A stretch of DNA of 64,000 nt, taken from the NCBI GenBank assembly GCA_002269645.1, contig NIVC01003304.1, positions 41,016-105,015 of the forward strand, read 5' to 3'. Shown here piece by piece: positions 1-64,000 of this stretch (the stretch's first letter is position 1; the number at the start of each line of letters is the position of its first letter). The notes under the pieces were generated by a model. That model searched no databases. It worked only from the letters and a program-made list of their open reading frames with translations, and was not told where the DNA came from. This DNA comes from Macrostomum lignano (lineage: Eukaryota). The translations under genes and the position numbers were made by a program.

Positions 1-399
1 AGTTCCTTTCCCGGGAAAATTTATTTTGAATGTCATATAGAAAAGCCGCTGAGAAAAGGGGAGAATTTTTTTCTTATTGCAATCCTTTCCCGCTAAAAAG
101 GCGCGAGTGCAGGGATAAAACTAGGTGAGGAAATAATCCCCGGGCACATTGCAATTTGTCTTTGAAACTTATGTTTAAAGGCCTGTTGGATTCTTGCATT
201 TTTCAGTCCCTATTGACTAAGAAGAAGTCAAGAGGATCAATGGTTCTTTTCTTCGAACCGCTGGGAGAGCCGAGTAGTTTTTTTATGCCAGTCAACAATA
301 GCCGTTCTCCCAACAATGGGTGAGTATTCATTCGCTGGACAGCTGTGCGCGCCCCCGTCCCTGTTTGCAGTTGTTGTGTAAACTGCATATCAGACTGGA

Positions 400-721
400 T
401 CAGCGCTGCCGCTTATATTGCTTATTATCGATCGGCGAAACGAGTTTGGGCGATCCTAGGAAAAATCGATTTATCCCGATATCTTTGGTCCTGGGCTTAT
501 AGCCTCCCAGTTCGATGTGCACTCTCTCCGTTGAGTGGCCATCGAAGCTAATACTTATTATTCGCATTCGCTTCAATAGAATCGATCCCTGGGGTAAGCG
601 GAACACAACGGGGTGGCTGCCTGTTGTTCTTGCTTGGCTTTGGCTAACTGAGTGCGTTTTCAGAACCCCACAGTATCTGTGTGCGCTCGGAGAGTAAGAG
701 AGGCCGTCCACGAGCGTAAGA
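400..721 (-). CDS. Candidate terminal exon of an unidentified minus-strand gene (LTLVDGLSYSPSAHRYCGVLK...KQYKRQR*)
   Basis: Acceptor ttccag| at 723-722. Phase 2 matches the donor of the upstream exon. Open to the stop at 400. No family recognised. Confidence 0.4.
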
Positions 722-748
722 CTGGAATGCTAGTGCCACTGTCTGAAA

Positions 749-1270
749 ATCCGGTTCCGGTTTATCCGGTTCCGGTTCATCCGGTTCCGGTTTATCCGGC
801 TCCGATTCATCCGGTTCCGGTTTATCCGGCTCCGATTCATCCGGTTCCGGTTCATCCGGTTCCAGTTTATCCGGTTCCGGTTCATCCGGTTCCGGTTTAT
901 CCGGCTCCGATTCATCCGGTTCCGGTTCATCCGGTTCCAGTTTATCCGGTTCCGGTTCATCCGGTTCCGGTTTATCCGGCTCCGATTCATCCGGTTCCGG
1001 TTTATCCGGCTCCGATTCATCCGGTTCCGGTTCATCCGGTTCCAGTTTATCCGGTTCCGGTTCATCCGGTTCCGGTTTATCCGGCTCCGATTCATCCGGT
1101 TCCGGTTCATCCGGTTCCAGTTTATCCGGTTCCGGTTTATCCGGTTCCGGTTTATCCGGTTCCGGTTTATCCGGTTCCGGTTTATCCGGTTCCGGTTTGT
1201 CCGGTTCCGGTTTGTCCGGTTCCGGTTTGTCTGGTTCCGGTTCATCCGGTTCCGGTTTGTCAGGTTCTGG
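749..1270 (+). repeat. 15-bp minisatellite (CCGGTTCCGGTTTAT variants)
   Basis: About 35 visible tandem units. Confidence 0.95.
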
Positions 1271-1454
1271 ATTATCTGGATCACGTCTGTTTTTTGCGAG
1301 AATTAATCAAAAATGGATGTCATGAACTCTTCGTGTGGCTCCTCAGTTAGGAAGAAAACCCGGAACCGGACCGGAAAATAACGATGACGAACCCAGCCTA
1401 AATAAATAGTTATTCAGCTACCTAATATTAGCGAATCGAGCCTACTGCACTCAC

Positions 1455-1700
1455 GAGACCGAGTGGACGGATCCTTGCTATCGCTGTCCTGCACGAGGCG
1501 TCGCTTTTTCAACGGCAGGGCCTTCTCGTAGGCATCGGCGTCCTGGCCGCTTCGAATCCGGCGCTTCTCCTCCGGCGCGGCTTCGTCGGGCGGCGGCGGC
1601 GGCGGTGTCGGCGGCGTCGGAGCCTGAGCTGTCGGGACCGCCTGCTGCGACTGTCTGTCGGGCTTGCTGAAGTATCCGCGATGTGGGGGAGAACAAGGTG
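1455..1700 (-). CDS. Candidate internal exon of the unidentified gene (Pro-rich, PLKKRRL motif in the shifted frame)
   Basis: Acceptor ctctag| and donor |GTGAGT; 246 bp, phase 2-2. The entry frame hits TAG at 1480-1478. The shifted frame reads PTPPTPPPPPPDEAAPEEKRR...ALPLKKRRLVQD, which suggests compensating indels. Confidence 0.4.
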
Positions 1701-1794
1701 CTAGAGGTAATTAGAACCATTACTTACCCAGATTAATAGATGAAAATCTTCAAAGAAAAGTCCCAGTTTCAAGGTGTGAATATTAGTAATTCAC

Positions 1795-2359
1795 CTGTCA
1801 GCTTTCGGCGAATACGGACTGTCGCCCAGGATGAAGCCCTGCTCCTCCGCGCCGTCCTCCTCCTCCTCTTCCTCATCCGCGTCCGCGTCTCCATCGCAAG
1901 CCTCCGCCTCTGCAGCGTCGCAGCTGTCGCCTTCCTTGCCGACCTCCCTGGCAGCTTCGGCCAGCCGCCTGACGTCAACAATTCGCAGAGTCGGCACTTG
2001 GCGCCGGTCGCCGTCCGGCGAGGTCGAATAGCAGACGCGGAACTGACGGTTTTCTGACGGCGACTCTCCGGTGCTCTGCAGCTTCTGCTCAAACCAGTTG
2101 TGGTGCGGCAGCGACTGGCGCAGCACCGCCTCGGCTGACGGCGCCGTCGCCTGTTGATTCTTCGTCGGGTGCTGCTTCTTCCTGCTGTTCCGCCTGCCGC
2201 CGCCTGCCGCCTGCTGCGAACTCGATGGCGCGGCGGCCGAGGACTCCATGGCTTGCCGCGGCGGCGACTTGCCTGATGTCTCTGACGCCGCTTCCGCTAC
2301 TGCGGCGGATGTCTCCTCGTCCGCTTCTCCCGGCTGATGCTGCCCGTCCACCGCTGGCG
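1795..2359 (-). CDS. Internal exon of the unidentified gene (acidic, low complexity)
   Basis: Acceptor ttgcag| and donor AG|GTGAAT. Fully open and GC-rich, with an EEEEEEDG tract. Phase 1 start matches the exon at 8042-8291. Confidence 0.6.
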
Positions 2360-2940
2360 CTGCAAGTAACCGGAGAGGGGGTTCGATCGGGAGGGAATTA
2401 AGCAGGAATTAAGAGGGAGTTATTTATTTATCCTGTGAGGCCGCTGTCTTCACCCCTACCTACTTCCGCTGCCTCTCTTTCTCTCAAACCCCTACTCAGC
2501 CATCTGACCGGAAATGGCGATACGGGTGGGGGCTGGGGTGGAAAACAAAATAATGGGATAATGCTTCCGCTCTGCCTACCTTCGTATCGGCTTGACTGGG
2601 TGGGAAATTCTAGAGACAAAACTGAGCATTGAGGAAGCACCGTTTTAATCGTAAACCAACGCGGGTGCTTCCGATATGAGCATAAAAATTTTGTATAAGA
2701 TAATTCGCTGAGATATTCCTAGCTATTCAGTAGGCCAGGCCAGCCACACACAGATGGATCCAAGTCAAAATCTGCCAGAATACCATTTCGCGAAATGCTT
2801 GGTTTGACCATTTTGTTCAAGAATATATATTGCTTTCCTGTGCCTGTTTGTGCTTCAGTTCGTATTCTATGCATGCATAGTGTCTCAGTGCTACTCGTGC
2901 TTTCCCACTCGCATCTGCGCTGCGTCTCACTGATCTCTTG

Positions 2941-5900
2941 TTTTCATCTACTCTCCGTCTCTCTCATCTACTCTCGGTCTCTTTAATCTACTCTCGGTCT
3001 CTTTAATCTACTCTCGGTCTCTCTAATCTACTCTCCGTCTCTCTCATCTACTCTCGTTCTCTTTAATCTACTCTCCGTCTCTTTAATCTACTCTCGGTCT
3101 CTTTAATCTACTCTCCGTCTCTTTAATCTACTCTCGGTCTCTCTAATCTACTCTGCGTCTCTCTAATCTACTCTGCGTCTCTCTAATCTACTCTGAATCT
3201 CTCTAATCTACTTTGAGTCTCTCTAATCTACTCTCCATCTTTCTAATCTACTCTCGGTCTCTCTAATCTACTCTGCGTCTCTCTAATCTACTCTCCATCT
3301 TTCTAATCTCCTCTGCGTCTCTCTAATCTACTCTGCGTCTCTCTAATCTACTCTGAATCTCTCTAATCTACTTTGAGTCTCTCTAATCTACTCTCCATCT
3401 TTCTAATCTACTCTCGGTCTCTCTAATCTACTCTGCGTCTCTCTAATCTACTCTCCATCTTTCTAATCTCCTCTGCGTCTCTCTAATCTACTCTGCGTCT
3501 CTCTAATCTACTCTCCATCTTTCTAATCTACTCTCGGTCTCTCTAATCTACTCTCCGTCTCTCTAATCTACTCTCGGTCTCTCTAATCTACTCTCGGTCT
3601 CTTTAATCTACTCTCCGTCTCTCTCATCTACTCTCCATCTTTCTAATCTACTCTCGGTCTCTTTAATCTACTCTCCGTCTCTCTAATCTACTCTCGGTCT
3701 CTTTAATCTACTCTCCGTCTCTTTAATCTACTCTCGGTCTCTCTAATCTACTCTCCGTCTCTCTCATCTACTCTCGTTCTCTTTAATCTACTCTCCGTCT
3801 CTTTAATCTACTCTCGGTCTCTTTAATCTACTCTCCGTCTCTTTAATCTACTCTCGGTCTCTCTAATCTACTCTGCGTCTCTCTAATCTACTCTGCGTCT
3901 CTCTAATCTACTCTGAATCTCTCTAATCTACTTTGAGTCTCTCTAATCTACTCTCCATCTTTCTAATCTACTCTCGGTCTCTCTAATCTACTCTGCGTCT
4001 CTCTAATCTACTCTCCATCTTTCTAATCTCCTCTGCGTCTCTCTAATCTACTCTGCGTCTCTCTAATCTACTCTGAATCTCTCTAATCTACTTTGAGTCT
4101 CTCTAATCTACTCTCCATCTTTCTAATCTACTCTCGGTCTCTCTAATCTACTCTGCGTCTCTCTAATCTACTCTCCATCTTTCTAATCTCCTCTGCGTCT
4201 CTCTAATCTACTCTGCGTCTCTCTAATCTACTCTCCATCTTTCTAATCTACTCTCGGTCTCTCTAATCTACTCTCCGTCTCTCTAATCTACTCTCGGTCT
4301 CTCTAATCTACTCTCGGTCTCTTTAATCTACTCTCCGTCTCTCTCATCTACTCTCCATCTTTCTAATCTACTCTCGGTCTCTTTAATCTACTCTCCGTCT
4401 CTCTAATCTACTCTCGGTCTCTTTAATCTACTCTCAGTCTCTCTAATCTACTCTCCGTCTCTCTCATCTACTCTCGGTCTCTTTAATCTACTCTCGGTCT
4501 CTTTAATCTACTCTCGGTCTCTCTAATCTACTCTCCGTCTCTCTCATCTACTCTAGGTCTCTTTAATCTACTCTCCGTCTCTCTCATCTACTCTCGGTCT
4601 CTTTCATCTACTCTGAGTCTGTCTAATCTACTCTCGGTCTCTCTAATCTACTCTCGGTCTCTCTAATCTACTCTCGGTCTCTCTAATCTACTCTCGGTCT
4701 CTCTAATCTACTCTCGGTCTCTTTAATCTACTCTCGGTCTCTTTAATCTACTCTCGGTCTCTCTAATCTATTCTCCGTCTCTCTCATCTACTCTAGGTTT
4801 CTTTAATCTACTTACCGTCTCTCTCATCTACTCTAGGTCTCTTTAATCTACTCTCCGTCTCTCTCATCTACTCTCGGTCTCTTTCATCTACTCTGAGTCT
4901 GTCTAATCTACTCTCGGTCTCTTTCATCTACTCTGAGTCTGTCTAATCTACTCTCGGTCTCTCTAATCTACTCTCGGTCTCTCTAATCTACTCTCGGTCT
5001 CTCTCATCTACTCTCGGTCTCTTTAATCTACTCACGGTCTCTTTAATCTACTCTCGGTCTCTCTAATCTACTCTCCGTCTCTCTCATCTACTCTAGGTCT
5101 CTTTAATCTACTCTCCGTCTCTCTCATCTACTCTCGGTCTCTTTCATCTACTCCGAGTCTGTCTAATCTACTCTCGGTCTCTCTAATCTACTCTCGGTCT
5201 CTCTAATCTACTCTCGGTCTCTCTAATCTACTCTCCGTCTCTATCATCTACTCTCGGTCTCTTTAATCTACTCTCGGTCTCTTTAATCTACTCTCGGTCT
5301 CTCTAATCTATTCTCCGTCTCTCTCATCTACTCTAGGTTTCTTTAATCTACTCACCGTCTCTCTCATCTACTCTAGGTCTCTTTAATCTACTCTCCGTCT
5401 CTCTCATCTACTCTCGGTCTCTTTCATCTACTCTGAGTCTGTCTAATCTACTCTCGGTCTCTTTCATCTACTCTGAGTCTGTCTAATCTACTCTCGGTCT
5501 CTCTAATCTACTCTCGGTCTCTCTAATCTACTCTCGGTCTCTCTCATCTACTCTCGGTCTCTTTAATCTACTCACGGTCTCTTTAATCTACTCTCGGTCT
5601 CTCTAATCTACTCTCCGTCTCTCTCATCTACTCTCGGTCCCTTTAATCTACTCTCGGTCTATTTCATCTACTCTCGGTCTCTCTAATCTACTCTCGGTCT
5701 CTCTAATCTACTCTGAATCTCTCTCATCTACTCTGCGTCTCTCTAATCTACTCTGAATCTCTCTAGTCTACTCTCCATCTTTTCAATCTACTCTCGGTCT
5801 CTCTAATCTACTCTCGGTCTCTTTCATCTACTCTGAGTCTGTCTAATCTACTCTCGGTCTCTCTAATCTACTCTGAATCTGTCTCATCTACTCTCGGTCT

Positions 5901-6843
5901 CTCTAATCTACTCTCGGTCTCTCTAATCTACTCTCGGTCTCTCTCATCTACTCTCGGTCTCTTTAATCTACTCACGGTCTCTTTAATCTACTCTCGGTCT
6001 CTCTAATCTACTCTCCGTCTCTCTCATCTACTCTCGGTCCCTTTAATCTACTCTCGGTCTATTTCATCTACTCTCGGTCTCTCTAATCTACTCTCGGTCT
6101 CTCTAATCTACTCTGAATCTCTCTCATCTACTCTGCGTCTCTCTAATCTACTCTGAGTCTCTCTAATCTACTCTCCATCTTTCTAATCTCCTCTGCGTCT
6201 CTCTAATCTACTCTGCGTCTCTCTAATCTACTCTCGGTCTCTCTAATCTACTCTCCATCTCTATAATCTACTCTGAATCTCTCTAATCTACTCTGCGTCT
6301 CTCTAATCTACTCTGATTCTCTCTAATCTATTCTGCGTCTCTCTAATCTACTCTCGGTCTCTCTAATCTACTCTCCGTCTCTCTCATCTACTCTCGGTCT
6401 CTTTAATCTACTCTCGGTCTCTTTCATCTACTCTGAGTCTGTCTAATCTACTCTCGGTCTCTCTAATCTACTCTGAGTCTCTCTAATCTACTCTGAATCT
6501 CTCTCATCTACTCTGCGTCTCTCTAATCTACTCTCCATCTTTCTAATCTACTCTCCATCTCTCTAATCTACTCTCGGTCTCTCTAATCTACTCTCCATCT
6601 CTCTAATCTACTCTCCGTCTCTCTCATCTACTCTCGGTCTCTCTAATCTACTCTCCATCCCTCTACTCTACTCTCCATCTTTTTAATCTACTCTCCATCT
6701 CTTTAATCTACTCTGAGTCTGTCTAATCTACTCTCGGTCTCTCAAATCTACTCTGAATCTCTCAAATCTACTCTGAATCTCTCTAATCTACTCTGCGTCT
6801 CTCTAATCTATTCAGCGTCTCTCTAATCTACTCTCCGTCTCTC
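2941..6843 (+). repeat. 20-bp satellite (CTCTAATCTACTCTCGGTCT variants), about 195 units, with higher-order structure
   Basis: The 20-bp register is kept throughout. 720-bp, 540-bp and 400-bp block duplications are visible. Confidence 0.97.
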
Positions 6844-8041
6844 TATTATTTATATCTCCGTCTCATATATTTATATTTATAGCTGCAAAGATGGCGGCAT
6901 TCAATTAAAGTACAAAATCTACTTTCAAAAGCTGGTCTCCTTACGAGAGCCGGCCCGTTGTGACGCGCAACTTTACTTCATCTAATTTTGAATAAATAAA
7001 TTGCCTGTTGTAAAAACGGGACCCATCCGCCTACAAGTGGACATTAAGTTTTGAATATTTAATGCCCAATATCTAAGCGTTTTTGAGATAATTTTTCCAG
7101 CCTCAAAATTTTGACAGTTAAAAAAATAAACTTGGCCTCCTTGTTAAAAAAATAAACTTGGCCTCCTTGGCCTATCAATGTCTCCCCTCCCCAATTCCCA
7201 TTTGCTAGGCTGGGCAATTTATATTTCATATTTGATTGTCTATTAATTTTCCCGGCCCGTTCCGGTTCAGCAGCAGTTGTCCCGCATTGGCATCTGAGGG
7301 GGTTGGCGCCACCCCCCCCATCCGCGCTTTTGAGCGCAGATCCATCAGGTCATTTAATAATTCATAAGTCCGCGGAGGATTTGGGGCCTCCGCCGCGCTA
7401 CTCAAACGCTACCTGCTTCTACCTGCCTGCAACAATGACTGGAGCTCTTCCGCAACCGGGGGGGGGGGCATCCACTTGAAAATTTCAACTGTGGGCGCCG
7501 TGTTTCAACTAAAAAAGTTTTCTCTATGTGTCGACTCAAGCAAATCCTTGTTGAAGCAATTCGCCTTTTTTCCCTCTCAAACAATGTCTGCAACAGTTTC
7601 TGCTTGTGTTGATCGATTTCTTCCTCAACTCCGGCTGAAACTTTTGCAAATTTTCTTTAAAGACAACAACTGACAGCGACTTCTGGGGGCTCCATCGGGC
7701 CAGTCAAGACGGCAAGCCAGGAGGAGAAAAAATGAGATTGCCCTCCGATGCGGTCCAGTGGGCGCGCGCTTGAATTGTCGTAAAAGCGAATTCAGCGAAG
7801 TCACGCAGCGCGCAGCGGCGCTCAGTCGTGTCGAACGCAGGCACCGCCTCACTCCGCGGGATGCCTCAGTAAATGCGGAATCCTTTTTTGATGGGGAGCA
7901 TACCGAGAGAGCAATAATAGCTGATTTCTGGTAGACACAGTACTACCACAGTACTCGCTCGGATTCTAGATTCTCGATTGCGATTCTCGCCAAGATGAGA
8001 AATGAATATACGCTCGTAGAGAAACGAAAAGAGCAACTCAC

Positions 8042-8291
8042 CTGTCGTTGAGCAGGTGTCCAGCTCGTCAACCACCGTGAACTCCTCTTCCATTGAGGTT
8101 GTGCAGTCGGAGTCTTCGCCGACTGTTAAGGCAGCTGACGCGCTGTCCGAGTCGAAACTGCGCTGTTGCTGCGGCTGTTGATGCTGCTGCTGGTTCTTGT
8201 CCAGCACCCTCTGGTAGCTGGCGCTCTCTGCCTGGCACATGACTTTTACAAGAGGCAGCGCAACAGGTGGGCGGGGAGTTTGAGAGAAGCA
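8042..8291 (-). CDS. Upstream exon of the unidentified gene (CFSQTPRPPVALPLVKVMCQAES...DTCSTT)
   Basis: Polypyrimidine acceptor cttcgctcctctccag| with a ctaac branch-like motif; donor G|GTGAGT, phase 1. Open and Gln/Ser/Asp-rich. Confidence 0.55.
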
Positions 8292-11200
8292 CTGGAGAGG
8301 AGCGAAGTGAGCTTAGCTAGTTAGCGCTGGGCAATGAATGCTACTCTTCGCTCAAGGGAGACCCCGATAGAAGCTGCCGGGGAGGGGCTGAGAAATTTCT
8401 TTTTTTGTCTCTCCACTCCGCGCGATTTGTATTTCAATCCGATCTCCACTCCCTTCAGCTGCTTCTGGCAGCAGCAAGCAGCAGTGCAGTACCTTCCGCT
8501 GGGCTGTCTCTCATTGGCGAGTGCGGGGGGTAAGGCAACAGGGCAAGGGTGGGACACATCTGACGTGTAACAGTTGGACAGGGTCTGCGTGGCTCCCCTT
8601 CTCTCCGCTCAGCCCAGCTGATGACGGGAAGCCGACTCTGGTGTGTGTGTGTGTGGTGTCTTCATCAGATTGGCTGGCCTGGATTCAATCAAGCCTTGTC
8701 TGCAGGGCCAAGGTTTGGAGTTTTGCAGCAACTTTGAATGCGTCTCGCTTTCTAGGCTCAGAGTTTTCCTTGGAGCTGTTCGGTGCCATTGTCACCGTTT
8801 CTATTTAACCGCTTCCTGTCTTGTCAGTCTGTTTTCGACTATTTTTGTCTCTTCTTCCTGCTCGAAGGCTCGGGGGAGAGGGGATGTTGTTTCTTCGGGC
8901 AGTCGGTCGCATTTTACTTCCGTTTCGCAAATTTGCCTCAGTCTGCTGGTCTCTGTCAACGCTGCAACCCGGATGAGAGAAGTTTTCTATTTTTTTTGTT
9001 TCAACTCAGCAATCAAAACAGGTTCTGCCTGGGATTCTAGAAAATGTTTCACTTTGTGTACTATTCCCAGTGTGTGCTTAAGCAACTGTAATCCCTGAGC
9101 ACTGGGGTGATGGATATTTGTGACATTAAAAGACAGACATTGCTAGTCGAATGCAAACACAGATACCCCGCCGGTAATTTTTCAGTGAGCCGGTGTGCAT
9201 TATGTGTCCCTGGCCTCTGGCAAACAGAGGGACTGCGGCAATCTGCCATCATCAGAGAGTCTGGGGCTTGATCGACAAATGGATGACTGGGCATGGGTGC
9301 TAATCTGGTACCGGCTGTCAATATTTGATTTCTTAAGGAAAAAACATCACAGTCAAAGAATAGAGAGAGATGCTTAAAAGCAAATTCTGCTGGCAATTTC
9401 TGCACTCTGTCAATAACAACAAAACAGAAGTCTGCTATATTGGCAACAATGTTTAAAAATGTTAAAACAAATCGATCCATTTTTTAAATCCATGAACTTT
9501 TCCAACTTTAGTTTGCAACGCTTTTTTATATTGGGGTATGAAATTACCGCCTTCTGCTTAGAGACTTTGCCTGGCATTCCGCAGGGCCTTGCTTATTCAT
9601 TCATTAGCTCCTTCTGCCGTGTTTCTGCATCATCAGAGAATTTCACAATTTTTTAGTTGGAATTTTTCTTCATCAATAATTTGCCTTCCACCCCGGACAA
9701 GAGGGGGCTCTGAGCAAATAGAGCTAACTGGGGTATGAGAGACAAATGATGCCAGGGCTGGGTAACTCTGTCAGCTCCAACAGCGCATAGAACTCCGGCC
9801 CCGAAAGCGATGTGTTTGACAAGACAAAAAAACTCATTTATAATGACATGGGGTGATGCATAATGTGAGACAAAACAGGTGCGTCGCCTTGGTATGTCTT
9901 GCTTTAAAAATAAAGTGAGTGGCTGCATGCAACCATTCTTGAACCGTGAGCCGTCAGCAGCGGCGCCCCGGCCATTGTCATGCTTTGCCAGCGCCTGTCG
10001 GAGTTGCTTCGCTTGTTAACGGCAAATTGTTAAAGTGCAACAGGCCAAGACTTAAAATGTTAGCAGTTTGAAGTTAGAAACAGTTCATTGACACTAAAAC
10101 TGACCCTGTATTTACCAGAAACAGATATTCATCTATGAATGTTTTCAGAATTTTAACAAATTTAAACTACAAGATGCTTTTCAGCGCGTTGATCCGCTGC
10201 CAATGACACAAACAGTTCGCTGACGGCTTCCGGCTTATGCCAGAGGTTGCAGCACCAGCCGCGGGGGGGGGGTTTCTTTGCCTCTGTCATAAGCAAAACG
10301 ATAAACAGTTGTTACCGCGATAGCGTCATTGACTACGATAACCTGTGCTAGGCTTGTGAAGCATAAACAATTGTCCGCAACTGCAATTTTACCAGTGTAG
10401 ATTTGATAAATACGTAATTAAAATCAGCCAGTTCAATCTAGCCATGAGAGAGATATACGGTTTACGCTAACCTCGCATAACATAGTTTATGTTGCCACGC
10501 AATATAGTTATGACAAGTAATTTTACTATCATATAGTATTTGCATTGGTCAACTCAAGCTAATATTGAGCGCGGGAGCTGGGTGAGATTCAAAGTCATGT
10601 GACCTGCCAGCCAGCCAGCTGTGTATGAAATTAGCAACTCATACACAATAGCGCGGAGTTAAAGCTCACAAGCCCGCATCAGTTTTATAGCCAGGAGCTA
10701 CCAAGTCACTCTAGCGTTATTCTCTATGTACAGGGAAGCCGATTTCAGGCGTCGAGGCACCCGATCGCCGCTGCTGCACCACCTCCTTGAATTGAAGCCT
10801 TTAAACAGACAGTCAGGGCTAAGGGGGGGTATAAAAAAACTGCAGCTGAGGGCAGCTGAAAGTTGGCGGGCCAGCTCTGTGAGGCAGCCGAGTGGGTTCC
10901 ACCTCCGCAATTGTCAATTTTTTTTTAAAAGACTTGAGAAGCCGGTTGCGCGGCCCCCACCCCTGCCCAACCTCGCTCGAAGAGAAGTTTTGAATAAAAT
11001 ACGGAAGCAAGAGGGGATGCCATTGATTATTCTATCTGAGCTAAGCGCGTGGAGTGGGGCTATTGGAATACGGAGCTGGTGCTGGTCGCTATTGTGCCCT
11101 GCCGCAGACAGCTTGACCTACTAAACATTTCGCTGCGTCACTGCAGGCTCTCCCAGAAAGAACCTTAATAAACAAGCGTTTGAAGGACTGGCATAGCGAC

Positions 11201-11424
11201 TGCTTCGGTGATATTGCAGGGTTTCTGGGTAGGGGGGGGTATTTTTTAAATTTCAAGCAGACATTGCTGAGCTGGCAAATTCTTAATTGATTTGAATGTA
11301 TTGAGTTTTGCCGTTCCTTATTTAGCTAAAGCTTGGTATGCTTAGTGAGGATTTCTATATTTCTGAGAAAGCATAGTGAAGATTAAGTAAATTTCTCTAA
11401 GAACTCTGAGTAATTTAAACTAAG

Positions 11425-11720
11425 AATTTAGAGTGAAGATCATGTACATTTTCAAGAATTTAGAGTGAAGATTATGTACATTTTTAAGAAGTTGGAGTGA
11501 AGATCATGTACATTTTTAAGAAGTTGGAGTGAAGATTATGTACATTTTTAAGAAGTTGGAGTGAAGATTATGTACATTTCTTAGAATTCCGAGCATTGTG
11601 CATTTCTAAGAATTCCGAGTAATTTACATTTCTAAAAATTTTTTAATGAAGACTGTGCACATCTGTAGGAATTCTGAGTGGAGATTATGTACATTTTAAG
11701 AACTTTGAGTGAATACTTTT
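11425..11720 (+). repeat. About 31-bp degenerate tandem repeat (GAGTGAAGATCATGTACATTTTTAAGAAGTTG)
   Basis: Tandem units visible. Confidence 0.85.
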
Positions 11721-12234
11721 TCAGAATTCAAGATCCAAGATTTCTCTAAGAATACTTTCTAAATAGGTCGTAGCTTCTCTTGTTGCTTTGAGCTATCAGA
11801 AAAAAACAGTTATTTTTCTGAGCCCTGAATCTAAGCGGTGAAGAGGGGCGATATTCCCTGGTCACAGAACACGGCTGCATTTTTTATAATCTTAGCAAAG
11901 CCAATAAAGAACGGAATTTCCCGAGCGATAAACGCCACTTGCACTGATAAATTCCAAACCTGAAACTGGTCCGCACTTCCGCTTTCTGGTTGTGCAAAGC
12001 GATTTTACTCTTCCCAGCAACCCCCGAAATTTTAATAGTTTTTAATCATTTTTCCACTACTCCCGGCCTCTCGCGGCTGGAGAACATTTCTGACCATTTT
12101 TGTAACCTCTTGTGTTGACAATCATTAATCAGTTACAAAACTTAGTAATGATAGCAATTACAGTAATTGCAGGAGGGGCTGCTCCAATATCATCCTGCAC
12201 ACCCAACGCTGGCTCCTAAATATACAAGAGCGCC

Positions 12235-12360
12235 AAAACTGCAGGCACAGCACTCATACGCACGATCACACAGGGTGAACAGCAGCCCTGACTTTCTAAT
12301 CGTCAGGCATTGTGCACTCTCTGCAGTGCCTTGGCGGTTGGCCCTCATGCCGCTGACCCC
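12235..12360 (-). mobile_element. Partial copy of the SINE body
   Basis: cacacagggtgaacag...gactttctaatcgtcaggcat...ttggccctcatg shared with the other copies. Confidence 0.5.
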
Positions 12361-13019
12361 CTGCTCTGCTTGGTAGGTCCCATTGGCAGGGTGCCAAGCT
12401 TCTAGGTGGCCCAGTATGGTTGGTTTCAAGCGACTCGTCAATCTTTTGCTGTTAGTTAGGTTGCTGTCAGACAAATAAGAAAACAAATAAATACTTTTGT
12501 CGCTACTTGTTAACGATAGCAGTAGTATTAATTATTTCGGGTAAAAGTCGTTAACATAACTGCCGATTGGAAATCAACCATAAAATTTGCTTTTAATAAT
12601 CGGAGCAGATCATGCAGCAGGTACACGCATTGCTGGGCAGGACGTGACAGCTAGATATACATTATCCTCAACACAACTCGGATTGAACTAGGACATTGAT
12701 AATTACCAATTTCCGGTTTGTGCCACTCGTTTCACAGAATGCCAGGACCGAAATAAACCTGCTTTATTTCCATTCGCAATGCGTCCGCTCGATTGTAGAC
12801 CGGAAGCCATCGATTTCCGTTGCTTCAACAAGCTAAAAATATTTTTTTTTCGAACTGCTGATTGGAGGGAACATTTGAAAATAAGTCAGAAAGTTGAATC
12901 CTTGTTGGCTTCTCAGATTCGCCATTCAAACATAACTTCATGAATCCGAGTGCACTTGCACCCGCGACCAGCATGCTTTGATCGTGGAAGTTTTTTGCCC
13001 GCTTTCAATATCTTCAAAG

Positions 13020-13845
13020 GGATGCCAGCTACAGAGGAGATGCCAGCTACAGAGGAGATGCCAGCTACAGAGGAGATGCCAGCTACAGAGTGGATGCCAG
13101 CTACAGAGGGGATGCCAGCTACAGAGGAGATGCCAGCTACAGAGGAGATGCCAGCTACAGAGGAGATGCCAGCTACAGAGTGGATGCCAGCTACAGAGGA
13201 GATGCCAGCTACAGAGGAGATGCCAGCTACAGAGGAGATGCCAGCTACAGAGTAGATGCCAGCTACAGAGGGGATGCCAGCTACAGAGGGTATAACAGGT
13301 ACAGAGGGTATGCCAGGTACAGAGGGTATAACAGGTACAGAGTGGATGCCAGCTACAGAGGGGATGCCAGCTACATTGAGGATGCCAGCTACAGAGGAGA
13401 TGCCAGCTACAGAGGAGATGCCAGCTACAGAGGGGATGCCAGCTACAGAGTGGATGCCAGCTACAGAGGGGATGCCAGCTACAGAGGGGATGCCAGCTAC
13501 AGAGGGTATAACAGGTACAGAGGGTATGCCAGGTACAGAGGGTATAACAGGTACAGAGTGGATGCCAGCTACAGAGGGGATGCCAGCTACAGAGGAGATG
13601 CCAGCTACAGAGGAGATGCCAGCTACAGAGGGGATGCCAGCTACAGAGGGGATGCCAGCTACAGAGGAGATGCCAGCTACAGAGGAGATGCCAGCTACAG
13701 AGGAGATGCCAGCTACAGAGTAGATGCCAGCTACAGAGGGGATGCCAGCTACAGAGGGTATAACAGGTACAGAGGGTATGCCAGGTACAGAGGGTATAAC
13801 AGGTACAGAGGGTATGCCAGGTACAGAAGGGATACCAGCTACAGA
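13020..13845 (+). repeat. 18-bp minisatellite (GATGCCAGCTACAGAGGA) with recurrent TATAACAGGT variant blocks
   Basis: About 45 units. Confidence 0.95.
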
Positions 13846-14279
13846 CTATAAGCTAGCTGACAACCAAATTTAGTAGATATTCAAGCAGCAAGAATACCGC
13901 GGGCAAATGGCGTGGCGAAACAAAAGTCCAGAACTGGCAATTCTCGTGCTTCCGCAAGATTTGGATGTTGATAAGGGATGACTCAAAATAAAGCGCTTTA
14001 TTGACTTACAACCTGTAAGCTGGAAATATCATTACAACAGTGACTTTTATGGACCTAAAGCGTTGGGGGCTCCGATCGAATTTTTATTACAACACCAATC
14101 AATTTTACTGTCTAGAAGATTTTGCTTACTGTTAGTAGTGCAGTAGGGTTTTATCAAGTAAAAGTACGAGCGTATCAGGTAAATTAAAAAGCAGTTCTTA
14201 GAAATTCATATAAAACCTAAAATTAAAGGTGAAGTTTTTTTCCAAGACACGTCACCCGAGCATTGGAGGGTCTAGGCAG

Positions 14280-14842
14280 AATACAGATTGCACTATCCCA
14301 ACCATAGGCAAAGGGGAACAATACCTAATACAGATTGCGCTATTCCAACCATAGACAAAGGGGAACAATACCTAATACAGATTGCACTATCCCAACCATA
14401 GACAAAGGGGAAACAATACCTAATACAGTTTGCAATATCCCAACCATAGACAAAGGGAAACAATACCTAATACAGATTGCACTATCCCAACCATAGACAA
14501 AGGGAAACAATACCTAATACAGATTGCACTATCCCAACCATAGACAAGGGGGAACAATACCTAATACAGATTGCACTATCCCAACCATAGACAAAGGGAA
14601 ACAATACCTAATACAGATTGCACTATCCCAACCATAGACAAGGGGGAACAATACCTAATACAGATTGCACTATCCCAACCATAGACAAAGGGGAACAATA
14701 CCTAATACAGATTGCACTATCCCAACCATAGACAAAGGGGAACAATACCTAATACAGATTGCACTATCCCAACCATAGGCAAAGGGGAACAATACCTAAT
14801 ACAGATTGCACTATCCCAACCATAGACAAAGAGGAACAATAC
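14280..14842 (+). repeat. 47-bp tandem repeat (AATACAGATTGCACTATCCCAACCATAGACAAAGGGGAACAATACCT)
   Basis: About 12 near-identical units. Confidence 0.95.
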
Positions 14843-15326
14843 ATATTTCGACTTTGACTACTGCAAATATCTTTAACAATGGATAAATAATCAGCGGTCC
14901 CAGTGCGTGACAACGATTTCCCCAGAAGAGAAATTTGTCCCACGAATCAAAATGCAATCGTTAAAGTGAAGTCACAGGCCAAATTTCTATTCTTGGCTAA
15001 GGGAAGAAGGATTGCCTTCCTTGCAGAGCCGTACTCGGGGTTGCCCTTGGTAACTGACTGGCATGCAGTGTACATTTAGTGCGCGCACAACTGTACTGTA
15101 CACTCAGCGAGAGAAGAAGCGCTTCCTACCCCACACGAGTACACGCCTCACAGAATTTCACTCCATTTCGTCATTGCATTCTCGCCAGCCCCTATTGCTT
15201 TGCATAGAGCAATGCCAGAGTGATGAAGTACAAAAGAGGAGGCTGAGAGGGCGATTGTTTACTGACTGACACGTCAAAGTTGCATTTTTTGATTGCGCCA
15301 CGTGAGGCAAGGCGGGAGGCTAAGGC

Positions 15327-15334
15327 TATATAAA
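15327..15334 (+). promoter_or_regulatory. TATA box (TATATAAA), with CACGTG E-box at 15299-15304, upstream of the vWA gene
   Basis: Consensus motifs about 115-145 bp upstream of ATG 15446. Confidence 0.5.
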
Positions 15335-15445
15335 ACTAAGGGAAAGAAGAAGGCCAGACGACCCGAACGACAGAAGCAAAATCGCGATAAAACACCCTGA
15401 CTACAAAGCTGTTCTGAAAGACATCTGCTGTTCAATCAAATTATA

Positions 15446-17183
15446 ATGGTCCGCGGACGCGGAGCTCTCAGAGGGCGCGGCGGAAGGGGTCGCGGTCGAG
15501 GTGGCGGTCGAGGCGGCGGTCGAGGCAGCAGTCGAGGCGGCAGTCGAGGCGGAGGCCGCCCGCAGCAGCCGGCCGCTGACGAGGAGTGGACGGCGGACAA
15601 GGCGGACCAGGCGCTCGACATTGCGGGCGACAGCAGCGCCTTTTTCCTCGGCGTGACCAGCTTCGAGCAGCACACGAGGGCGCAGACCAGCAATCGGAGT
15701 CGCTACGCGGCAGCCATCGCCGTGCTCACCAAATCCGGGGTCGAGATCAATCAGAACGCGCGAGTCCGTGCTCTCGCTGCCGCCTGGGCTCGCAACGACC
15801 CCGCGCTGGCTGACGGACTGCTCAAGCTCCGAGGCAGCTTCGGTGTAGCCGAGGTGCTCAAGGCGGCTACCATGCTGGACTCGGGACGAAAGATTCGAGA
15901 GTGGGAGAAGCGCCTCGCCAAGGCGCAGAGCCAGCCCGGAGGAGCAAAGAAGAAGTTCGTCAGCAAGGTCAAGTACAACATTGACAACCTGTCGGCCATT
16001 CGACCGGCTCAAGGCTCGGCTAGCGGAGCATTCTGCCGACACGTGAAGCGCTGGGTGCGCACCTTCTCCCTCGCCGAGCTCGACTCCGTGGAAGAAGCTT
16101 GCCGACATTTGCCACCTGAGCCCGTCGATTGACTTTCCTGCGGCGCCCTGGTTCCTGCCGTTCTGCTTCGGTGCCGAAGCTCCGGATGGGACGCTCGCCA
16201 AGCAGTGCTCCATCATCACCCCGGAGAATGTGAACGAGATCCTAGCCGAGCGAGCGCTGCCCTTTTCTGAAATTCGTCGCTTCCTTGAGCACATGAGCAA
16301 CCAAACGAAAGCTCGAGTTGTGCGCAACGACGACCGAGTGGATCGCGGCATCTGGTGGTACGAAGACGTCAAGTGTCCCGAGGTCGATGCGGCCATCGAG
16401 GAGCGACTGCGCAACGGAGAAAAGGTCACGCTCACCTACGGCAAGCTGATGGAACGTTTGCTGCTCTTCTCTGGCATGTCTCCCGTGCCCAGCTTCTACC
16501 CGATGCTCATCCCAGTCGCGGAGCACAAGCTGCAGGAGACCACTCTCAACCTCGAGTCTCCGGTCGTCGTCATTGGCGACGCCTCGTCTTCGATGAATGT
16601 CGCCATCCGCACCGCCACCATCATCTCGTCTCTGCTGTCGGCCATCATCAAGTGCGACCTGATCTTCTTCAACGTCAAGTCGTGGAGCCCCGAGGCCAAT
16701 CCTCGAACCATCGAAGAGGTCCTGAGTCTGGCTCGCAGCACAAAGGCATCAGGCTGCACTGCTCATGCCGCAGCTCTGTATCCGTACTACGAGCGCAAGG
16801 AGATTGTTCGCACTTTTATCGTAGTCACGGATGAGGAAGAGAACACCGACTTCCAGGGAACTCGTTTTTTTCCCCTGTTTGAGCGCTACCGACAAGAAGT
16901 GTTCGACGCGAAACTCGTGTTCGTGTCTTTCCTGCGTCAGCAGCACTCCAGGGGCCAGATGGTGTACAAGGCGGCCGAGCTGGGACTCAACGTGCAGCAG
17001 TTTGTGCTCAACGGAAGCCGGCCCGACCTCAACAAGCTCGACAGCATACTCGGTCGGCTAGGCGTCCAGTGCAGCACCTTCGAGGAGGAGGTGCAGAAGA
17101 TGACCGACCGGATCGGCACAGAGGGTCTTCGCGAGGTTTTCGACCAGCTGTTCGGCAGCGACTCCAGCTTTGACGAGCTTTGA
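15446..17183 (+). CDS. Intronless RGG-rich, helical plus C-terminal vWA (MIDAS) protein of Ro60/TROVE-like architecture; one frameshift near 16085
   Basis: ORF 15446-16132 joins the downstream frame (PWKKLADICHLSP..., open 16047-17183). MIDAS-type motifs GDASSSM, SGCT and FIVVTDEE parallel Ro60 DVSASM, GGTD and FIVFTDNE. N-terminal GRG/RGG tract. Confidence 0.65.
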
Positions 17184-17872
17184 TCGCGTGTCCAATGTCT
17201 TTTAGTTAGATAGACAATTTGCAAGGCCATTAGTGTGAAATCTTTGACTTGCTTGACACGTCCCCATTCATACTATTCACCTCCAGTATGTACTATGCAC
17301 TTTATATTTTCACTTTTGTTAAACATAATATTTTCTCTAGCCACTGTGTTCCCCTTCAAGCGTGTGATCTGGCCAATTTATTTACATTGTTGTGTTACTC
17401 GCAGTTAAAGAAAAGTGCTATAATAAGAAGCACTCGTCACGGATGGCCTGCTGGGCGTACCATATTACGTGCCATCATAGATCGAAAGATTGTTTTTGTG
17501 TTTGTTACTCCCTGTTCAGTGTCAGAGGAAATTTTTTATATTTTAAGAATTCGAAATTCTAAGTAAACAGTCTAGCAAAATACTATCACAATAGTACTGG
17601 GATTCGGATAACTGGGATTTTGAGACACATGGGACTTCGACGGACTCGGACTTATACGAACTGGGACTTATACGAACTGTTGAAACAAGCTAAGGAGGCA
17701 AAGAAGCTTAGCTAATTTAACTAGCACTTCAACATAAAACAAGCGAGAAGTAGCTTACTCTCTGACTTGTAACAATAGAAAATTGACAAGATAATTCGGC
17801 AGAACGGGATCGATTTAGATGTCAGGAATTCAGATGATTACTGTACAGAGTAACAGTAAGTCGACTGTACAA

Positions 17873-19598
17873 TCAGTTCCCCGCGGCAGTGTGCCAGCTC
17901 TGAAAGCAAGGAGCTGCGCAAAGTCCAGGCTCTCCAGGGCAAGCATCACACACGTAGACAGTTCGCTTGGCCGAGCCGTTTCCATAGCAGACTCTGCACC
18001 GCTTAGTCGGTCTCATATTGGCCTCTGTCGGTGGTAGTTTGGATGGGGTATGCAGCGAGGCAGCTCGACGCTTCGATGTGTTCTGCCGCTTGCCCCGACC
18101 CGTCTGCTTCATCAGAAGGCGGATCGTAGCCTCCAAGAAGTCTAAGAACTTCATGCAGTTGCCAGAATGGCAGTAACAAATCCAAGCATTGCGCACCAAC
18201 TGAAGCAAAATATGAAACCCGAGCTTCTGGTGCCACCTGTGCGTCCTTCTTCCTGCACTGTAGGGTTGTAGCGCTGCGTCAAGGCGATCGACGCCTCCCA
18301 TACTCTTGTTGTACTGCAGCACTGAGTTGGGCTTCAAAACTGTCTCCACTACGCCGCCTCGAATTACTCGCCTCACTTCCGTGCTTCCAGCAACGCCGTG
18401 GGTGTCCAAAAGGTAGACAGTTTTGCGACCACTGGCCTTTCTGTCAACGAGCTTGACGGCAAGAACATCGCCTCGGCGCACGTGAGAGTGACTTATGGGT
18501 TGCAGTGCCAGCACCTTTAGCTCGTTGGGGATGCCTCGGTCGACTCTCACGGCTCCTGTCAGCATAGTATTACGTTCGAGCAGAAACTGAGCTAGGCGAA
18601 GCGACGTTAACCAGCTGTCACAATAGATCCTGCAGCCCAAGCCCAGCAAGTCCTTGCTTAGCTCGGCAACAATCTTTTCACTGAAAGATAAATTCCCGCA
18701 GTTCACTACTTCTCCAAACCTGTTGTTGTCCTGCTTGACAGCATGCACACGGAAGTTCCACAGAAATCCGGTGGAAGCCTCTGTGAGACAGTAGACCTTT
18801 ATGCCGAACCTGGCGCGCTTGTTGGGCATGAACTGTCGGAAAATGAGTCTGCCTTTGTACATGACCAACTCTTCATCTACTGAAACGTCCTGATTCGGGC
18901 CGTAGTTGGCTTGGCAAATACCACGCGCAATGTCTAAAAATGGCCTGATTTTCTTCAGGGAATCCTGGTGATTATTTACTGCGGTGCAGTCGTAGAATCG
19001 GAGGAATGACAAGAGCTAAATGAACCGATCCCTTCCGAGGCAATGCTCTTTTTGAAAATATTCACCACCGTAGAAATCGCTAGTCGACCAATACATGTGC
19101 AATTCGGGCTTCTTCACTAGACCCATGTACAGGACGATGGTGAGACATTTCCTCACTTCGTTGTCGGTGCATGGTGCATGGAAGAGGTTCAGCAGCCTCA
19201 ATTGCCATGTTTTGGAGCTCGAAATCAGCTCGAGCATTGGTCCAAAATCGAATGGCAGACACCAGATCAGAGGTAATAAAGTGCTGGAGGAAGAATTCGA
19301 TCCGAGACATTGTGTTATCCGACGCTTGGGCTAATACTGTAGATCCGGGTTCAGACCGGGCACTCTGAGGAATTCTGGCGCATCCCGGAGACGCGAGTCT
19401 TCACCCTCCTGAACAAAATTCCATTCATTTTCAATCAAACAAAGCTTCTTCTACCTGAGAGCCTTCCACGTCACTTTGGCCATCTTCTTCATCCACCTCG
19501 CCATCAATGCTTGCGTACTCGCTGGCGCTGTTATCACTGGTCAAAGCCGGTGAGTCGTCAAGAAAGGCAACGGCATCCTCATGAAAGTTGCTAGCCAT
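17873..19598 (-). mobile_element. Decayed piggyBac (PGBD-type) transposase
   Basis: DDD motifs VSVDEELV, IYCDSWLTS and MGGVDRLD. C-terminal Cys-rich domain CRVC...CDAC...LC..PCF..WH. Acidic N-terminus from ATG 19598. In-frame TAG at 19018-19016, a 7-bp duplication at 19168-19181 and further shifts near 19330 and 19430. TIRs and TTAA target site not identified. Confidence 0.9.
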
Positions 19599-20544
19599 TT
19601 ATACTTGTCTAGAAGGATTTGATTAGAACCGGGATTGAAAGCAGTAATAAGGTAGCCTAGGGACAAAAAAATGTATGAGTTATAAAATCGTAAAGTTTTA
19701 AGCTTGGTTTTTGAAAAAAAATACTGTAAAAGAAAAGCAAGAGGGGTCGATATTGGCCATAGACAGTCTCCAGGATAGGGCTGCGTAAAATGACTCGATT
19801 GATGGAAAAAGAAGCTGCCAAGTTAGCCAGTCTGTGCTAATAGTTTATGTAATTAGCCGTTTGATGACACAGTGCTCATTGACAGTGGGGACGAGTTTGA
19901 TGAGCCATGGCACGCCTAGCGTGCCATCCGTTGATTGGGACCGTGTGGCTATAGAAGCCCCGTGCACTAGTGGTTATAAGCTGTTCGCGTATCGTAATGG
20001 ACCAGTGGATTCACTGCTGCTGTTGGTTTCGTTTCTTTCTCAATCTCAAAGTTGAAGACAGCTTCACACTGTTACATATGAGGTACACTTGAAAGTTCTA
20101 AAAAGCATCGGGTTGGTGACGGAATGCTTGAGAGACTAGTTGAGGACGCTCAGAAATTTAATTTTGCCCACCGTCTAGGCTCGATCCGTCTGGGTGAAAG
20201 TCGGTCGCCTTCGAAGACAGAGATAATGTAGATTCTGTACACATGTGGTCGAAGTGCTGATGAAATTTAGAGGCTTGGCAAGGCTGCACTGAGGTGCAGT
20301 GCTGATTGGCGCACAGGGGTGCATTAGTCACGACCTCCAGATACCATGAAGATCTCCAGAAAAAAACTTGAAGTCTGCTTTGATGCTTGCTACTGAAAAT
20401 ATTAACAGAATAATTATTGTCAAAGTTGTATGGGACCGATAGTTCCAGTAAAAGTTTCCAGATATCAATCAAAATCTGGGCTTGATGACGACTTTGACAA
20501 TCCAGCAGCTTCCGCGTCTTCAATGAGTTTCCGTGTTCGCGCCA

Positions 20545-21105
20545 CTGACAATGTGACCCTGCTGTATGATACTGACAATGTGCTCCTGCTGTATGATACT
20601 GACAATGTGATCCTGCTGTTGTGTGATACTGTCAATGTGATCCTGCTGTTGTGTGATACTGACAATGTGATCCTGCTGTTGTGTGATACTGTCAATGCGC
20701 TCCTGCTGTTGTGTGATACTGTCAATGTGATCCTGCTGTTGTGTGATACTGTCAATGCGCTCCTGCTGTTGTGTGATACTGTCAATGCGCTCCTGCTGTT
20801 GTGTGATACTATCAATGTGATCCTGCTGTTGTGTGATACTGACAATGTGATCCTGCTGTTGTGTGATACTGTCAATGCGCTCCTGCTGTTGTGTGATACT
20901 GTCAATGCGCTCCTGCTGTTGTGTGATACTGACAATGTGATCCTGCTGTTGTGTGATACTGACAATGCGCTCCTGCTGTATGATACTGACAATGTGATCC
21001 TGCTGTTGTGTGATACTGTCAATGTGCTCCTGCTGTTGTGTGATACTGTCAATGTGCTCCTGCTGTTGTGTGATACTGTCAATGTGATCCTGCTGTTGTG
21101 CTGCT
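20545..21105 (+). repeat. 30-bp (27-bp variant) minisatellite TCCTGCTGTTGTGTGATACTGTCAATGTGA
   Basis: About 19 units. Confidence 0.95.
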
Positions 21106-22149
21106 GACAAGCACAGAGAAAAGCTCGTCGGTAATATCTTATTTATTTCCCAGAGCAATTCTCATGGGTTTAAAACCCCTTGATTTTTTGAAATCCTTTT
21201 TGGTTTCACCGAATGCCACTTGGCAGCTGTCGAGTGTTGAGTCGCTAGGGAAATCACGTGAAAGTCGATCACCCACCAATTCGCCCTCGTTCTGTCACCT
21301 GTTGCTGTAAACTATGCAGACATTTTGGCAAGCCACGGTGACAGACACAAATGACTGACACAAGGCAAGAGCCGGCTTGAGCTGTTTTTCAATTTTGTGT
21401 TAATGCATTTTAAACGGATGAAAATGTTGCGAGACTTGCACAGATTTATTTAATATTGAACTCAATTTAATTTATCATGCCTAGTCAAATTTCTTCGAGC
21501 ATAATCGTACACAAAAAGGCCGAATTATCAAAGGCAGAAAAACTTCATTAATTTGGAATGATAGTTGCAAATAATATTTCAATATAAAATTGTTGAAAAC
21601 ATTAGCAAAACATCACTTTATACTATAATTCAATAGCTACTTAGGGTTCTGCCACTGCGTATGTACAACAAGGATGCTTAGTTATAAGTATGAAACATCA
21701 TAGGGAATGGTCAGACTCATATGGAATGTTTGCGCACGGACTTGCATAACAAGTTAGACATGTACACACTAATTTAGCTCCTAGGATGTTGTCAACATGC
21801 AGCATTCAGGCTGGAAATAGTTCATACTTTATAAGAAATAGCATTTCATTATTGACTACTCGTAAAGAAATTCCGCCCTAGCATTGGCTCTTTGTTTAAC
21901 TAAAGTATACTCAATATAGACTTAACGTAAATAACAAAGCATTTGAGTTGAAAACAGGCAACAATAGTTATAAAACTGAATTTTTTATACCAAAAATAAA
22001 TGACATTATTCGCCAATAACATTACCAGGGTATGTTTAGATAATAAATTTATTAGATAAGAGTTTAAGATAAGTAAATTGGCATTCCCATGCAATCATTT
22101 AGTTGGCTTTTTGTTACCTGTGAAAGTCTGCTGCCTGTCTTCTATGATC

Positions 22150-22855
22150 TAAACTGTCTGTAGTCTGAACTGTCTATGGCCTAAACTGTCTAAGGTCCAA
22201 ACTACTATCTATGGCCTAAACTGTCTGTAGTCTGAACTGTCTATGGCCTAAACTGTCTAAGGTCCAAACTACTATCTATGGCCTAAACTGTCTACAGTCT
22301 AAACTACTATCTATTGCCTAAACTCTCTACAGTCTAAGCTACTATCTATGGCCTAAACTGTCTACAGTCTAAACTACTATCTATGGCCTAAACTGTCTAC
22401 AGTCTAAGCTACTATCTATTGCCTAAACAGTCTACAGTCTAAACTACTATCTATGGCCTAAACTGCCTACAGTCTAAACTACTATCTATGGCCTAAACTG
22501 TCTACAGTCTAAACTACTATCTATGGCCTAAACTGTCTACTGTCTAAACTACTATCTATGGCCTAAACTGTCTACAGTCTGAACTACTATCTATGGCCTA
22601 AACTGTCTACAGTCTAAGCTACTATCTATGGCCTAAACAGTCTACAGTCTAAGCTACTATCTATGGCCTAAACAGTCTACAGTCTAAGCTACTATCTATG
22701 GCCTAAACTGTCTACAGTCTAAGCTACTATCTATTGCCTAAACAGTCTACAGTCTAAGCTACTATCTATTGCCTAAACAGTCTACAGTCTAAACTACTAT
22801 CTATGGCCTAAACTGTCTACAGTCTAAACTACTATCTATGGCCTAAACTGCCTAC
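22150..22855 (+). repeat. 35-bp minisatellite ACTACTATCTATGGCCTAAACTGTCTACAGTCTAA
   Basis: About 20 units just 3' of the lachesin-like stop codon. Confidence 0.95.
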
Positions 22856-22931
22856 GAGCTGAAATGTCTATGACTTTAACTTCCAAAGGCTCAATTCATT
22901 CAATAGTTTTAAACAAACGCAGTCCACAGAA

Positions 22932-23387
22932 TCACAGGAGGCGTCGCATCATAAAAGCCGCAATTGCCAAGCCGCTAATAACAGCACAGGAACCAGCAGA
23001 GCGGTGCCCAGCGCCAGGTGAATTAGCCGACTGTTCAACACTAGTGCCGAAGCACAACGGACCCTGGCAGACCTCCTCATTAGCCAGTTTCAGTACGGCA
23101 GCGTCCACACCGTATTTATTCTTAGCCACGCAGGTGTAATTGCCCAGGTGAGTGTCGCGCACATTCTTAATGCGCAGAGCGTAGAAGAATTCGTACACGT
23201 GAGTGCCGGCTGCACCTTGACTGCGCAGGCGCTCAACTGAGAAGGGGAACTGGTTCTTGATCACCTGGCTATCCGGCAGCGGCTGATCTGGCCTTGGAAT
23301 CACCGTGCCGCTGTAGAAAGTCACCTCCGGGTCGGGGTAGCCGGTTGAGACGCATTCCAGTGTGATCTCGTAGTTCCGCTCGGGGGC
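22932..23387 (-). CDS. Lachesin/IgLON-like protein, last exon (Ig3 + GPI-anchor signal)
   Basis: Acceptor cttcag|, phase 0. LEC...GYP, HLGNYTCVAKNKYG Ig motif. Hydrophobic C-terminus AVISGLAIAAFMMRRLL*. Confidence 0.85.
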   Translation of the reverse strand, partial: APERNYEITLECVSTGYPDPEVTFYSGTVIPRPDQPLPDSQVIKNQFPFSVERLRSQGAAGTHVYEFFYALRIKNVRDTHLGNYTCVAKNKYGVDAAVLKLANEEVCQGPLCFGTSVEQSANSPGAGHRSAGSCAVISGLAIAAFMMRRLL

Positions 23388-23477
23388 CTGAAGTGAGAGG
23401 GGGCGACCTTGGATTAGCACCAGGCATCAGGATCTCAAGTTGAATAGACGGCACGCTCATGGGATCCGAAGTAAAGA

Positions 23478-25845
23478 TGGTGACTCACTGGGGGTATGGG
23501 ATCGTGACTCACTGAGGGTATGGGATTGTGACTCACTGAGGGTATGGGATTGGTGATTCGCTGAGGGTATGGGATGGTGACTCGCTGAGGGTATGGGATT
23601 GGTGATTCGCTGAGGGTATGGGATGGTGACACGCTGAGGGTATGGGATTGGTGATTCGCTGAGGGTATGGGATGGTGACTCGCTGAGGGTATGGGATTGG
23701 TGATTCGCTGAGGGTATGGGATGGTGACACGCTGAGGGTATGGGATTGGTGATTCGCTGGTGGGTATGGGATGGTGACTCGCTGAGGGTATGGGATTGGT
23801 GATTCGCTGAGGGTATGGGATGGTGACACGCTGAGGGTATGGGATTGGTGATTCGCTGGTGGGTATGGGATGGTGACTCACTGAGGGTATGGGATGTTGA
23901 CTCACTGAGGGTATGGGATGGTGACTCACTGAGGGTATGGGGATGGTGACTCACTGAGGGTATGGAATGGTGACTCACTGAGGGTATGGGATGGGTGACT
24001 CACTGAGGATATGGGATTGGTGACTCACTGATGGTATGGGATGGGTGACTCACTGAGGGTATGGGATGGTGACTCGCTGAGGGTATGGGGATGGTGACTC
24101 ACTGAGGGTATGGGATGGGTGACTCACTGAGGGTATGGGATTGGTGACTCACTGAGGGTATGGGATGGGTGACTCACTGAGGGTATGGGATGGTGACTCA
24201 CTGAGGGTATGGGATGGTGACTCACTGAGGGTATGGGATGGGTGACTCACTGAGGGTATGGGATTGGTGACTCACTGAGGGTATGGGATTGGTGACTCAC
24301 TGAGGGTATGGGATGGGTGACTCACTGAGGGTATGGGATTGGTGACTCGCTGAGGGTATGGGATGGGTGACTCACTGAGGGTATGGGATGGGTGACTCAC
24401 TGAGGGTATGGGATGGTGACTCACTGAGGGTATGGGATGGTGACTCACTGAGGGTATGGGATTGGTGACTCGCTGAGGGTATGGGATGGGTGACTCACTG
24501 AGGGTTTGGGATGGTGACTCACTGAGGGTTTGGGATGGTGACTCACTGAGGGTATGGGGATGGGTGACTCGCTGAGGGTATGGGATGGGTGACTCACTGA
24601 GGGTATGGGATGGTGACTCGCTGAGGGTATGGGGATGGTGACTCACTGAGGGTATGGGATGGGTGACTCGTTGAGGGTATGGGATGGGTGACTCACTGAG
24701 GGTATGGGATGGTGACTCACTGAGGGTATGGGGATGGTGACTCACTGAGGGTATGGAATGGTGACTCACTGAGGGTATGGGATGGGTGACTCACTGAGGA
24801 TATGGGATTGGTGACTCACTGATGGTATGGGATGGGTGACTCACTGAGGGTATGGGATGGGTGACTCACTGATGGTATGGGATGGGTGACTCACTGAGGG
24901 TATGGGATGGGTGACTCACTGATGGTATGGGATGGGTGACTCACTGAGGGTATGGGATGGGTGACTCACTGATGGTATGGGATGGGTGACTCACTGAGGG
25001 TATGGGATGGTGACTCGCTGAGGGTATGGGGATGGTGACTCACTGATGGTATGGGATTGGTGACTCACTGATGGTATGGGATGGGTGACTCACTGAGGGT
25101 ATGGGATGGTGATTCGCTGAGGGTATGGGGATGGTGACTCACTGAGGGTATGGAATGGTGACTCGCTGAGGGTATGGGGATGGTGACTCACTGATGGTAT
25201 GGGATTGGTGACTCACTGATGGTATGGGATGGGTGACTCACTGAGGGTATGGAATGGTGACTCGCTGAGGGTATGGAATGGTGACTCACTGAGGGTATGG
25301 GGATGGTGACTCACTGAGGGTATGGAATGGTGACTCACTGAGGGTATGGGATGGGTGACTCACTGAGGATATGGGATTGGTGACTCACTGATGGTATGGG
25401 ATGGGTGACTCACTGAGGGTATGGGATGGGTGACTCACTGATGGTATGGGATGGGTGACTCACTGAGGGTATGGGATGGGTGACTCACTGATGGTATGGG
25501 ATGGGTGACTCACTGAGGGTATGGGATGGGTGACTCACTGATGGTATGGGATGGGTGACTCACTGAGGGTATGGGATGGTGACTCGCTGAGGGTATGGGG
25601 ATGGTGACTCACTGATGGTATGGGATTGGTGACTCACTGATGGTATGGGATGGGTGACTCACTGAGGGTATGGGATGGTGATTCGCTGAGGGTATGGGGA
25701 TGGTGACTCACTGAGGGTATGGAATGGTGACTCGCTGAGGGTATGGGGATGGTGACTCACTGATGGTATGGGATTGGTGACTCACTGATGGTATGGGATG
25801 GGTGACTCGCTGAGGGTATGGGGATGGTGACTCACTGAGGGTATG
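23478..25845 (+). repeat. 24-25-bp minisatellite GGTGACTCACTGAGGGTATGGGAT filling a lachesin-like intron
   Basis: About 95 units; internal duplication of about 570 bp (24781 vs 25350). Confidence 0.97.
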
Positions 25846-25878
25846 CCACCAGCGGCTGTAGTCAGAACCCGTGCTCAC

Positions 25879-26166
25879 CTGCAGATACAGATTGTGCAAT
25901 CGCGCGCCCCGGATGCTAGGCGCGTAGTTCACATCGATCCGGACGTCGTGTTTCGCCCCGTAGCCGACATTGTTGTTGGCGAAGCAGCGATAGACTCCCC
26001 GATCGTACTTGGTGACGTTGATGAGGGTCACTTCGCTCTGGTAGACCCGCTGCGGCTGGCCGGGGATGTTCAGCGGCAGCCCGTTGGCCCGGATCCAGCT
26101 GATGTGCGCCGGCGGCTCCGAGGTGGCGCTACACTTCAGCGTCACGTTGGCGCCCTCCTCCACCAC
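25879..26166 (-). CDS. Lachesin/IgLON-like protein, Ig2 exon
   Basis: Acceptor cgcag|, donor CAG|GTGAGC, phase 0-0. EGANVTLKCSA...W...DRGVYRCFANNNVG. Confidence 0.9.
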
Positions 26167-26254
26167 CTGCGAATGCGGGTATTGGGGAACAATGCCGGCT
26201 TATTGTATTAGTAATACGGCAATTCTGCACATTAATTATAATGTACGCAGACTG

Positions 26255-26335
26255 TTGTACACTGTACACACGCTCACACAGGGTGTACAGGCTGCACAGA
26301 CTTTCTAATCGTCAGCCCTCATGGCTTTGAATCAG
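26255..26335 (-). mobile_element. Short fragment of the SINE body in a lachesin-like intron
   Basis: cacacagggtgtacag...gactttctaatcgtcagccctcatggc. Confidence 0.45.
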
Positions 26336-26392
26336 AACATGATGGCCACTGGTCACTAATTAGAACAAGCTTCAACCGACACTGCAGCGCAC

Positions 26393-26835
26393 CTGATTGT
26401 TGGTGACCTCGGCCGGGTTAATAAACGGTTCCCTTGGCACGATCAGCGTGGCAACAACCTCGGGCGAGTCAGCTGGCGAGCCGGGCACATTAATCCGGCA
26501 TTTGTAATTGGCAGCGTCCAGGTTGGTGAGTCGGCGGATGAGCAGCGTGAAGGTGGTGACGTCAGTGTAGCCCATGTCCGGGATGAACACGGTTCGGCCA
26601 GGCCGGCTGCGGACTTCATATTTCAGCATGTCACCCTGCAGGATCGGGTTCTGCTCAGTGATCTTCGTGCCGGCGCTGATGGCCTTGTCGCTTTGGCCGG
26701 GCAAGAGTTTGTACCACTGCACTCGCTCGGGCGGGTTGCTGAACAGCGCCACGGAGCAGTTCAGGGTGGCCGTGCTGTCTATGGGCCGCACCTCTGTCAC
26801 TATGTTCTCAACGATTGCTGGCCGAATTGCAGAAA
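26393..26835 (-). CDS. Lachesin/IgLON-like protein, Ig1 (V-type) exon
   Basis: Acceptor cacag|, phase 1; donor CAG|GTGCGC. TATLNCSV...VQWYK...DAANYKCRI. Confidence 0.85.
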
Positions 26836-26879
26836 CTGTGCATAGTGGAGAGTGGTTGATGAAGCCAGTTAATTGAAAG

Positions 26880-27138
26880 GACCATTTAGCCATATTGTCC
26901 CACAACTGGCGAGAGGCATTACTGTCCATTCTAATGACTCCCCTGAACAGGCACACACTCACACAGGAGCATACAGCGGCCCTAACTTCATTTATCTTTA
27001 AGCATGTACACTTCACTGTGCCTTGGTGGTTGGCCCTCAAGGGTGTTAATTGCACAAGCAGAGCCAAGCCAAGATTTTAAGGCACACAAACTATGAGTAA
27101 TGTGACTGGACTGTAGCTAGACCACTTGGCTACACTCC
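26880..27138 (-). mobile_element. Second copy of the same SINE family (internally deleted head)
   Basis: About 200 bp align by eye with 29990-30200 (ggcgagaggcattact...gcatgtacacttcactg...agccaagcc). Head has GTAGCCAAGTGG A box. Confidence 0.65.
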
Positions 27139-28228
27139 TTCAAATTGAAGTTGCCAACTACAAAAACTAAAATAATAGTGTATAAGGCAATATCTCTATC
27201 TAGATATCCAAAAAATAAAAAGTTAATAATATACTGTCATAGATTTTTCTATTATTAACTTGTAAGTAGATTATCAAAGTTTAATGAAAAAGTCACATAT
27301 CCAATTTAATCTAATCAATAACCAAGGTGAAATTCATATATCTAGCTTTAAAAAACTTCAATATATATAGTTCCATCTTCATAAATGATAGGCATATCCA
27401 TTTCGATTTTTTAATTCAATTAAACAGTGGCAAGTTTGATTGTGGAGACTAAAGGATACTACTGGCCCACTCGAGCTAGTTTTTTGGAGTTCTTAGAATG
27501 ATATTTTTGCCTAGGAGTATATGGATTATGTAATAAATGAATTAACCCACTTTTAATATATACAATATATTACAATTGTAATACTAAATTTAAGTATATT
27601 TCTTCACTTTATCCAACCTGCTTTAATTTGCCACTTTTGAAATCATAGTTTAGTACTTTTAATCTTATTCTAAACTAGCAATCTAACAACTTGTTATTAT
27701 TATAAGTGCAATTAATTTACACATATTTTAATCTATTATCCAAGATGAAAGAATTAAAACTTGAAAAAATGTTTAACAACAATATAATTGCTCATAGTCA
27801 AGATGATTCATTGATTGCACAAAATTATTTTTAAAGTCTAAACCACAAGATGGCTTATCTATATACCGTATAGGTGAAAAAAAATTGTTCATCTAAATAT
27901 AAATTATAACCAGATATCCTGTTTTTTGTGGAGTCTATATCAAAAATCCTTATTATGTGGGAAAATTCTATAGAAAACAGAATCATCCTGACCTTTTTCT
28001 ATGTCTATGCCTATGCTTATGAATTCAATCACATTTTATATTAAGATGGTGCTTTCTTAGAATTTTGTTGGCATCAACTAGGCTAATTCCTTGACTATAC
28101 CAATGAACTAAATATATCTTTTTTGGCTCAACCTCTCAAAACTGTTCCACAACCACAACTGAGAAGTCTCTGAACAATTATGAACTATGATTATGAAAAA
28201 TAGAAAAGTAAACACAAAAAACACCCAC

Positions 28229-28289
28229 CTCGAAGTAAAAAATCGCTCAAGGCTAAAAATAATACGATACAAAATATCTTCGCAGCCAT
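28229..28289 (-). CDS. Candidate signal-peptide first exon of the lachesin-like gene (MAAKIFCIVLFLALSDFLLR)
   Basis: ATG, hydrophobic core and phase-1 donor G|GTGGGT. Splices in frame to give ...LLRVSA-IRPAI. Its AT-rich codons differ from the other exons, which lowers confidence. Confidence 0.45.
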
Positions 28290-29959
28290 TTTAGCACAAG
28301 ATAATTAGTTAAAAGAGTTTGCATGCAAAGCTTTCCACTTCCTTAAAATTTTCGCAGAAAAATACAATTTGTAATATCAATAGGAAGCCAAATACAAAAT
28401 GTTAATTTTTTCTACAAGTGAAATTTTAATATATCCTAAAAATTAAAATATTTGTACAACTATATAGTTAATGACTTCTACTTGGCTTTAATAAAAAATT
28501 AAAACGTTTGTTACTGCCTACTGGTAAATTTAAATTTTTATTTATTAGAAAACTATATTATTGGGCGTTACCCGTATGGTAAATGGGAAAATCAGAGGGC
28601 GCCGTAATTAGGCTTCGTTCGTTCGTTCGTATTTTCCGAAAGGAAGTGCACCGACGATAGGTTGCACCGCAACAGATTAATTTAACTTCCAAGAATTTTC
28701 CATTTTTGCTCCTTAAGTTAACTTTTGATGTCGTTTCTTTGGTCTTTCTATATGGCTATTTACAAAAATTTACTGATCACAACGAAATTTGTCAAAGCAA
28801 AGGGATTAGGGCCTATTGTATTTTAAAATACTGTTCTATATTTTTTTATTTTTAAATAAGAATTTTTAGAATTAGATCTCTAATTCTATCATATTCAATT
28901 TGTAAATAATAAGTTTATCACAAAAATCTATACATTGCATTTGTTAAGCATATGTTAGGTCCTAAGACTAATAGTAGGTCCAAAAAGAGATTTGCAATCT
29001 GAATTATAAGCATTTTTTTAAATAAACCATTAAAGTGTAAAACTAAGACAATATATATTTATTTAACTATTTAATGTGGACTTAAAAGTAATGACTCCAG
29101 TGATATTTTGAGAGTTTTCAATGTTTCAGGAATTCAACTAAACTGAACTAAGACACACTGCACTGAACTAAGCAAGAAACTAACAATTTTTTATTTAATA
29201 AATATTATTTGCCTAAATAAAAAACACCTTGCTTGGCAATCTTTCACCTTAGTTTCTTGGGTTCAATTATTTTAATATGATATGATATTATAAATTATAT
29301 AAAATAAGTTTGAAAGGCACAACAGACGTGAACAAAACAAAAAAATGACAAAAAATGATACAGGAAACTAGTCAGTTAGTCAGTCAGTTGCACTAGAGTG
29401 AATGATAATGGCTAATCTAGAAGAGGATTAGCCATGGTAATATTAATAACACTAGAATATATAACCCATAATTTGGAGGGCGACATATATACTAGGATTT
29501 CCTAGCATACAACAAGGGTCTTGTGTACTATTTTTCAGCATATATCAAGGTATATCCTGGTGTATATGACACAGCACATACATTGTGTCAAATTAAAAAT
29601 TTTTCATATTGGTGCACAAACCTAACATATAAACAAGGTCTTGTCCTTTTTTCTGGCATTAAACCCCAGTGTACACTAATACACAATCCAAACTATGGTG
29701 TGTAACACATGTTAAAATAATTTAATGTGGGAAACCAAATGATTGCCTCTTACTTTTGTCTGAAAATTGGTCAACTAAAAAATGCACAAAAATTTTGTAT
29801 TATATCTTAAATTTTCAAAACTTTTGTAATGCATTTTGCCTTTTAGGCACAACAAATGATAAGTTTTGCTTAAACCTGGGTTTAAATAATATTTTTTTAA
29901 TTTTTAAAAAATTAACCAATTTCTATATCTATTTTTTTATTAGGGGCAGGGGGTTGTGT

Positions 29960-30291
29960 GCACCCTGGCGCACTTTAAGCAACATAGGCACACAACCGGC
30001 GAGAGGCATTACTGCCCATTCCGCCGACTCCCCTGAGCAGGCATACAAGCGCGCGGATACGTACGCAGGCACACACTCACACAGGAGTGTACAGTGGCCC
30101 TAACTTTTTTTTATCGTTAGGCATGTACACTTCACTGCGCCTTGGGGGTTGGCTCACAAGGCTGTTAATTACATGAGCAAAGCCAAGCCGAGATTCCAAT
30201 TCAGCCCCAAATTAATGTGACTGCACTTGGAATTGAGCCTGGGTTGCTGGCACACCAGAGCAGCTGCGCTACCGCTGGGCTACGGCCCCCC
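29960..30291 (-). mobile_element. tRNA-derived SINE-like element, fullest copy of a dispersed family
   Basis: Minus-strand head GGGGCCGTAGCCCAGCGGTAGCGCAG with A box and degenerate B box GGCTCAATTCC. The body is shared with four other loci in the window. Confidence 0.7.
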
Positions 30292-31081
30292 TAATTTCTA
30301 TATCTAAATATATATCAATATACCTTTTTTAAGCTTTTCTTTTCCTTTTCCTTTCCCAATTCAAAAACTGGGAAAGTAGCTATAATAGGAAAAACCTTTG
30401 TAACAATCAGTGTTAGGCACTCTATTATAATAATTTAATTTTTTAATAGCTAAATAACTAAAATAATTTTTTGATAGTATTTGACTTTGGAAACTTTTAA
30501 TGCTTTTTTATTGTTCAATCCTTTGTTATTGCTTTTTTATTAATACTATTAAACTTTTTGACAATACAAACAAACAAATATTCCTCATATTCTCATTGAT
30601 AACAAAGTTTAATGTATTACTTATTTATACATAAGCATCCTCTCACTAAAAAATGCACTTACTATAGGTAGAAGGCACCATGGATAAAATAGAATTCAAT
30701 TTTGCTGAAATAGGATGAGAAAACTTATAGTTGAAAATAAACTTTTCAGTAGTTTTAAGCTTTGCAAAGTATTTAGCTATTTTTTTGATAATTTTTATTT
30801 TCAATTATGAATGTAAGAGAAAACTTTATGAAAAAAAGCTTTGTAATACAAGTATATTGCTTTCTATTATTATATGCACTTGTTTTACTATATTATCCTT
30901 GTAACTAGAATTATAGATGAATTGTAATTATTGCTTATCTAGTATATCTCAACTATTAATAAAATTGTTATTGTTCATTCCACTATCGAATAGTCATTAG
31001 TCTACATCTAATCATATGCAATAACATTATTGAACACCATACATTGAATTGCATGTTTAAAACTCTGCTTTCTAAGAATCA

Positions 31082-31639
31082 ATGGACATTGCTACACAGC
31101 AGCAGCAGCAGCAACCGAGACTGTTTCAGCACACCCAGCCAGACACTGAAGCCTGGCTTGGCGCAGAGTGCCTGGGCTCTGGCCTGCTCCAGATCAATGA
31201 GAACTGTCTCACCTGGTCTGGGCCAGGCCGCCAGTTCGCATTGCCACACTCGGCCGTGTACGCTCACGCCCTGTCCAAAACTGGCTCCGGCGGCGCCTCC
31301 GGCCGGCCGCATCTCCTGCTGATGGCGCTGCTGGATGGCGCCGAGACGCCTGAAGAGATTCGCCTGTGCCCGCCGCAGTCTGACGGGGACAGCCTGCAGA
31401 TTCTGTTCAGTGCGATGTCCAACTGCCAGACTATTCTGGCTGCCGCAGACAATGCTAGCTACGATCGCGATTTCAATGGCCAGGAGTTTCGCTATGAAGC
31501 TGAGGCTGAGGAGGCTGAGAATGAAGATGATGATGACGAGGATGACGGGCCCGATTTTGATCACCTGCTGGTTGGTGACGCCGGTGACAGCAACGGCGAC
31601 CAGCCGATGGACACCGACCAGTTTGAAGATGCGCAGTGA
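31082..31639 (+). CDS. CLNS1A: Methylosome subunit pICln (ICln/CLNS1A family), intronless
   Basis: PH-like core LGSGLLQINENCLTW, AVYAHALS, EEIRLCP, ILFSAMSNCQ; acidic tract; C-terminal MDTDQFEDA. AATAAA at 31736. Confidence 0.85.
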   Translation: MDIATQQQQQQPRLFQHTQPDTEAWLGAECLGSGLLQINENCLTWSGPGRQFALPHSAVYAHALSKTGSGGASGRPHLLLMALLDGAETPEEIRLCPPQSDGDSLQILFSAMSNCQTILAAADNASYDRDFNGQEFRYEAEAEEAENEDDDDEDDGPDFDHLLVGDAGDSNGDQPMDTDQFEDAQ

Positions 31640-31904
31640 CTTTTCGCATGCCTGACTTGCAAGCCTGCATTTCGTATTGATAATATCGTTTCCTGCCGTA
31701 TGCCGTATATGTATACTGGTTGGAAATATTATCGGAATAAATCTGTAAGAAGTCATTATAATTAATTCATTCGTAACTCCTTTGTTACCTGCATATTTGC
31801 TTTTCTTCCCACTACACAGAATAATTCTTTCTGAAGCAAAATTTGAGATTATTTAAATAGTTTGAATGGGGACATAGGGTGAGACTTTTGAGTTTAGGTC
31901 TCGG

Positions 31905-32378
31905 CTGGGGTGAGACTTGTGGGATCGTGTCGTGAGATTTGTGTCATTGGGTCTTGGCTGGGGTGAGATTTGTGTCATTGGGTCTTGGCTGGGGTGAGAT
32001 TTGTGTCATTGGGTCTCGGCTGGGGTGAGATTTGTGTCATTGGGTCTCGGCTGGGGTGAGATTTGTGTCATTGGGTCTCGGCTGGGGTGAGATTTGTGTC
32101 ATTGGGTCTTGGCTGGGGTGAGATTTGTGTCATTGGGTCTTAGCTGGGGTGAGATTTGTTGGATTGAGTCTTGGCTAAGGTGAGATTCGTAGCATTAGGT
32201 CTTTGTTGGGGTGAGATTTGTGGCATTATGTCTTTTTGGGGTGAGATTTGTGGCATTAGGTCTTTGTTGGGGTGGGATTTGTGGCAATAGGTCTTTTTGG
32301 GGTGAGATTTGTGGCATTAGGTCTTTGTTGGGGTGAGATTTGTGGCATTAGGTCTTTGTTGGGGTGAGATTTGTGGTT
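31905..32378 (+). repeat. About 31-bp minisatellite GGGGTGAGATTTGTGTCATTGGGTCTCGGCT
   Basis: About 15 units, drifting in sequence left to right. Confidence 0.9.
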
Positions 32379-33242
32379 GAAAATCAGACGTGTTTACCAC
32401 TGAGCTGCTTGAGAAATAAAAAAGGCACAGAAAGTCCAGTATATTAAATTTTATCCAATGGAGCAATTTTACTGAGAGGTACAATAGTAAAGGAATTTAT
32501 GTAATTTTCATTGAATCAGCTAGACACTAAACCAATTTGTAGCAAGCAATGAGAGTGAGGAACATGACCGAGACGCTCTTAGCTTAATAAATAAATATAA
32601 AAAGCGGAAACAGAATAAGCCGAATAATCATACAACTGCATATAGCTGTTATTGTACTCGGACAAGATGATTAAATTAACAAATTTAGACAAAGATTTAC
32701 TGCCAGCATCACACTTAGAAAGAAACCAGTTAGATAAGAAATCCTGACACAACAAGCAAGATTCGTGGGCAGAGATTCGAACTGGGGGAAGGGACGACCG
32801 AAATGGGAAAAATATTGACAATATATTTGTTACTAAGGAAATGATTTAATTAGCAATATGCATATTTATGCATTTCTTTATTAACAGCACAAAAAATCAA
32901 CACAAACGCTTCGGTAAGATCTTGGAAAATGCAAAAAGCTATATGAAAACAGTAGAAGCATGCAAAATCTGTTTGCATTACTCGCAGTAGTAAATCGCTG
33001 CTATAAATATTCGAAGCAATACGGCGATGTACAAATTGTTTAGTGTACTTTTAACGCCAATGAATTTATCCTATGCATTAATAATTTGCAATTGGATTGA
33101 CATTTTCAATTTTTAGAAAAAATCAACATAAATGAAAGGTAAAACTTGACCAAACAAAACAAGCGGACATTGTCATTTACAAATTTGGTGATTTTATAGG
33201 ATTCAACGCGATTTTACCTATACGAGTTTGAAAGTTCGGCTA

Positions 33243-34008
33243 GATGTTAGACTAGGGGCTTGGATGTTAGACAGGGGGCTTGGATGTTAGACAGGTTGCC
33301 TGGGTGTTAGACAGGTTGCCTGGGTGTTAGACAGGGCGCCTTGCTGTTAGACAGGGGGCCTGGATGTTAGACAGGTTGCCTAAGTGTTAGACAGGGGGCC
33401 TGGATGTTAGACAGGTTGCCTAAGTGTTAGACAGGGCGCCTAGCTGTTAGAGAGACTGGGTGTTAGATAGGGCGCCTAGTTGTTAGACAGTCTGGATGTT
33501 ATACAGGTTGCATGGGTGTTAGATAGGGCGCCTGGCTGTTAGACAGGGGGCCTGGATGTTAGACAGGTTGCCTGGGTGTTAGACAGGTTGCCTGGGTGTT
33601 AGACAGGGCGCCTAGCTGTTAGACAGAGAGACTGGGTGTTAGATAGGGCGCCTAGTTGTTAGACAGAGTCTGGATGTTAGACAGGTTGCCTGGGTGTTAT
33701 ACAGGTTGCCTGGGTGTTAGACAGGGGGCCTGGATGTTAGACAGGTTGCCTAAGTGTTAGACAGGGCGCCTGGATGTTAGACAGGGCACCTTGGTGTTAG
33801 ACAGGGCGCCTGGATGTTAGACAGGTTGCCTAAGTGTTAGACAGGGCGCCTGGATGTTAGACAGGGCACCTTGGTGTTAGACAGGGGGCCTGGATGTTAG
33901 ACAGGTTGCCTAAGTGTTAGACAGGGCGCCTGGATGTTAGACAGGGCACCTTGGTGTTAGACAGGGCGCCTGGCTGTTAGACAGGGCGCCTGGCTGTTAG
34001 ACAGGGTT
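33243..34008 (+). repeat. 19-20-bp minisatellite TGTTAGACAGGGCGCCTGGA
   Basis: About 38 units. Confidence 0.93.
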
Positions 34009-34530
34009 CAAAACTGGTAGTCAAGCGCATTTTCTTAAAATAGAAACGTAAAAAACCCGCATTTCAAACCAACGGTAAAATTTATACTCCGTTTCTGCTT
34101 GAGGCGACAGGCAGAAAGCAGGGCCGGAGTTTTATGACTAATGCCTGATGCGAACAGAATTACATAGTGGCGCAACAAACATTAACATGACTCATTAGTT
34201 CACGCATAATACAGGTATGAAATGAAGAATAGAATTATAAATGAACACTATAATATTGGTATTGATGTACAATGTTGGTACTAGCGTAGTGCAGTGCTGA
34301 TTGCCATTGCAACTGTATTGCTTGTAAAAAAACGCAGACCCAAAGCAGGTGAAAAAGAACAGACAGACGCATCAGTGAATCTCTTAGACGCACATTTTTG
34401 GCTTAATAATTTATTAGCTAGCTATGCAGTTGCGGCTATGTTCCTTTTTATAATAAATGATCGCAATTTGCTGTTCTTACACCGACAATCTACTGACAGT
34501 AGCAAATCCATGCTCCGATTCAAGTTGGAT

Positions 34531-34735
34531 TTAAGCCGCGTAGTGATCAAACGAGGACAGGTACTCCAGCGCGGCGGTGTAGCAGAACTGGTACTGGTCC
34601 TCGGTCTGCACCATGGCTGGCCGCTGGGTGCGCAGGGTGCGCACAGTCTGGTACATGTCAACCACGCCTTCGTAGCGCATGCGCTCCAGCACCACGGCCA
34701 GGGTCAGGAAGACTCCGGTGCGGCCGACTCCGGCG
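34531..34735 (-). CDS. Lar: LAR-family RPTP terminal exon (end of PTP D2)
   Basis: [68 protein letters not shown], the typical LAR C-terminus. Acceptor cgcag|, phase 2. Confidence 0.95.
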
Positions 34736-34761
34736 CTGCGGGTTCAGTGGGGACGAGACTC

Positions 34762-35210
34762 TAGGGTCACGTGACTTGATCCCTTCTTAGATGCTAGGGT
34801 ATGAATAGGGGTCAATTGACCTCCCTGGATTCTAGAGGGTATGAATTAGGGGTCACTTGACCTCCTTAGATAGGATATGATTAGGGGTCAATTGACCTCC
34901 CCGGATGCTACGGTATGAGTAGGAGTCGATTGACCTCCCCGGATGCTACAGTATGAATAGGGATCAATTGACCTCCTTAGATGCTATGCTAGGGTATAAA
35001 TAGGGGTCAATTGAACTCAGATGCTAGGGAATGAATATGGCCGGGTCACTTGACCTCCCCGGATGCTGGGAATGAGTAGGGTTCACTTGACGTCCCCGAA
35101 TGCTAGGGTATGATTAGGGGTCACTTGACCTCCGCGGATGCTGGGGAATGAGTAGGGGTATTTTGCCCTCTTCGGATTCTAGGGTATGAATATGGGTCAC
35201 GTGACCTAAC
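34762..35210 (+). repeat. About 33-bp degenerate repeat with palindromic GGTCANNTGACC core
   Basis: Repeated ggtcacttgacc, ggtcaattgacc and ggtcacgtgac, each followed by ggatgctagggtatga. Confidence 0.8.
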
Positions 35211-35875
35211 CGCGTCAAGATACTAAGCTATGATCTTTTTGAATAGTGGGTTACCTACTTATTAGCTGAGTAGTATAACAAAATACAACTTTCATTCTTT
35301 CAGCGCGCAATGTAGTTCAAGAAACATAGGTAGGCATAAATCAATTTGCGGTGATGGATCTATCAAGGACGCGGCAGCTGCACTTCAAACTGCAAGAATT
35401 CAATGCACCGTATCGTATCCTGCTTAGATTCCCATAGAACCGAATGTCGAATAGCAAGTCAGAGCAATTAACTCCGCTCTTATATAAATATATTCGATAA
35501 ATCTAGCTTAAGCTTTAACAGCCACCGATCGCAAGGTGCCATGCAGGCGTGCGGCTTGGCCATAAAAACTTTGCCAGCTGAAACACCCCCCCTTCCCCAG
35601 CATCCAGCGCATAGAAGTGCCCCCAGCCCCCCAGTGGGTCAATAAAGCAAGGGAGTGTCGCGTCTTCCATTGTCGGTTTTACTGCCGTCATTCCAGACCG
35701 CAGGCGGCGAGACGCTGCTGCCTGCCTCTCCGCCTCCCCTCCGCTCCCTCTCTCGGGAGCTCTCGGCCTGTGTCTCTATCAGCCTTGCCCGATGCTGTGC
35801 GGCAGAATTATTCATGAGTTCGCGATGTTGAGACCCACTGGCTGCTCCTGCCTCACAGCCTTCAGCTGACGGGCA

Positions 35876-36212
35876 ATCTATCTGCCAGCATACGCTTGTA
35901 TCTACCGATCTATCTGCCAGCCTACGCTTGTATCTACCAATCTATCTGCCAGCCTACGCTTGTATCTACCGATCTATCTGCCAGCCTACGCTTGTATCTA
36001 CCAATCAATCTGCCAGCCTACGCTTGTATCTACCAATCTATCTGCCAGCCTACGCTTGTATCTACCGATCTATCTGCCAGCCTACGCTTGTATCTACCAA
36101 TCTATCTGCCAGCCTACGCTTGTATCTACCGATCTATCTGCCAGCCTACGCTTGTATCTACCAATCAATCTGCCAGCCTACGCTTGTATCTACCAATCTA
36201 TCTGCCAGCCTA
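35876..36212 (+). repeat. 32-bp minisatellite ATCTATCTGCCAGCCTACGCTTGTATCTACCA
   Basis: About 10 units. Confidence 0.95.
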
Positions 36213-36301
36213 CTAATTCATCCACTAGTCTGAATACCTATTAAGACACTAGTCTATCTACTAGTTTATCTAGCAGTCCATCAGCCGGCTCCCTGACTCA
36301 C

Positions 36302-37329
36302 CTGCAGTGAACGGTGATCGGCCCGTCCTGCCCAAACTGCTCTTTGGTTTTGTGCACCTGGCCGATAAACTCGATGAAGCCTTCGCCAGATTTCGGCACG
36401 CCCTGGTCGGGCCACTCGGTGAAGTGGAACTGGCGCACCGTTCTGGACTGGCCGTCCCTGGCGTCCGTGACCTTGAACTCGCGCAGGATGTAGCTGGGCA
36501 TGTTGTACTCTGCCATGGGGTCAACCACAAAGTACTGGTAGCGGGCCGAGCGCTCGCCAGGCCAATACTGGTGACATTTCTCCCGGCCCTGCTCGCGCAG
36601 TTTGGTGAGGTTTACCACAATGGTGGAGTTGTGCTCCCACAGCATGCGCCAGAAGTCCTCGGCGGTGTCCGGCAGCGGCCCCTGGGTGGCGATGTAGCAG
36701 GCCCGCTGCCTATAGCCGTCGATCCAGGAGGCGTTGATGTAGTCGGAGCCTTCGACGCCGCGTATCGGCTGCAGGTAGACACGGCAGTTCTCGTAGGGCA
36801 AAATGTTCACCAGGCGGTTCTTCAGCTTGTTGGCTGGCAGGCTGGCGCTGGTGAACTTGGCCGAGGCTGGCGGCTTCATCTGGGCCAGGCTGCGGAACTC
36901 CAGCTCCAGGCCGCTGACTCCGGACAGGTCATCCAGCAGGCTCAGCTTGTGCACGTGATTGGCCAGGGCTCGAGCCGGGACCTCCGTGTTGCCGCAGGTC
37001 ACCGCTTCCACCAGGCAGTCGTGAATGAAGATGTACTGGTCCTCAGTCTGCACCATGTAGTTCCGCTGCGCTCGCAGGCAGGTCACGTGACCGTAGACGT
37101 CCAGCGTCTTCTCCTGCTTCATCCGTTCGAGCATAGCATCGATGACGATGAAAGCGCCGGTGCGGCCGACGCCGGCGCTGCAGTGGACGACAATTGGCCC
37201 GGCGTCGGGCGGGTTGGAGGCGCGCACCCGGCGCAGGAACATGAGCAGCGGGGCGCAGTGTTCGGGCACGCCGTGGTCCGGCCAGGCCGTGAACTGGAAG
37301 TGTCGAATCTCGCGCTTCTCGGTGGCGCC
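36302..37329 (-). CDS. Lar: LAR-family RPTP exon: end of PTP D1 and most of D2
   Basis: [24 protein letters not shown] (D1); KNRL, DYINAS, WPDQGVP, VHC (D2). Canonical splice sites, intact frame. Confidence 0.95.
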
Positions 37330-37439
37330 CTGCAGTTGTTGGGCGCAGGTGGTTAGGGGTGATGGGGCTTGAGAAGCGGGTGAGTTGCGGAGAATCAGAA
37401 TTATGAGATGGGGGAGAATCAGACGGAGGGATAGAAAAG

Positions 37440-38225
37440 TCAGGGAGGGAGAGAGAGAGTCAGACAGAGGCAGAGAGAGTCAAAGAAGCAGAAAGTCAAA
37501 GAGCAGAGAGAGTCAGAGAGAGAATCAGAGAGAGTTAGAGAGTCAGAGAGGCAGAGAGAGTCAGAGAGAGGTACAGAGATGCAGGGAGAAGCAGAAGAGT
37601 CAGAAAAGGTCACAGAGGCAGAGAGTCAGACAGAGGGTCAGAGAGAGTTAGAGAGTCAGAGAGGCAGAGAGAGTCAGAGAGAGGTACAGAGATGCAGGGA
37701 GAAGCAGAAGAGTCAGAAAAGGTCACAGAGGCAGAGAGTCAGACAGAGGGTCAGAGAGAGTCAGAGAGAGTCAGAGAGTCAGAGAGTCAGAGAGAGGCAG
37801 AGAGAGTCAGAGAGCATCAGAGAGAGTCAGAGGCAGAGTGTCAGAGAGAGTCAGAGAGAGTCAGAGAGAGTCAGAGAGAGTCAGAGAGTCAGAGAGTCAG
37901 AGAGTCAGAGAGAGGCAGAGAGAGTCAGAGAGCATCAGAGAGAGTCAGAGGCAGAGTGTCAGAGAGAGTCAGAGAGTCAGAGAGTCAGAGAGTCAGAGAG
38001 AGGCAGAGAGAGTCAGAGCAGAGTGTCAGAGAGAGTCAGAGAGAGTCAGAGAGTGTCAGAGAGAGTCAGAGAGTCAGAGAGTCAGAGAGTCAGAGAGAGG
38101 CAGAGAGAGTCAGAGGCAGAGTGTCAGAGAGAGTCAGAGAGTGTCAGAGAGAGTCAGAGAGTCAGAGAGTCAGAGAGCATCAGAGAGAGTCAGAGGCAGA
38201 GTGTCAGAGAGAGTCAGAGAGAGTA
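37440..38225 (+). repeat. (GAGA)GTCAGA-type 8-10-bp simple repeat
   Basis: Purine-rich tandem tract; source of the spurious RESQ ORFs. Confidence 0.9.
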
Positions 38226-38949
38226 AACAGCCCCAGATCAAAGCAAGAGCCAAGAAAGGCAGACCCTGGCGTGCGAACAAAATTTTATTCTGCAAGCACA
38301 GAAGTGCAGAGCTCCGACTCTCTAGGGCCTGCTCAGTCCCAAAGGGATTTCTTTGAAAGAAACCCCGGCCTCAGGATCTTTCCCCAGAAAGCTTTCTCCC
38401 ACCCCCTCGCACTGACTGATCCGGTGCAAATCTGACACAAGCTTTTTAGTCTTTCGCATTTCACACTGAATTGGCGTCTCTACTTTCTTTTACAAGCTGA
38501 TGAGGCCCGAGGCGCGTCTCCAATGTATCGAGTATCGACTCAGCTTGCTCTAATCCGGGATTAACTCAGCTCCTGCTCACACCTACTCACTCGATTCTGG
38601 CAGTGTCACCTCGGCTACTCTAATCCAACGGTTCTTCAGCCCGTGCCCCCCTGTGCGAGACTCGCACTTGACTAATTATCCGCTGTTGTCGAGTTGAGTG
38701 CAACTGGCCCCAGAGAGAGGCGTCATCATCGCTTTCTAATTGGTGAGTAAAATCAAGGATCTACGAGTGGTAGGTGTAGAATGGAGAATCTTGGATCGCA
38801 TGACAACTGCCGGATGCGCTATCACTAGCCAATAGTAGCCGTTATTGACTAGATAAAATCGCAATGAACCCACCGATTAGGTCTAATAGTGCAGAAAGCT
38901 AATAGCGGAGAGACAGCGGGAAGGTTTATAGTGCACTAGGAGAGTTACG

Positions 38950-39562
38950 GAGAGTCAGAAGGAGAAATAAAGGGTCAGAAGAGTTGGGGAAGAATCAGAG
39001 AGAGATGGGTAGAGTCAGGGAGAGAGAGAGAGAGAGAGTCAGAGGAGGAGTCAGAGAGGCAGAGAGAGGCAGAGAATTTCAGAAAGAATAAGAGAGAGTC
39101 AGAGAATCAGAGAGAGTCAGAGAAACTCAAAGAGAGTCAGAGAGAGTCAGAGAGAGTCAGAGAGTCAGAAAGAGTCAGAGAGTCGGACAGTCAGAGAGAG
39201 TCAGAGAAGCTCAAAGAGAGTCAGAGAGAGGCAGAGAGAGTCAGAGAGGCAGAGAGAGTCAGAGAGTCGGAGAGTCAGAGAGAGTCAGAGAGAGTCAGAG
39301 AGAGTCAGAGAGAGTCAGAGAGTCAGAGAGAGTCAGAGAGAGTCAGAGAGTCGGAGAGTCAGAGAGAGTCAGAGAGAGTCAGAGAGAGTCAGAGAGAGTC
39401 AGAGAGTCAGAGAGAGTCAGAGAGAGTCAGAGAGTCGGAGAGTCAGAGAGAGTCAGAGAGAGTCAGAGTCAGAGAGAGTCAGAGTCAGAGAGAGTCAGAG
39501 AGAGTCAGAGAGTCAGAGAATCAGAGAGAGTCAGAGTCAGAGAGAGTCAGAGAGAGTCAGAC
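38950..39562 (+). repeat. Second AGAGAGTCAG simple-repeat tract in the same intron
   Basis: Tandem tract visible. Confidence 0.9.
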
Positions 39563-39602
39563 AAGTCTAACAGTGCAGAAAGGTAACACGGCAGCCACTC
39601 AC

Positions 39603-40121
39603 AGCCCGCTGCAGTGCAAACGTCCTGATTGTGTAGTAAGCCAGTTCCAGCGTGTCGATAAGCGTCACTCCCATCATATCGTAGGTCTCCGTGCCCTTCA
39701 CTGGCCAGTACAAATCGCATTTCACTCTGGTCCGTTCCTCCAATTTCGTCATCATGACAATAGTGCAGCACTTCTGCTCCCAGGCCATGCGCCAGAAGTC
39801 CGCCACAGTGTCCGGAAGGGGGCCCTGGGTAGCAATGTAGGCATTCTGCTTGCGGTAGCCGTCCATGTAGTTCGCGTTGATGTAGTCGCTTCCGGGCAGG
39901 TTGTCCATGGGCTGCAGCACCACACGGGAGTGATCGTAGGCGATCACGTTGGCGTAACGGTTTTTAGCTTTGTTCACCTCCAGGTTGGAGTTCTCCAGGT
40001 GAACTGCTGGCCCGGGTCGATTGATTCGTATTCGGCCGAGAATTTCAAGTTGTCGTTGGCCTTCAGGTTGTTGACGTGGTCGATTAGCTGACCAATTGGC
40101 ACCGGCGGTGGTTCACCATGG
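39603..40121 (-). CDS. Lar: LAR-family RPTP exon: wedge and start of PTP D1; two 1-bp deletions
   Basis: HPPVP...[35 protein letters not shown]...SDYINAN. The 519-bp exon is 2 nt short of its phase requirement. Missing bases at about 40107 and 39995. Confidence 0.9.
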
Positions 40122-40147
40122 CTGTGGGGAGGGGTGTGGCGGTTGTG

Positions 40148-40508
40148 CGGGTCATGTATGGGCCATGTTCTGTGTATTGGTCATGTTCTGTGTATGGGTC
40201 CTGTATTATGGGTCATGTATTGTGTATGGGTCATGTATTGTGTATGGGTCATGTATTGTGTATGGGTCATGTATTGTGTATGGGTCATGTATTGTGTATG
40301 GGTCATGTATTGTGTATGGGTCATGTATTGTGTATGGGTCATGTATTGTGTATGGGTCATGTTCTGTGTATGGGTCATGTATTGTGTATGGGTCATGTAT
40401 TGTGTATGGGTCATGTATTGTGTATGGGTCATGTTCTGTATATGGGTCATGTATTGCGTATGGGTCATGTTCTGTGTATGGGTCATGTATTGTATATGGG
40501 TCATGTAC
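40148..40508 (+). repeat. 18-bp minisatellite TATGGGTCATGTATTGTG
   Basis: About 19 units adjoining the D1 exon acceptor. Confidence 0.95.
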
Positions 40509-41029
40509 TCATGTCAGATGTTCATCTCACTTCTTGAATATGTTTGTATGATCACTAGGCAGTCATAGCATATTGCTAATTGGTTGTATACAGTAAATAT
40601 TTATACACTAAAAATTACAAAGAACAATCAATCAATGAAATTCAATTAATCAAGATATTCACCTGATAAAAGACTGATTACATAATTTAATTTAAATCAG
40701 ACAGCAACCCACCTAATAACTAATCTAAAAAATCGAAATTGACAGCTCTTCTGATTTCACTGCTCAAACTGAATCAAATAAATTGCCAGTTCCACTGATT
40801 TCAGAGTTAGACAGCCTCACCATACAGCGGGTTGACAACAATCTCTGAAAGATGATTCAATGAAGAGAAGCAATCAGTGAAAGGACTGGGGATCTCAATT
40901 CATTCGCCCTTGTCTACATGGTGCGCTTCCGTTCTGGAAGAAAAGCTGCATAGATTGAGCTGAGATAAGGGAGACAGATGCTTCAGAAAGGTGTCTATTC
41001 AAAAGATATTAGCGTCACAGTCGGGGAAA

Positions 41030-41585
41030 CCATTGTCTACCATTGTCTACCATTTATTATACCATTGTCTACCATTGTCTACAATTGTCTACCTTTGTCT
41101 ACCATTGTCTACAATTGTCTACCTTTTGTCTACCATTGTCTACAATTGTCTACCTTTGTCTACCATTGTCTACAATTGTCTACCATTTATACCATTGTCT
41201 ACCATTTTTACACATTGACCATTTATACCATTGTCTACCATTGTCTACCTTTGTCTACCATTGTCTCCATTGTCTATAATTGTTCTACCATTTATACTAT
41301 TGTCTACCATTTATACCATTGTCTACAATTGTCTACCTTTGTCTACCATTGTCTACAATTGTCTACCATTGTCTACCATTTATACCTTTGTCTACCATTG
41401 TCTACAATTGTCTACCATTGTCTAACATTGACTAAAATTGTTTATCATTGACTAAAATTGTCTATCATTGACTAAAATCGTCTACCATTGTTTACCATTG
41501 TCTACCACTGACTACCATTGCTTACCATTGTCTACCACTGTCTACCATTGCTTACCATTGTCTACCACTGTCTACCATTGCTCCC
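41030..41585 (+). repeat. 10-bp repeat ACCATTGTCT
   Basis: About 50 degenerate units. Confidence 0.9.
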
Positions 41586-41718
41586 CATTCTTTTGATTTC
41601 TAGAACGCATACAGTGCATGGCGATGCAGTCCAAGTGACTTGCTCGGCGTTACAATTCTGCTGACTGCGGCTGTACAACACCCACAAATTGTCAGTTTAT
41701 AAGAGCAGCCAGACTCAC

Positions 41719-42017
41719 CCGGTGTCGGGAAGTTGACCCGACGCAGTTCCACAGGGTCAGTGGGGCCGGCATGATAAGCTGAGCTGTTGCCAGATCCAAT
41801 TGATGAAGTTGGCAGAGTGCCAGAGTGACCTGGCGGCATTGTCATGAACTGCTGACCCATCGCCATCGCTTGCATCTGTTGTTGCTGTTGCTGCTGTTGT
41901 TGCTGCTGCTGCTGAAGAAGCAACTGTTGCTGGTGTTGCAGAAGCTGCTGCTGCTGCTGTTGCTGTTGCTGTTGTTGAAGCAGAGACGCCGGTCCGTGGC
42001 CGCCGCCACCGCCGCCA

Positions 42018-42053
<36 letters not shown>

Positions 42054-42209
42054 CTGCTCTGCAGCGTGCCAGTGCAGAAGCTGGTCGAGTTGTTGTGCTG
42101 GGCGGCGATCAGAGGCTGCTTAAGGGCCGGCTCCACCATCACCTGGAGCGGCTGGCGCGAGTAGGACGAGTTGCCGTTCCTGAAGTTGCGCCCACGTTCG
42201 CCGCCCTTG
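41719..42209 (-). CDS. Lar: LAR-family RPTP juxtamembrane exon with poly-Gly and poly-Gln insert
   Basis: Phase 2-1, open. Ends PTDPVELRRVNFPTP, matching the LAR DPVEMRRLNYQTPG motif. Confidence 0.85.
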
Positions 42210-42261
42210 CTGCAAGCGAAATCGGGGGGGGGACGCAGGGCGATGTAAGGCTGCAGGTTGG

Positions 42262-42365
42262 CCTACTCAATAACTGTACGCAGGCACTGTACGTTGACTT
42301 TCTAATCATCAGGCATGTACACTCTCTGTGCCCTAAGGGTTGGCCCTCATGGCTGCGAATGGCAG
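42262..42365 (-). mobile_element. Partial copy of the SINE body in a LAR intron
   Basis: gactttctaatcatcaggcatgtacactctctgtgccctaagggttggccctcatggc. Confidence 0.5.
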
Positions 42366-42859
42366 CACAGCCCCCAAAGTTGTCCTACCCAACCGATCTA
42401 TGCTCTCTATATAAATGAATGAAAGATGGCCTTGTTGAGGTGGAAAAGTAGCAGAAAAATAATCTGCGGTAAAGAAGCGCCGCAGTAAATGAGATTCGTT
42501 AATAAGAACTTTGCCTGTCTTACCCCCCCCCCCCAGCTAGCCTTCCAGACTCCAGCAAGCTGTTTAGACAAGCAGCATCGCAGTTAAATGGGAAAGGACT
42601 ATACCACATTAATTCCATCCTATCCATCAAGGAATGAAAAGCAGATAGGGAAGGAAAACTGCCGCCTTCAAGCCTCTGCCTGAGCGATGCAAATCAGGTC
42701 AAGCTGGGAGAGCCATGGAGCTCCAGATGAAAAAGCATCTGGATTGGAAACCGACTATCTGCAAACTTTTTTACCTCAAGGGCCAGATAGGGAATTCAGC
42801 TCCTGTCTGCGGGCCAGATGAGAGTGCAAAGGAAAGGGAATGGAAGACAGAATATGAGA

Positions 42860-43580
42860 GGAGAGAGGGGACGCGGGGAATGGGATGAGAGAAAAGATAA
42901 AAGAGGAGAGGAGTTGGGAAAGAGGGCAGAGGGAGAGAGGGGAGAGGAAAAGAGAGAGAAAAGAGAGGGGAGAGGGGAGAGAAGAAGAGAGGGGAGAGAA
43001 GAAGAGAGGGGAGAGAAGAAGAGAGGGGAGAGAAGAAGAGAGGGGAGAGAAGAAGAGAGGGGAGAGAGGGGAGAGAAGAAGAGAGGAGAGAAGAAGAGAG
43101 GGGAGACAAGAAGAGAGGGAAGAGAGGGGAGACAAGAAGAGAGGGAAGAGAGGGGAGAGAAGAAGAGAGGAGAGAAGAAGAGAGGGGAGAGAAGAAGAGA
43201 GGGGAGAGAAGAAGAGAGGAGAGAAGAAGAGAGGGGAGAGAAGAAGAGAGGGGAGACAAGAAGAGAGGGAAGAGAGGGGAGACAAGAAGAGAGGGAAGAG
43301 AGGGGAGAGAAGAAGAGAGGAGAGAAGAAGAGAGGGGAGAGAAGAAGAGAGGGGAGAGAAGAAGAGAGGAGAGAAGAAGAGAGGGGAGAGAGGGAAGAGA
43401 GGGGAGAGAAGAAGAGAGGGGAGAGAAGAAGAGAGGGGAGAGAAGAAGAGAGGGGAGAGAAGAAGAGAGGGGAGAGAGGGAAGAGAGAGGAGAGAAGAAG
43501 AGAGGGGAGAGAGGGAAGAGAGGGGAGAGAAGAAGAGAGGGGAGAGAAGAAGAGAGGGGAGAGAAGAAGAGAGGGGAGGG
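42860..43580 (+). repeat. Polypurine (GA) tract, GGGGAGAGAAGAAGAGA units
   Basis: About 700 bp almost free of pyrimidines. Confidence 0.95.
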
Positions 43581-44054
43581 TGACGCTTGGCCCAGTCCAG
43601 ATATCTAAGCCTAGGACACCATGGCAGACTGATTTCCCGGAACGAGCCAGAATCGGATCGGAATGGGAAAAGCAGAATGGCAGAGTAAACAGGAGCGCAC
43701 ATACAGCCGAATTAGGCGCAAATTCTGCATAAGCAGGAATGCATCATCGAGACCGGGCTTGGGTTCGGAGGCAACGGTGAAACAGCATAGAAGAAGATTA
43801 TGCCTTGCCTCCCCTCTCTCTCTGCCCCTCACGGTGGTCCGTGGCCGTTGCATTTTATTCACTGTTTTTGCTGCCTAACTTTCAAGAATCAAGGATAGGA
43901 GGATAGTTGCGTCAGCAGTGAAAGTGCGCTAGTCAAGTGTATGGGGACAAAAAGGTTATGGTTTTTCAATAATATTCAATAGGCTTCTTTCATCTGAAAT
44001 ACATTGTTGGTTTTCCGTATGGCTCAACGACACTATTTCTCCCGCTCCTACCCC

Positions 44055-45558
44055 TGCTACCCCCTCTTCTGAGTGCCGCTACCCCTCCTCTCCTGAATGC
44101 CGATACCCCTCCTCTCCTGAGTGCCGATACCCCCTCTCCTGAGTGCCGATACCTCCTCTCCTGAGTGCCGATACCCCCTCTCCTGAGTGCCGATACCTCC
44201 TCTCCTGAGTGCCGATACCTCCTCTCCTGAGTGCCGATACCTCCTCTCCTGAGTGCCGATACCTCCTCTCCTGAGTGCCGATACCCCCTCTCCTGAGTGC
44301 CGATACCCGCTCTCTTGAGTGCCAATACCTACTCTCCTGAGTGCCAATACCCCCTCTCCTGAGTGCCAATACCTACTCTCCTGAGTGCCAATACCTACTC
44401 TCCTGAGTGCCGATACCCCCTCTCCTGAGTGCCGATACCTCCTCTCCTGAGTGCTGATACCCCTCTCCTGAGTGCCGATACCCGCTCTCCTGAGTGCCAA
44501 TACCTACTCTCCTGAGTGCCAATACCCCCTCTCCTGAGTGCCAATACCTCCTCTCCTGAGTGCCGATACCCCCTCTCCTGAGTGCCGATACCCGCTCTCC
44601 TGAGTGCCAATACCTACTCTCCTGAGTGCCAATACCCCCTCTCCTGAGTGCCAATACCTACTCTCCTGAGTGCCAATACCTACTCTCCTGAGTGCCGATA
44701 CCCCCTCTCCTGAGTGCCGATACCTCCTCTCCTGAGTGCTGATACCCCTCTCCTGAGTGCCGATACCCGCTCTCCTGAGTGCCAATACCTACTCTCCTGA
44801 GTGCCAATACCCCCTCTCCTGAGTGCCAATACCTACTCTCCTGAGTGCCAATACCTACTCTCCTGAGTGCCGCTATTCCCCCCTCTCCTGAGTGCCGCTA
44901 TCCCCCCTCTCCTGAGTGCCGCTATCCCCCCTCTCCTGAATGCCGCTATTCCCCCTCTCCTGAGTGCCGCTATTTCCCCTCTCCTGAGTGCCGCTATTTC
45001 CCCCTCTCCTGAGTGCCGCTATTTCCCCTCTCCTGAGTGCCGCTATTTCCCCCTCTCCTGAGTGCCGCTATTTCCCCCTCTCCTGAGTGCCGCTATCCCC
45101 CCTCTCCTGAGTGCCGCTATTCCCCCCTCTCCTGAGTGCCGCTATTTCCCCCTCTCCTGAGTGCCGCTATCCCCCCTCTCCTGAGTGCCGCTATTTCCCC
45201 CTCTCCTGAGTGCCGCTATCCCCCCTCTCCTGAGTGCCGCTATTCCCCCTCTCCTGAGTGCCGCTAATCCCCCTCTCCTGAGTGCCGCTATTTCCCCCTC
45301 TCCTGAGTGCCGCTATTCCCCCTCTCCTGAGTGCCGCTATTTCCCCCTCTCCTGAGTGCCGCTATCCCCCCTCTCCTGAGTGCCGCTATTCCCCCTCTCC
45401 TGAGTGCCGCTATTTCCCCCTCTCCTGAGTGCCGCTATCCCCCTCTCCTGAGTGCCGCTATTCCCCCCTCTCCTGAGTGCCGCTAATCCCCCTCTCCTGA
45501 GTGCCGCTATCCCCCCTCTCCTGAGTGCCGCTAATCCCCCTCTCCTGAGTGCCGCTAC
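44055..45558 (+). repeat. 22-24-bp minisatellite CTCCTGAGTGCC(G/A)ATACCCCT switching to CTCCTGAGTGCCGCTATTCCCCCT near 44870
   Basis: About 65 units in two sub-arrays. Confidence 0.95.
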
Positions 45559-45675
45559 CTCTGGAGCTTTCTCCCACAACTAGCCACCCATTACCCTATT
45601 GACATCATTCAAATCCGTCACCGGATTATCGATAATCGATCGCTAACCCCCCACCCAACAGTACAAAAGACTTAC

Positions 45676-47024
45676 GGCGGGCAGACAAAGCAGCCAAGTG
45701 CAATGCAGCCGACTGCGATGCAGACAACGGCAGTCAGACCCAATGCGGAGATCACTAGAACAACAATCAACGTGTGGTAATTGTTCCCATCGTCTGTAGC
45801 TCGACTCGGCGTTGCCAAGGGAACATGGGTGCCGAACGCTAGCGACCACTCGCTATTAGTGCAGCCCTCGTGCCTGCCGCCTCCGTGCGCGTCGCTTAGA
45901 CAGGCTCGCAGTACAGCTTTATAAGCCTGGCCTTCCATCAGCGCTTTGTTAAATGCCACCTGCCCGACACCGTCCGGTCCCGGACAGTTCTCCGTTGTAT
46001 CTCCGTAGCCCAGGCTGAACTCGATGCTGGCCGCGCCGCCGCCGCCGCCGCCGCTGCCGCCGCTGGAGCCGACCAGTTGGGCAAATTTTTCAGCCGTGAA
46101 GCAGGCGGCAATGTAGGGCTCCTGCGAGCTTTTCACCAGAGGATTAGCGCTGGCAATCAGGTTGGCATGGTGCAGCAGATTAGTGCCAATCAGCTTGGAC
46201 TCCGGCGACACGATTAAGTAATAGCGGTCCACGCGGCCGCGGCGATCCGTGGCGCGGCTCAGCCGCAGCGTCACCACCCGCTTGCTGGCGTCCTTCGATA
46301 CGGCGACTGGCGGCTCCACTTTCTTCGGCGGCCGTGGCAGGGTGACGCAGATCACGCTTGTTGGAACTGCGATAGGCGCGGAGCTGGGGAAGGCGTACCG
46401 GGCGTAAACCGTTATGTTGTAGGTGGTGTCCGGCTCGAGGCCGTCGATGGTCAAATCGAAGGTGTTGCTGCCAATGTCCGGCAGCGGCACCTGACGCATG
46501 GAGTTCGGCTGCTTCCTAGTCAGCATAGCGCCTGTCTCGTCTTGATAATTAGCGAAGCCCAATGCCGCGTACTGGAAGCTCTCCAGGTTGGCCGGCGTCT
46601 CGGGCTTTGACCAGGTGATGTACAGAGACTCGGGGCGCCGGTCCATGCAGCGCAGCTGGCGCGGCGCCATCTGGCGCCATTTTGCGGGTCCCTGGCGCGG
46701 CGCGGCGTCTCCATTGTACAGCTGCACCACGTAGTCGCTGGTGAGGGGTCCCAGCGTTCCGTCGAGGCCCACCGACTGCAGGCGGACAATGTACTCTGAA
46801 TTAGAAAAGAGGTCGGTGATCATATATCCGCTGTCGGTAGGCGATGGAACCGTGTGCTCGGTGAAGTGCCGGTCCTCTCGCATAGTTGACGGAGCGGTGT
46901 GCACGCGAACTTCACGGATTTTACCGGCTGGCAAGCGCCAGTTGATGCGGATGACGGTGGGCGAGACTCGCTCGATGTGGTCCACAATGGGCGGCTCGGG
47001 CCCCCGGCCCTGGGTCATTTCCAC
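45676..47024 (-). CDS. Lar: LAR-family RPTP exon: two FN3 repeats, membrane-proximal region and transmembrane helix
   Basis: Intact 1349-bp frame with FN3 W and Y motifs (DGLEPDTTYNITVYA). TM TLIVVLVISALGLTAVVCIAVGCIALGCFV. Donor |GTAAGT. Confidence 0.9.
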
Positions 47025-47142
47025 CTGAATTTGGGAATGCGAGCTCCGGTGAGAAAGGGCTTCATCAGAACCCTTGGTTCGATTCCGTGCGCGGCCACAT
47101 GCATTTGAGGATTTCGCACTATAAATTGTCCGGCAGGACTGT

Positions 47143-47315
47143 GGAGGGGTTTTAGCTTGCTAGTCAGAGCGTCGGACTCACGACTCAAAGGTCGGGGGTT
47201 CGATTCTCGACCCACTGGGAACAATTTGTGTCCTTTGAGCAAGACACTTAACTCTGTATTGCTTCATTTCACCCAGCTGTAAAATGGGTGCCAGCATTAG
47301 CTGGGGTAATTGATG
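47143..47315 (+). mobile_element. tRNA-derived SINE with CORE-like central domain
   Basis: A-box-like tagcttgctagt and B box GGTTCGATTC at 47197. Then tgtgtcctttgagcaagacacttaac...acccagctgtaaaatggg, resembling the CORE domain (tgtgaccttgggcaagtcacttaac...ctgtaaaatggg). Confidence 0.75.
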
Positions 47316-47401
47316 GTTTTTAGCTAGACTCTGTGGTTGTTGAACTATCTAGCATCTGAGGTGAAGCTGAGCTTAAATTCAAAGGTTGCAGCATCGCCTA
47401 C

Positions 47402-47685
47402 CCGAAGCCGACTGCTCCAGGGTCCCGCGCCGGCAGAATTGTAGGCCCGGCAGCGGAAGAGGTACGTGCCCTTGGGGTTCAGGTCCTGCACCAGGATGCT
47501 CTCAGTTGAGGAGGTCCGGTTCACCGATCGCTTCGTTTCGTGCTCAGAATTCTGCTCCCAGTAGTGAATTTCGAAGGTGTGGATCACGCCGTTTCTTAAT
47601 AGCGGATTCGGCGGCTTCAGAGCAACGCTGACTGATGTGTCGGACATGTGCGTCACTCCGAAGTCTTCGGGGAAACCGAGCGGAA
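47402..47685 (-). CDS. Lar: LAR-family RPTP FN3 exon
   Basis: VPLGFPEDF...QDLNPKGTYLFRCRAYNSAGAGPWS; phase 1-0. Confidence 0.9.
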
Positions 47686-47774
47686 CTGAAAAGTTGACGG
47701 GGGTTATGCGAAATTGTTAGAGATAGTATACATTTACTTTGCTTGTGCAAACCAGATTCTTTGATATATTTCAT

Positions 47775-48135
47775 TCTCTAACCAATCATAGAGTCATAGA
47801 GAGCCTTGCTTTAACCTCGGACCAATCAGAGATCGTAGAGAGCTTCAATTCAACCTCGGACCAATCAGAGAATCGTAGAGAGCTTCAATTCAACCTCGGA
47901 CCAATCAGAGAGTCGTAGAGAGCCTTGAGTTAACCCCCGAACAATCTAAGAATTGTAGATAGCCTTAGTTCAACCTTTCACAAATGTAAGAATCGTAGAG
48001 AGCCTCGTGTCAATCTTTGACCAATCAGATAATCGTAGAGAGCCTCAATTCAACTTCTGACCAATCAAGATTCGTAGAGAACCTTGCTTTAACCTCTGAC
48101 CAATCTAGGAATCGTAGAGTGCCTTGCTTTACGTT
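47775..48135 (+). repeat. About 39-bp degenerate repeat with ACCAATCA core
   Basis: About 9 units of accaatcagagaatcgtagagagc... Confidence 0.85.
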
Positions 48136-48989
48136 TGAACAATCTGAGAATTTTGGGGCCCTAAAAACTCTTATTATTTATTTCGAAAAATTATTTCTTA
48201 TACTACTACTACTCTTAGATACAGATATATATCTATAGTACTTGATTGACTACAGAGAAATGACTTTAATAAATTAATAAAAAAGCTATATATTCCTAGA
48301 AAACTCCCACGAGCCGTCAGTCTGCAACAGATTGATTTGCAGCCCATTCGGCTCCTGTCAGCGGGTGGGAAAAAATCCAATATATCCGCCAGACCGATCT
48401 CCCTCCCCGTCGCCCCGGTGATTTCAATTAATTCCTTCTAGAAGCAGCGAGTCCTCGACTAGCAGAGATTCATCCGGCAATGATGGGGTCGAAAGCAGCA
48501 GATGACTCACGGCCCCGCCTCACTGTGCTGCCCAGCATTTATTCCTCAGCTGCTCCTCCCTTCTTCACCTACTTGTGCCGCTGCTGCCGCTGTTTCCGCA
48601 ATTTCCACCCCAGTCTTCTTCACCGCTGCTCTGCGGAACTGCGGCGGCCCTATCCCGGGGCTAAGCCTCTCTCTTAGCCATCTTGAGGAATTCCCCTTGC
48701 CCCCGAGTTGAGCTCAAATTGAGAGAGAGAGAGACCTTCATATATATATATATATATTGTTGAGAAGCGACTGATGAGGCATCTTGCTCTGCGGATTCTG
48801 CAGCTTAGTTGAAGAGTGAGAGAGCCAGAAAAGAAGAAGAAGAGGACGGATGGCGATGCTATTTTTCAGCCACTCGTCTCTGGCGAAGAAATTTCCCACA
48901 GCAAAGGGAGACAACCTGACGGTTTGTTTAAAACGGGGCAAACTCGGACAACGCAGCCACTCACCAGCTTCCCCCCCCCCAACACAATT

Positions 48990-49586
48990 CGGACACTCAC
49001 CGACAACCCGGACACTTACCGACAACCCGGACACTCACCGACAACTCGGACACTCACCGACAACCCGGACACTCACAGAAAATCCGGACACTCACCGACA
49101 ACCCGGACACTCACCGACAACCCGGAAACTTACCGACAATCCAGACACTCACCGACAACCCGGACACTCACCGACAACCCGGACACTCACCGACAACCGG
49201 ACACTCACCGACAATCCGGACACTCACCGACAACCCGGACACTCACCGACAACCCGGACACTCACCGACAACCGGACACTCACCGACAACCCGGACACTC
49301 ACCGACATCTCCACTCAGCACAACCCGGACACTCACCGACAACCCAGACACTCACCGACAACCCGGACACTCACCGACAACCCGGACACTCACCGACAAC
49401 CCGGACACTCACCGACAACCCGGACAATCACCGACAATCCGGACACTCACCGACAACCCGGACACTCACCGACAACTCGGACACTCACCGAAAATCCGGA
49501 CACTCACCGACAACCCGGACACTCACCGACAACCCGGACACTCACTCATCAGCTTCCCCACCGAGCACAACTCGGACACTCACCGG
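48990..49586 (+). repeat. 19-bp minisatellite CCCGGACACTCACCGACAA abutting a LAR splice donor
   Basis: About 30 units; core identical to the donor sequence. Confidence 0.93.
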
Positions 49587-49913
49587 CCTCCTCAGTCTTA
49601 ACCATGATGGTAGTCTTGGGCCCGTAGCCCTCGTTGTTCTTGGCGGCAAGGCTGATGTTGTAGGTGACACCAGGCTTGAGCTCGCTCTGCAGCCGTTTGC
49701 CCGAGCTGTCCCGGCTGATGAACAGCACTTCCTTCTTGATCAGCTGTGCCAGCTCGGGCGGCTCGATGACAGAGACGGTCAGCTGGTACTCTTCAATCCG
49801 AGGACTATTGATGGTGTCTGGCGGTTTCCAGGACAAATCCACCACTGGCATGGTCGAGTGGCCGAGCTCGATGCTGGACACGATGGCTCGAAGATCTCTG
49901 GGCGCCGAGGGCA
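49584..49913 (-). CDS. Lar: LAR-family RPTP FN3 exon
   Basis: VPSAPRDL...LSWKPP...LKPGVTYNISLAAKNNEGYGP...KTEEA; phase 1-1. Confidence 0.9.
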
Positions 49914-51061
49914 CTGCAGTGCAGGTGTCGGGGTCGGAGCAGTCATTAGCAAACGAGGGGCCATAGAGAAGCGAGGGCTGCTGCGGTCTGGGCTGCCAAG
50001 CCACATAGCAGGGCGGCACCAGCAGAAGCAGCAATATTGGTGGCAGCAGCATGAGAATGTGGCCAGGGCTGGCTAGCAAAGGTTTCAAACTAAATTGCGG
50101 AAGCAGCGGATCTATCCCTAAGAGGCTGAGAGTCGAACTACCGAATCTCTGCGTCAAATAGGTGAGGCAAACGAGGAGGCTGGCTGCACAAGCGAGCCCG
50201 GCTTTTGGTTGGTCACCCGAAGCAGGGCAGGGGATTGGGGAGATAGGGAGACCGCTGAATCGGTTTGGGGAATTGATGCTAGCTAGCTAGGGAAGAGAGG
50301 AGCACGGAAGGGTAGGAATGGAAGGCTAGGATAGGAAATGGGGATGGCGTAGGCCACCCATCTCCCTCTCCCCTGTAGAAAATGCAGCTGCATGCACTAC
50401 GAAGCCAGCAAAATGTATTAAATATTAGGAGACAGAATTCATGACTGCTCAGAAAGCCCCTAAACAACTCACACACATCGCGTGGGAAGGGCTACGCACG
50501 GATATGGGACTATGCAGGTAGGGGGAAGCGTAGGATAAGGAACGTAGGGCCAGGGCGCAAGGCGAGAGACATCACCATATCTCCCCCTCCCCAGCCACCA
50601 GTGTTGTAAGCCCGCCTGGAAATGCACTTACTCCCACGAGACTCAGACACTATGCATGCGGTGCCCCGGCAAGTGTCATTCATAATTCAGGTGATGTGGA
50701 AGTGGGCGGACGGTCCGCTGCCGACATGGCTGGTGGCGGCGAGGTACACAAGATTTACACCCGCCTTTGCTGGGCGGCTCTGTGAGCTTTTATGAGTGAA
50801 AAAATATTCATTTCAAATGCAAACTTTTTTTATGCCCGGTGAAATTAGCAAATTAAATTGGCTATATTCGATTGGAATCCCTATGGGGACGATTTGAATA
50901 ACCCCCCCCGAGCTGAACGACAGCAAAATGTATATCAAGAATTGAATAGTAGAATAGGTTGACCATGCTGACCTGGGTGCGGGAATTCATCTGTATTCCA
51001 TGAATAGGATCTTTTTATTGTTACTGTGAAGGCGATGGCTTCTTGGTGATGAAACTGGCAC

Positions 51062-51122
51062 TGTGATGGTGATGGTGATGATGATGGTGATGGTGATGAT
51101 GATGGTGATGATGATGATGATA

Positions 51123-51175
<53 letters not shown>

Positions 51176-51230
51176 AGTGATGATGATGATGTTGATGGTG
51201 ATGATGATGGTGATGATTATAATTGTGATA

Positions 51231-51307
<77 letters not shown>

Positions 51308-51341
51308 GGTGATGATTATAATTGTGATAATGATGATGATG

Positions 51342-51391
<50 letters not shown>

Positions 51392-51452
51392 GATGATGGT
51401 GATGATGATGATGGTGATGATTATAATTGTGACAATGATGATGATGATGATA

Positions 51453-51502
<50 letters not shown>

Positions 51503-51524
51503 GGTGATGATTATAATTGTGATA

Positions 51525-51577
<53 letters not shown>

Positions 51578-51614
51578 GATGATGATGATGATGGTGATGA
51601 TTATAATTGTGATA

Positions 51615-51691
<77 letters not shown>

Positions 51692-51743
51692 GGTGATGAT
51701 GATGATGGTGATGATTATAATTGTGATAATGATGATGATGATT

Positions 51744-51775
<32 letters not shown>

Positions 51776-51875
51776 AGTGATGATGATGATGGTGATGTGA
51801 TGATGGTGATGGTGATGATAATGAGATGGTGATGACGATGGTGATGATGATGGTGCTGGATGGTGATGATGATGC
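51062..51875 (+). repeat. (GAT/GGT)n trinucleotide microsatellite with embedded (ATT)n and recurring GATTATAATTGTGATAAT spacers
   Basis: About 800 bp. Confidence 0.97.
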
Positions 51876-52394
51876 TGCTGGATTCTTAGTACTAAAACCG
51901 GCACTGCGACAAGCAAAACGCTTTTAGCAGCAGTGCAGAAAATTGCAGGAAATTGCAGAAGCAAAAGAATAGCTGCGGTCCTATTAGTGCAAATATGCAA
52001 AACTGCCCTACAGGCAGCAGCGTCCACAGGAAACTCGTCAATGCAAGTCCGGAGGTGAGCCGCCCGGAGGGCCAGCAGCGGTGGGAGGGGCTTGGGCAGA
52101 AATTCGAGGCAGAGCTGGGATTTGGCTAAAGAAGTAAAGGAGGGGAATTTGCCGCTTGGCCAGTTTTAATGAGACAGACTTAAGGAGCGATGGGCGCGGG
52201 GACGCGGTTGAGACAGTGGGCAAAGTCTACTGAGAGCTCGCGACTCAAAATCCTAATTTAAGTTCTGAGTCTGAGCAACTACTGTGAATATAAGTTTCAT
52301 TATAATTGGTCAAGTCTAGTTCCTTCAAAAATTTTATTTTGAATGCTAATTTAAAATATTAGCATTTATTAGCATTACGAGTTTGTTCACGCCG

Positions 52395-52805
52395 ATATCC
52401 ATCCAAAATCCTTAGTTTCCTACTGATATTTTAGTAACTCTTCTACACCGATATGTATCGAAAATTAGTATTTTTCTATTGGAATTTTATTAACTCTTCT
52501 ACACCGACATGTATCGAAAATCTGTAGTTTTCTACTGTAATTTTATTAATTCTTCTACACCGATATGTATCGAAAATAGGTGTAGTTCTCTACTGTAATT
52601 TTAGTAACTCTTCTACACCCCCGATATGTATAGAAAATTTTTATTGGAATTTTAGTAACTCATTTTCTATCCCGATATGTATTGAAGATAGATGTAGTTC
52701 TCTACTGTAATTCTAGTAACTCTTCTACACCCCCGATATGTATCGAAAAATTGTAGTTTTCTACTGTAATTCTAGTAACTCTTCTACAACGATATGTATC
52801 GAAAT
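52395..52805 (+). repeat. About 57-bp tandem repeat (...TAACTCTTCTACACCGATATGTATCGAAAA...)
   Basis: About 7 units. Confidence 0.85.
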
Positions 52806-53344
52806 GCAGCAAAACTTGCTGAATAAAACACGACCCTAAATAACAATTACGCGAGCGCCGCGGCAAACTGAACGAGTAGGTCTCAGCAGCCACTTCGAAA
52901 TAGTCGATTTTAGGAAAGCGCGCGAGCGAGCGCGGAAAGTCGAGAATCGCCCGGGCCCCCTGGGGAGTCGCGTCTGTCTCCGGGTCCCTAAGCTCCACCT
53001 CCCCCCTAATTTTCCTGCGCTGAAGAGAAACTTTTTCGCTCTGCCGCGCCGTCGACGCAGGCGGACGCCGCTCGGGGCGAACAATGAGATTAGCGGCAAG
53101 CCAGACCGTAATTATTTTGCATTAGCTGGGCCGCTCCCTCACTCCTATCCCTCCCCCAAAAAAAAGAAAACTCGATGACAGTCGAGCACGATGGGGCGAC
53201 ACTTTTCTCCCTATGTGAAACGTTGTCTGTTTTGTAGGTTGCTATGGACATCTAAGAGAGAGACACCCGGTTCAGGAAATCGAGCGGAATTGTCGTGGTC
53301 TGTTTTAATCGAATATCGAGTCAGTCCATCTGTTTGAGGCACTC

Positions 53345-53632
53345 ATTTTGACGCCCCAAACAGGTACTCCTTTTAGCTCTGCAGACACTCATTTTGGCGA
53401 CGCAGGCACTTATTTTGGCGCCACATGCACTCATTTTGGCGCCTCTCTCACTCATTTTGGCGCCTCACTCTCTCATTTTGGCGCCACATACACTCATTTT
53501 GGCGCCTCACTCTCTCATTTTGGCGCCATTTTGGCGTCTTTTTGGCGCCACATGCACTCATTTTAGCACTGCAGACACTCATTTTGGCGCCGCAGAAACT
53601 CATTTTGGCATCGCAGACACTCATTTTGGCGC
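53345..53632 (+). repeat. About 24-bp repeat with ACTCATTTTGGCGCC core
   Basis: About 12 units. Confidence 0.85.
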
Positions 53633-54004
53633 CCGGAAACAAAATTGTTGATTTCCATAACGGAGTTACAAAGTTACAAAATTCGGACCAGGCAAAGTTT
53701 GAATCGGTGCGTGCGCGCGGAGGTCGTGGGATCAATGGGACGACGGTTAGTGCATTAAGGAAATTAAGGCCAGAAAACACGCGAGGCATCCAACCCCCCC
53801 CCCGATCCTCCCCCCAGTCCTACTGTGCCATTCATTCGAGGGACAGCCTCGCAAACCGCTGCTTGTGAGGTCGGGCATGAATCACTTTTTTGGATGAAAA
53901 TTGCATGCTAAAAAGAAGGCGGCCCCACAACCCCCACATAATAGGGCCTGCCTGCAGTTCATTCATGCTGATGCGGATTCGAAGTCCAAAAGATCTCCAA
54001 GATC

Positions 54005-54740
54005 ACAAATCCCAAAATCCCAACTTCCAAGATCCCAACTTCCAAGATCCCAACTCCCAAGATCCCAACTCCCAAGATCCCAACTCCCAAGATCCCAACT
54101 CCCAAAACCCCAACTTCTAAGATCCCAAATCCCAATGTCCGAACTCTCGAGATCCCAAATCCCAAAGTCCGAACTCTCGAGATCCCAAATCCCAAGATCC
54201 CATTTTACAAGATCCCAAATCCCAAAAATCCGAACTCCGAGATCCCAAATCCCAAGATCCTATCTTCCAAGATACTAAATCCCAAGATACCAACTTCGAA
54301 GATCCCAAATCCCAAGATCCCAACTCCCAAAATCCCAACGCCTAAGATCCCAAATCCCAAAATCCGAAATCCCGAGATCCCAAATTCCAAAATCCCATCT
54401 TACTAGATCCTAAATCTTAAGATGCCAACTTCCAAGATCCCGAATCCCCAGATTCCGAATCTCAAAATCTCAAACCCTAAAGCCGAAGATCCCAACTCCC
54501 AAGATCCCAACTCCCAAGATCCCAACTCCCAAGATCCCAACTCCCAATATCCCAACTCCCAAGATCCCAACTCCCAAGATCCCAACTCCCAACCAACTCC
54601 CAAGATCCCAACTCCCAAGATCCCAACTCCCAAGATCCCAACTCCCATGATCCAAAATCAGAAGATCCCAAATCCCAAGATCCCAATTCCCAATGCTTAT
54701 AAAAAATTCCCGATATATAAAAATCCCAAACATTAAATCC
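54005..54740 (+). repeat. 15-bp repeat CCAAGATCCCAACTC and variants
   Basis: Degenerate tandem tract. Confidence 0.9.
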
Positions 54741-55559
54741 GTATCTCAAGATCATTAATCCTGCACATTCCCAGCTTGCAACAATCCCCAGATCCACATC
54801 CCATTCCAAATAATTGGCAAATTTCAAATCAAGCCATCAGTTAAATTATTAAATACACAGGAGAGGCAACGAGAAGCAGAGAATCAAGCAGCAGGCGCTT
54901 GTTTTTACATCAGCTCAGTGTTTCTAGCCGCCTCAATAGAGCAGCACGGGAGGCGCAGTGAAGGATCAGCCCCTGCAGTTGACAGTTGGCAAATAATAGA
55001 TTTTTTCTATGCAGACTGGACGTACAGGGCAGGCAGAGAGCAGCTTCACTGAGTCAAGGGGGTGGGGCAAAGATTACAGACTGGAAGGAGAGGATGAGAA
55101 GAAACAGGCAGACAGACAAGTGCAACAGCGGCGCACAGCCTCCCCTTCCATCCGCTTCATCTGTCATGACGTCTTTCCCAATCTCTACCCACTCTTGTTT
55201 CCCCCCAGCCTCTACATGATAAAAGGCCGGTCAGTTATGGTTAAAAAATGTTAACCTCTCGTACTCCTATCGCTACACTGAGTTGCCAGGCTGGCTGCCT
55301 ATCTTAGCCCCAGCCCGATCACTGCCAACTGGATCTTCTCCGTAGGAAGGGGGGGGGGGTGGAGGCGGGCCGGTTTTCTAGGCGAAGCTCAGTCAGATGG
55401 AACACTGGCTCAGATATTCATATTCGAGTAGGTAGGTAAGAAAAGGCAAGAAGATGAGAAGGTCTGTAGAGCTCTAATGCATGCGCTTGATGACAATATA
55501 GAAAAGAGAGGAGAGAGGTACGAATGCGGAAGAAGAGAAAAAATATAAAAAAGAGAAGA

Positions 55560-55608
55560 TAAAAAGATAGGGAAGAGGGGATAGAAGAAAGGAAATAGGA
55601 TAGAAGAG

Positions 55609-55649
<41 letters not shown>

Positions 55650-56530
55650 GAGGAGAGGAGAGAAGAGAGGGGAGAGGAGAGAGGGGAGAGAAGAGAGGGG
55701 AAAGAAGAGAGGGGAGAGAAGGGAGGGGAGAGAAGGGAGGGGAGAAAAGAGAGGGGAAAGAAGAGAGGGGAAGAAGAGAGGGGAGAGAAGAGAGGGGAAA
55801 GAAGAGAGGGGAAAGAAGAGAGGGGAGAGAAGAGAGGGGAAAGAAGAGAGGGGAGAGAAGAGGGGAGAGAAGGGAGGGGAGGGAAGGGAGAGGAGAGGGG
55901 AGAGAAAGGAGGGGAGAGAAGAGAGGGGAGAGAAGGGAGGGAGGGAAGGGAGAGAAGAGGTGAGAGAAGGGAGGGGAGAGAAGGGAGAGAAGAGGGGAGA
56001 GAAGGGAGAGGAGAGAAGAGGGGAGAGAAGGGAGGGGAGAGAAGAGAGGGGAGAGAAGGGAGGGAGGGAAGGGAGAGAAGAGGGGAGAGAAGGGAGGGGA
56101 GAGAAGGGAGAGAAGAGGGGAGAGAAGGGAGGGAGAGAAGAGGGGAGAGAAGGGAGGGGAGAGAAGAGAGGGGAGAGAAGGGAGGGAGGGAAGGGAGAGA
56201 AGAGGGGAGAGAAGGGAGGGGAGAGAAGGGAGAGAAAGGGGAGAGAAGGGAGGGGAGAGAAGAGGGGAGAGAAGGGAGGGGAGGGAAGGGAGAGGAGAGG
56301 GGAGAGAAGGGAGGGGAGAGAAGAGGGGAGAGAAGGGAGGGGAGGGAAGGGAGAGAAGAGGGGAGAGAAGGGAGGGGAGAGAAGAGGGGAGAGAAGGGAG
56401 GGGAGGGAAGGGAGAGGAGAGGGGAGAGAAGGGAGGGAGAGAAGAGAGGGGAGAGAAGGGAGGGAGGGAAGGGAGAGAAGAGGGGAGAGAAGGGAGGGGA
56501 GGGAAGGGAGGGGAGAGAAGAAAAGAGACA
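55560..56530 (+). repeat. Polypurine (GA) tract
   Basis: About 950 bp; 55680-56520 is essentially only G and A. Confidence 0.95.
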
Positions 56531-57119
56531 AGAGAGTAGAGACGAGCTGGCAGCGGCAGGCAGTGGCGCGAGCTCACCAGTGCCGAATATCACTAGCAGA
56601 ATTGCACAAGCCACGCGCATCAGTTCCTCCCCTCTCTCTGATAAAGCCGAGGATTGATTCCCTAACCTTAGGGGGATCTTTATCCAGCAGCAACTCTAGC
56701 AATCCCAATTCTCAGGGAATCTGAAGCGGCGGCTTTGTCAGATAACAATAAAAATGCTTCAGTATCAGCATACAGGGCCGCATGCTGGGGTCGTGATTCA
56801 CCGCCAGATGGACCGGTTAAGGGAAAAAAAAGCCAATTATAGGCAAGGAATTCGGCTTGCAACTTACGATTTCCCAATCTCCCTAAGCAGATAAAGCTTA
56901 GGAATAATTGATACAGTAAGGGGCGCACACGCATGCAGCACGCCGTAGCTACGAGTCGTACCTTCATTCCATACAAGGTTGAACAGAATGAAAATAAACA
57001 AAAAGCACGTAGGAAAAGAATGAAGCGGGGGTCACTAATCTAATCGAGTGCCGTCTGATACTGGAGCAAAGACTTCGGGATTAGAGATATTCGATTTTAG
57101 CGAGGAAACAAGGCCAAGG

Positions 57120-57650
57120 CCACGCCACACCACAAAGCTTGGCGCCACACACAACACAAAGCTTGGCGCCATCCACAACTCAAAGCTTGGCGCCACTCAC
57201 ACCACAAGCTTGGTGCCACCCACAATACAAAGCTTCGCGCCATCCACAACTCAAAGATTGGCGCCATCCACAACACAAAGCTTGGCGCCATCTACAACAC
57301 AAGGCTTGGCGACATACACAACACAAATCTTGGCACCGTCCACAACACAAAGCTTGGCGCCATCTACAACACAAGGCTTGGCGCCACACACAACAGAAAG
57401 CTTGGCGCCATCCACAACACAAATCTTGGCGCCATCTACAACACAAAGCTTGGCGCCATCCACAACAAAAGTCTTGGCGCCATCTACAACACAAAGCTTG
57501 GCGCCATCCACATCTCAAAGCTTGGCGCCATCTGCAAAACAAAGCTTGGCGCCACCCAAAACACAAGTTTAGCGCCCTACCAAAACAAGCTTGGTGCCAC
57601 TCACACCACAAGTTTAGCGCTCTACCAACACAAAGCTTGGCGCCCCCAGA
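57120..57650 (+). repeat. 24-bp minisatellite ACACAAAGCTTGGCGCCATCCACA
   Basis: About 20 units. Confidence 0.9.
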
Positions 57651-58319
57651 CACAGCCACACACACGCAGTATGGCCACATAACAAGTCAATCGGATGTGT
57701 AAGCGAAGGAGAGAGACGATTAGAAGAAGGGAAGTGAAATGTCTGACTGTGAAAGACAGACAGGGCAGACAGACAGGTGCTAAGGAAGCAAGCAGCTGGA
57801 AACGAATGCTGAACTGGTGGGTTTACCGCACACCTTATGTGGCTGCACTGGATGCAGCTAGGATGCAGCTAGAAAATTTAGCGATTGCTGCTTTTTTCCT
57901 ACCTATTTTTGACTTCATGCCGAGAAACCCGTCCGGCCTTGCAGGTAAGCCTAGCTATCAATTTTTTTCCTCTAATCCCCTAGCCTGTAATCCGTGCCTG
58001 CATCCTTATCTTATAAAGAAGAAATCGATTTTGTTCGATCGCTTCAGATTTTGATAGGTAGGCATTGAAAAGCAAGAAGAAAACAACAGGAATTTTCTTT
58101 TGCTGCTGTCAGTCAGTGCAATCCGAGACATCCTCCCGGCCCCTACATCCCCAGCGGGGCTTTTAAAGGCTTTTAAAATGAAATTTAGATTGCTTTTGAA
58201 GCCGAATTTTGCTTTTGGATAGAAATCTTTCTTTCTGCGATGTCTCCTAGTTTACTCGTGATTTTCTGCAACGACTTTTGAATACGATATCTTCTGCTTT
58301 TGGGCCTAAACCTTTGGCT

Positions 58320-58655
58320 TCCTTCATCTCTCCCCTTCATATCTTTCGCTTCCACTCTTCAAATCTCTCGCTTCCACCCTTCATATCTATCGTTTCCACC
58401 CTTCATATCTCTCGCTTCCACCCTTTATATCTCTCGCTTCCGCCCTTCATATATAATACCCTTCCACCCTTCATATATAATGCTTCCACTCTTCATATCT
58501 CTCGCTTCCACCCTTCATACCTATCGTTTCCACCCTTCATATCTCTCGCTTCCACCCTTTATATCTCTCGCTTCCACCCTTCATACCTATCGTTTCCACC
58601 CTTCATATCTCTCGCTTCCACCTTTCATATCTCTCGCTTCCACCCTTCATACCGT
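58320..58655 (+). repeat. 20-21-bp minisatellite TTCCACCCTTCATATCTCTCGC
   Basis: About 16 units. Confidence 0.9.
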
Positions 58656-58739
58656 TCGGAAACTGGGAAGCAGGGAAATTTGGAAACTGGGAAACTGGGA
58701 AGAGCTGAGGCAATCAGCCAGCCAAACGCCAAGACTCAC

Positions 58740-59051
58740 CCTGTCCCAGTGTAGCCACAGGCGCAGGAATAGTAGCGTAGGGCCCAGTGTGAGCTCCGCT
58801 AGAAGCTGCCACCGCACAATGTACAGAGTCTTGGGCTCCAGGCCGCGGATGGTGTACGCGATAGCGGCGCTGGTTGGCCGCTTCGTTATTCACATCGATG
58901 TGCTTCCCAGTGCTGGGCGAATCCGAAGCTTTATAATAGGACACGCGCCACTGTTGTATGGCGCTCTTCTGCAGCTTGGGCGGCGACCATTCCACCACAA
59001 TGTCCTGCCCGTTCACCACAGTGGCTTTGATGTCTTCGGGCGCGTCCGGGT
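58740..59051 (-). CDS. Lar: LAR-family RPTP FN3 exon with compensating frameshifts
   Basis: DPDAPEDIKA...VEWSPP. The conserved YTIRGLEPKTLYIVR lies in a shifted frame over about 58815-58875. Phase 1-1. Confidence 0.8.
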
Positions 59052-59649
59052 CTGCAGGGATGAACAATAATTATTTCATAAAATTCATGCGCACCAGTTT
59101 CGAAGGGCTGTTTTATGCAAAAAAATATGCGCTAGAAGTTTTCCCATCCATACTACTTAATCAAATCGTGTAAGTAGAAAACATAGCAAATAACAAGATT
59201 TTTACATCGCAGACTGACCTTAGACGGAGTGAAAATATCTAGTTAGTAAAAATTGTTTGCTCGTACAGTTCACAGCAACAAAGGCAGCATTTTATATTCA
59301 AAAAATAAACACACAACAGTTTTATGTTTTTGTTTATAAATTAGTTCCAACTTTTATATGAGAAAATTAAGCAAACTAAGGTTAAGCTATAAAACTTATT
59401 ACAACAGAGATTAGCTTAATAATATGGATTAGTGTAACAATCTTCTATATATAAATAGGACTCCTCGTCTAGCGATAAATAAAAATGGAAGACGGCAGAA
59501 ATCTGTCAATCATTCGTCTATCAAATAGCATGCAGTAATCAGGGTTGAAGCGTGCAGCATGCTCAGTACTGGGTTCCGCATTGGGAAGCGATTTTTCTAT
59601 TGTTATTGGGGAAATTGGGCTGGATAAGGAAAACGGGCAGGGGAATGTT

Positions 59650-60305
59650 TAGGGGCGGAAACCGGATAGGGGCGGAAACCGGATAGGGGCGGAAACCGGA
59701 TAGGGGCGGAAACCGGATAGGGGCGGAAACCGGATAGGGGCGGAAACCGGATAGGGGCGGAAACCGGATAGGGGCGGAAACCGGATAGGAGCGGAAACCG
59801 GATGGGGGCGGAAACCGGATAGGGGCGGAAACCGGATAGGGGCGGAAACCGGATAGGGGCGGAAACCGGATAGGGGCGGAAACCGGATAGGGGCGGAAAC
59901 CGGATAGGGCGGAAACCGGATAGGAGCGGAAACCGGATGGGGCGGAAACCGGATAGGGGCGGAAACCGGATAGGGGCGGAAACCGGATAGGGGCGGAAAC
60001 TGGATAGGGGTGGAAACTGGATAGGGGTGGAAACCGGATAGGGGTGGAAACTGGATAGGGGTGGAAACCGGATAGGGGTGGAAAATGCATAGGGGCAGAA
60101 ACTGGATAGGGGTGGAAAATGCATAGGGGTGGAAAATGCATAGGGGCGGAAACTGGATAGGGGTGGAAACTGGATAGGGGCGGAAACCGGATAGGGGCGG
60201 AAACTGGATAGGGGCGGAAACCGGATAGGGGCGGAACATGGATAGGGGCGGAAAATGCATAGGGGCGGAAACCGGATAGGGGCGGAAACTGGATAGGGGC
60301 GGAAA
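59650..60305 (+). repeat. 17-bp minisatellite ATAGGGGCGGAAACCGG
   Basis: About 38 units. Confidence 0.95.
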
Positions 60306-60499
60306 ATAAATAGATGCGGAAAATAGTTGGGCGGATGAAAAATGATGGGGGAGTGAAGAAATAACGGAATCCTTTTTAGATTTAGAAATCACTCCGTTAC
60401 GGAAGCAGACAAGAGAAAGCCGAGAAAGCTGTTTCTAGCAATTTGGTTTCCCAGGACGGCAGGATAGCGGACTAGCGGCGGCCGGTGTCGGGAACAAAC

Positions 60500-60824
60500 C
60501 TGTCTCCTCAGTCTGGAACCAGGCGGCGCGGTGAACACGCCAGCCCCGCGGAGGTGTTAGCCGCAATAGACACGGAATAGTTGGTGAAGGGCCACAGCCC
60601 GGTCAAGTTGCGACAGGTAGCGTTGGCGTCAATACCGAGGCTGCCGCCGCCGCCGCCGCCGTCACCGCCGCCATCAGCGCCCGGACGCTGGATCGGCCGC
60701 CACCGCAGGGTGAAACCGGCAAGGCGGCCGTTCCAGGCGGCCCGAGGCGGCGGCCGCCAGCAGAAGCGGAGTGAGGCGGCGGTGCGCGACGCCAGCGCCA
60801 AATCCAAGGGCGCGGCGCTTGGCG
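60500..60824 (-). CDS. Lar: LAR-family RPTP FN3 exon, 2 nt short
   Basis: PSAAPLDL...FCWRPPP...NGRLAGFTLRW...TGLWPFTNYSVSIAANTSAG. Terminal QTEET|G is in a shifted frame. Confidence 0.8.
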
Positions 60825-61064
60825 CTGAGTTCAGTTTATTAAGTTTTTCGTATTGCAGTTTATAACACATATTTACGAGCAGTTGCAGGTTAATGCGAAA
60901 TGGGATTTCAGGATTGGATGCAGTGAGTAGGGGTGAAGGAATTCCTTTGTTACATGGGAAAAGCTACAAAAATGAGAGAAAAACGCGCATTGTGCAGGTT
61001 GCAAAAATAGGATGATTGAACGCTTGCGCGGCAGCTATAGCTGCACTTCTTACTCATAACAGGT

Positions 61065-61775
61065 AGCTGAATGACTCATTCAACTGATCTGTTGGATGAC
61101 TCATTCAACTGACCAGCTCGATGACTCATTATTACTAATCAGCTCGATGACTCATTCATATTGACCAGCTCGATGACTCATCATTACTAATCAGCTCGAT
61201 GACTCATTCATATTGACCAGCTCGATGACTCATTCAACTGATCTGCTGGATGACTCATTCATATTGACCAGCTCGATGACTCATTCAACTGACCAGCTCG
61301 ATGACTCATTCAACTGATCTGCTGGATGACTCATTCATATTGACCAGCTCGATGACTCATTCAACTGATCTGCTGGATGACTCATTAAACTGACCAGCTC
61401 GATGACTCATTATTACTAATCAGCTCGATGACTCATTCAACTGACCAGCTCGATGACTCATTATTACTAATCAGCTCGATGACTCATTCAACTGACCAGC
61501 TCGATGACTCATTCATATTGACCAGCTCGATGACTCATTATTACTGATCAGCTCGATGACTCATCCAACTGATCTGCTGGATGACTCATTTAACTGATTA
61601 GCTCGATGACTCATTCATATTGACAAAGCTGGATGACTCATTCAACTGACCAGCTCGATGACTCATTCATATTGACAAAGCTGGATGACTCATTCATACT
61701 GACCAGCTCGATAACTCATTCTTACTGGTTAGTTTGATGACTCATCCAACTGATCGGCTGAATGACTCATTAAAC
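61065..61775 (+). repeat. 25-bp minisatellite GATGACTCATTCAACTGACCAGCTC
   Basis: About 28 units. Confidence 0.95.
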
Positions 61776-62187
61776 TAAATAATTTAACATGCACTGCAAT
61801 CAGTATGATTTGCGTCTAGATGATTTCAGGGTTAGAAAAGCAAACTCAAAATATGCATTTTTGTTAACCGAAAAAAATTTATATGCCAGTGCTTATCAAG
61901 CTTTGGTTAGCTCGAAATTTTATAACTTTATTTAAATCAGTCCTGATAAATGAAACAGAATCAGTCTAAAGATAAATAAAATATCTAAGTCTATGAATAA
62001 AAATAAGGATGCTACATAAGCGACTTCGCGATTAATTCGTTTAAAAAAATTGGTCATTAAACGCATGAATTTGGCTATACTACGCTAACATTATTCCCTT
62101 AATATAAAAATAAATACTTCTGATTGGCTACTTGCCTTAAACTATTTAGTTATACACGCATCATTGCCTAGGAATGATTTTGGCTGG

Positions 62188-62515
62188 ACACCCACCTCAC
62201 TCCGCACGGCTAGACACCCACCTCACTCCGCACGGCTAGACACCCACCTCACTCCGCATGGCTAGACACCCACCTCACTCCGCACGGCTAGACACCCACC
62301 TCACTCCGCACGGCTAGACACCCACCTCACTCCGCATGGCTAGACACCCACCTCACTCCGCACGGCTAGACACCCACCTCACTCCGCACGGCTAGACACC
62401 CACCTCACTCCGCATGGCTGGACACCCACCTCACTCCGCACAGCTAGACACCCACCTCACTCCGCACGGCTAGACACCCACCTCACTCCGCACGGCTAGA
62501 CACCCACCTCACTCC
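62188..62515 (+). repeat. 26-bp minisatellite ACACCCACCTCACTCCGCACGGCTAG
   Basis: About 12 units. Confidence 0.95.
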
Positions 62516-62656
62516 TCGCACAAATTATAATTTAACATTACAGATTGCAGCGAGTTTGAAACGAAATGCGAATTAAAGAACGATTTTCAAAATATAACTT
62601 TGTTTGTGTTTTTTAATCTAAATATCCCCGTTAAATAGTAGATCAAAGGTACTCAC

Positions 62657-62962
62657 TGAACTCCATAGTCTTGCAGACGACAGTATCCGTTGACATGCCC
62701 GACTGCCTTGGACATTAATTGGCGTCAGCTGCATATGATAACTGTGCTCGCCTCAGATTTCTGAGCATATAGCCGTCTCCGGTTTGGCCTCTATAGAAAT
62801 TTCCGCCTCCTCCCGTTGGTGTCATCGTAGCTGGCCGAGGACTTGTAGGACAGCACGTAGCTGGCCACCCGCCGCTGTCCTGGTCCAGCAGCGGGTCCCA
62901 GTACACCTGAATCGTGTTCGCGTCCATCGACAAGCATTGGAATCCTTTGGGCTGCGAGGCCA
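62657..62962 (-). CDS. Lar: LAR-family RPTP FN3 exon with about six 1-bp deletions; gene continues beyond the window
   Basis: VASQPKGFQC...IQVYWDP, RVASYVLSYK, GYMLRNLR, YHMQLTPINVQG and VVCKTMEF are found in successive frames. Acceptor ccgcag|, donor A|GTGAGT. Confidence 0.7.
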
Positions 62963-64000
62963 CTGCGGAGCGCAAAGGGAGGAGACGAATTTCCGGTGTT
63001 AAAAAAGTTCTGTTCGGTTTGGCCAATACAAGCTACTGACAATAGAGTAGTATGAGTGACAAGTGTACGTACGCAAAGTCTGTAAAGAATAGCTAAACAT
63101 CTCCTATCATCGTCCTTTGTTTTTGGGTCATTTTGATGTCAAGTTGCGCTTGCAAAATAGAATATTATTAATAAACAGTTTTTCATAGCGCGCGCAAAAA
63201 AAGTAATTGATTACGCGCAGTATGCTACTGACGCATGCCGACGCCAGTAATAGAATGGTACGCGAGCGCGCGCTATTTTTTTAATTATCAGGGCGATGAG
63301 AAGAGTTGCGATTGAATTTTAACGTACCTGTCTGCCGTACGATTGCTAATAGCTCAAAAATCATAATTAATACACAAAAATCTAAGCTCCGAGTAAGACT
63401 AAAATCGACATTTATTCTAGAAAAAAAACATTAGTTATTACAGATTCTCAAAATGTTAATCTAATAAAACAAATGTTAGTAATTGAATCTGAATTTATTA
63501 GTAGAGAAAAAGAACAGATAAACAAATTCTAACAACAATCGTTGCGTTTTTTCTGCTAATAAAATTAATCTAAGCTAAATAGACAATAGAGACTCAGATA
63601 ATTGCTATATAGTTATTTGATTTATTCTAGAATGAGAGAAAAGAAAAAATCTAATTTGCTAAGGCCACAACACACATCTAAATTATGCCGAGGTGCATCA
63701 ATAAATATAACAAAATTGAGTTTTGGTGCAGTACTAAGAGAGTAACAGGTGGGTAAGGTTAAATACATATTTCCCAGTCAGCGGGAAATCAGGCTCTCAC
63801 CGTGCTGGTCTAGCGGGTTTGGCAAGAAGGAATTTTTAAAAAATAATATTTGACGATGCTCGTTATATAAAAAATTTAAACGCGCGCAAACAGCCGGTGT
63901 TTTTACAGGTATGCGGGTTCAGAGGGTTCAGCTGCTTGCTTGTGTAAAGGAATTTGATGATGAAGAATAAAAGGAATATCGTAGTTGCTATGTGCGCGGC

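What the first reader, a model, noticed from the sequence alone, without database searches (positions are those of the whole stretch)
49584..50052. Intronic signal peptide fused in frame to a mid-ectodomain FN3 exon: candidate short LAR isoform from an internal promoter
Seen: the frame of FN3 exon 49913-49584 stays open upstream through the acceptor to ATG 50052. It reads MLLPPILLLLLVPPCYVA-WQPRPQQ...CSDPDTCTAVPSAPRDL, a signal-peptide-like leader with a plausible VA-W cleavage. Inference: a transcript starting here would encode a receptor with only the last four FN3 repeats, TM and D1/D2, lacking all Ig domains. Established: C. elegans LAR (ptp-3) makes a long PTP-3A and an internally initiated, Ig-less PTP-3B with distinct functions. 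An equivalent in another phylum would be conserved or convergent isoform logic.
Basis: partly seen in the sequence, partly recalled or inferred. Interest (0 to 1): 0.75.

Follow-up and report, generated by a model that had tools for sequence, protein, structure and literature searches.

The report
Possible short LAR phosphatase isoform start
Just upstream of a mid-gene exon of a flatworm LAR-type receptor phosphatase gene there is an in-frame start codon with a signal-peptide-like leader that could make a shortened receptor, as known in worms and rat, but no transcript evidence could be obtained and chance is almost as likely.

Summary
On the minus strand, ATG 50052 opens a frame that runs through the acceptor (AG 49915-49914) into FN3 exon 49913-49584 and reads exactly as quoted.

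The window is the last 64 kb of Macrostomum lignano contig NIVC01003304.1. The gene is a LAR-type receptor phosphatase: FN3 exons, TM, D1/D2 77-80% identical to LAR/PTPsigma. This exon is the fourth FN3 from the membrane.

For a real alternative first exon:
- An in-frame ATG with so hydrophobic a leader is rare (0.06-0.7% per exon).
- The 139 nt have exon-like GC (0.61) and coding-like codon usage.
- 309 nt upstream are ATG-free.
- The leader lies in the longest identical run between the two genome copies.

Against:
- The annotated product of the second copy, and the product reconstructed for this one, use the long-form splice.
- Tyr sits at -3, the n-region has no charge and the start context is weak.
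- The leader spans a working acceptor matching the species' SL trans-splice motif, which could remove it.

No transcript data or distant relatives were reachable. I put a real Ig-less isoform at about 0.4 and chance at about 0.4. Intron-initiated truncated LAR forms are already known in C. elegans and rat, so this would be a new member of a known kind.

The parts
50053..50286 (-). Candidate 5' UTR. In-frame open stretch upstream of the ATG, free of ATG, C/T-rich. It begins right after a pyrimidine tract plus TAG (50308-50287).
   Evidence: Open for 78 codons before the ATG. The nearest upstream ATG is at 50361. Codon usage is intron-like, LLR -18.7. A 1-nt A-run difference to the second copy at 50206 breaks this upstream frame there.
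49999..50052 (-). ATG 50052 plus signal-peptide-like leader MLLPPILLLLLVPPCYVA. n-region = Met only, h-region LLPPILLLLLV, c-region PPCYVA.
   Evidence: The 10-residue Kyte-Doolittle mean of 2.83 is the highest of 150 ORF starts. Start context is CTCATGC.
49914..49998 (-). Linker WQPRPQQPSLLYGPSFANDCSDPDTCTA(V). It has two Cys five residues apart and ends at the AG acceptor 49915-49914 (CTGCAG|TG).
   Evidence: Leader plus linker have codon LLR +12.65 and GC 0.61.
49584..49913 (-). FN3 exon, phase 1-1. It is the fourth FN3 from the membrane: FN5 of 8 in PAA53983.1, or 6 of 9 if exon 60870-60500 is counted.
   Evidence: Pfam fn3. Identical peptide in PAA53983.1 residues 478-587. One synonymous difference to the second copy.
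48990..49545 (-). 19-nt minisatellite of 29.6 copies just downstream of the exon's donor (about 38 nt into the intron). Every unit carries a GGTGAGT donor-like motif.
58740..59051 (-). Preceding FN3 exon. Its phase-1 donor CAGG|GTGAGT is spliced to 49913 in the long isoform. The 8.8-kb intron between them is the largest between the exons mapped in the window.
62657..62962 (-). Upstream FN3 exon. In this contig it carries six 1-nt homopolymer deletions relative to the second copy.
60500..60870 (-). Further FN3-like exon (5' end not defined). It is an intact ORF in the second copy but is skipped in PAA53983.1.
47402..47685 (-). Next FN3 exon.
45676..47024 (-). Exon with two FN3 repeats, the membrane-proximal region and the TM segment.
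41719..42209 (-). Juxtamembrane exon with poly-Gly and poly-Gln tracts and the DPVELRRVNFPTPG motif.
39603..40121 (-). First D1 exon. It has two 1-nt homopolymer deletions in this contig (40106, 39994), which create the premature stop at 40084.
36302..37329 (-). Exon with the D1 C-terminal part and the D2 N-terminal part.
34531..34735 (-). Last D2 exon, with stop TAA at 34533-34531.

Best explanation
Exon 49913-49584 is a constitutive internal FN3 exon of a Macrostomum lignano LAR-type receptor tyrosine phosphatase gene (shown).

By a narrow margin, the most likely reading of the in-frame upstream ORF is that it is also used as an alternative first exon of the 'exon extension' kind. All the steps below are inferred.
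1. Some RNAs begin in the roughly 230-300 nt, ATG-free, conserved stretch at about 50290-50053. They would start there either at an intronic start site or by SL addition at an upstream AG.
2. These RNAs run unspliced through the acceptor at 49914.
3. They are translated from ATG 50052.
4. The hydrophobic leader MLLPPILLLLLVPPCYVA directs the chain into the ER.
5. The product is a type I receptor of about 1448 aa: a short Cys-containing linker, the last four FN3 repeats, TM, juxtamembrane region and D1/D2. It has no Ig domains and none of the first FN3 repeats.

This would be the flatworm counterpart of C. elegans PTP-3B.
For: - The gene is LAR-type, and four FN3 repeats, TM and D1/D2 lie downstream.
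- With the two assembly indels repaired from the second copy, ATG 50052 heads one uninterrupted 1448-aa ORF ending at TAA 34531.
- An in-frame ATG plus so strong a hydrophobic start is rare: 0.06-0.08% of local dinucleotide shuffles at the observed score and 0.7% at a lenient threshold. Over all AG sites and frames in real sequence it is 0.08% and 0.36%. It ranks first among 150 ORF starts.
- The exon frame has no stop in 124 codons, against 6 stops in each other frame (P=0.007 in shuffles).
- Codon-usage LLR of the 46 leader codons is +12.65. That is the 12th percentile of real coding chunks, but only 1-3% of open intron chunks reach it, GC-matched ones included. The 78 codons before the ATG score -18.7, so the change falls at the ATG.
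- GC of the 140 nt before this acceptor is 0.61, which is exon level. It is 0.34-0.55 before the eight other acceptors.
- There is no ATG for 309 nt upstream (P about 0.01-0.07).
- The longest identical run between the two genomic copies in the whole 28-kb alignment is 49781-50205, covering the leader and 153 nt before it. Sequence further upstream differs by 1.3-3.5%.
- The preceding intron is the largest between the exons mapped in the window (8.8 kb).
- Precedent exists for intron-initiated Ig-less LAR forms at the equivalent place in C. elegans (PMC4418752) and rat (PMC2674045).
Against: - There is no transcript evidence of any kind.
- The GenBank protein of the second copy (PAA53983.1) is long-form and splices the previous FN3 exon to 49913.
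- The 947-aa product recorded for this copy reconstructs exactly as a long-form model starting at Met 62696. This reconstruction could not be confirmed by look-up.
- No separate short-form gene is listed in the second locus. However, only the longest product per gene is recorded.
- The signal peptide is imperfect. The n-region has no positive charge, Tyr sits at -3 of the proposed VA|W site, and Pro rules out the alternative site after Cys15 (reading against the von Heijne -3/-1 rule).
- The start context CTCATGC has a pyrimidine at -3.
- The Leu run comes from a CTG-rich tract.
- M. lignano trans-splices about 30% of its genes, with acceptor motif YTNCAG (PMC8629364). The FN3 acceptor CTGCAG matches that motif and has no cis donor upstream in such an RNA. 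The leader could therefore be removed as an outron. The SL's own AUG would then be out of frame.
- Identity between the two copies is weak evidence. Five purely intronic identical runs of 300-390 nt exist elsewhere in the locus.
Confidence: 0.42

Rival explanations
1. Fortuitous ORF. The stretch upstream of the acceptor is ordinary intron that happens to be C/T- and GC-rich. That makes it poor in stops and ATGs and rich in Leu and Pro codons. A CTG-rich tract preceded by ATG happens to fall in the exon's frame. Only the long isoform exists, and the local sequence identity between copies reflects splicing signals or a gene-conversion tract.
For: - An open frame reaching an ATG at least 20 codons upstream occurs in 12-16% of shuffles.
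- The finding was picked by eye from many exons and windows, so rare coincidences are expected.
- The codon score is below typical coding: 12th percentile for LLR and 5th percentile for the in-frame versus off-frame difference.
- Tyr at -3, an uncharged n-region and a weak start context.
- The annotated product of the second copy, and the product reconstructed for this one, are long-form.
- Other introns also contain 300-390-nt identical runs.
- GC, stop, ATG and codon signals are correlated and count roughly as one signal.
Against: - The joint event of an in-frame ATG with a leader this hydrophobic is 0.06-0.7% per exon even after conditioning on local composition.
- The switch from intron-like to coding-like codon usage falls at the ATG.
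- This is the only one of nine acceptors with exon-level GC upstream.
- The leader sits in the longest identical run of the locus.
Confidence: 0.4
2. There is a 5'-truncated LAR RNA, but it lacks the leader. Transcripts initiating in the 8.8-kb intron, or the long pre-mRNA itself, are SL trans-spliced at the FN3 acceptor 49914. The leader is discarded as outron. The mRNA starts SL|TGCCCTCG..., and any protein would start at an internal Met (Met68 of the quoted peptide) without a signal peptide, as proposed for the rat liver LAR isoform.
For: - The acceptor CTGCAG fits the M. lignano trans-acceptor motif YTNCAG.
- An unpaired acceptor near a 5' end is sufficient for trans-splicing in nematodes (PMC8629364).
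- The rat intron-11 isoform has no signal peptide (PMC2674045).
Against: - The SL's terminal AUG is out of frame at this junction. It would open a short ORF that overlaps the exon and ends at the TGA at 49781-49779 (reading).
- A type I ectodomain without a signal peptide is unlikely to be made properly.
- This reading does not explain the leader's unusual properties.
Confidence: 0.1
3. Alternative 3' splice site of the long isoform. The donor of exon 59051-58740 (phase 1) joins an upstream AG at 50284-50283, after the strong pyrimidine tract. This inserts about 123 residues, hydrophobic stretch included, between two FN3 repeats.
For: - The frame is open exactly from the TAG at 50289-50287.
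- The AG at 50284/50283 is preceded by 85-90% pyrimidines and is phase-compatible.
Against: - The 78 codons before the ATG have intron-like codon usage.
- The second copy has a 1-nt difference at 50206 that breaks this frame.
- TAG acceptors are weak.
- A Leu-rich hydrophobic insert inside an ectodomain is implausible.
- The insert is absent from PAA53983.1.
Confidence: 0.04

Closest known systems
C. elegans PTP-3B and PTP-3C (LAR orthologue ptp-3; Ackley et al. 2005, as summarised in PMC4418752 and PMC7281833)
   Same: A LAR-type gene makes, besides the Ig+FN3 long form, shorter receptors from independent internal promoters. These lack the Ig domains and the first FN3 repeats but keep TM and D1/D2. 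PTP-3B keeps 5 FN3 repeats; the candidate here would keep 4.
   Different: PTP-3B is experimentally established, with transcripts, reporters and isoform-specific genetics. Here only an ORF is seen. Here the putative first exon is an upstream extension of the FN3 exon that contains a working acceptor. That is awkward in an organism with SL trans-splicing.
Rat liver-specific truncated LAR transcript from an intron-11 promoter (Welham et al. 2009, PMC2674045)
   Same: An intronic start in the mid-ectodomain FN3 region of a LAR gene, giving an Ig-less product that retains the last FN3 repeats, TM and both PTP domains.
   Different: The rat 5' exon is a separate 165-bp non-coding exon spliced to exon 12. 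Translation is proposed from an internal Met, and SignalP found no signal peptide. The flatworm candidate would carry its own ATG and a signal-like leader contiguous with the exon.
Vertebrate LAR/PTPsigma/PTPdelta short ectodomain forms produced by alternative splicing of FN4-FN7 (own knowledge; Pulido et al. 1995 is cited in PMC4418752)
   Same: Ectodomain shortening within the FN3 array of the same receptor family.
   Different: Those forms keep the normal N-terminus, signal peptide and Ig domains, and arise by exon skipping rather than a new 5' end.
Eukaryotic cleavable signal peptides (von Heijne n-h-c model; own knowledge)
   Same: N-terminal Met followed by an 11-residue Leu-rich hydrophobic core, helix-breaking Pro-Pro, and Ala at -1.
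   Different: No basic residue in the n-region. Tyr at -3 violates the -3/-1 rule, so cleavage at VA|W is doubtful.

Membership tests
LAR-type (type IIa) receptor protein tyrosine phosphatase | Tandem cytoplasmic PTP domains D1-D2 most similar to LAR/PTPsigma/PTPdelta | tested here: met
   The 323-aa D1/D2 ORF hits PTPsigma and LAR structures at E about 1e-237 to 1e-232, well ahead of PTPalpha at 1e-151. It is 77-80% identical to LAR-family proteins. The exons were mapped by tblastn.
LAR-type (type IIa) receptor protein tyrosine phosphatase | Ectodomain of 8-9 FN3 repeats preceded by Ig domains | tested here: inconclusive
   FN3 is met: Pfam finds 8 fn3 stretches in PAA53983.1, and the window exons match fn3. 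Ig is seen only as a partial third Ig-like segment (ANITCIAVGSPMPVVRW...ENYTCVADNNLG), read by eye in the second copy. Pfam reported no Ig family for that segment. Ig1-2 lie beyond both contig ends.
LAR-type (type IIa) receptor protein tyrosine phosphatase | Single TM followed by the juxtamembrane motif DPVE(L/M)RR.NF.TPG and the D1 wedge region | tested here: met
   Read directly from the translation...PTDPVELRRVNFPTPG... and ...[49 protein letters not shown].
Internally initiated Ig-less LAR isoform (PTP-3B kind) | Own initiator ATG and signal sequence in frame with a mid-ectodomain FN3 exon | tested here: met
   Met at sequence level only. SignalP was not run.
Internally initiated Ig-less LAR isoform (PTP-3B kind) | Independent transcription start or promoter inside the gene | not testable with these tools
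   No CAGE, RACE or RNA-seq data are reachable. Indirect hints only: a 309-nt ATG-free stretch and the largest mapped intron upstream.
Internally initiated Ig-less LAR isoform (PTP-3B kind) | Mature transcripts that lack the upstream Ig/FN3 exons | not testable with these tools
   The only products on record are long-form. Exact-ORF look-ups found no other contigs.
Internally initiated Ig-less LAR isoform (PTP-3B kind) | Conservation of the leader in relatives | tested here: inconclusive
   The leader is 100% identical in the second M. lignano copy and lies in the longest identical run of the locus. The copies are too close for this to be decisive, and other introns show similar runs. No other species was reachable.
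Eukaryotic cleavable signal peptide | Hydrophobic h-region of 7-15 residues near the N-terminus, not long enough for a TM helix | tested here: met
   LLPPILLLLLV. The 10-residue hydropathy mean is 2.83, followed by a polar stretch.
Eukaryotic cleavable signal peptide | Positively charged n-region | tested here: not met
   The n-region is Met alone. This feature is common but not obligatory in eukaryotes.
Eukaryotic cleavable signal peptide | Small neutral residues at -1 and -3 of the cleavage site | tested here: not met
   For VA|W, -1 is Ala (acceptable) but -3 is Tyr. The site after Cys15 has Pro at -3.
SL trans-spliced 5' end in M. lignano | Acceptor matching YTNCAG with no cis donor upstream, and SL-bearing reads | tested here: inconclusive
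   The FN3 acceptor CTGCAG matches the motif fully. Upstream AGs (50255, 50184) match only TNCAG. SL reads are not available. There is no SL RNA gene in the window.

The most novel reading that the evidence does not exclude
A flatworm LAR gene makes an Ig-less receptor from an intronic first exon that carries its own signal peptide, placed before the last four FN3 repeats. That is the same place in the ectodomain as the internal starts of C. elegans ptp-3b and the rat liver LAR transcript. If so, a dual-start 'long synaptic / short adhesive' LAR architecture would be ancestral to bilaterians or repeatedly reinvented. It would also be maintained in a trans-splicing genome even though a functional acceptor lies inside the first exon.
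Probability: 0.3. Interest if true: 0.55.

Novelty: new member of a known kind. Interest (0 to 1): 0.38.

Why it matters
LAR-family phosphatases organise synapses and axon guidance through their Ig domains. Ig-less forms in C. elegans have separate adhesive and morphogenetic roles.

A third, lophotrochozoan example at the same place in the gene would suggest that the two-start design is old. It would also provide a regenerating, transgenic-capable model (M. lignano) in which to test what an Ig-less LAR does.

If real, it would also be a useful case of how a first exon containing a working acceptor escapes SL trans-splicing. If it is chance, it shows how easily GC-rich, CTG-rich intron ends mimic signal peptides.

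Tried and rejected
1. 'The upstream Ig/FN3 exons are decaying, so ATG 50052 is the true start.' I saw frame breaks in exons 62962-62657, 60870-60500 and 59051-58740. I rejected the idea because all of them, and two more in the first D1 exon, are indels of one or two bases against the second copy, nearly all of them 1-nt homopolymer deletions. The second copy is intact at each of these sites (and has its own single-base deletions elsewhere). The window end is the contig end, where consensus quality is low.

2. 'The recorded 947-aa product is a 5'-partial ORF starting at 50265, i.e. transcript support for the leader.' The arithmetic fits. So does a long-form model starting at Met 62696. The second model matches the annotators' habit of starting at the first Met (PAA53983.1). 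Under the leader model the product would be 876 aa. Neither sequence could be confirmed.

3. A single upstream coding exon that would give 947 aa: no convincing candidate.

4. Protein word-index searches with the leader+FN3 peptide and the 450-aa ectodomain exon found nothing. The index apparently holds no proteins above about 570 aa.

5. The exhaustive search found only PAA53983.1 as a close relative. No hit aligned to leader residues 1-33.

6. Exact-ORF look-ups of the unspliced leader ORF with ATG or TTG start: not on record.

7. Rfam found no RNA family in the window. There is no SL RNA gene. The leader region is not a dispersed repeat.

8. Pfam on single frames could not resolve the frameshifts.

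9. Literature search for the gene id found nothing. Ackley et al. 2005 is not held.
Full report
**What is at the coordinates.** On the minus strand, ATG 50052 opens a frame that reads MLLPPILLLLLVPPCYVAWQPRPQQPSLLYGPSFANDCSDPDTCTA. It runs through the acceptor ...CACTGCAG|TG (AG 49915-49914) into a 330-nt phase-1/phase-1 exon (49913-49584). The exon ends at GCCG|GTGAGT and matches Pfam fn3. It runs 124 codons upstream of the acceptor, back to a TAG at 50289-50287, and the two other frames each have six stops there.

**Source and gene.**
- An intronless ICln-like ORF in the window (31082-31639) is on record on one contig only: Macrostomum lignano assembly GCA_002269645.1, NIVC01003304.1.
- The coordinates show that window position 64000 is the end of that contig.
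- The minus-strand gene has FN3 exons, a TM exon, a poly-Gly/poly-Gln juxtamembrane exon and tandem PTP domains.
- The PTP domains hit PTPsigma and LAR at E about 1e-237 and are 77-80% identical to LAR-family proteins.
- I mapped the exons as 62962-62657, 60870-60500, 59051-58740, 49913-49584, 47685-47402, 47024-45676, 42209-41719, 40121-39603, 37329-36302 and 34735-34531.

**A second copy of the locus.**
- The exhaustive protein search returned one close relative: PAA53983.1 (BOX15_Mlig000129g4, 932 aa) from contig NIVC01002990.1.
- Its locus (L003) is colinear with the window. Exons are 96-100% identical (97.9% or more apart from the repeat-rich juxtamembrane exon). Unique intron differs by about 1-3.5%.
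- PAA53983.1 is a long form: part of an Ig-like domain, then eight FN3 repeats. It reads ...PAPVATLGQ|VPSAPRDL across the junction. The acceptor at 49914 is therefore a real cis-splice site, and the exon is the fourth FN3 from the membrane.

**Assembly errors, and an idea I dropped.**
- Several window exons looked frameshifted. I briefly considered that the N-terminal half of the gene was decaying, which would have made ATG 50052 the true start.
- The comparison with L003 shows otherwise. All twelve breaks are small indels against the second copy, nearly all of them single-base homopolymer deletions. There are six in 62962-62657, two each in 60870-60500 and 59051-58740, and two in the first D1 exon.
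- L003 has its own such deletion elsewhere. These are consensus errors near a contig end.
- They explain why the gene recorded for this contig is only 947 aa and stops at 40084.
- That length is reproduced exactly by a long-form model starting at Met 62696. By coincidence it is also reproduced by an ORF running from 50265.
The annotators start at the first Met, as in PAA53983.1, and a leader-based model would give 876 aa. I could not confirm either sequence.

**Is the leader more than chance?**
- Reaching an in-frame ATG is unremarkable (12-16% of shuffles).
- An in-frame ATG followed by so hydrophobic a start is rare. It occurs in 0.06-0.08% of dinucleotide shuffles of the local sequence at the observed score and 0.7% at a lenient threshold.
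- Over about 33,000 AG-by-frame combinations in real sequence the figures are 0.08% and 0.36%.
- It is the best of 150 non-repetitive ORF starts in the window.
- Codon usage of the 46 codons scores +12.65 bits. That is low for coding (12th percentile), but only 1-3% of open intron chunks reach it. The 78 codons before the ATG score -18.7.
- The 140 nt before this acceptor have GC 0.61, like exons. The other eight acceptors have 0.34-0.55.
- No ATG occurs for 309 nt upstream.
- The longest identical run between the two copies in the whole alignment is 49781-50205. It covers the leader and the 153 nt before it.
- These signals are partly correlated through base composition. Long identical intronic runs also occur elsewhere.

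**What speaks against a real isoform.**
- No transcript evidence could be reached. The annotated product of the second copy, and the product reconstructed for this one, are long-form. No separate short gene is listed in the second locus.
- The signal peptide is imperfect: no charged n-region, Tyr at -3 of VA|W, and Pro blocking the alternative site.
- The start context is CTCATGC.
- M. lignano adds a 35-nt spliced leader ending in AUG to about 30% of its genes, at acceptors with motif YTNCAG. An unpaired acceptor near a 5' end suffices for trans-splicing in nematodes (PMC8629364).
- The FN3 acceptor CTGCAG matches that motif. An RNA starting in the intron could therefore be trans-spliced there and lose the leader. 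The SL's AUG would be out of frame at that junction.

**Comparison with what is known.**
- C. elegans ptp-3 makes three transcripts from independent promoters, and PTP-3B has five FN3 repeats and no Ig domains (PMC4418752; PMC7281833).
- Rat LAR has a 5'RACE-proven liver transcript from an intron-11 promoter. It would keep part of FN6, FN7-8, TM and both PTP domains, and it has no signal peptide (PMC2674045).
- The isoform logic is therefore already known in two phyla. A flatworm case would be a new member of that kind. Its distinguishing features would be an own signal-like leader contiguous with the FN3 exon.

**Verdict.**
- The central inference, an expressed Ig-less isoform, remains unproven.
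- Weighing the rarity of the pattern, its exon-like properties, the selection effect, the imperfect signal peptide and the trans-splicing problem, I estimate:
  - about 0.42 for a real alternative first exon;
  - about 0.40 for a fortuitous ORF;
  - about 0.10 for a truncated but leaderless RNA;
  - about 0.04 for an alternative 3' splice site.
- Browser tracks, 5'RACE or a comparison with M. cliftonense and M. hystrix would settle it quickly.

Noticed in passing
window 62962-58740 and 40121-39603 (minus strand): Twelve small indels against the second genomic copy, nearly all 1-nt homopolymer deletions, break the LAR reading frame in this contig. The window end is the contig end. As a result the recorded gene product stops at 40084, and both PTP domains (39603-34531) are unannotated.
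   Followed up: yes
window 60870-60500 (minus strand); L003 16407-16776: An extra FN3-like exon. It is an intact ORF in the second copy but is skipped in PAA53983.1. I could not find an acceptor whose phase matches the preceding donor. It may be a cassette exon with an undetected 5' boundary, or a relic.
   Followed up: partly
window 48990-49545: A 19-nt minisatellite of 29.6 copies starts about 38 nt after the FN3 exon's donor. Each unit contains GGTGAGT, so the intron starts with about 30 tandem donor-like sites. On the plus strand it creates a spurious 408-aa ORF (48850-50076) that also runs antisense through the exon and leader.
   Followed up: partly
window 42209-41719 (minus strand): The juxtamembrane exon encodes an 18-residue poly-Gly run and long poly-Gln tracts in frame. 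The Gly run differs by 15 nt between the two copies. The title of a rat LAR paper (PMC2120354) mentions isoforms with extensive CAG repeats; I did not read that paper.
   Followed up: no
window 50254-50248 (minus strand): The AG at 50256-50255 is followed by CGGTCTC, the first 7 nt of the M. lignano spliced leader. It is probably coincidence, but it could mislead mapping of SL-containing reads.
   Followed up: no
window 50590-50300 (minus strand): By eye, two imperfect copies of a roughly 75-nt G-rich then C/T-rich motif (GGGGAG..GGAGAT..CCTACG..TCCTATCCTA..) lie upstream of the conserved block. Origin unknown.
   Followed up: no
window 51064-51874: A trinucleotide microsatellite of about 270 copies gives a 346-aa poly-Ile/Thr ORF on the minus strand and a poly-Met/Val ORF on the plus strand.
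   Followed up: partly
window 31082-31639 (+): An intronless 185-aa gene of the ICln/Voldacs family (Pfam PF03517), annotated in GenBank. It was used to identify the source contig.
   Followed up: yes
window 22932-27067 (minus strand): A separate Ig-superfamily gene (415-aa annotated product; Ig_3/I-set exons) lies downstream of the LAR gene. It is not the Ig part of LAR.
   Followed up: partly
window 17873-19012 (minus strand): A 379-aa ORF with piggyBac-type transposase domains (DDE_Tnp_1_7, E 1.5e-41, plus zf-Tnp_2).
   Followed up: partly
window 15446-17183 (+): Two long plus-strand ORFs (228 and 317 aa, the first starting with an RGG-rich stretch) with no Pfam match. Possibly exons of an unannotated gene.
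   Followed up: no
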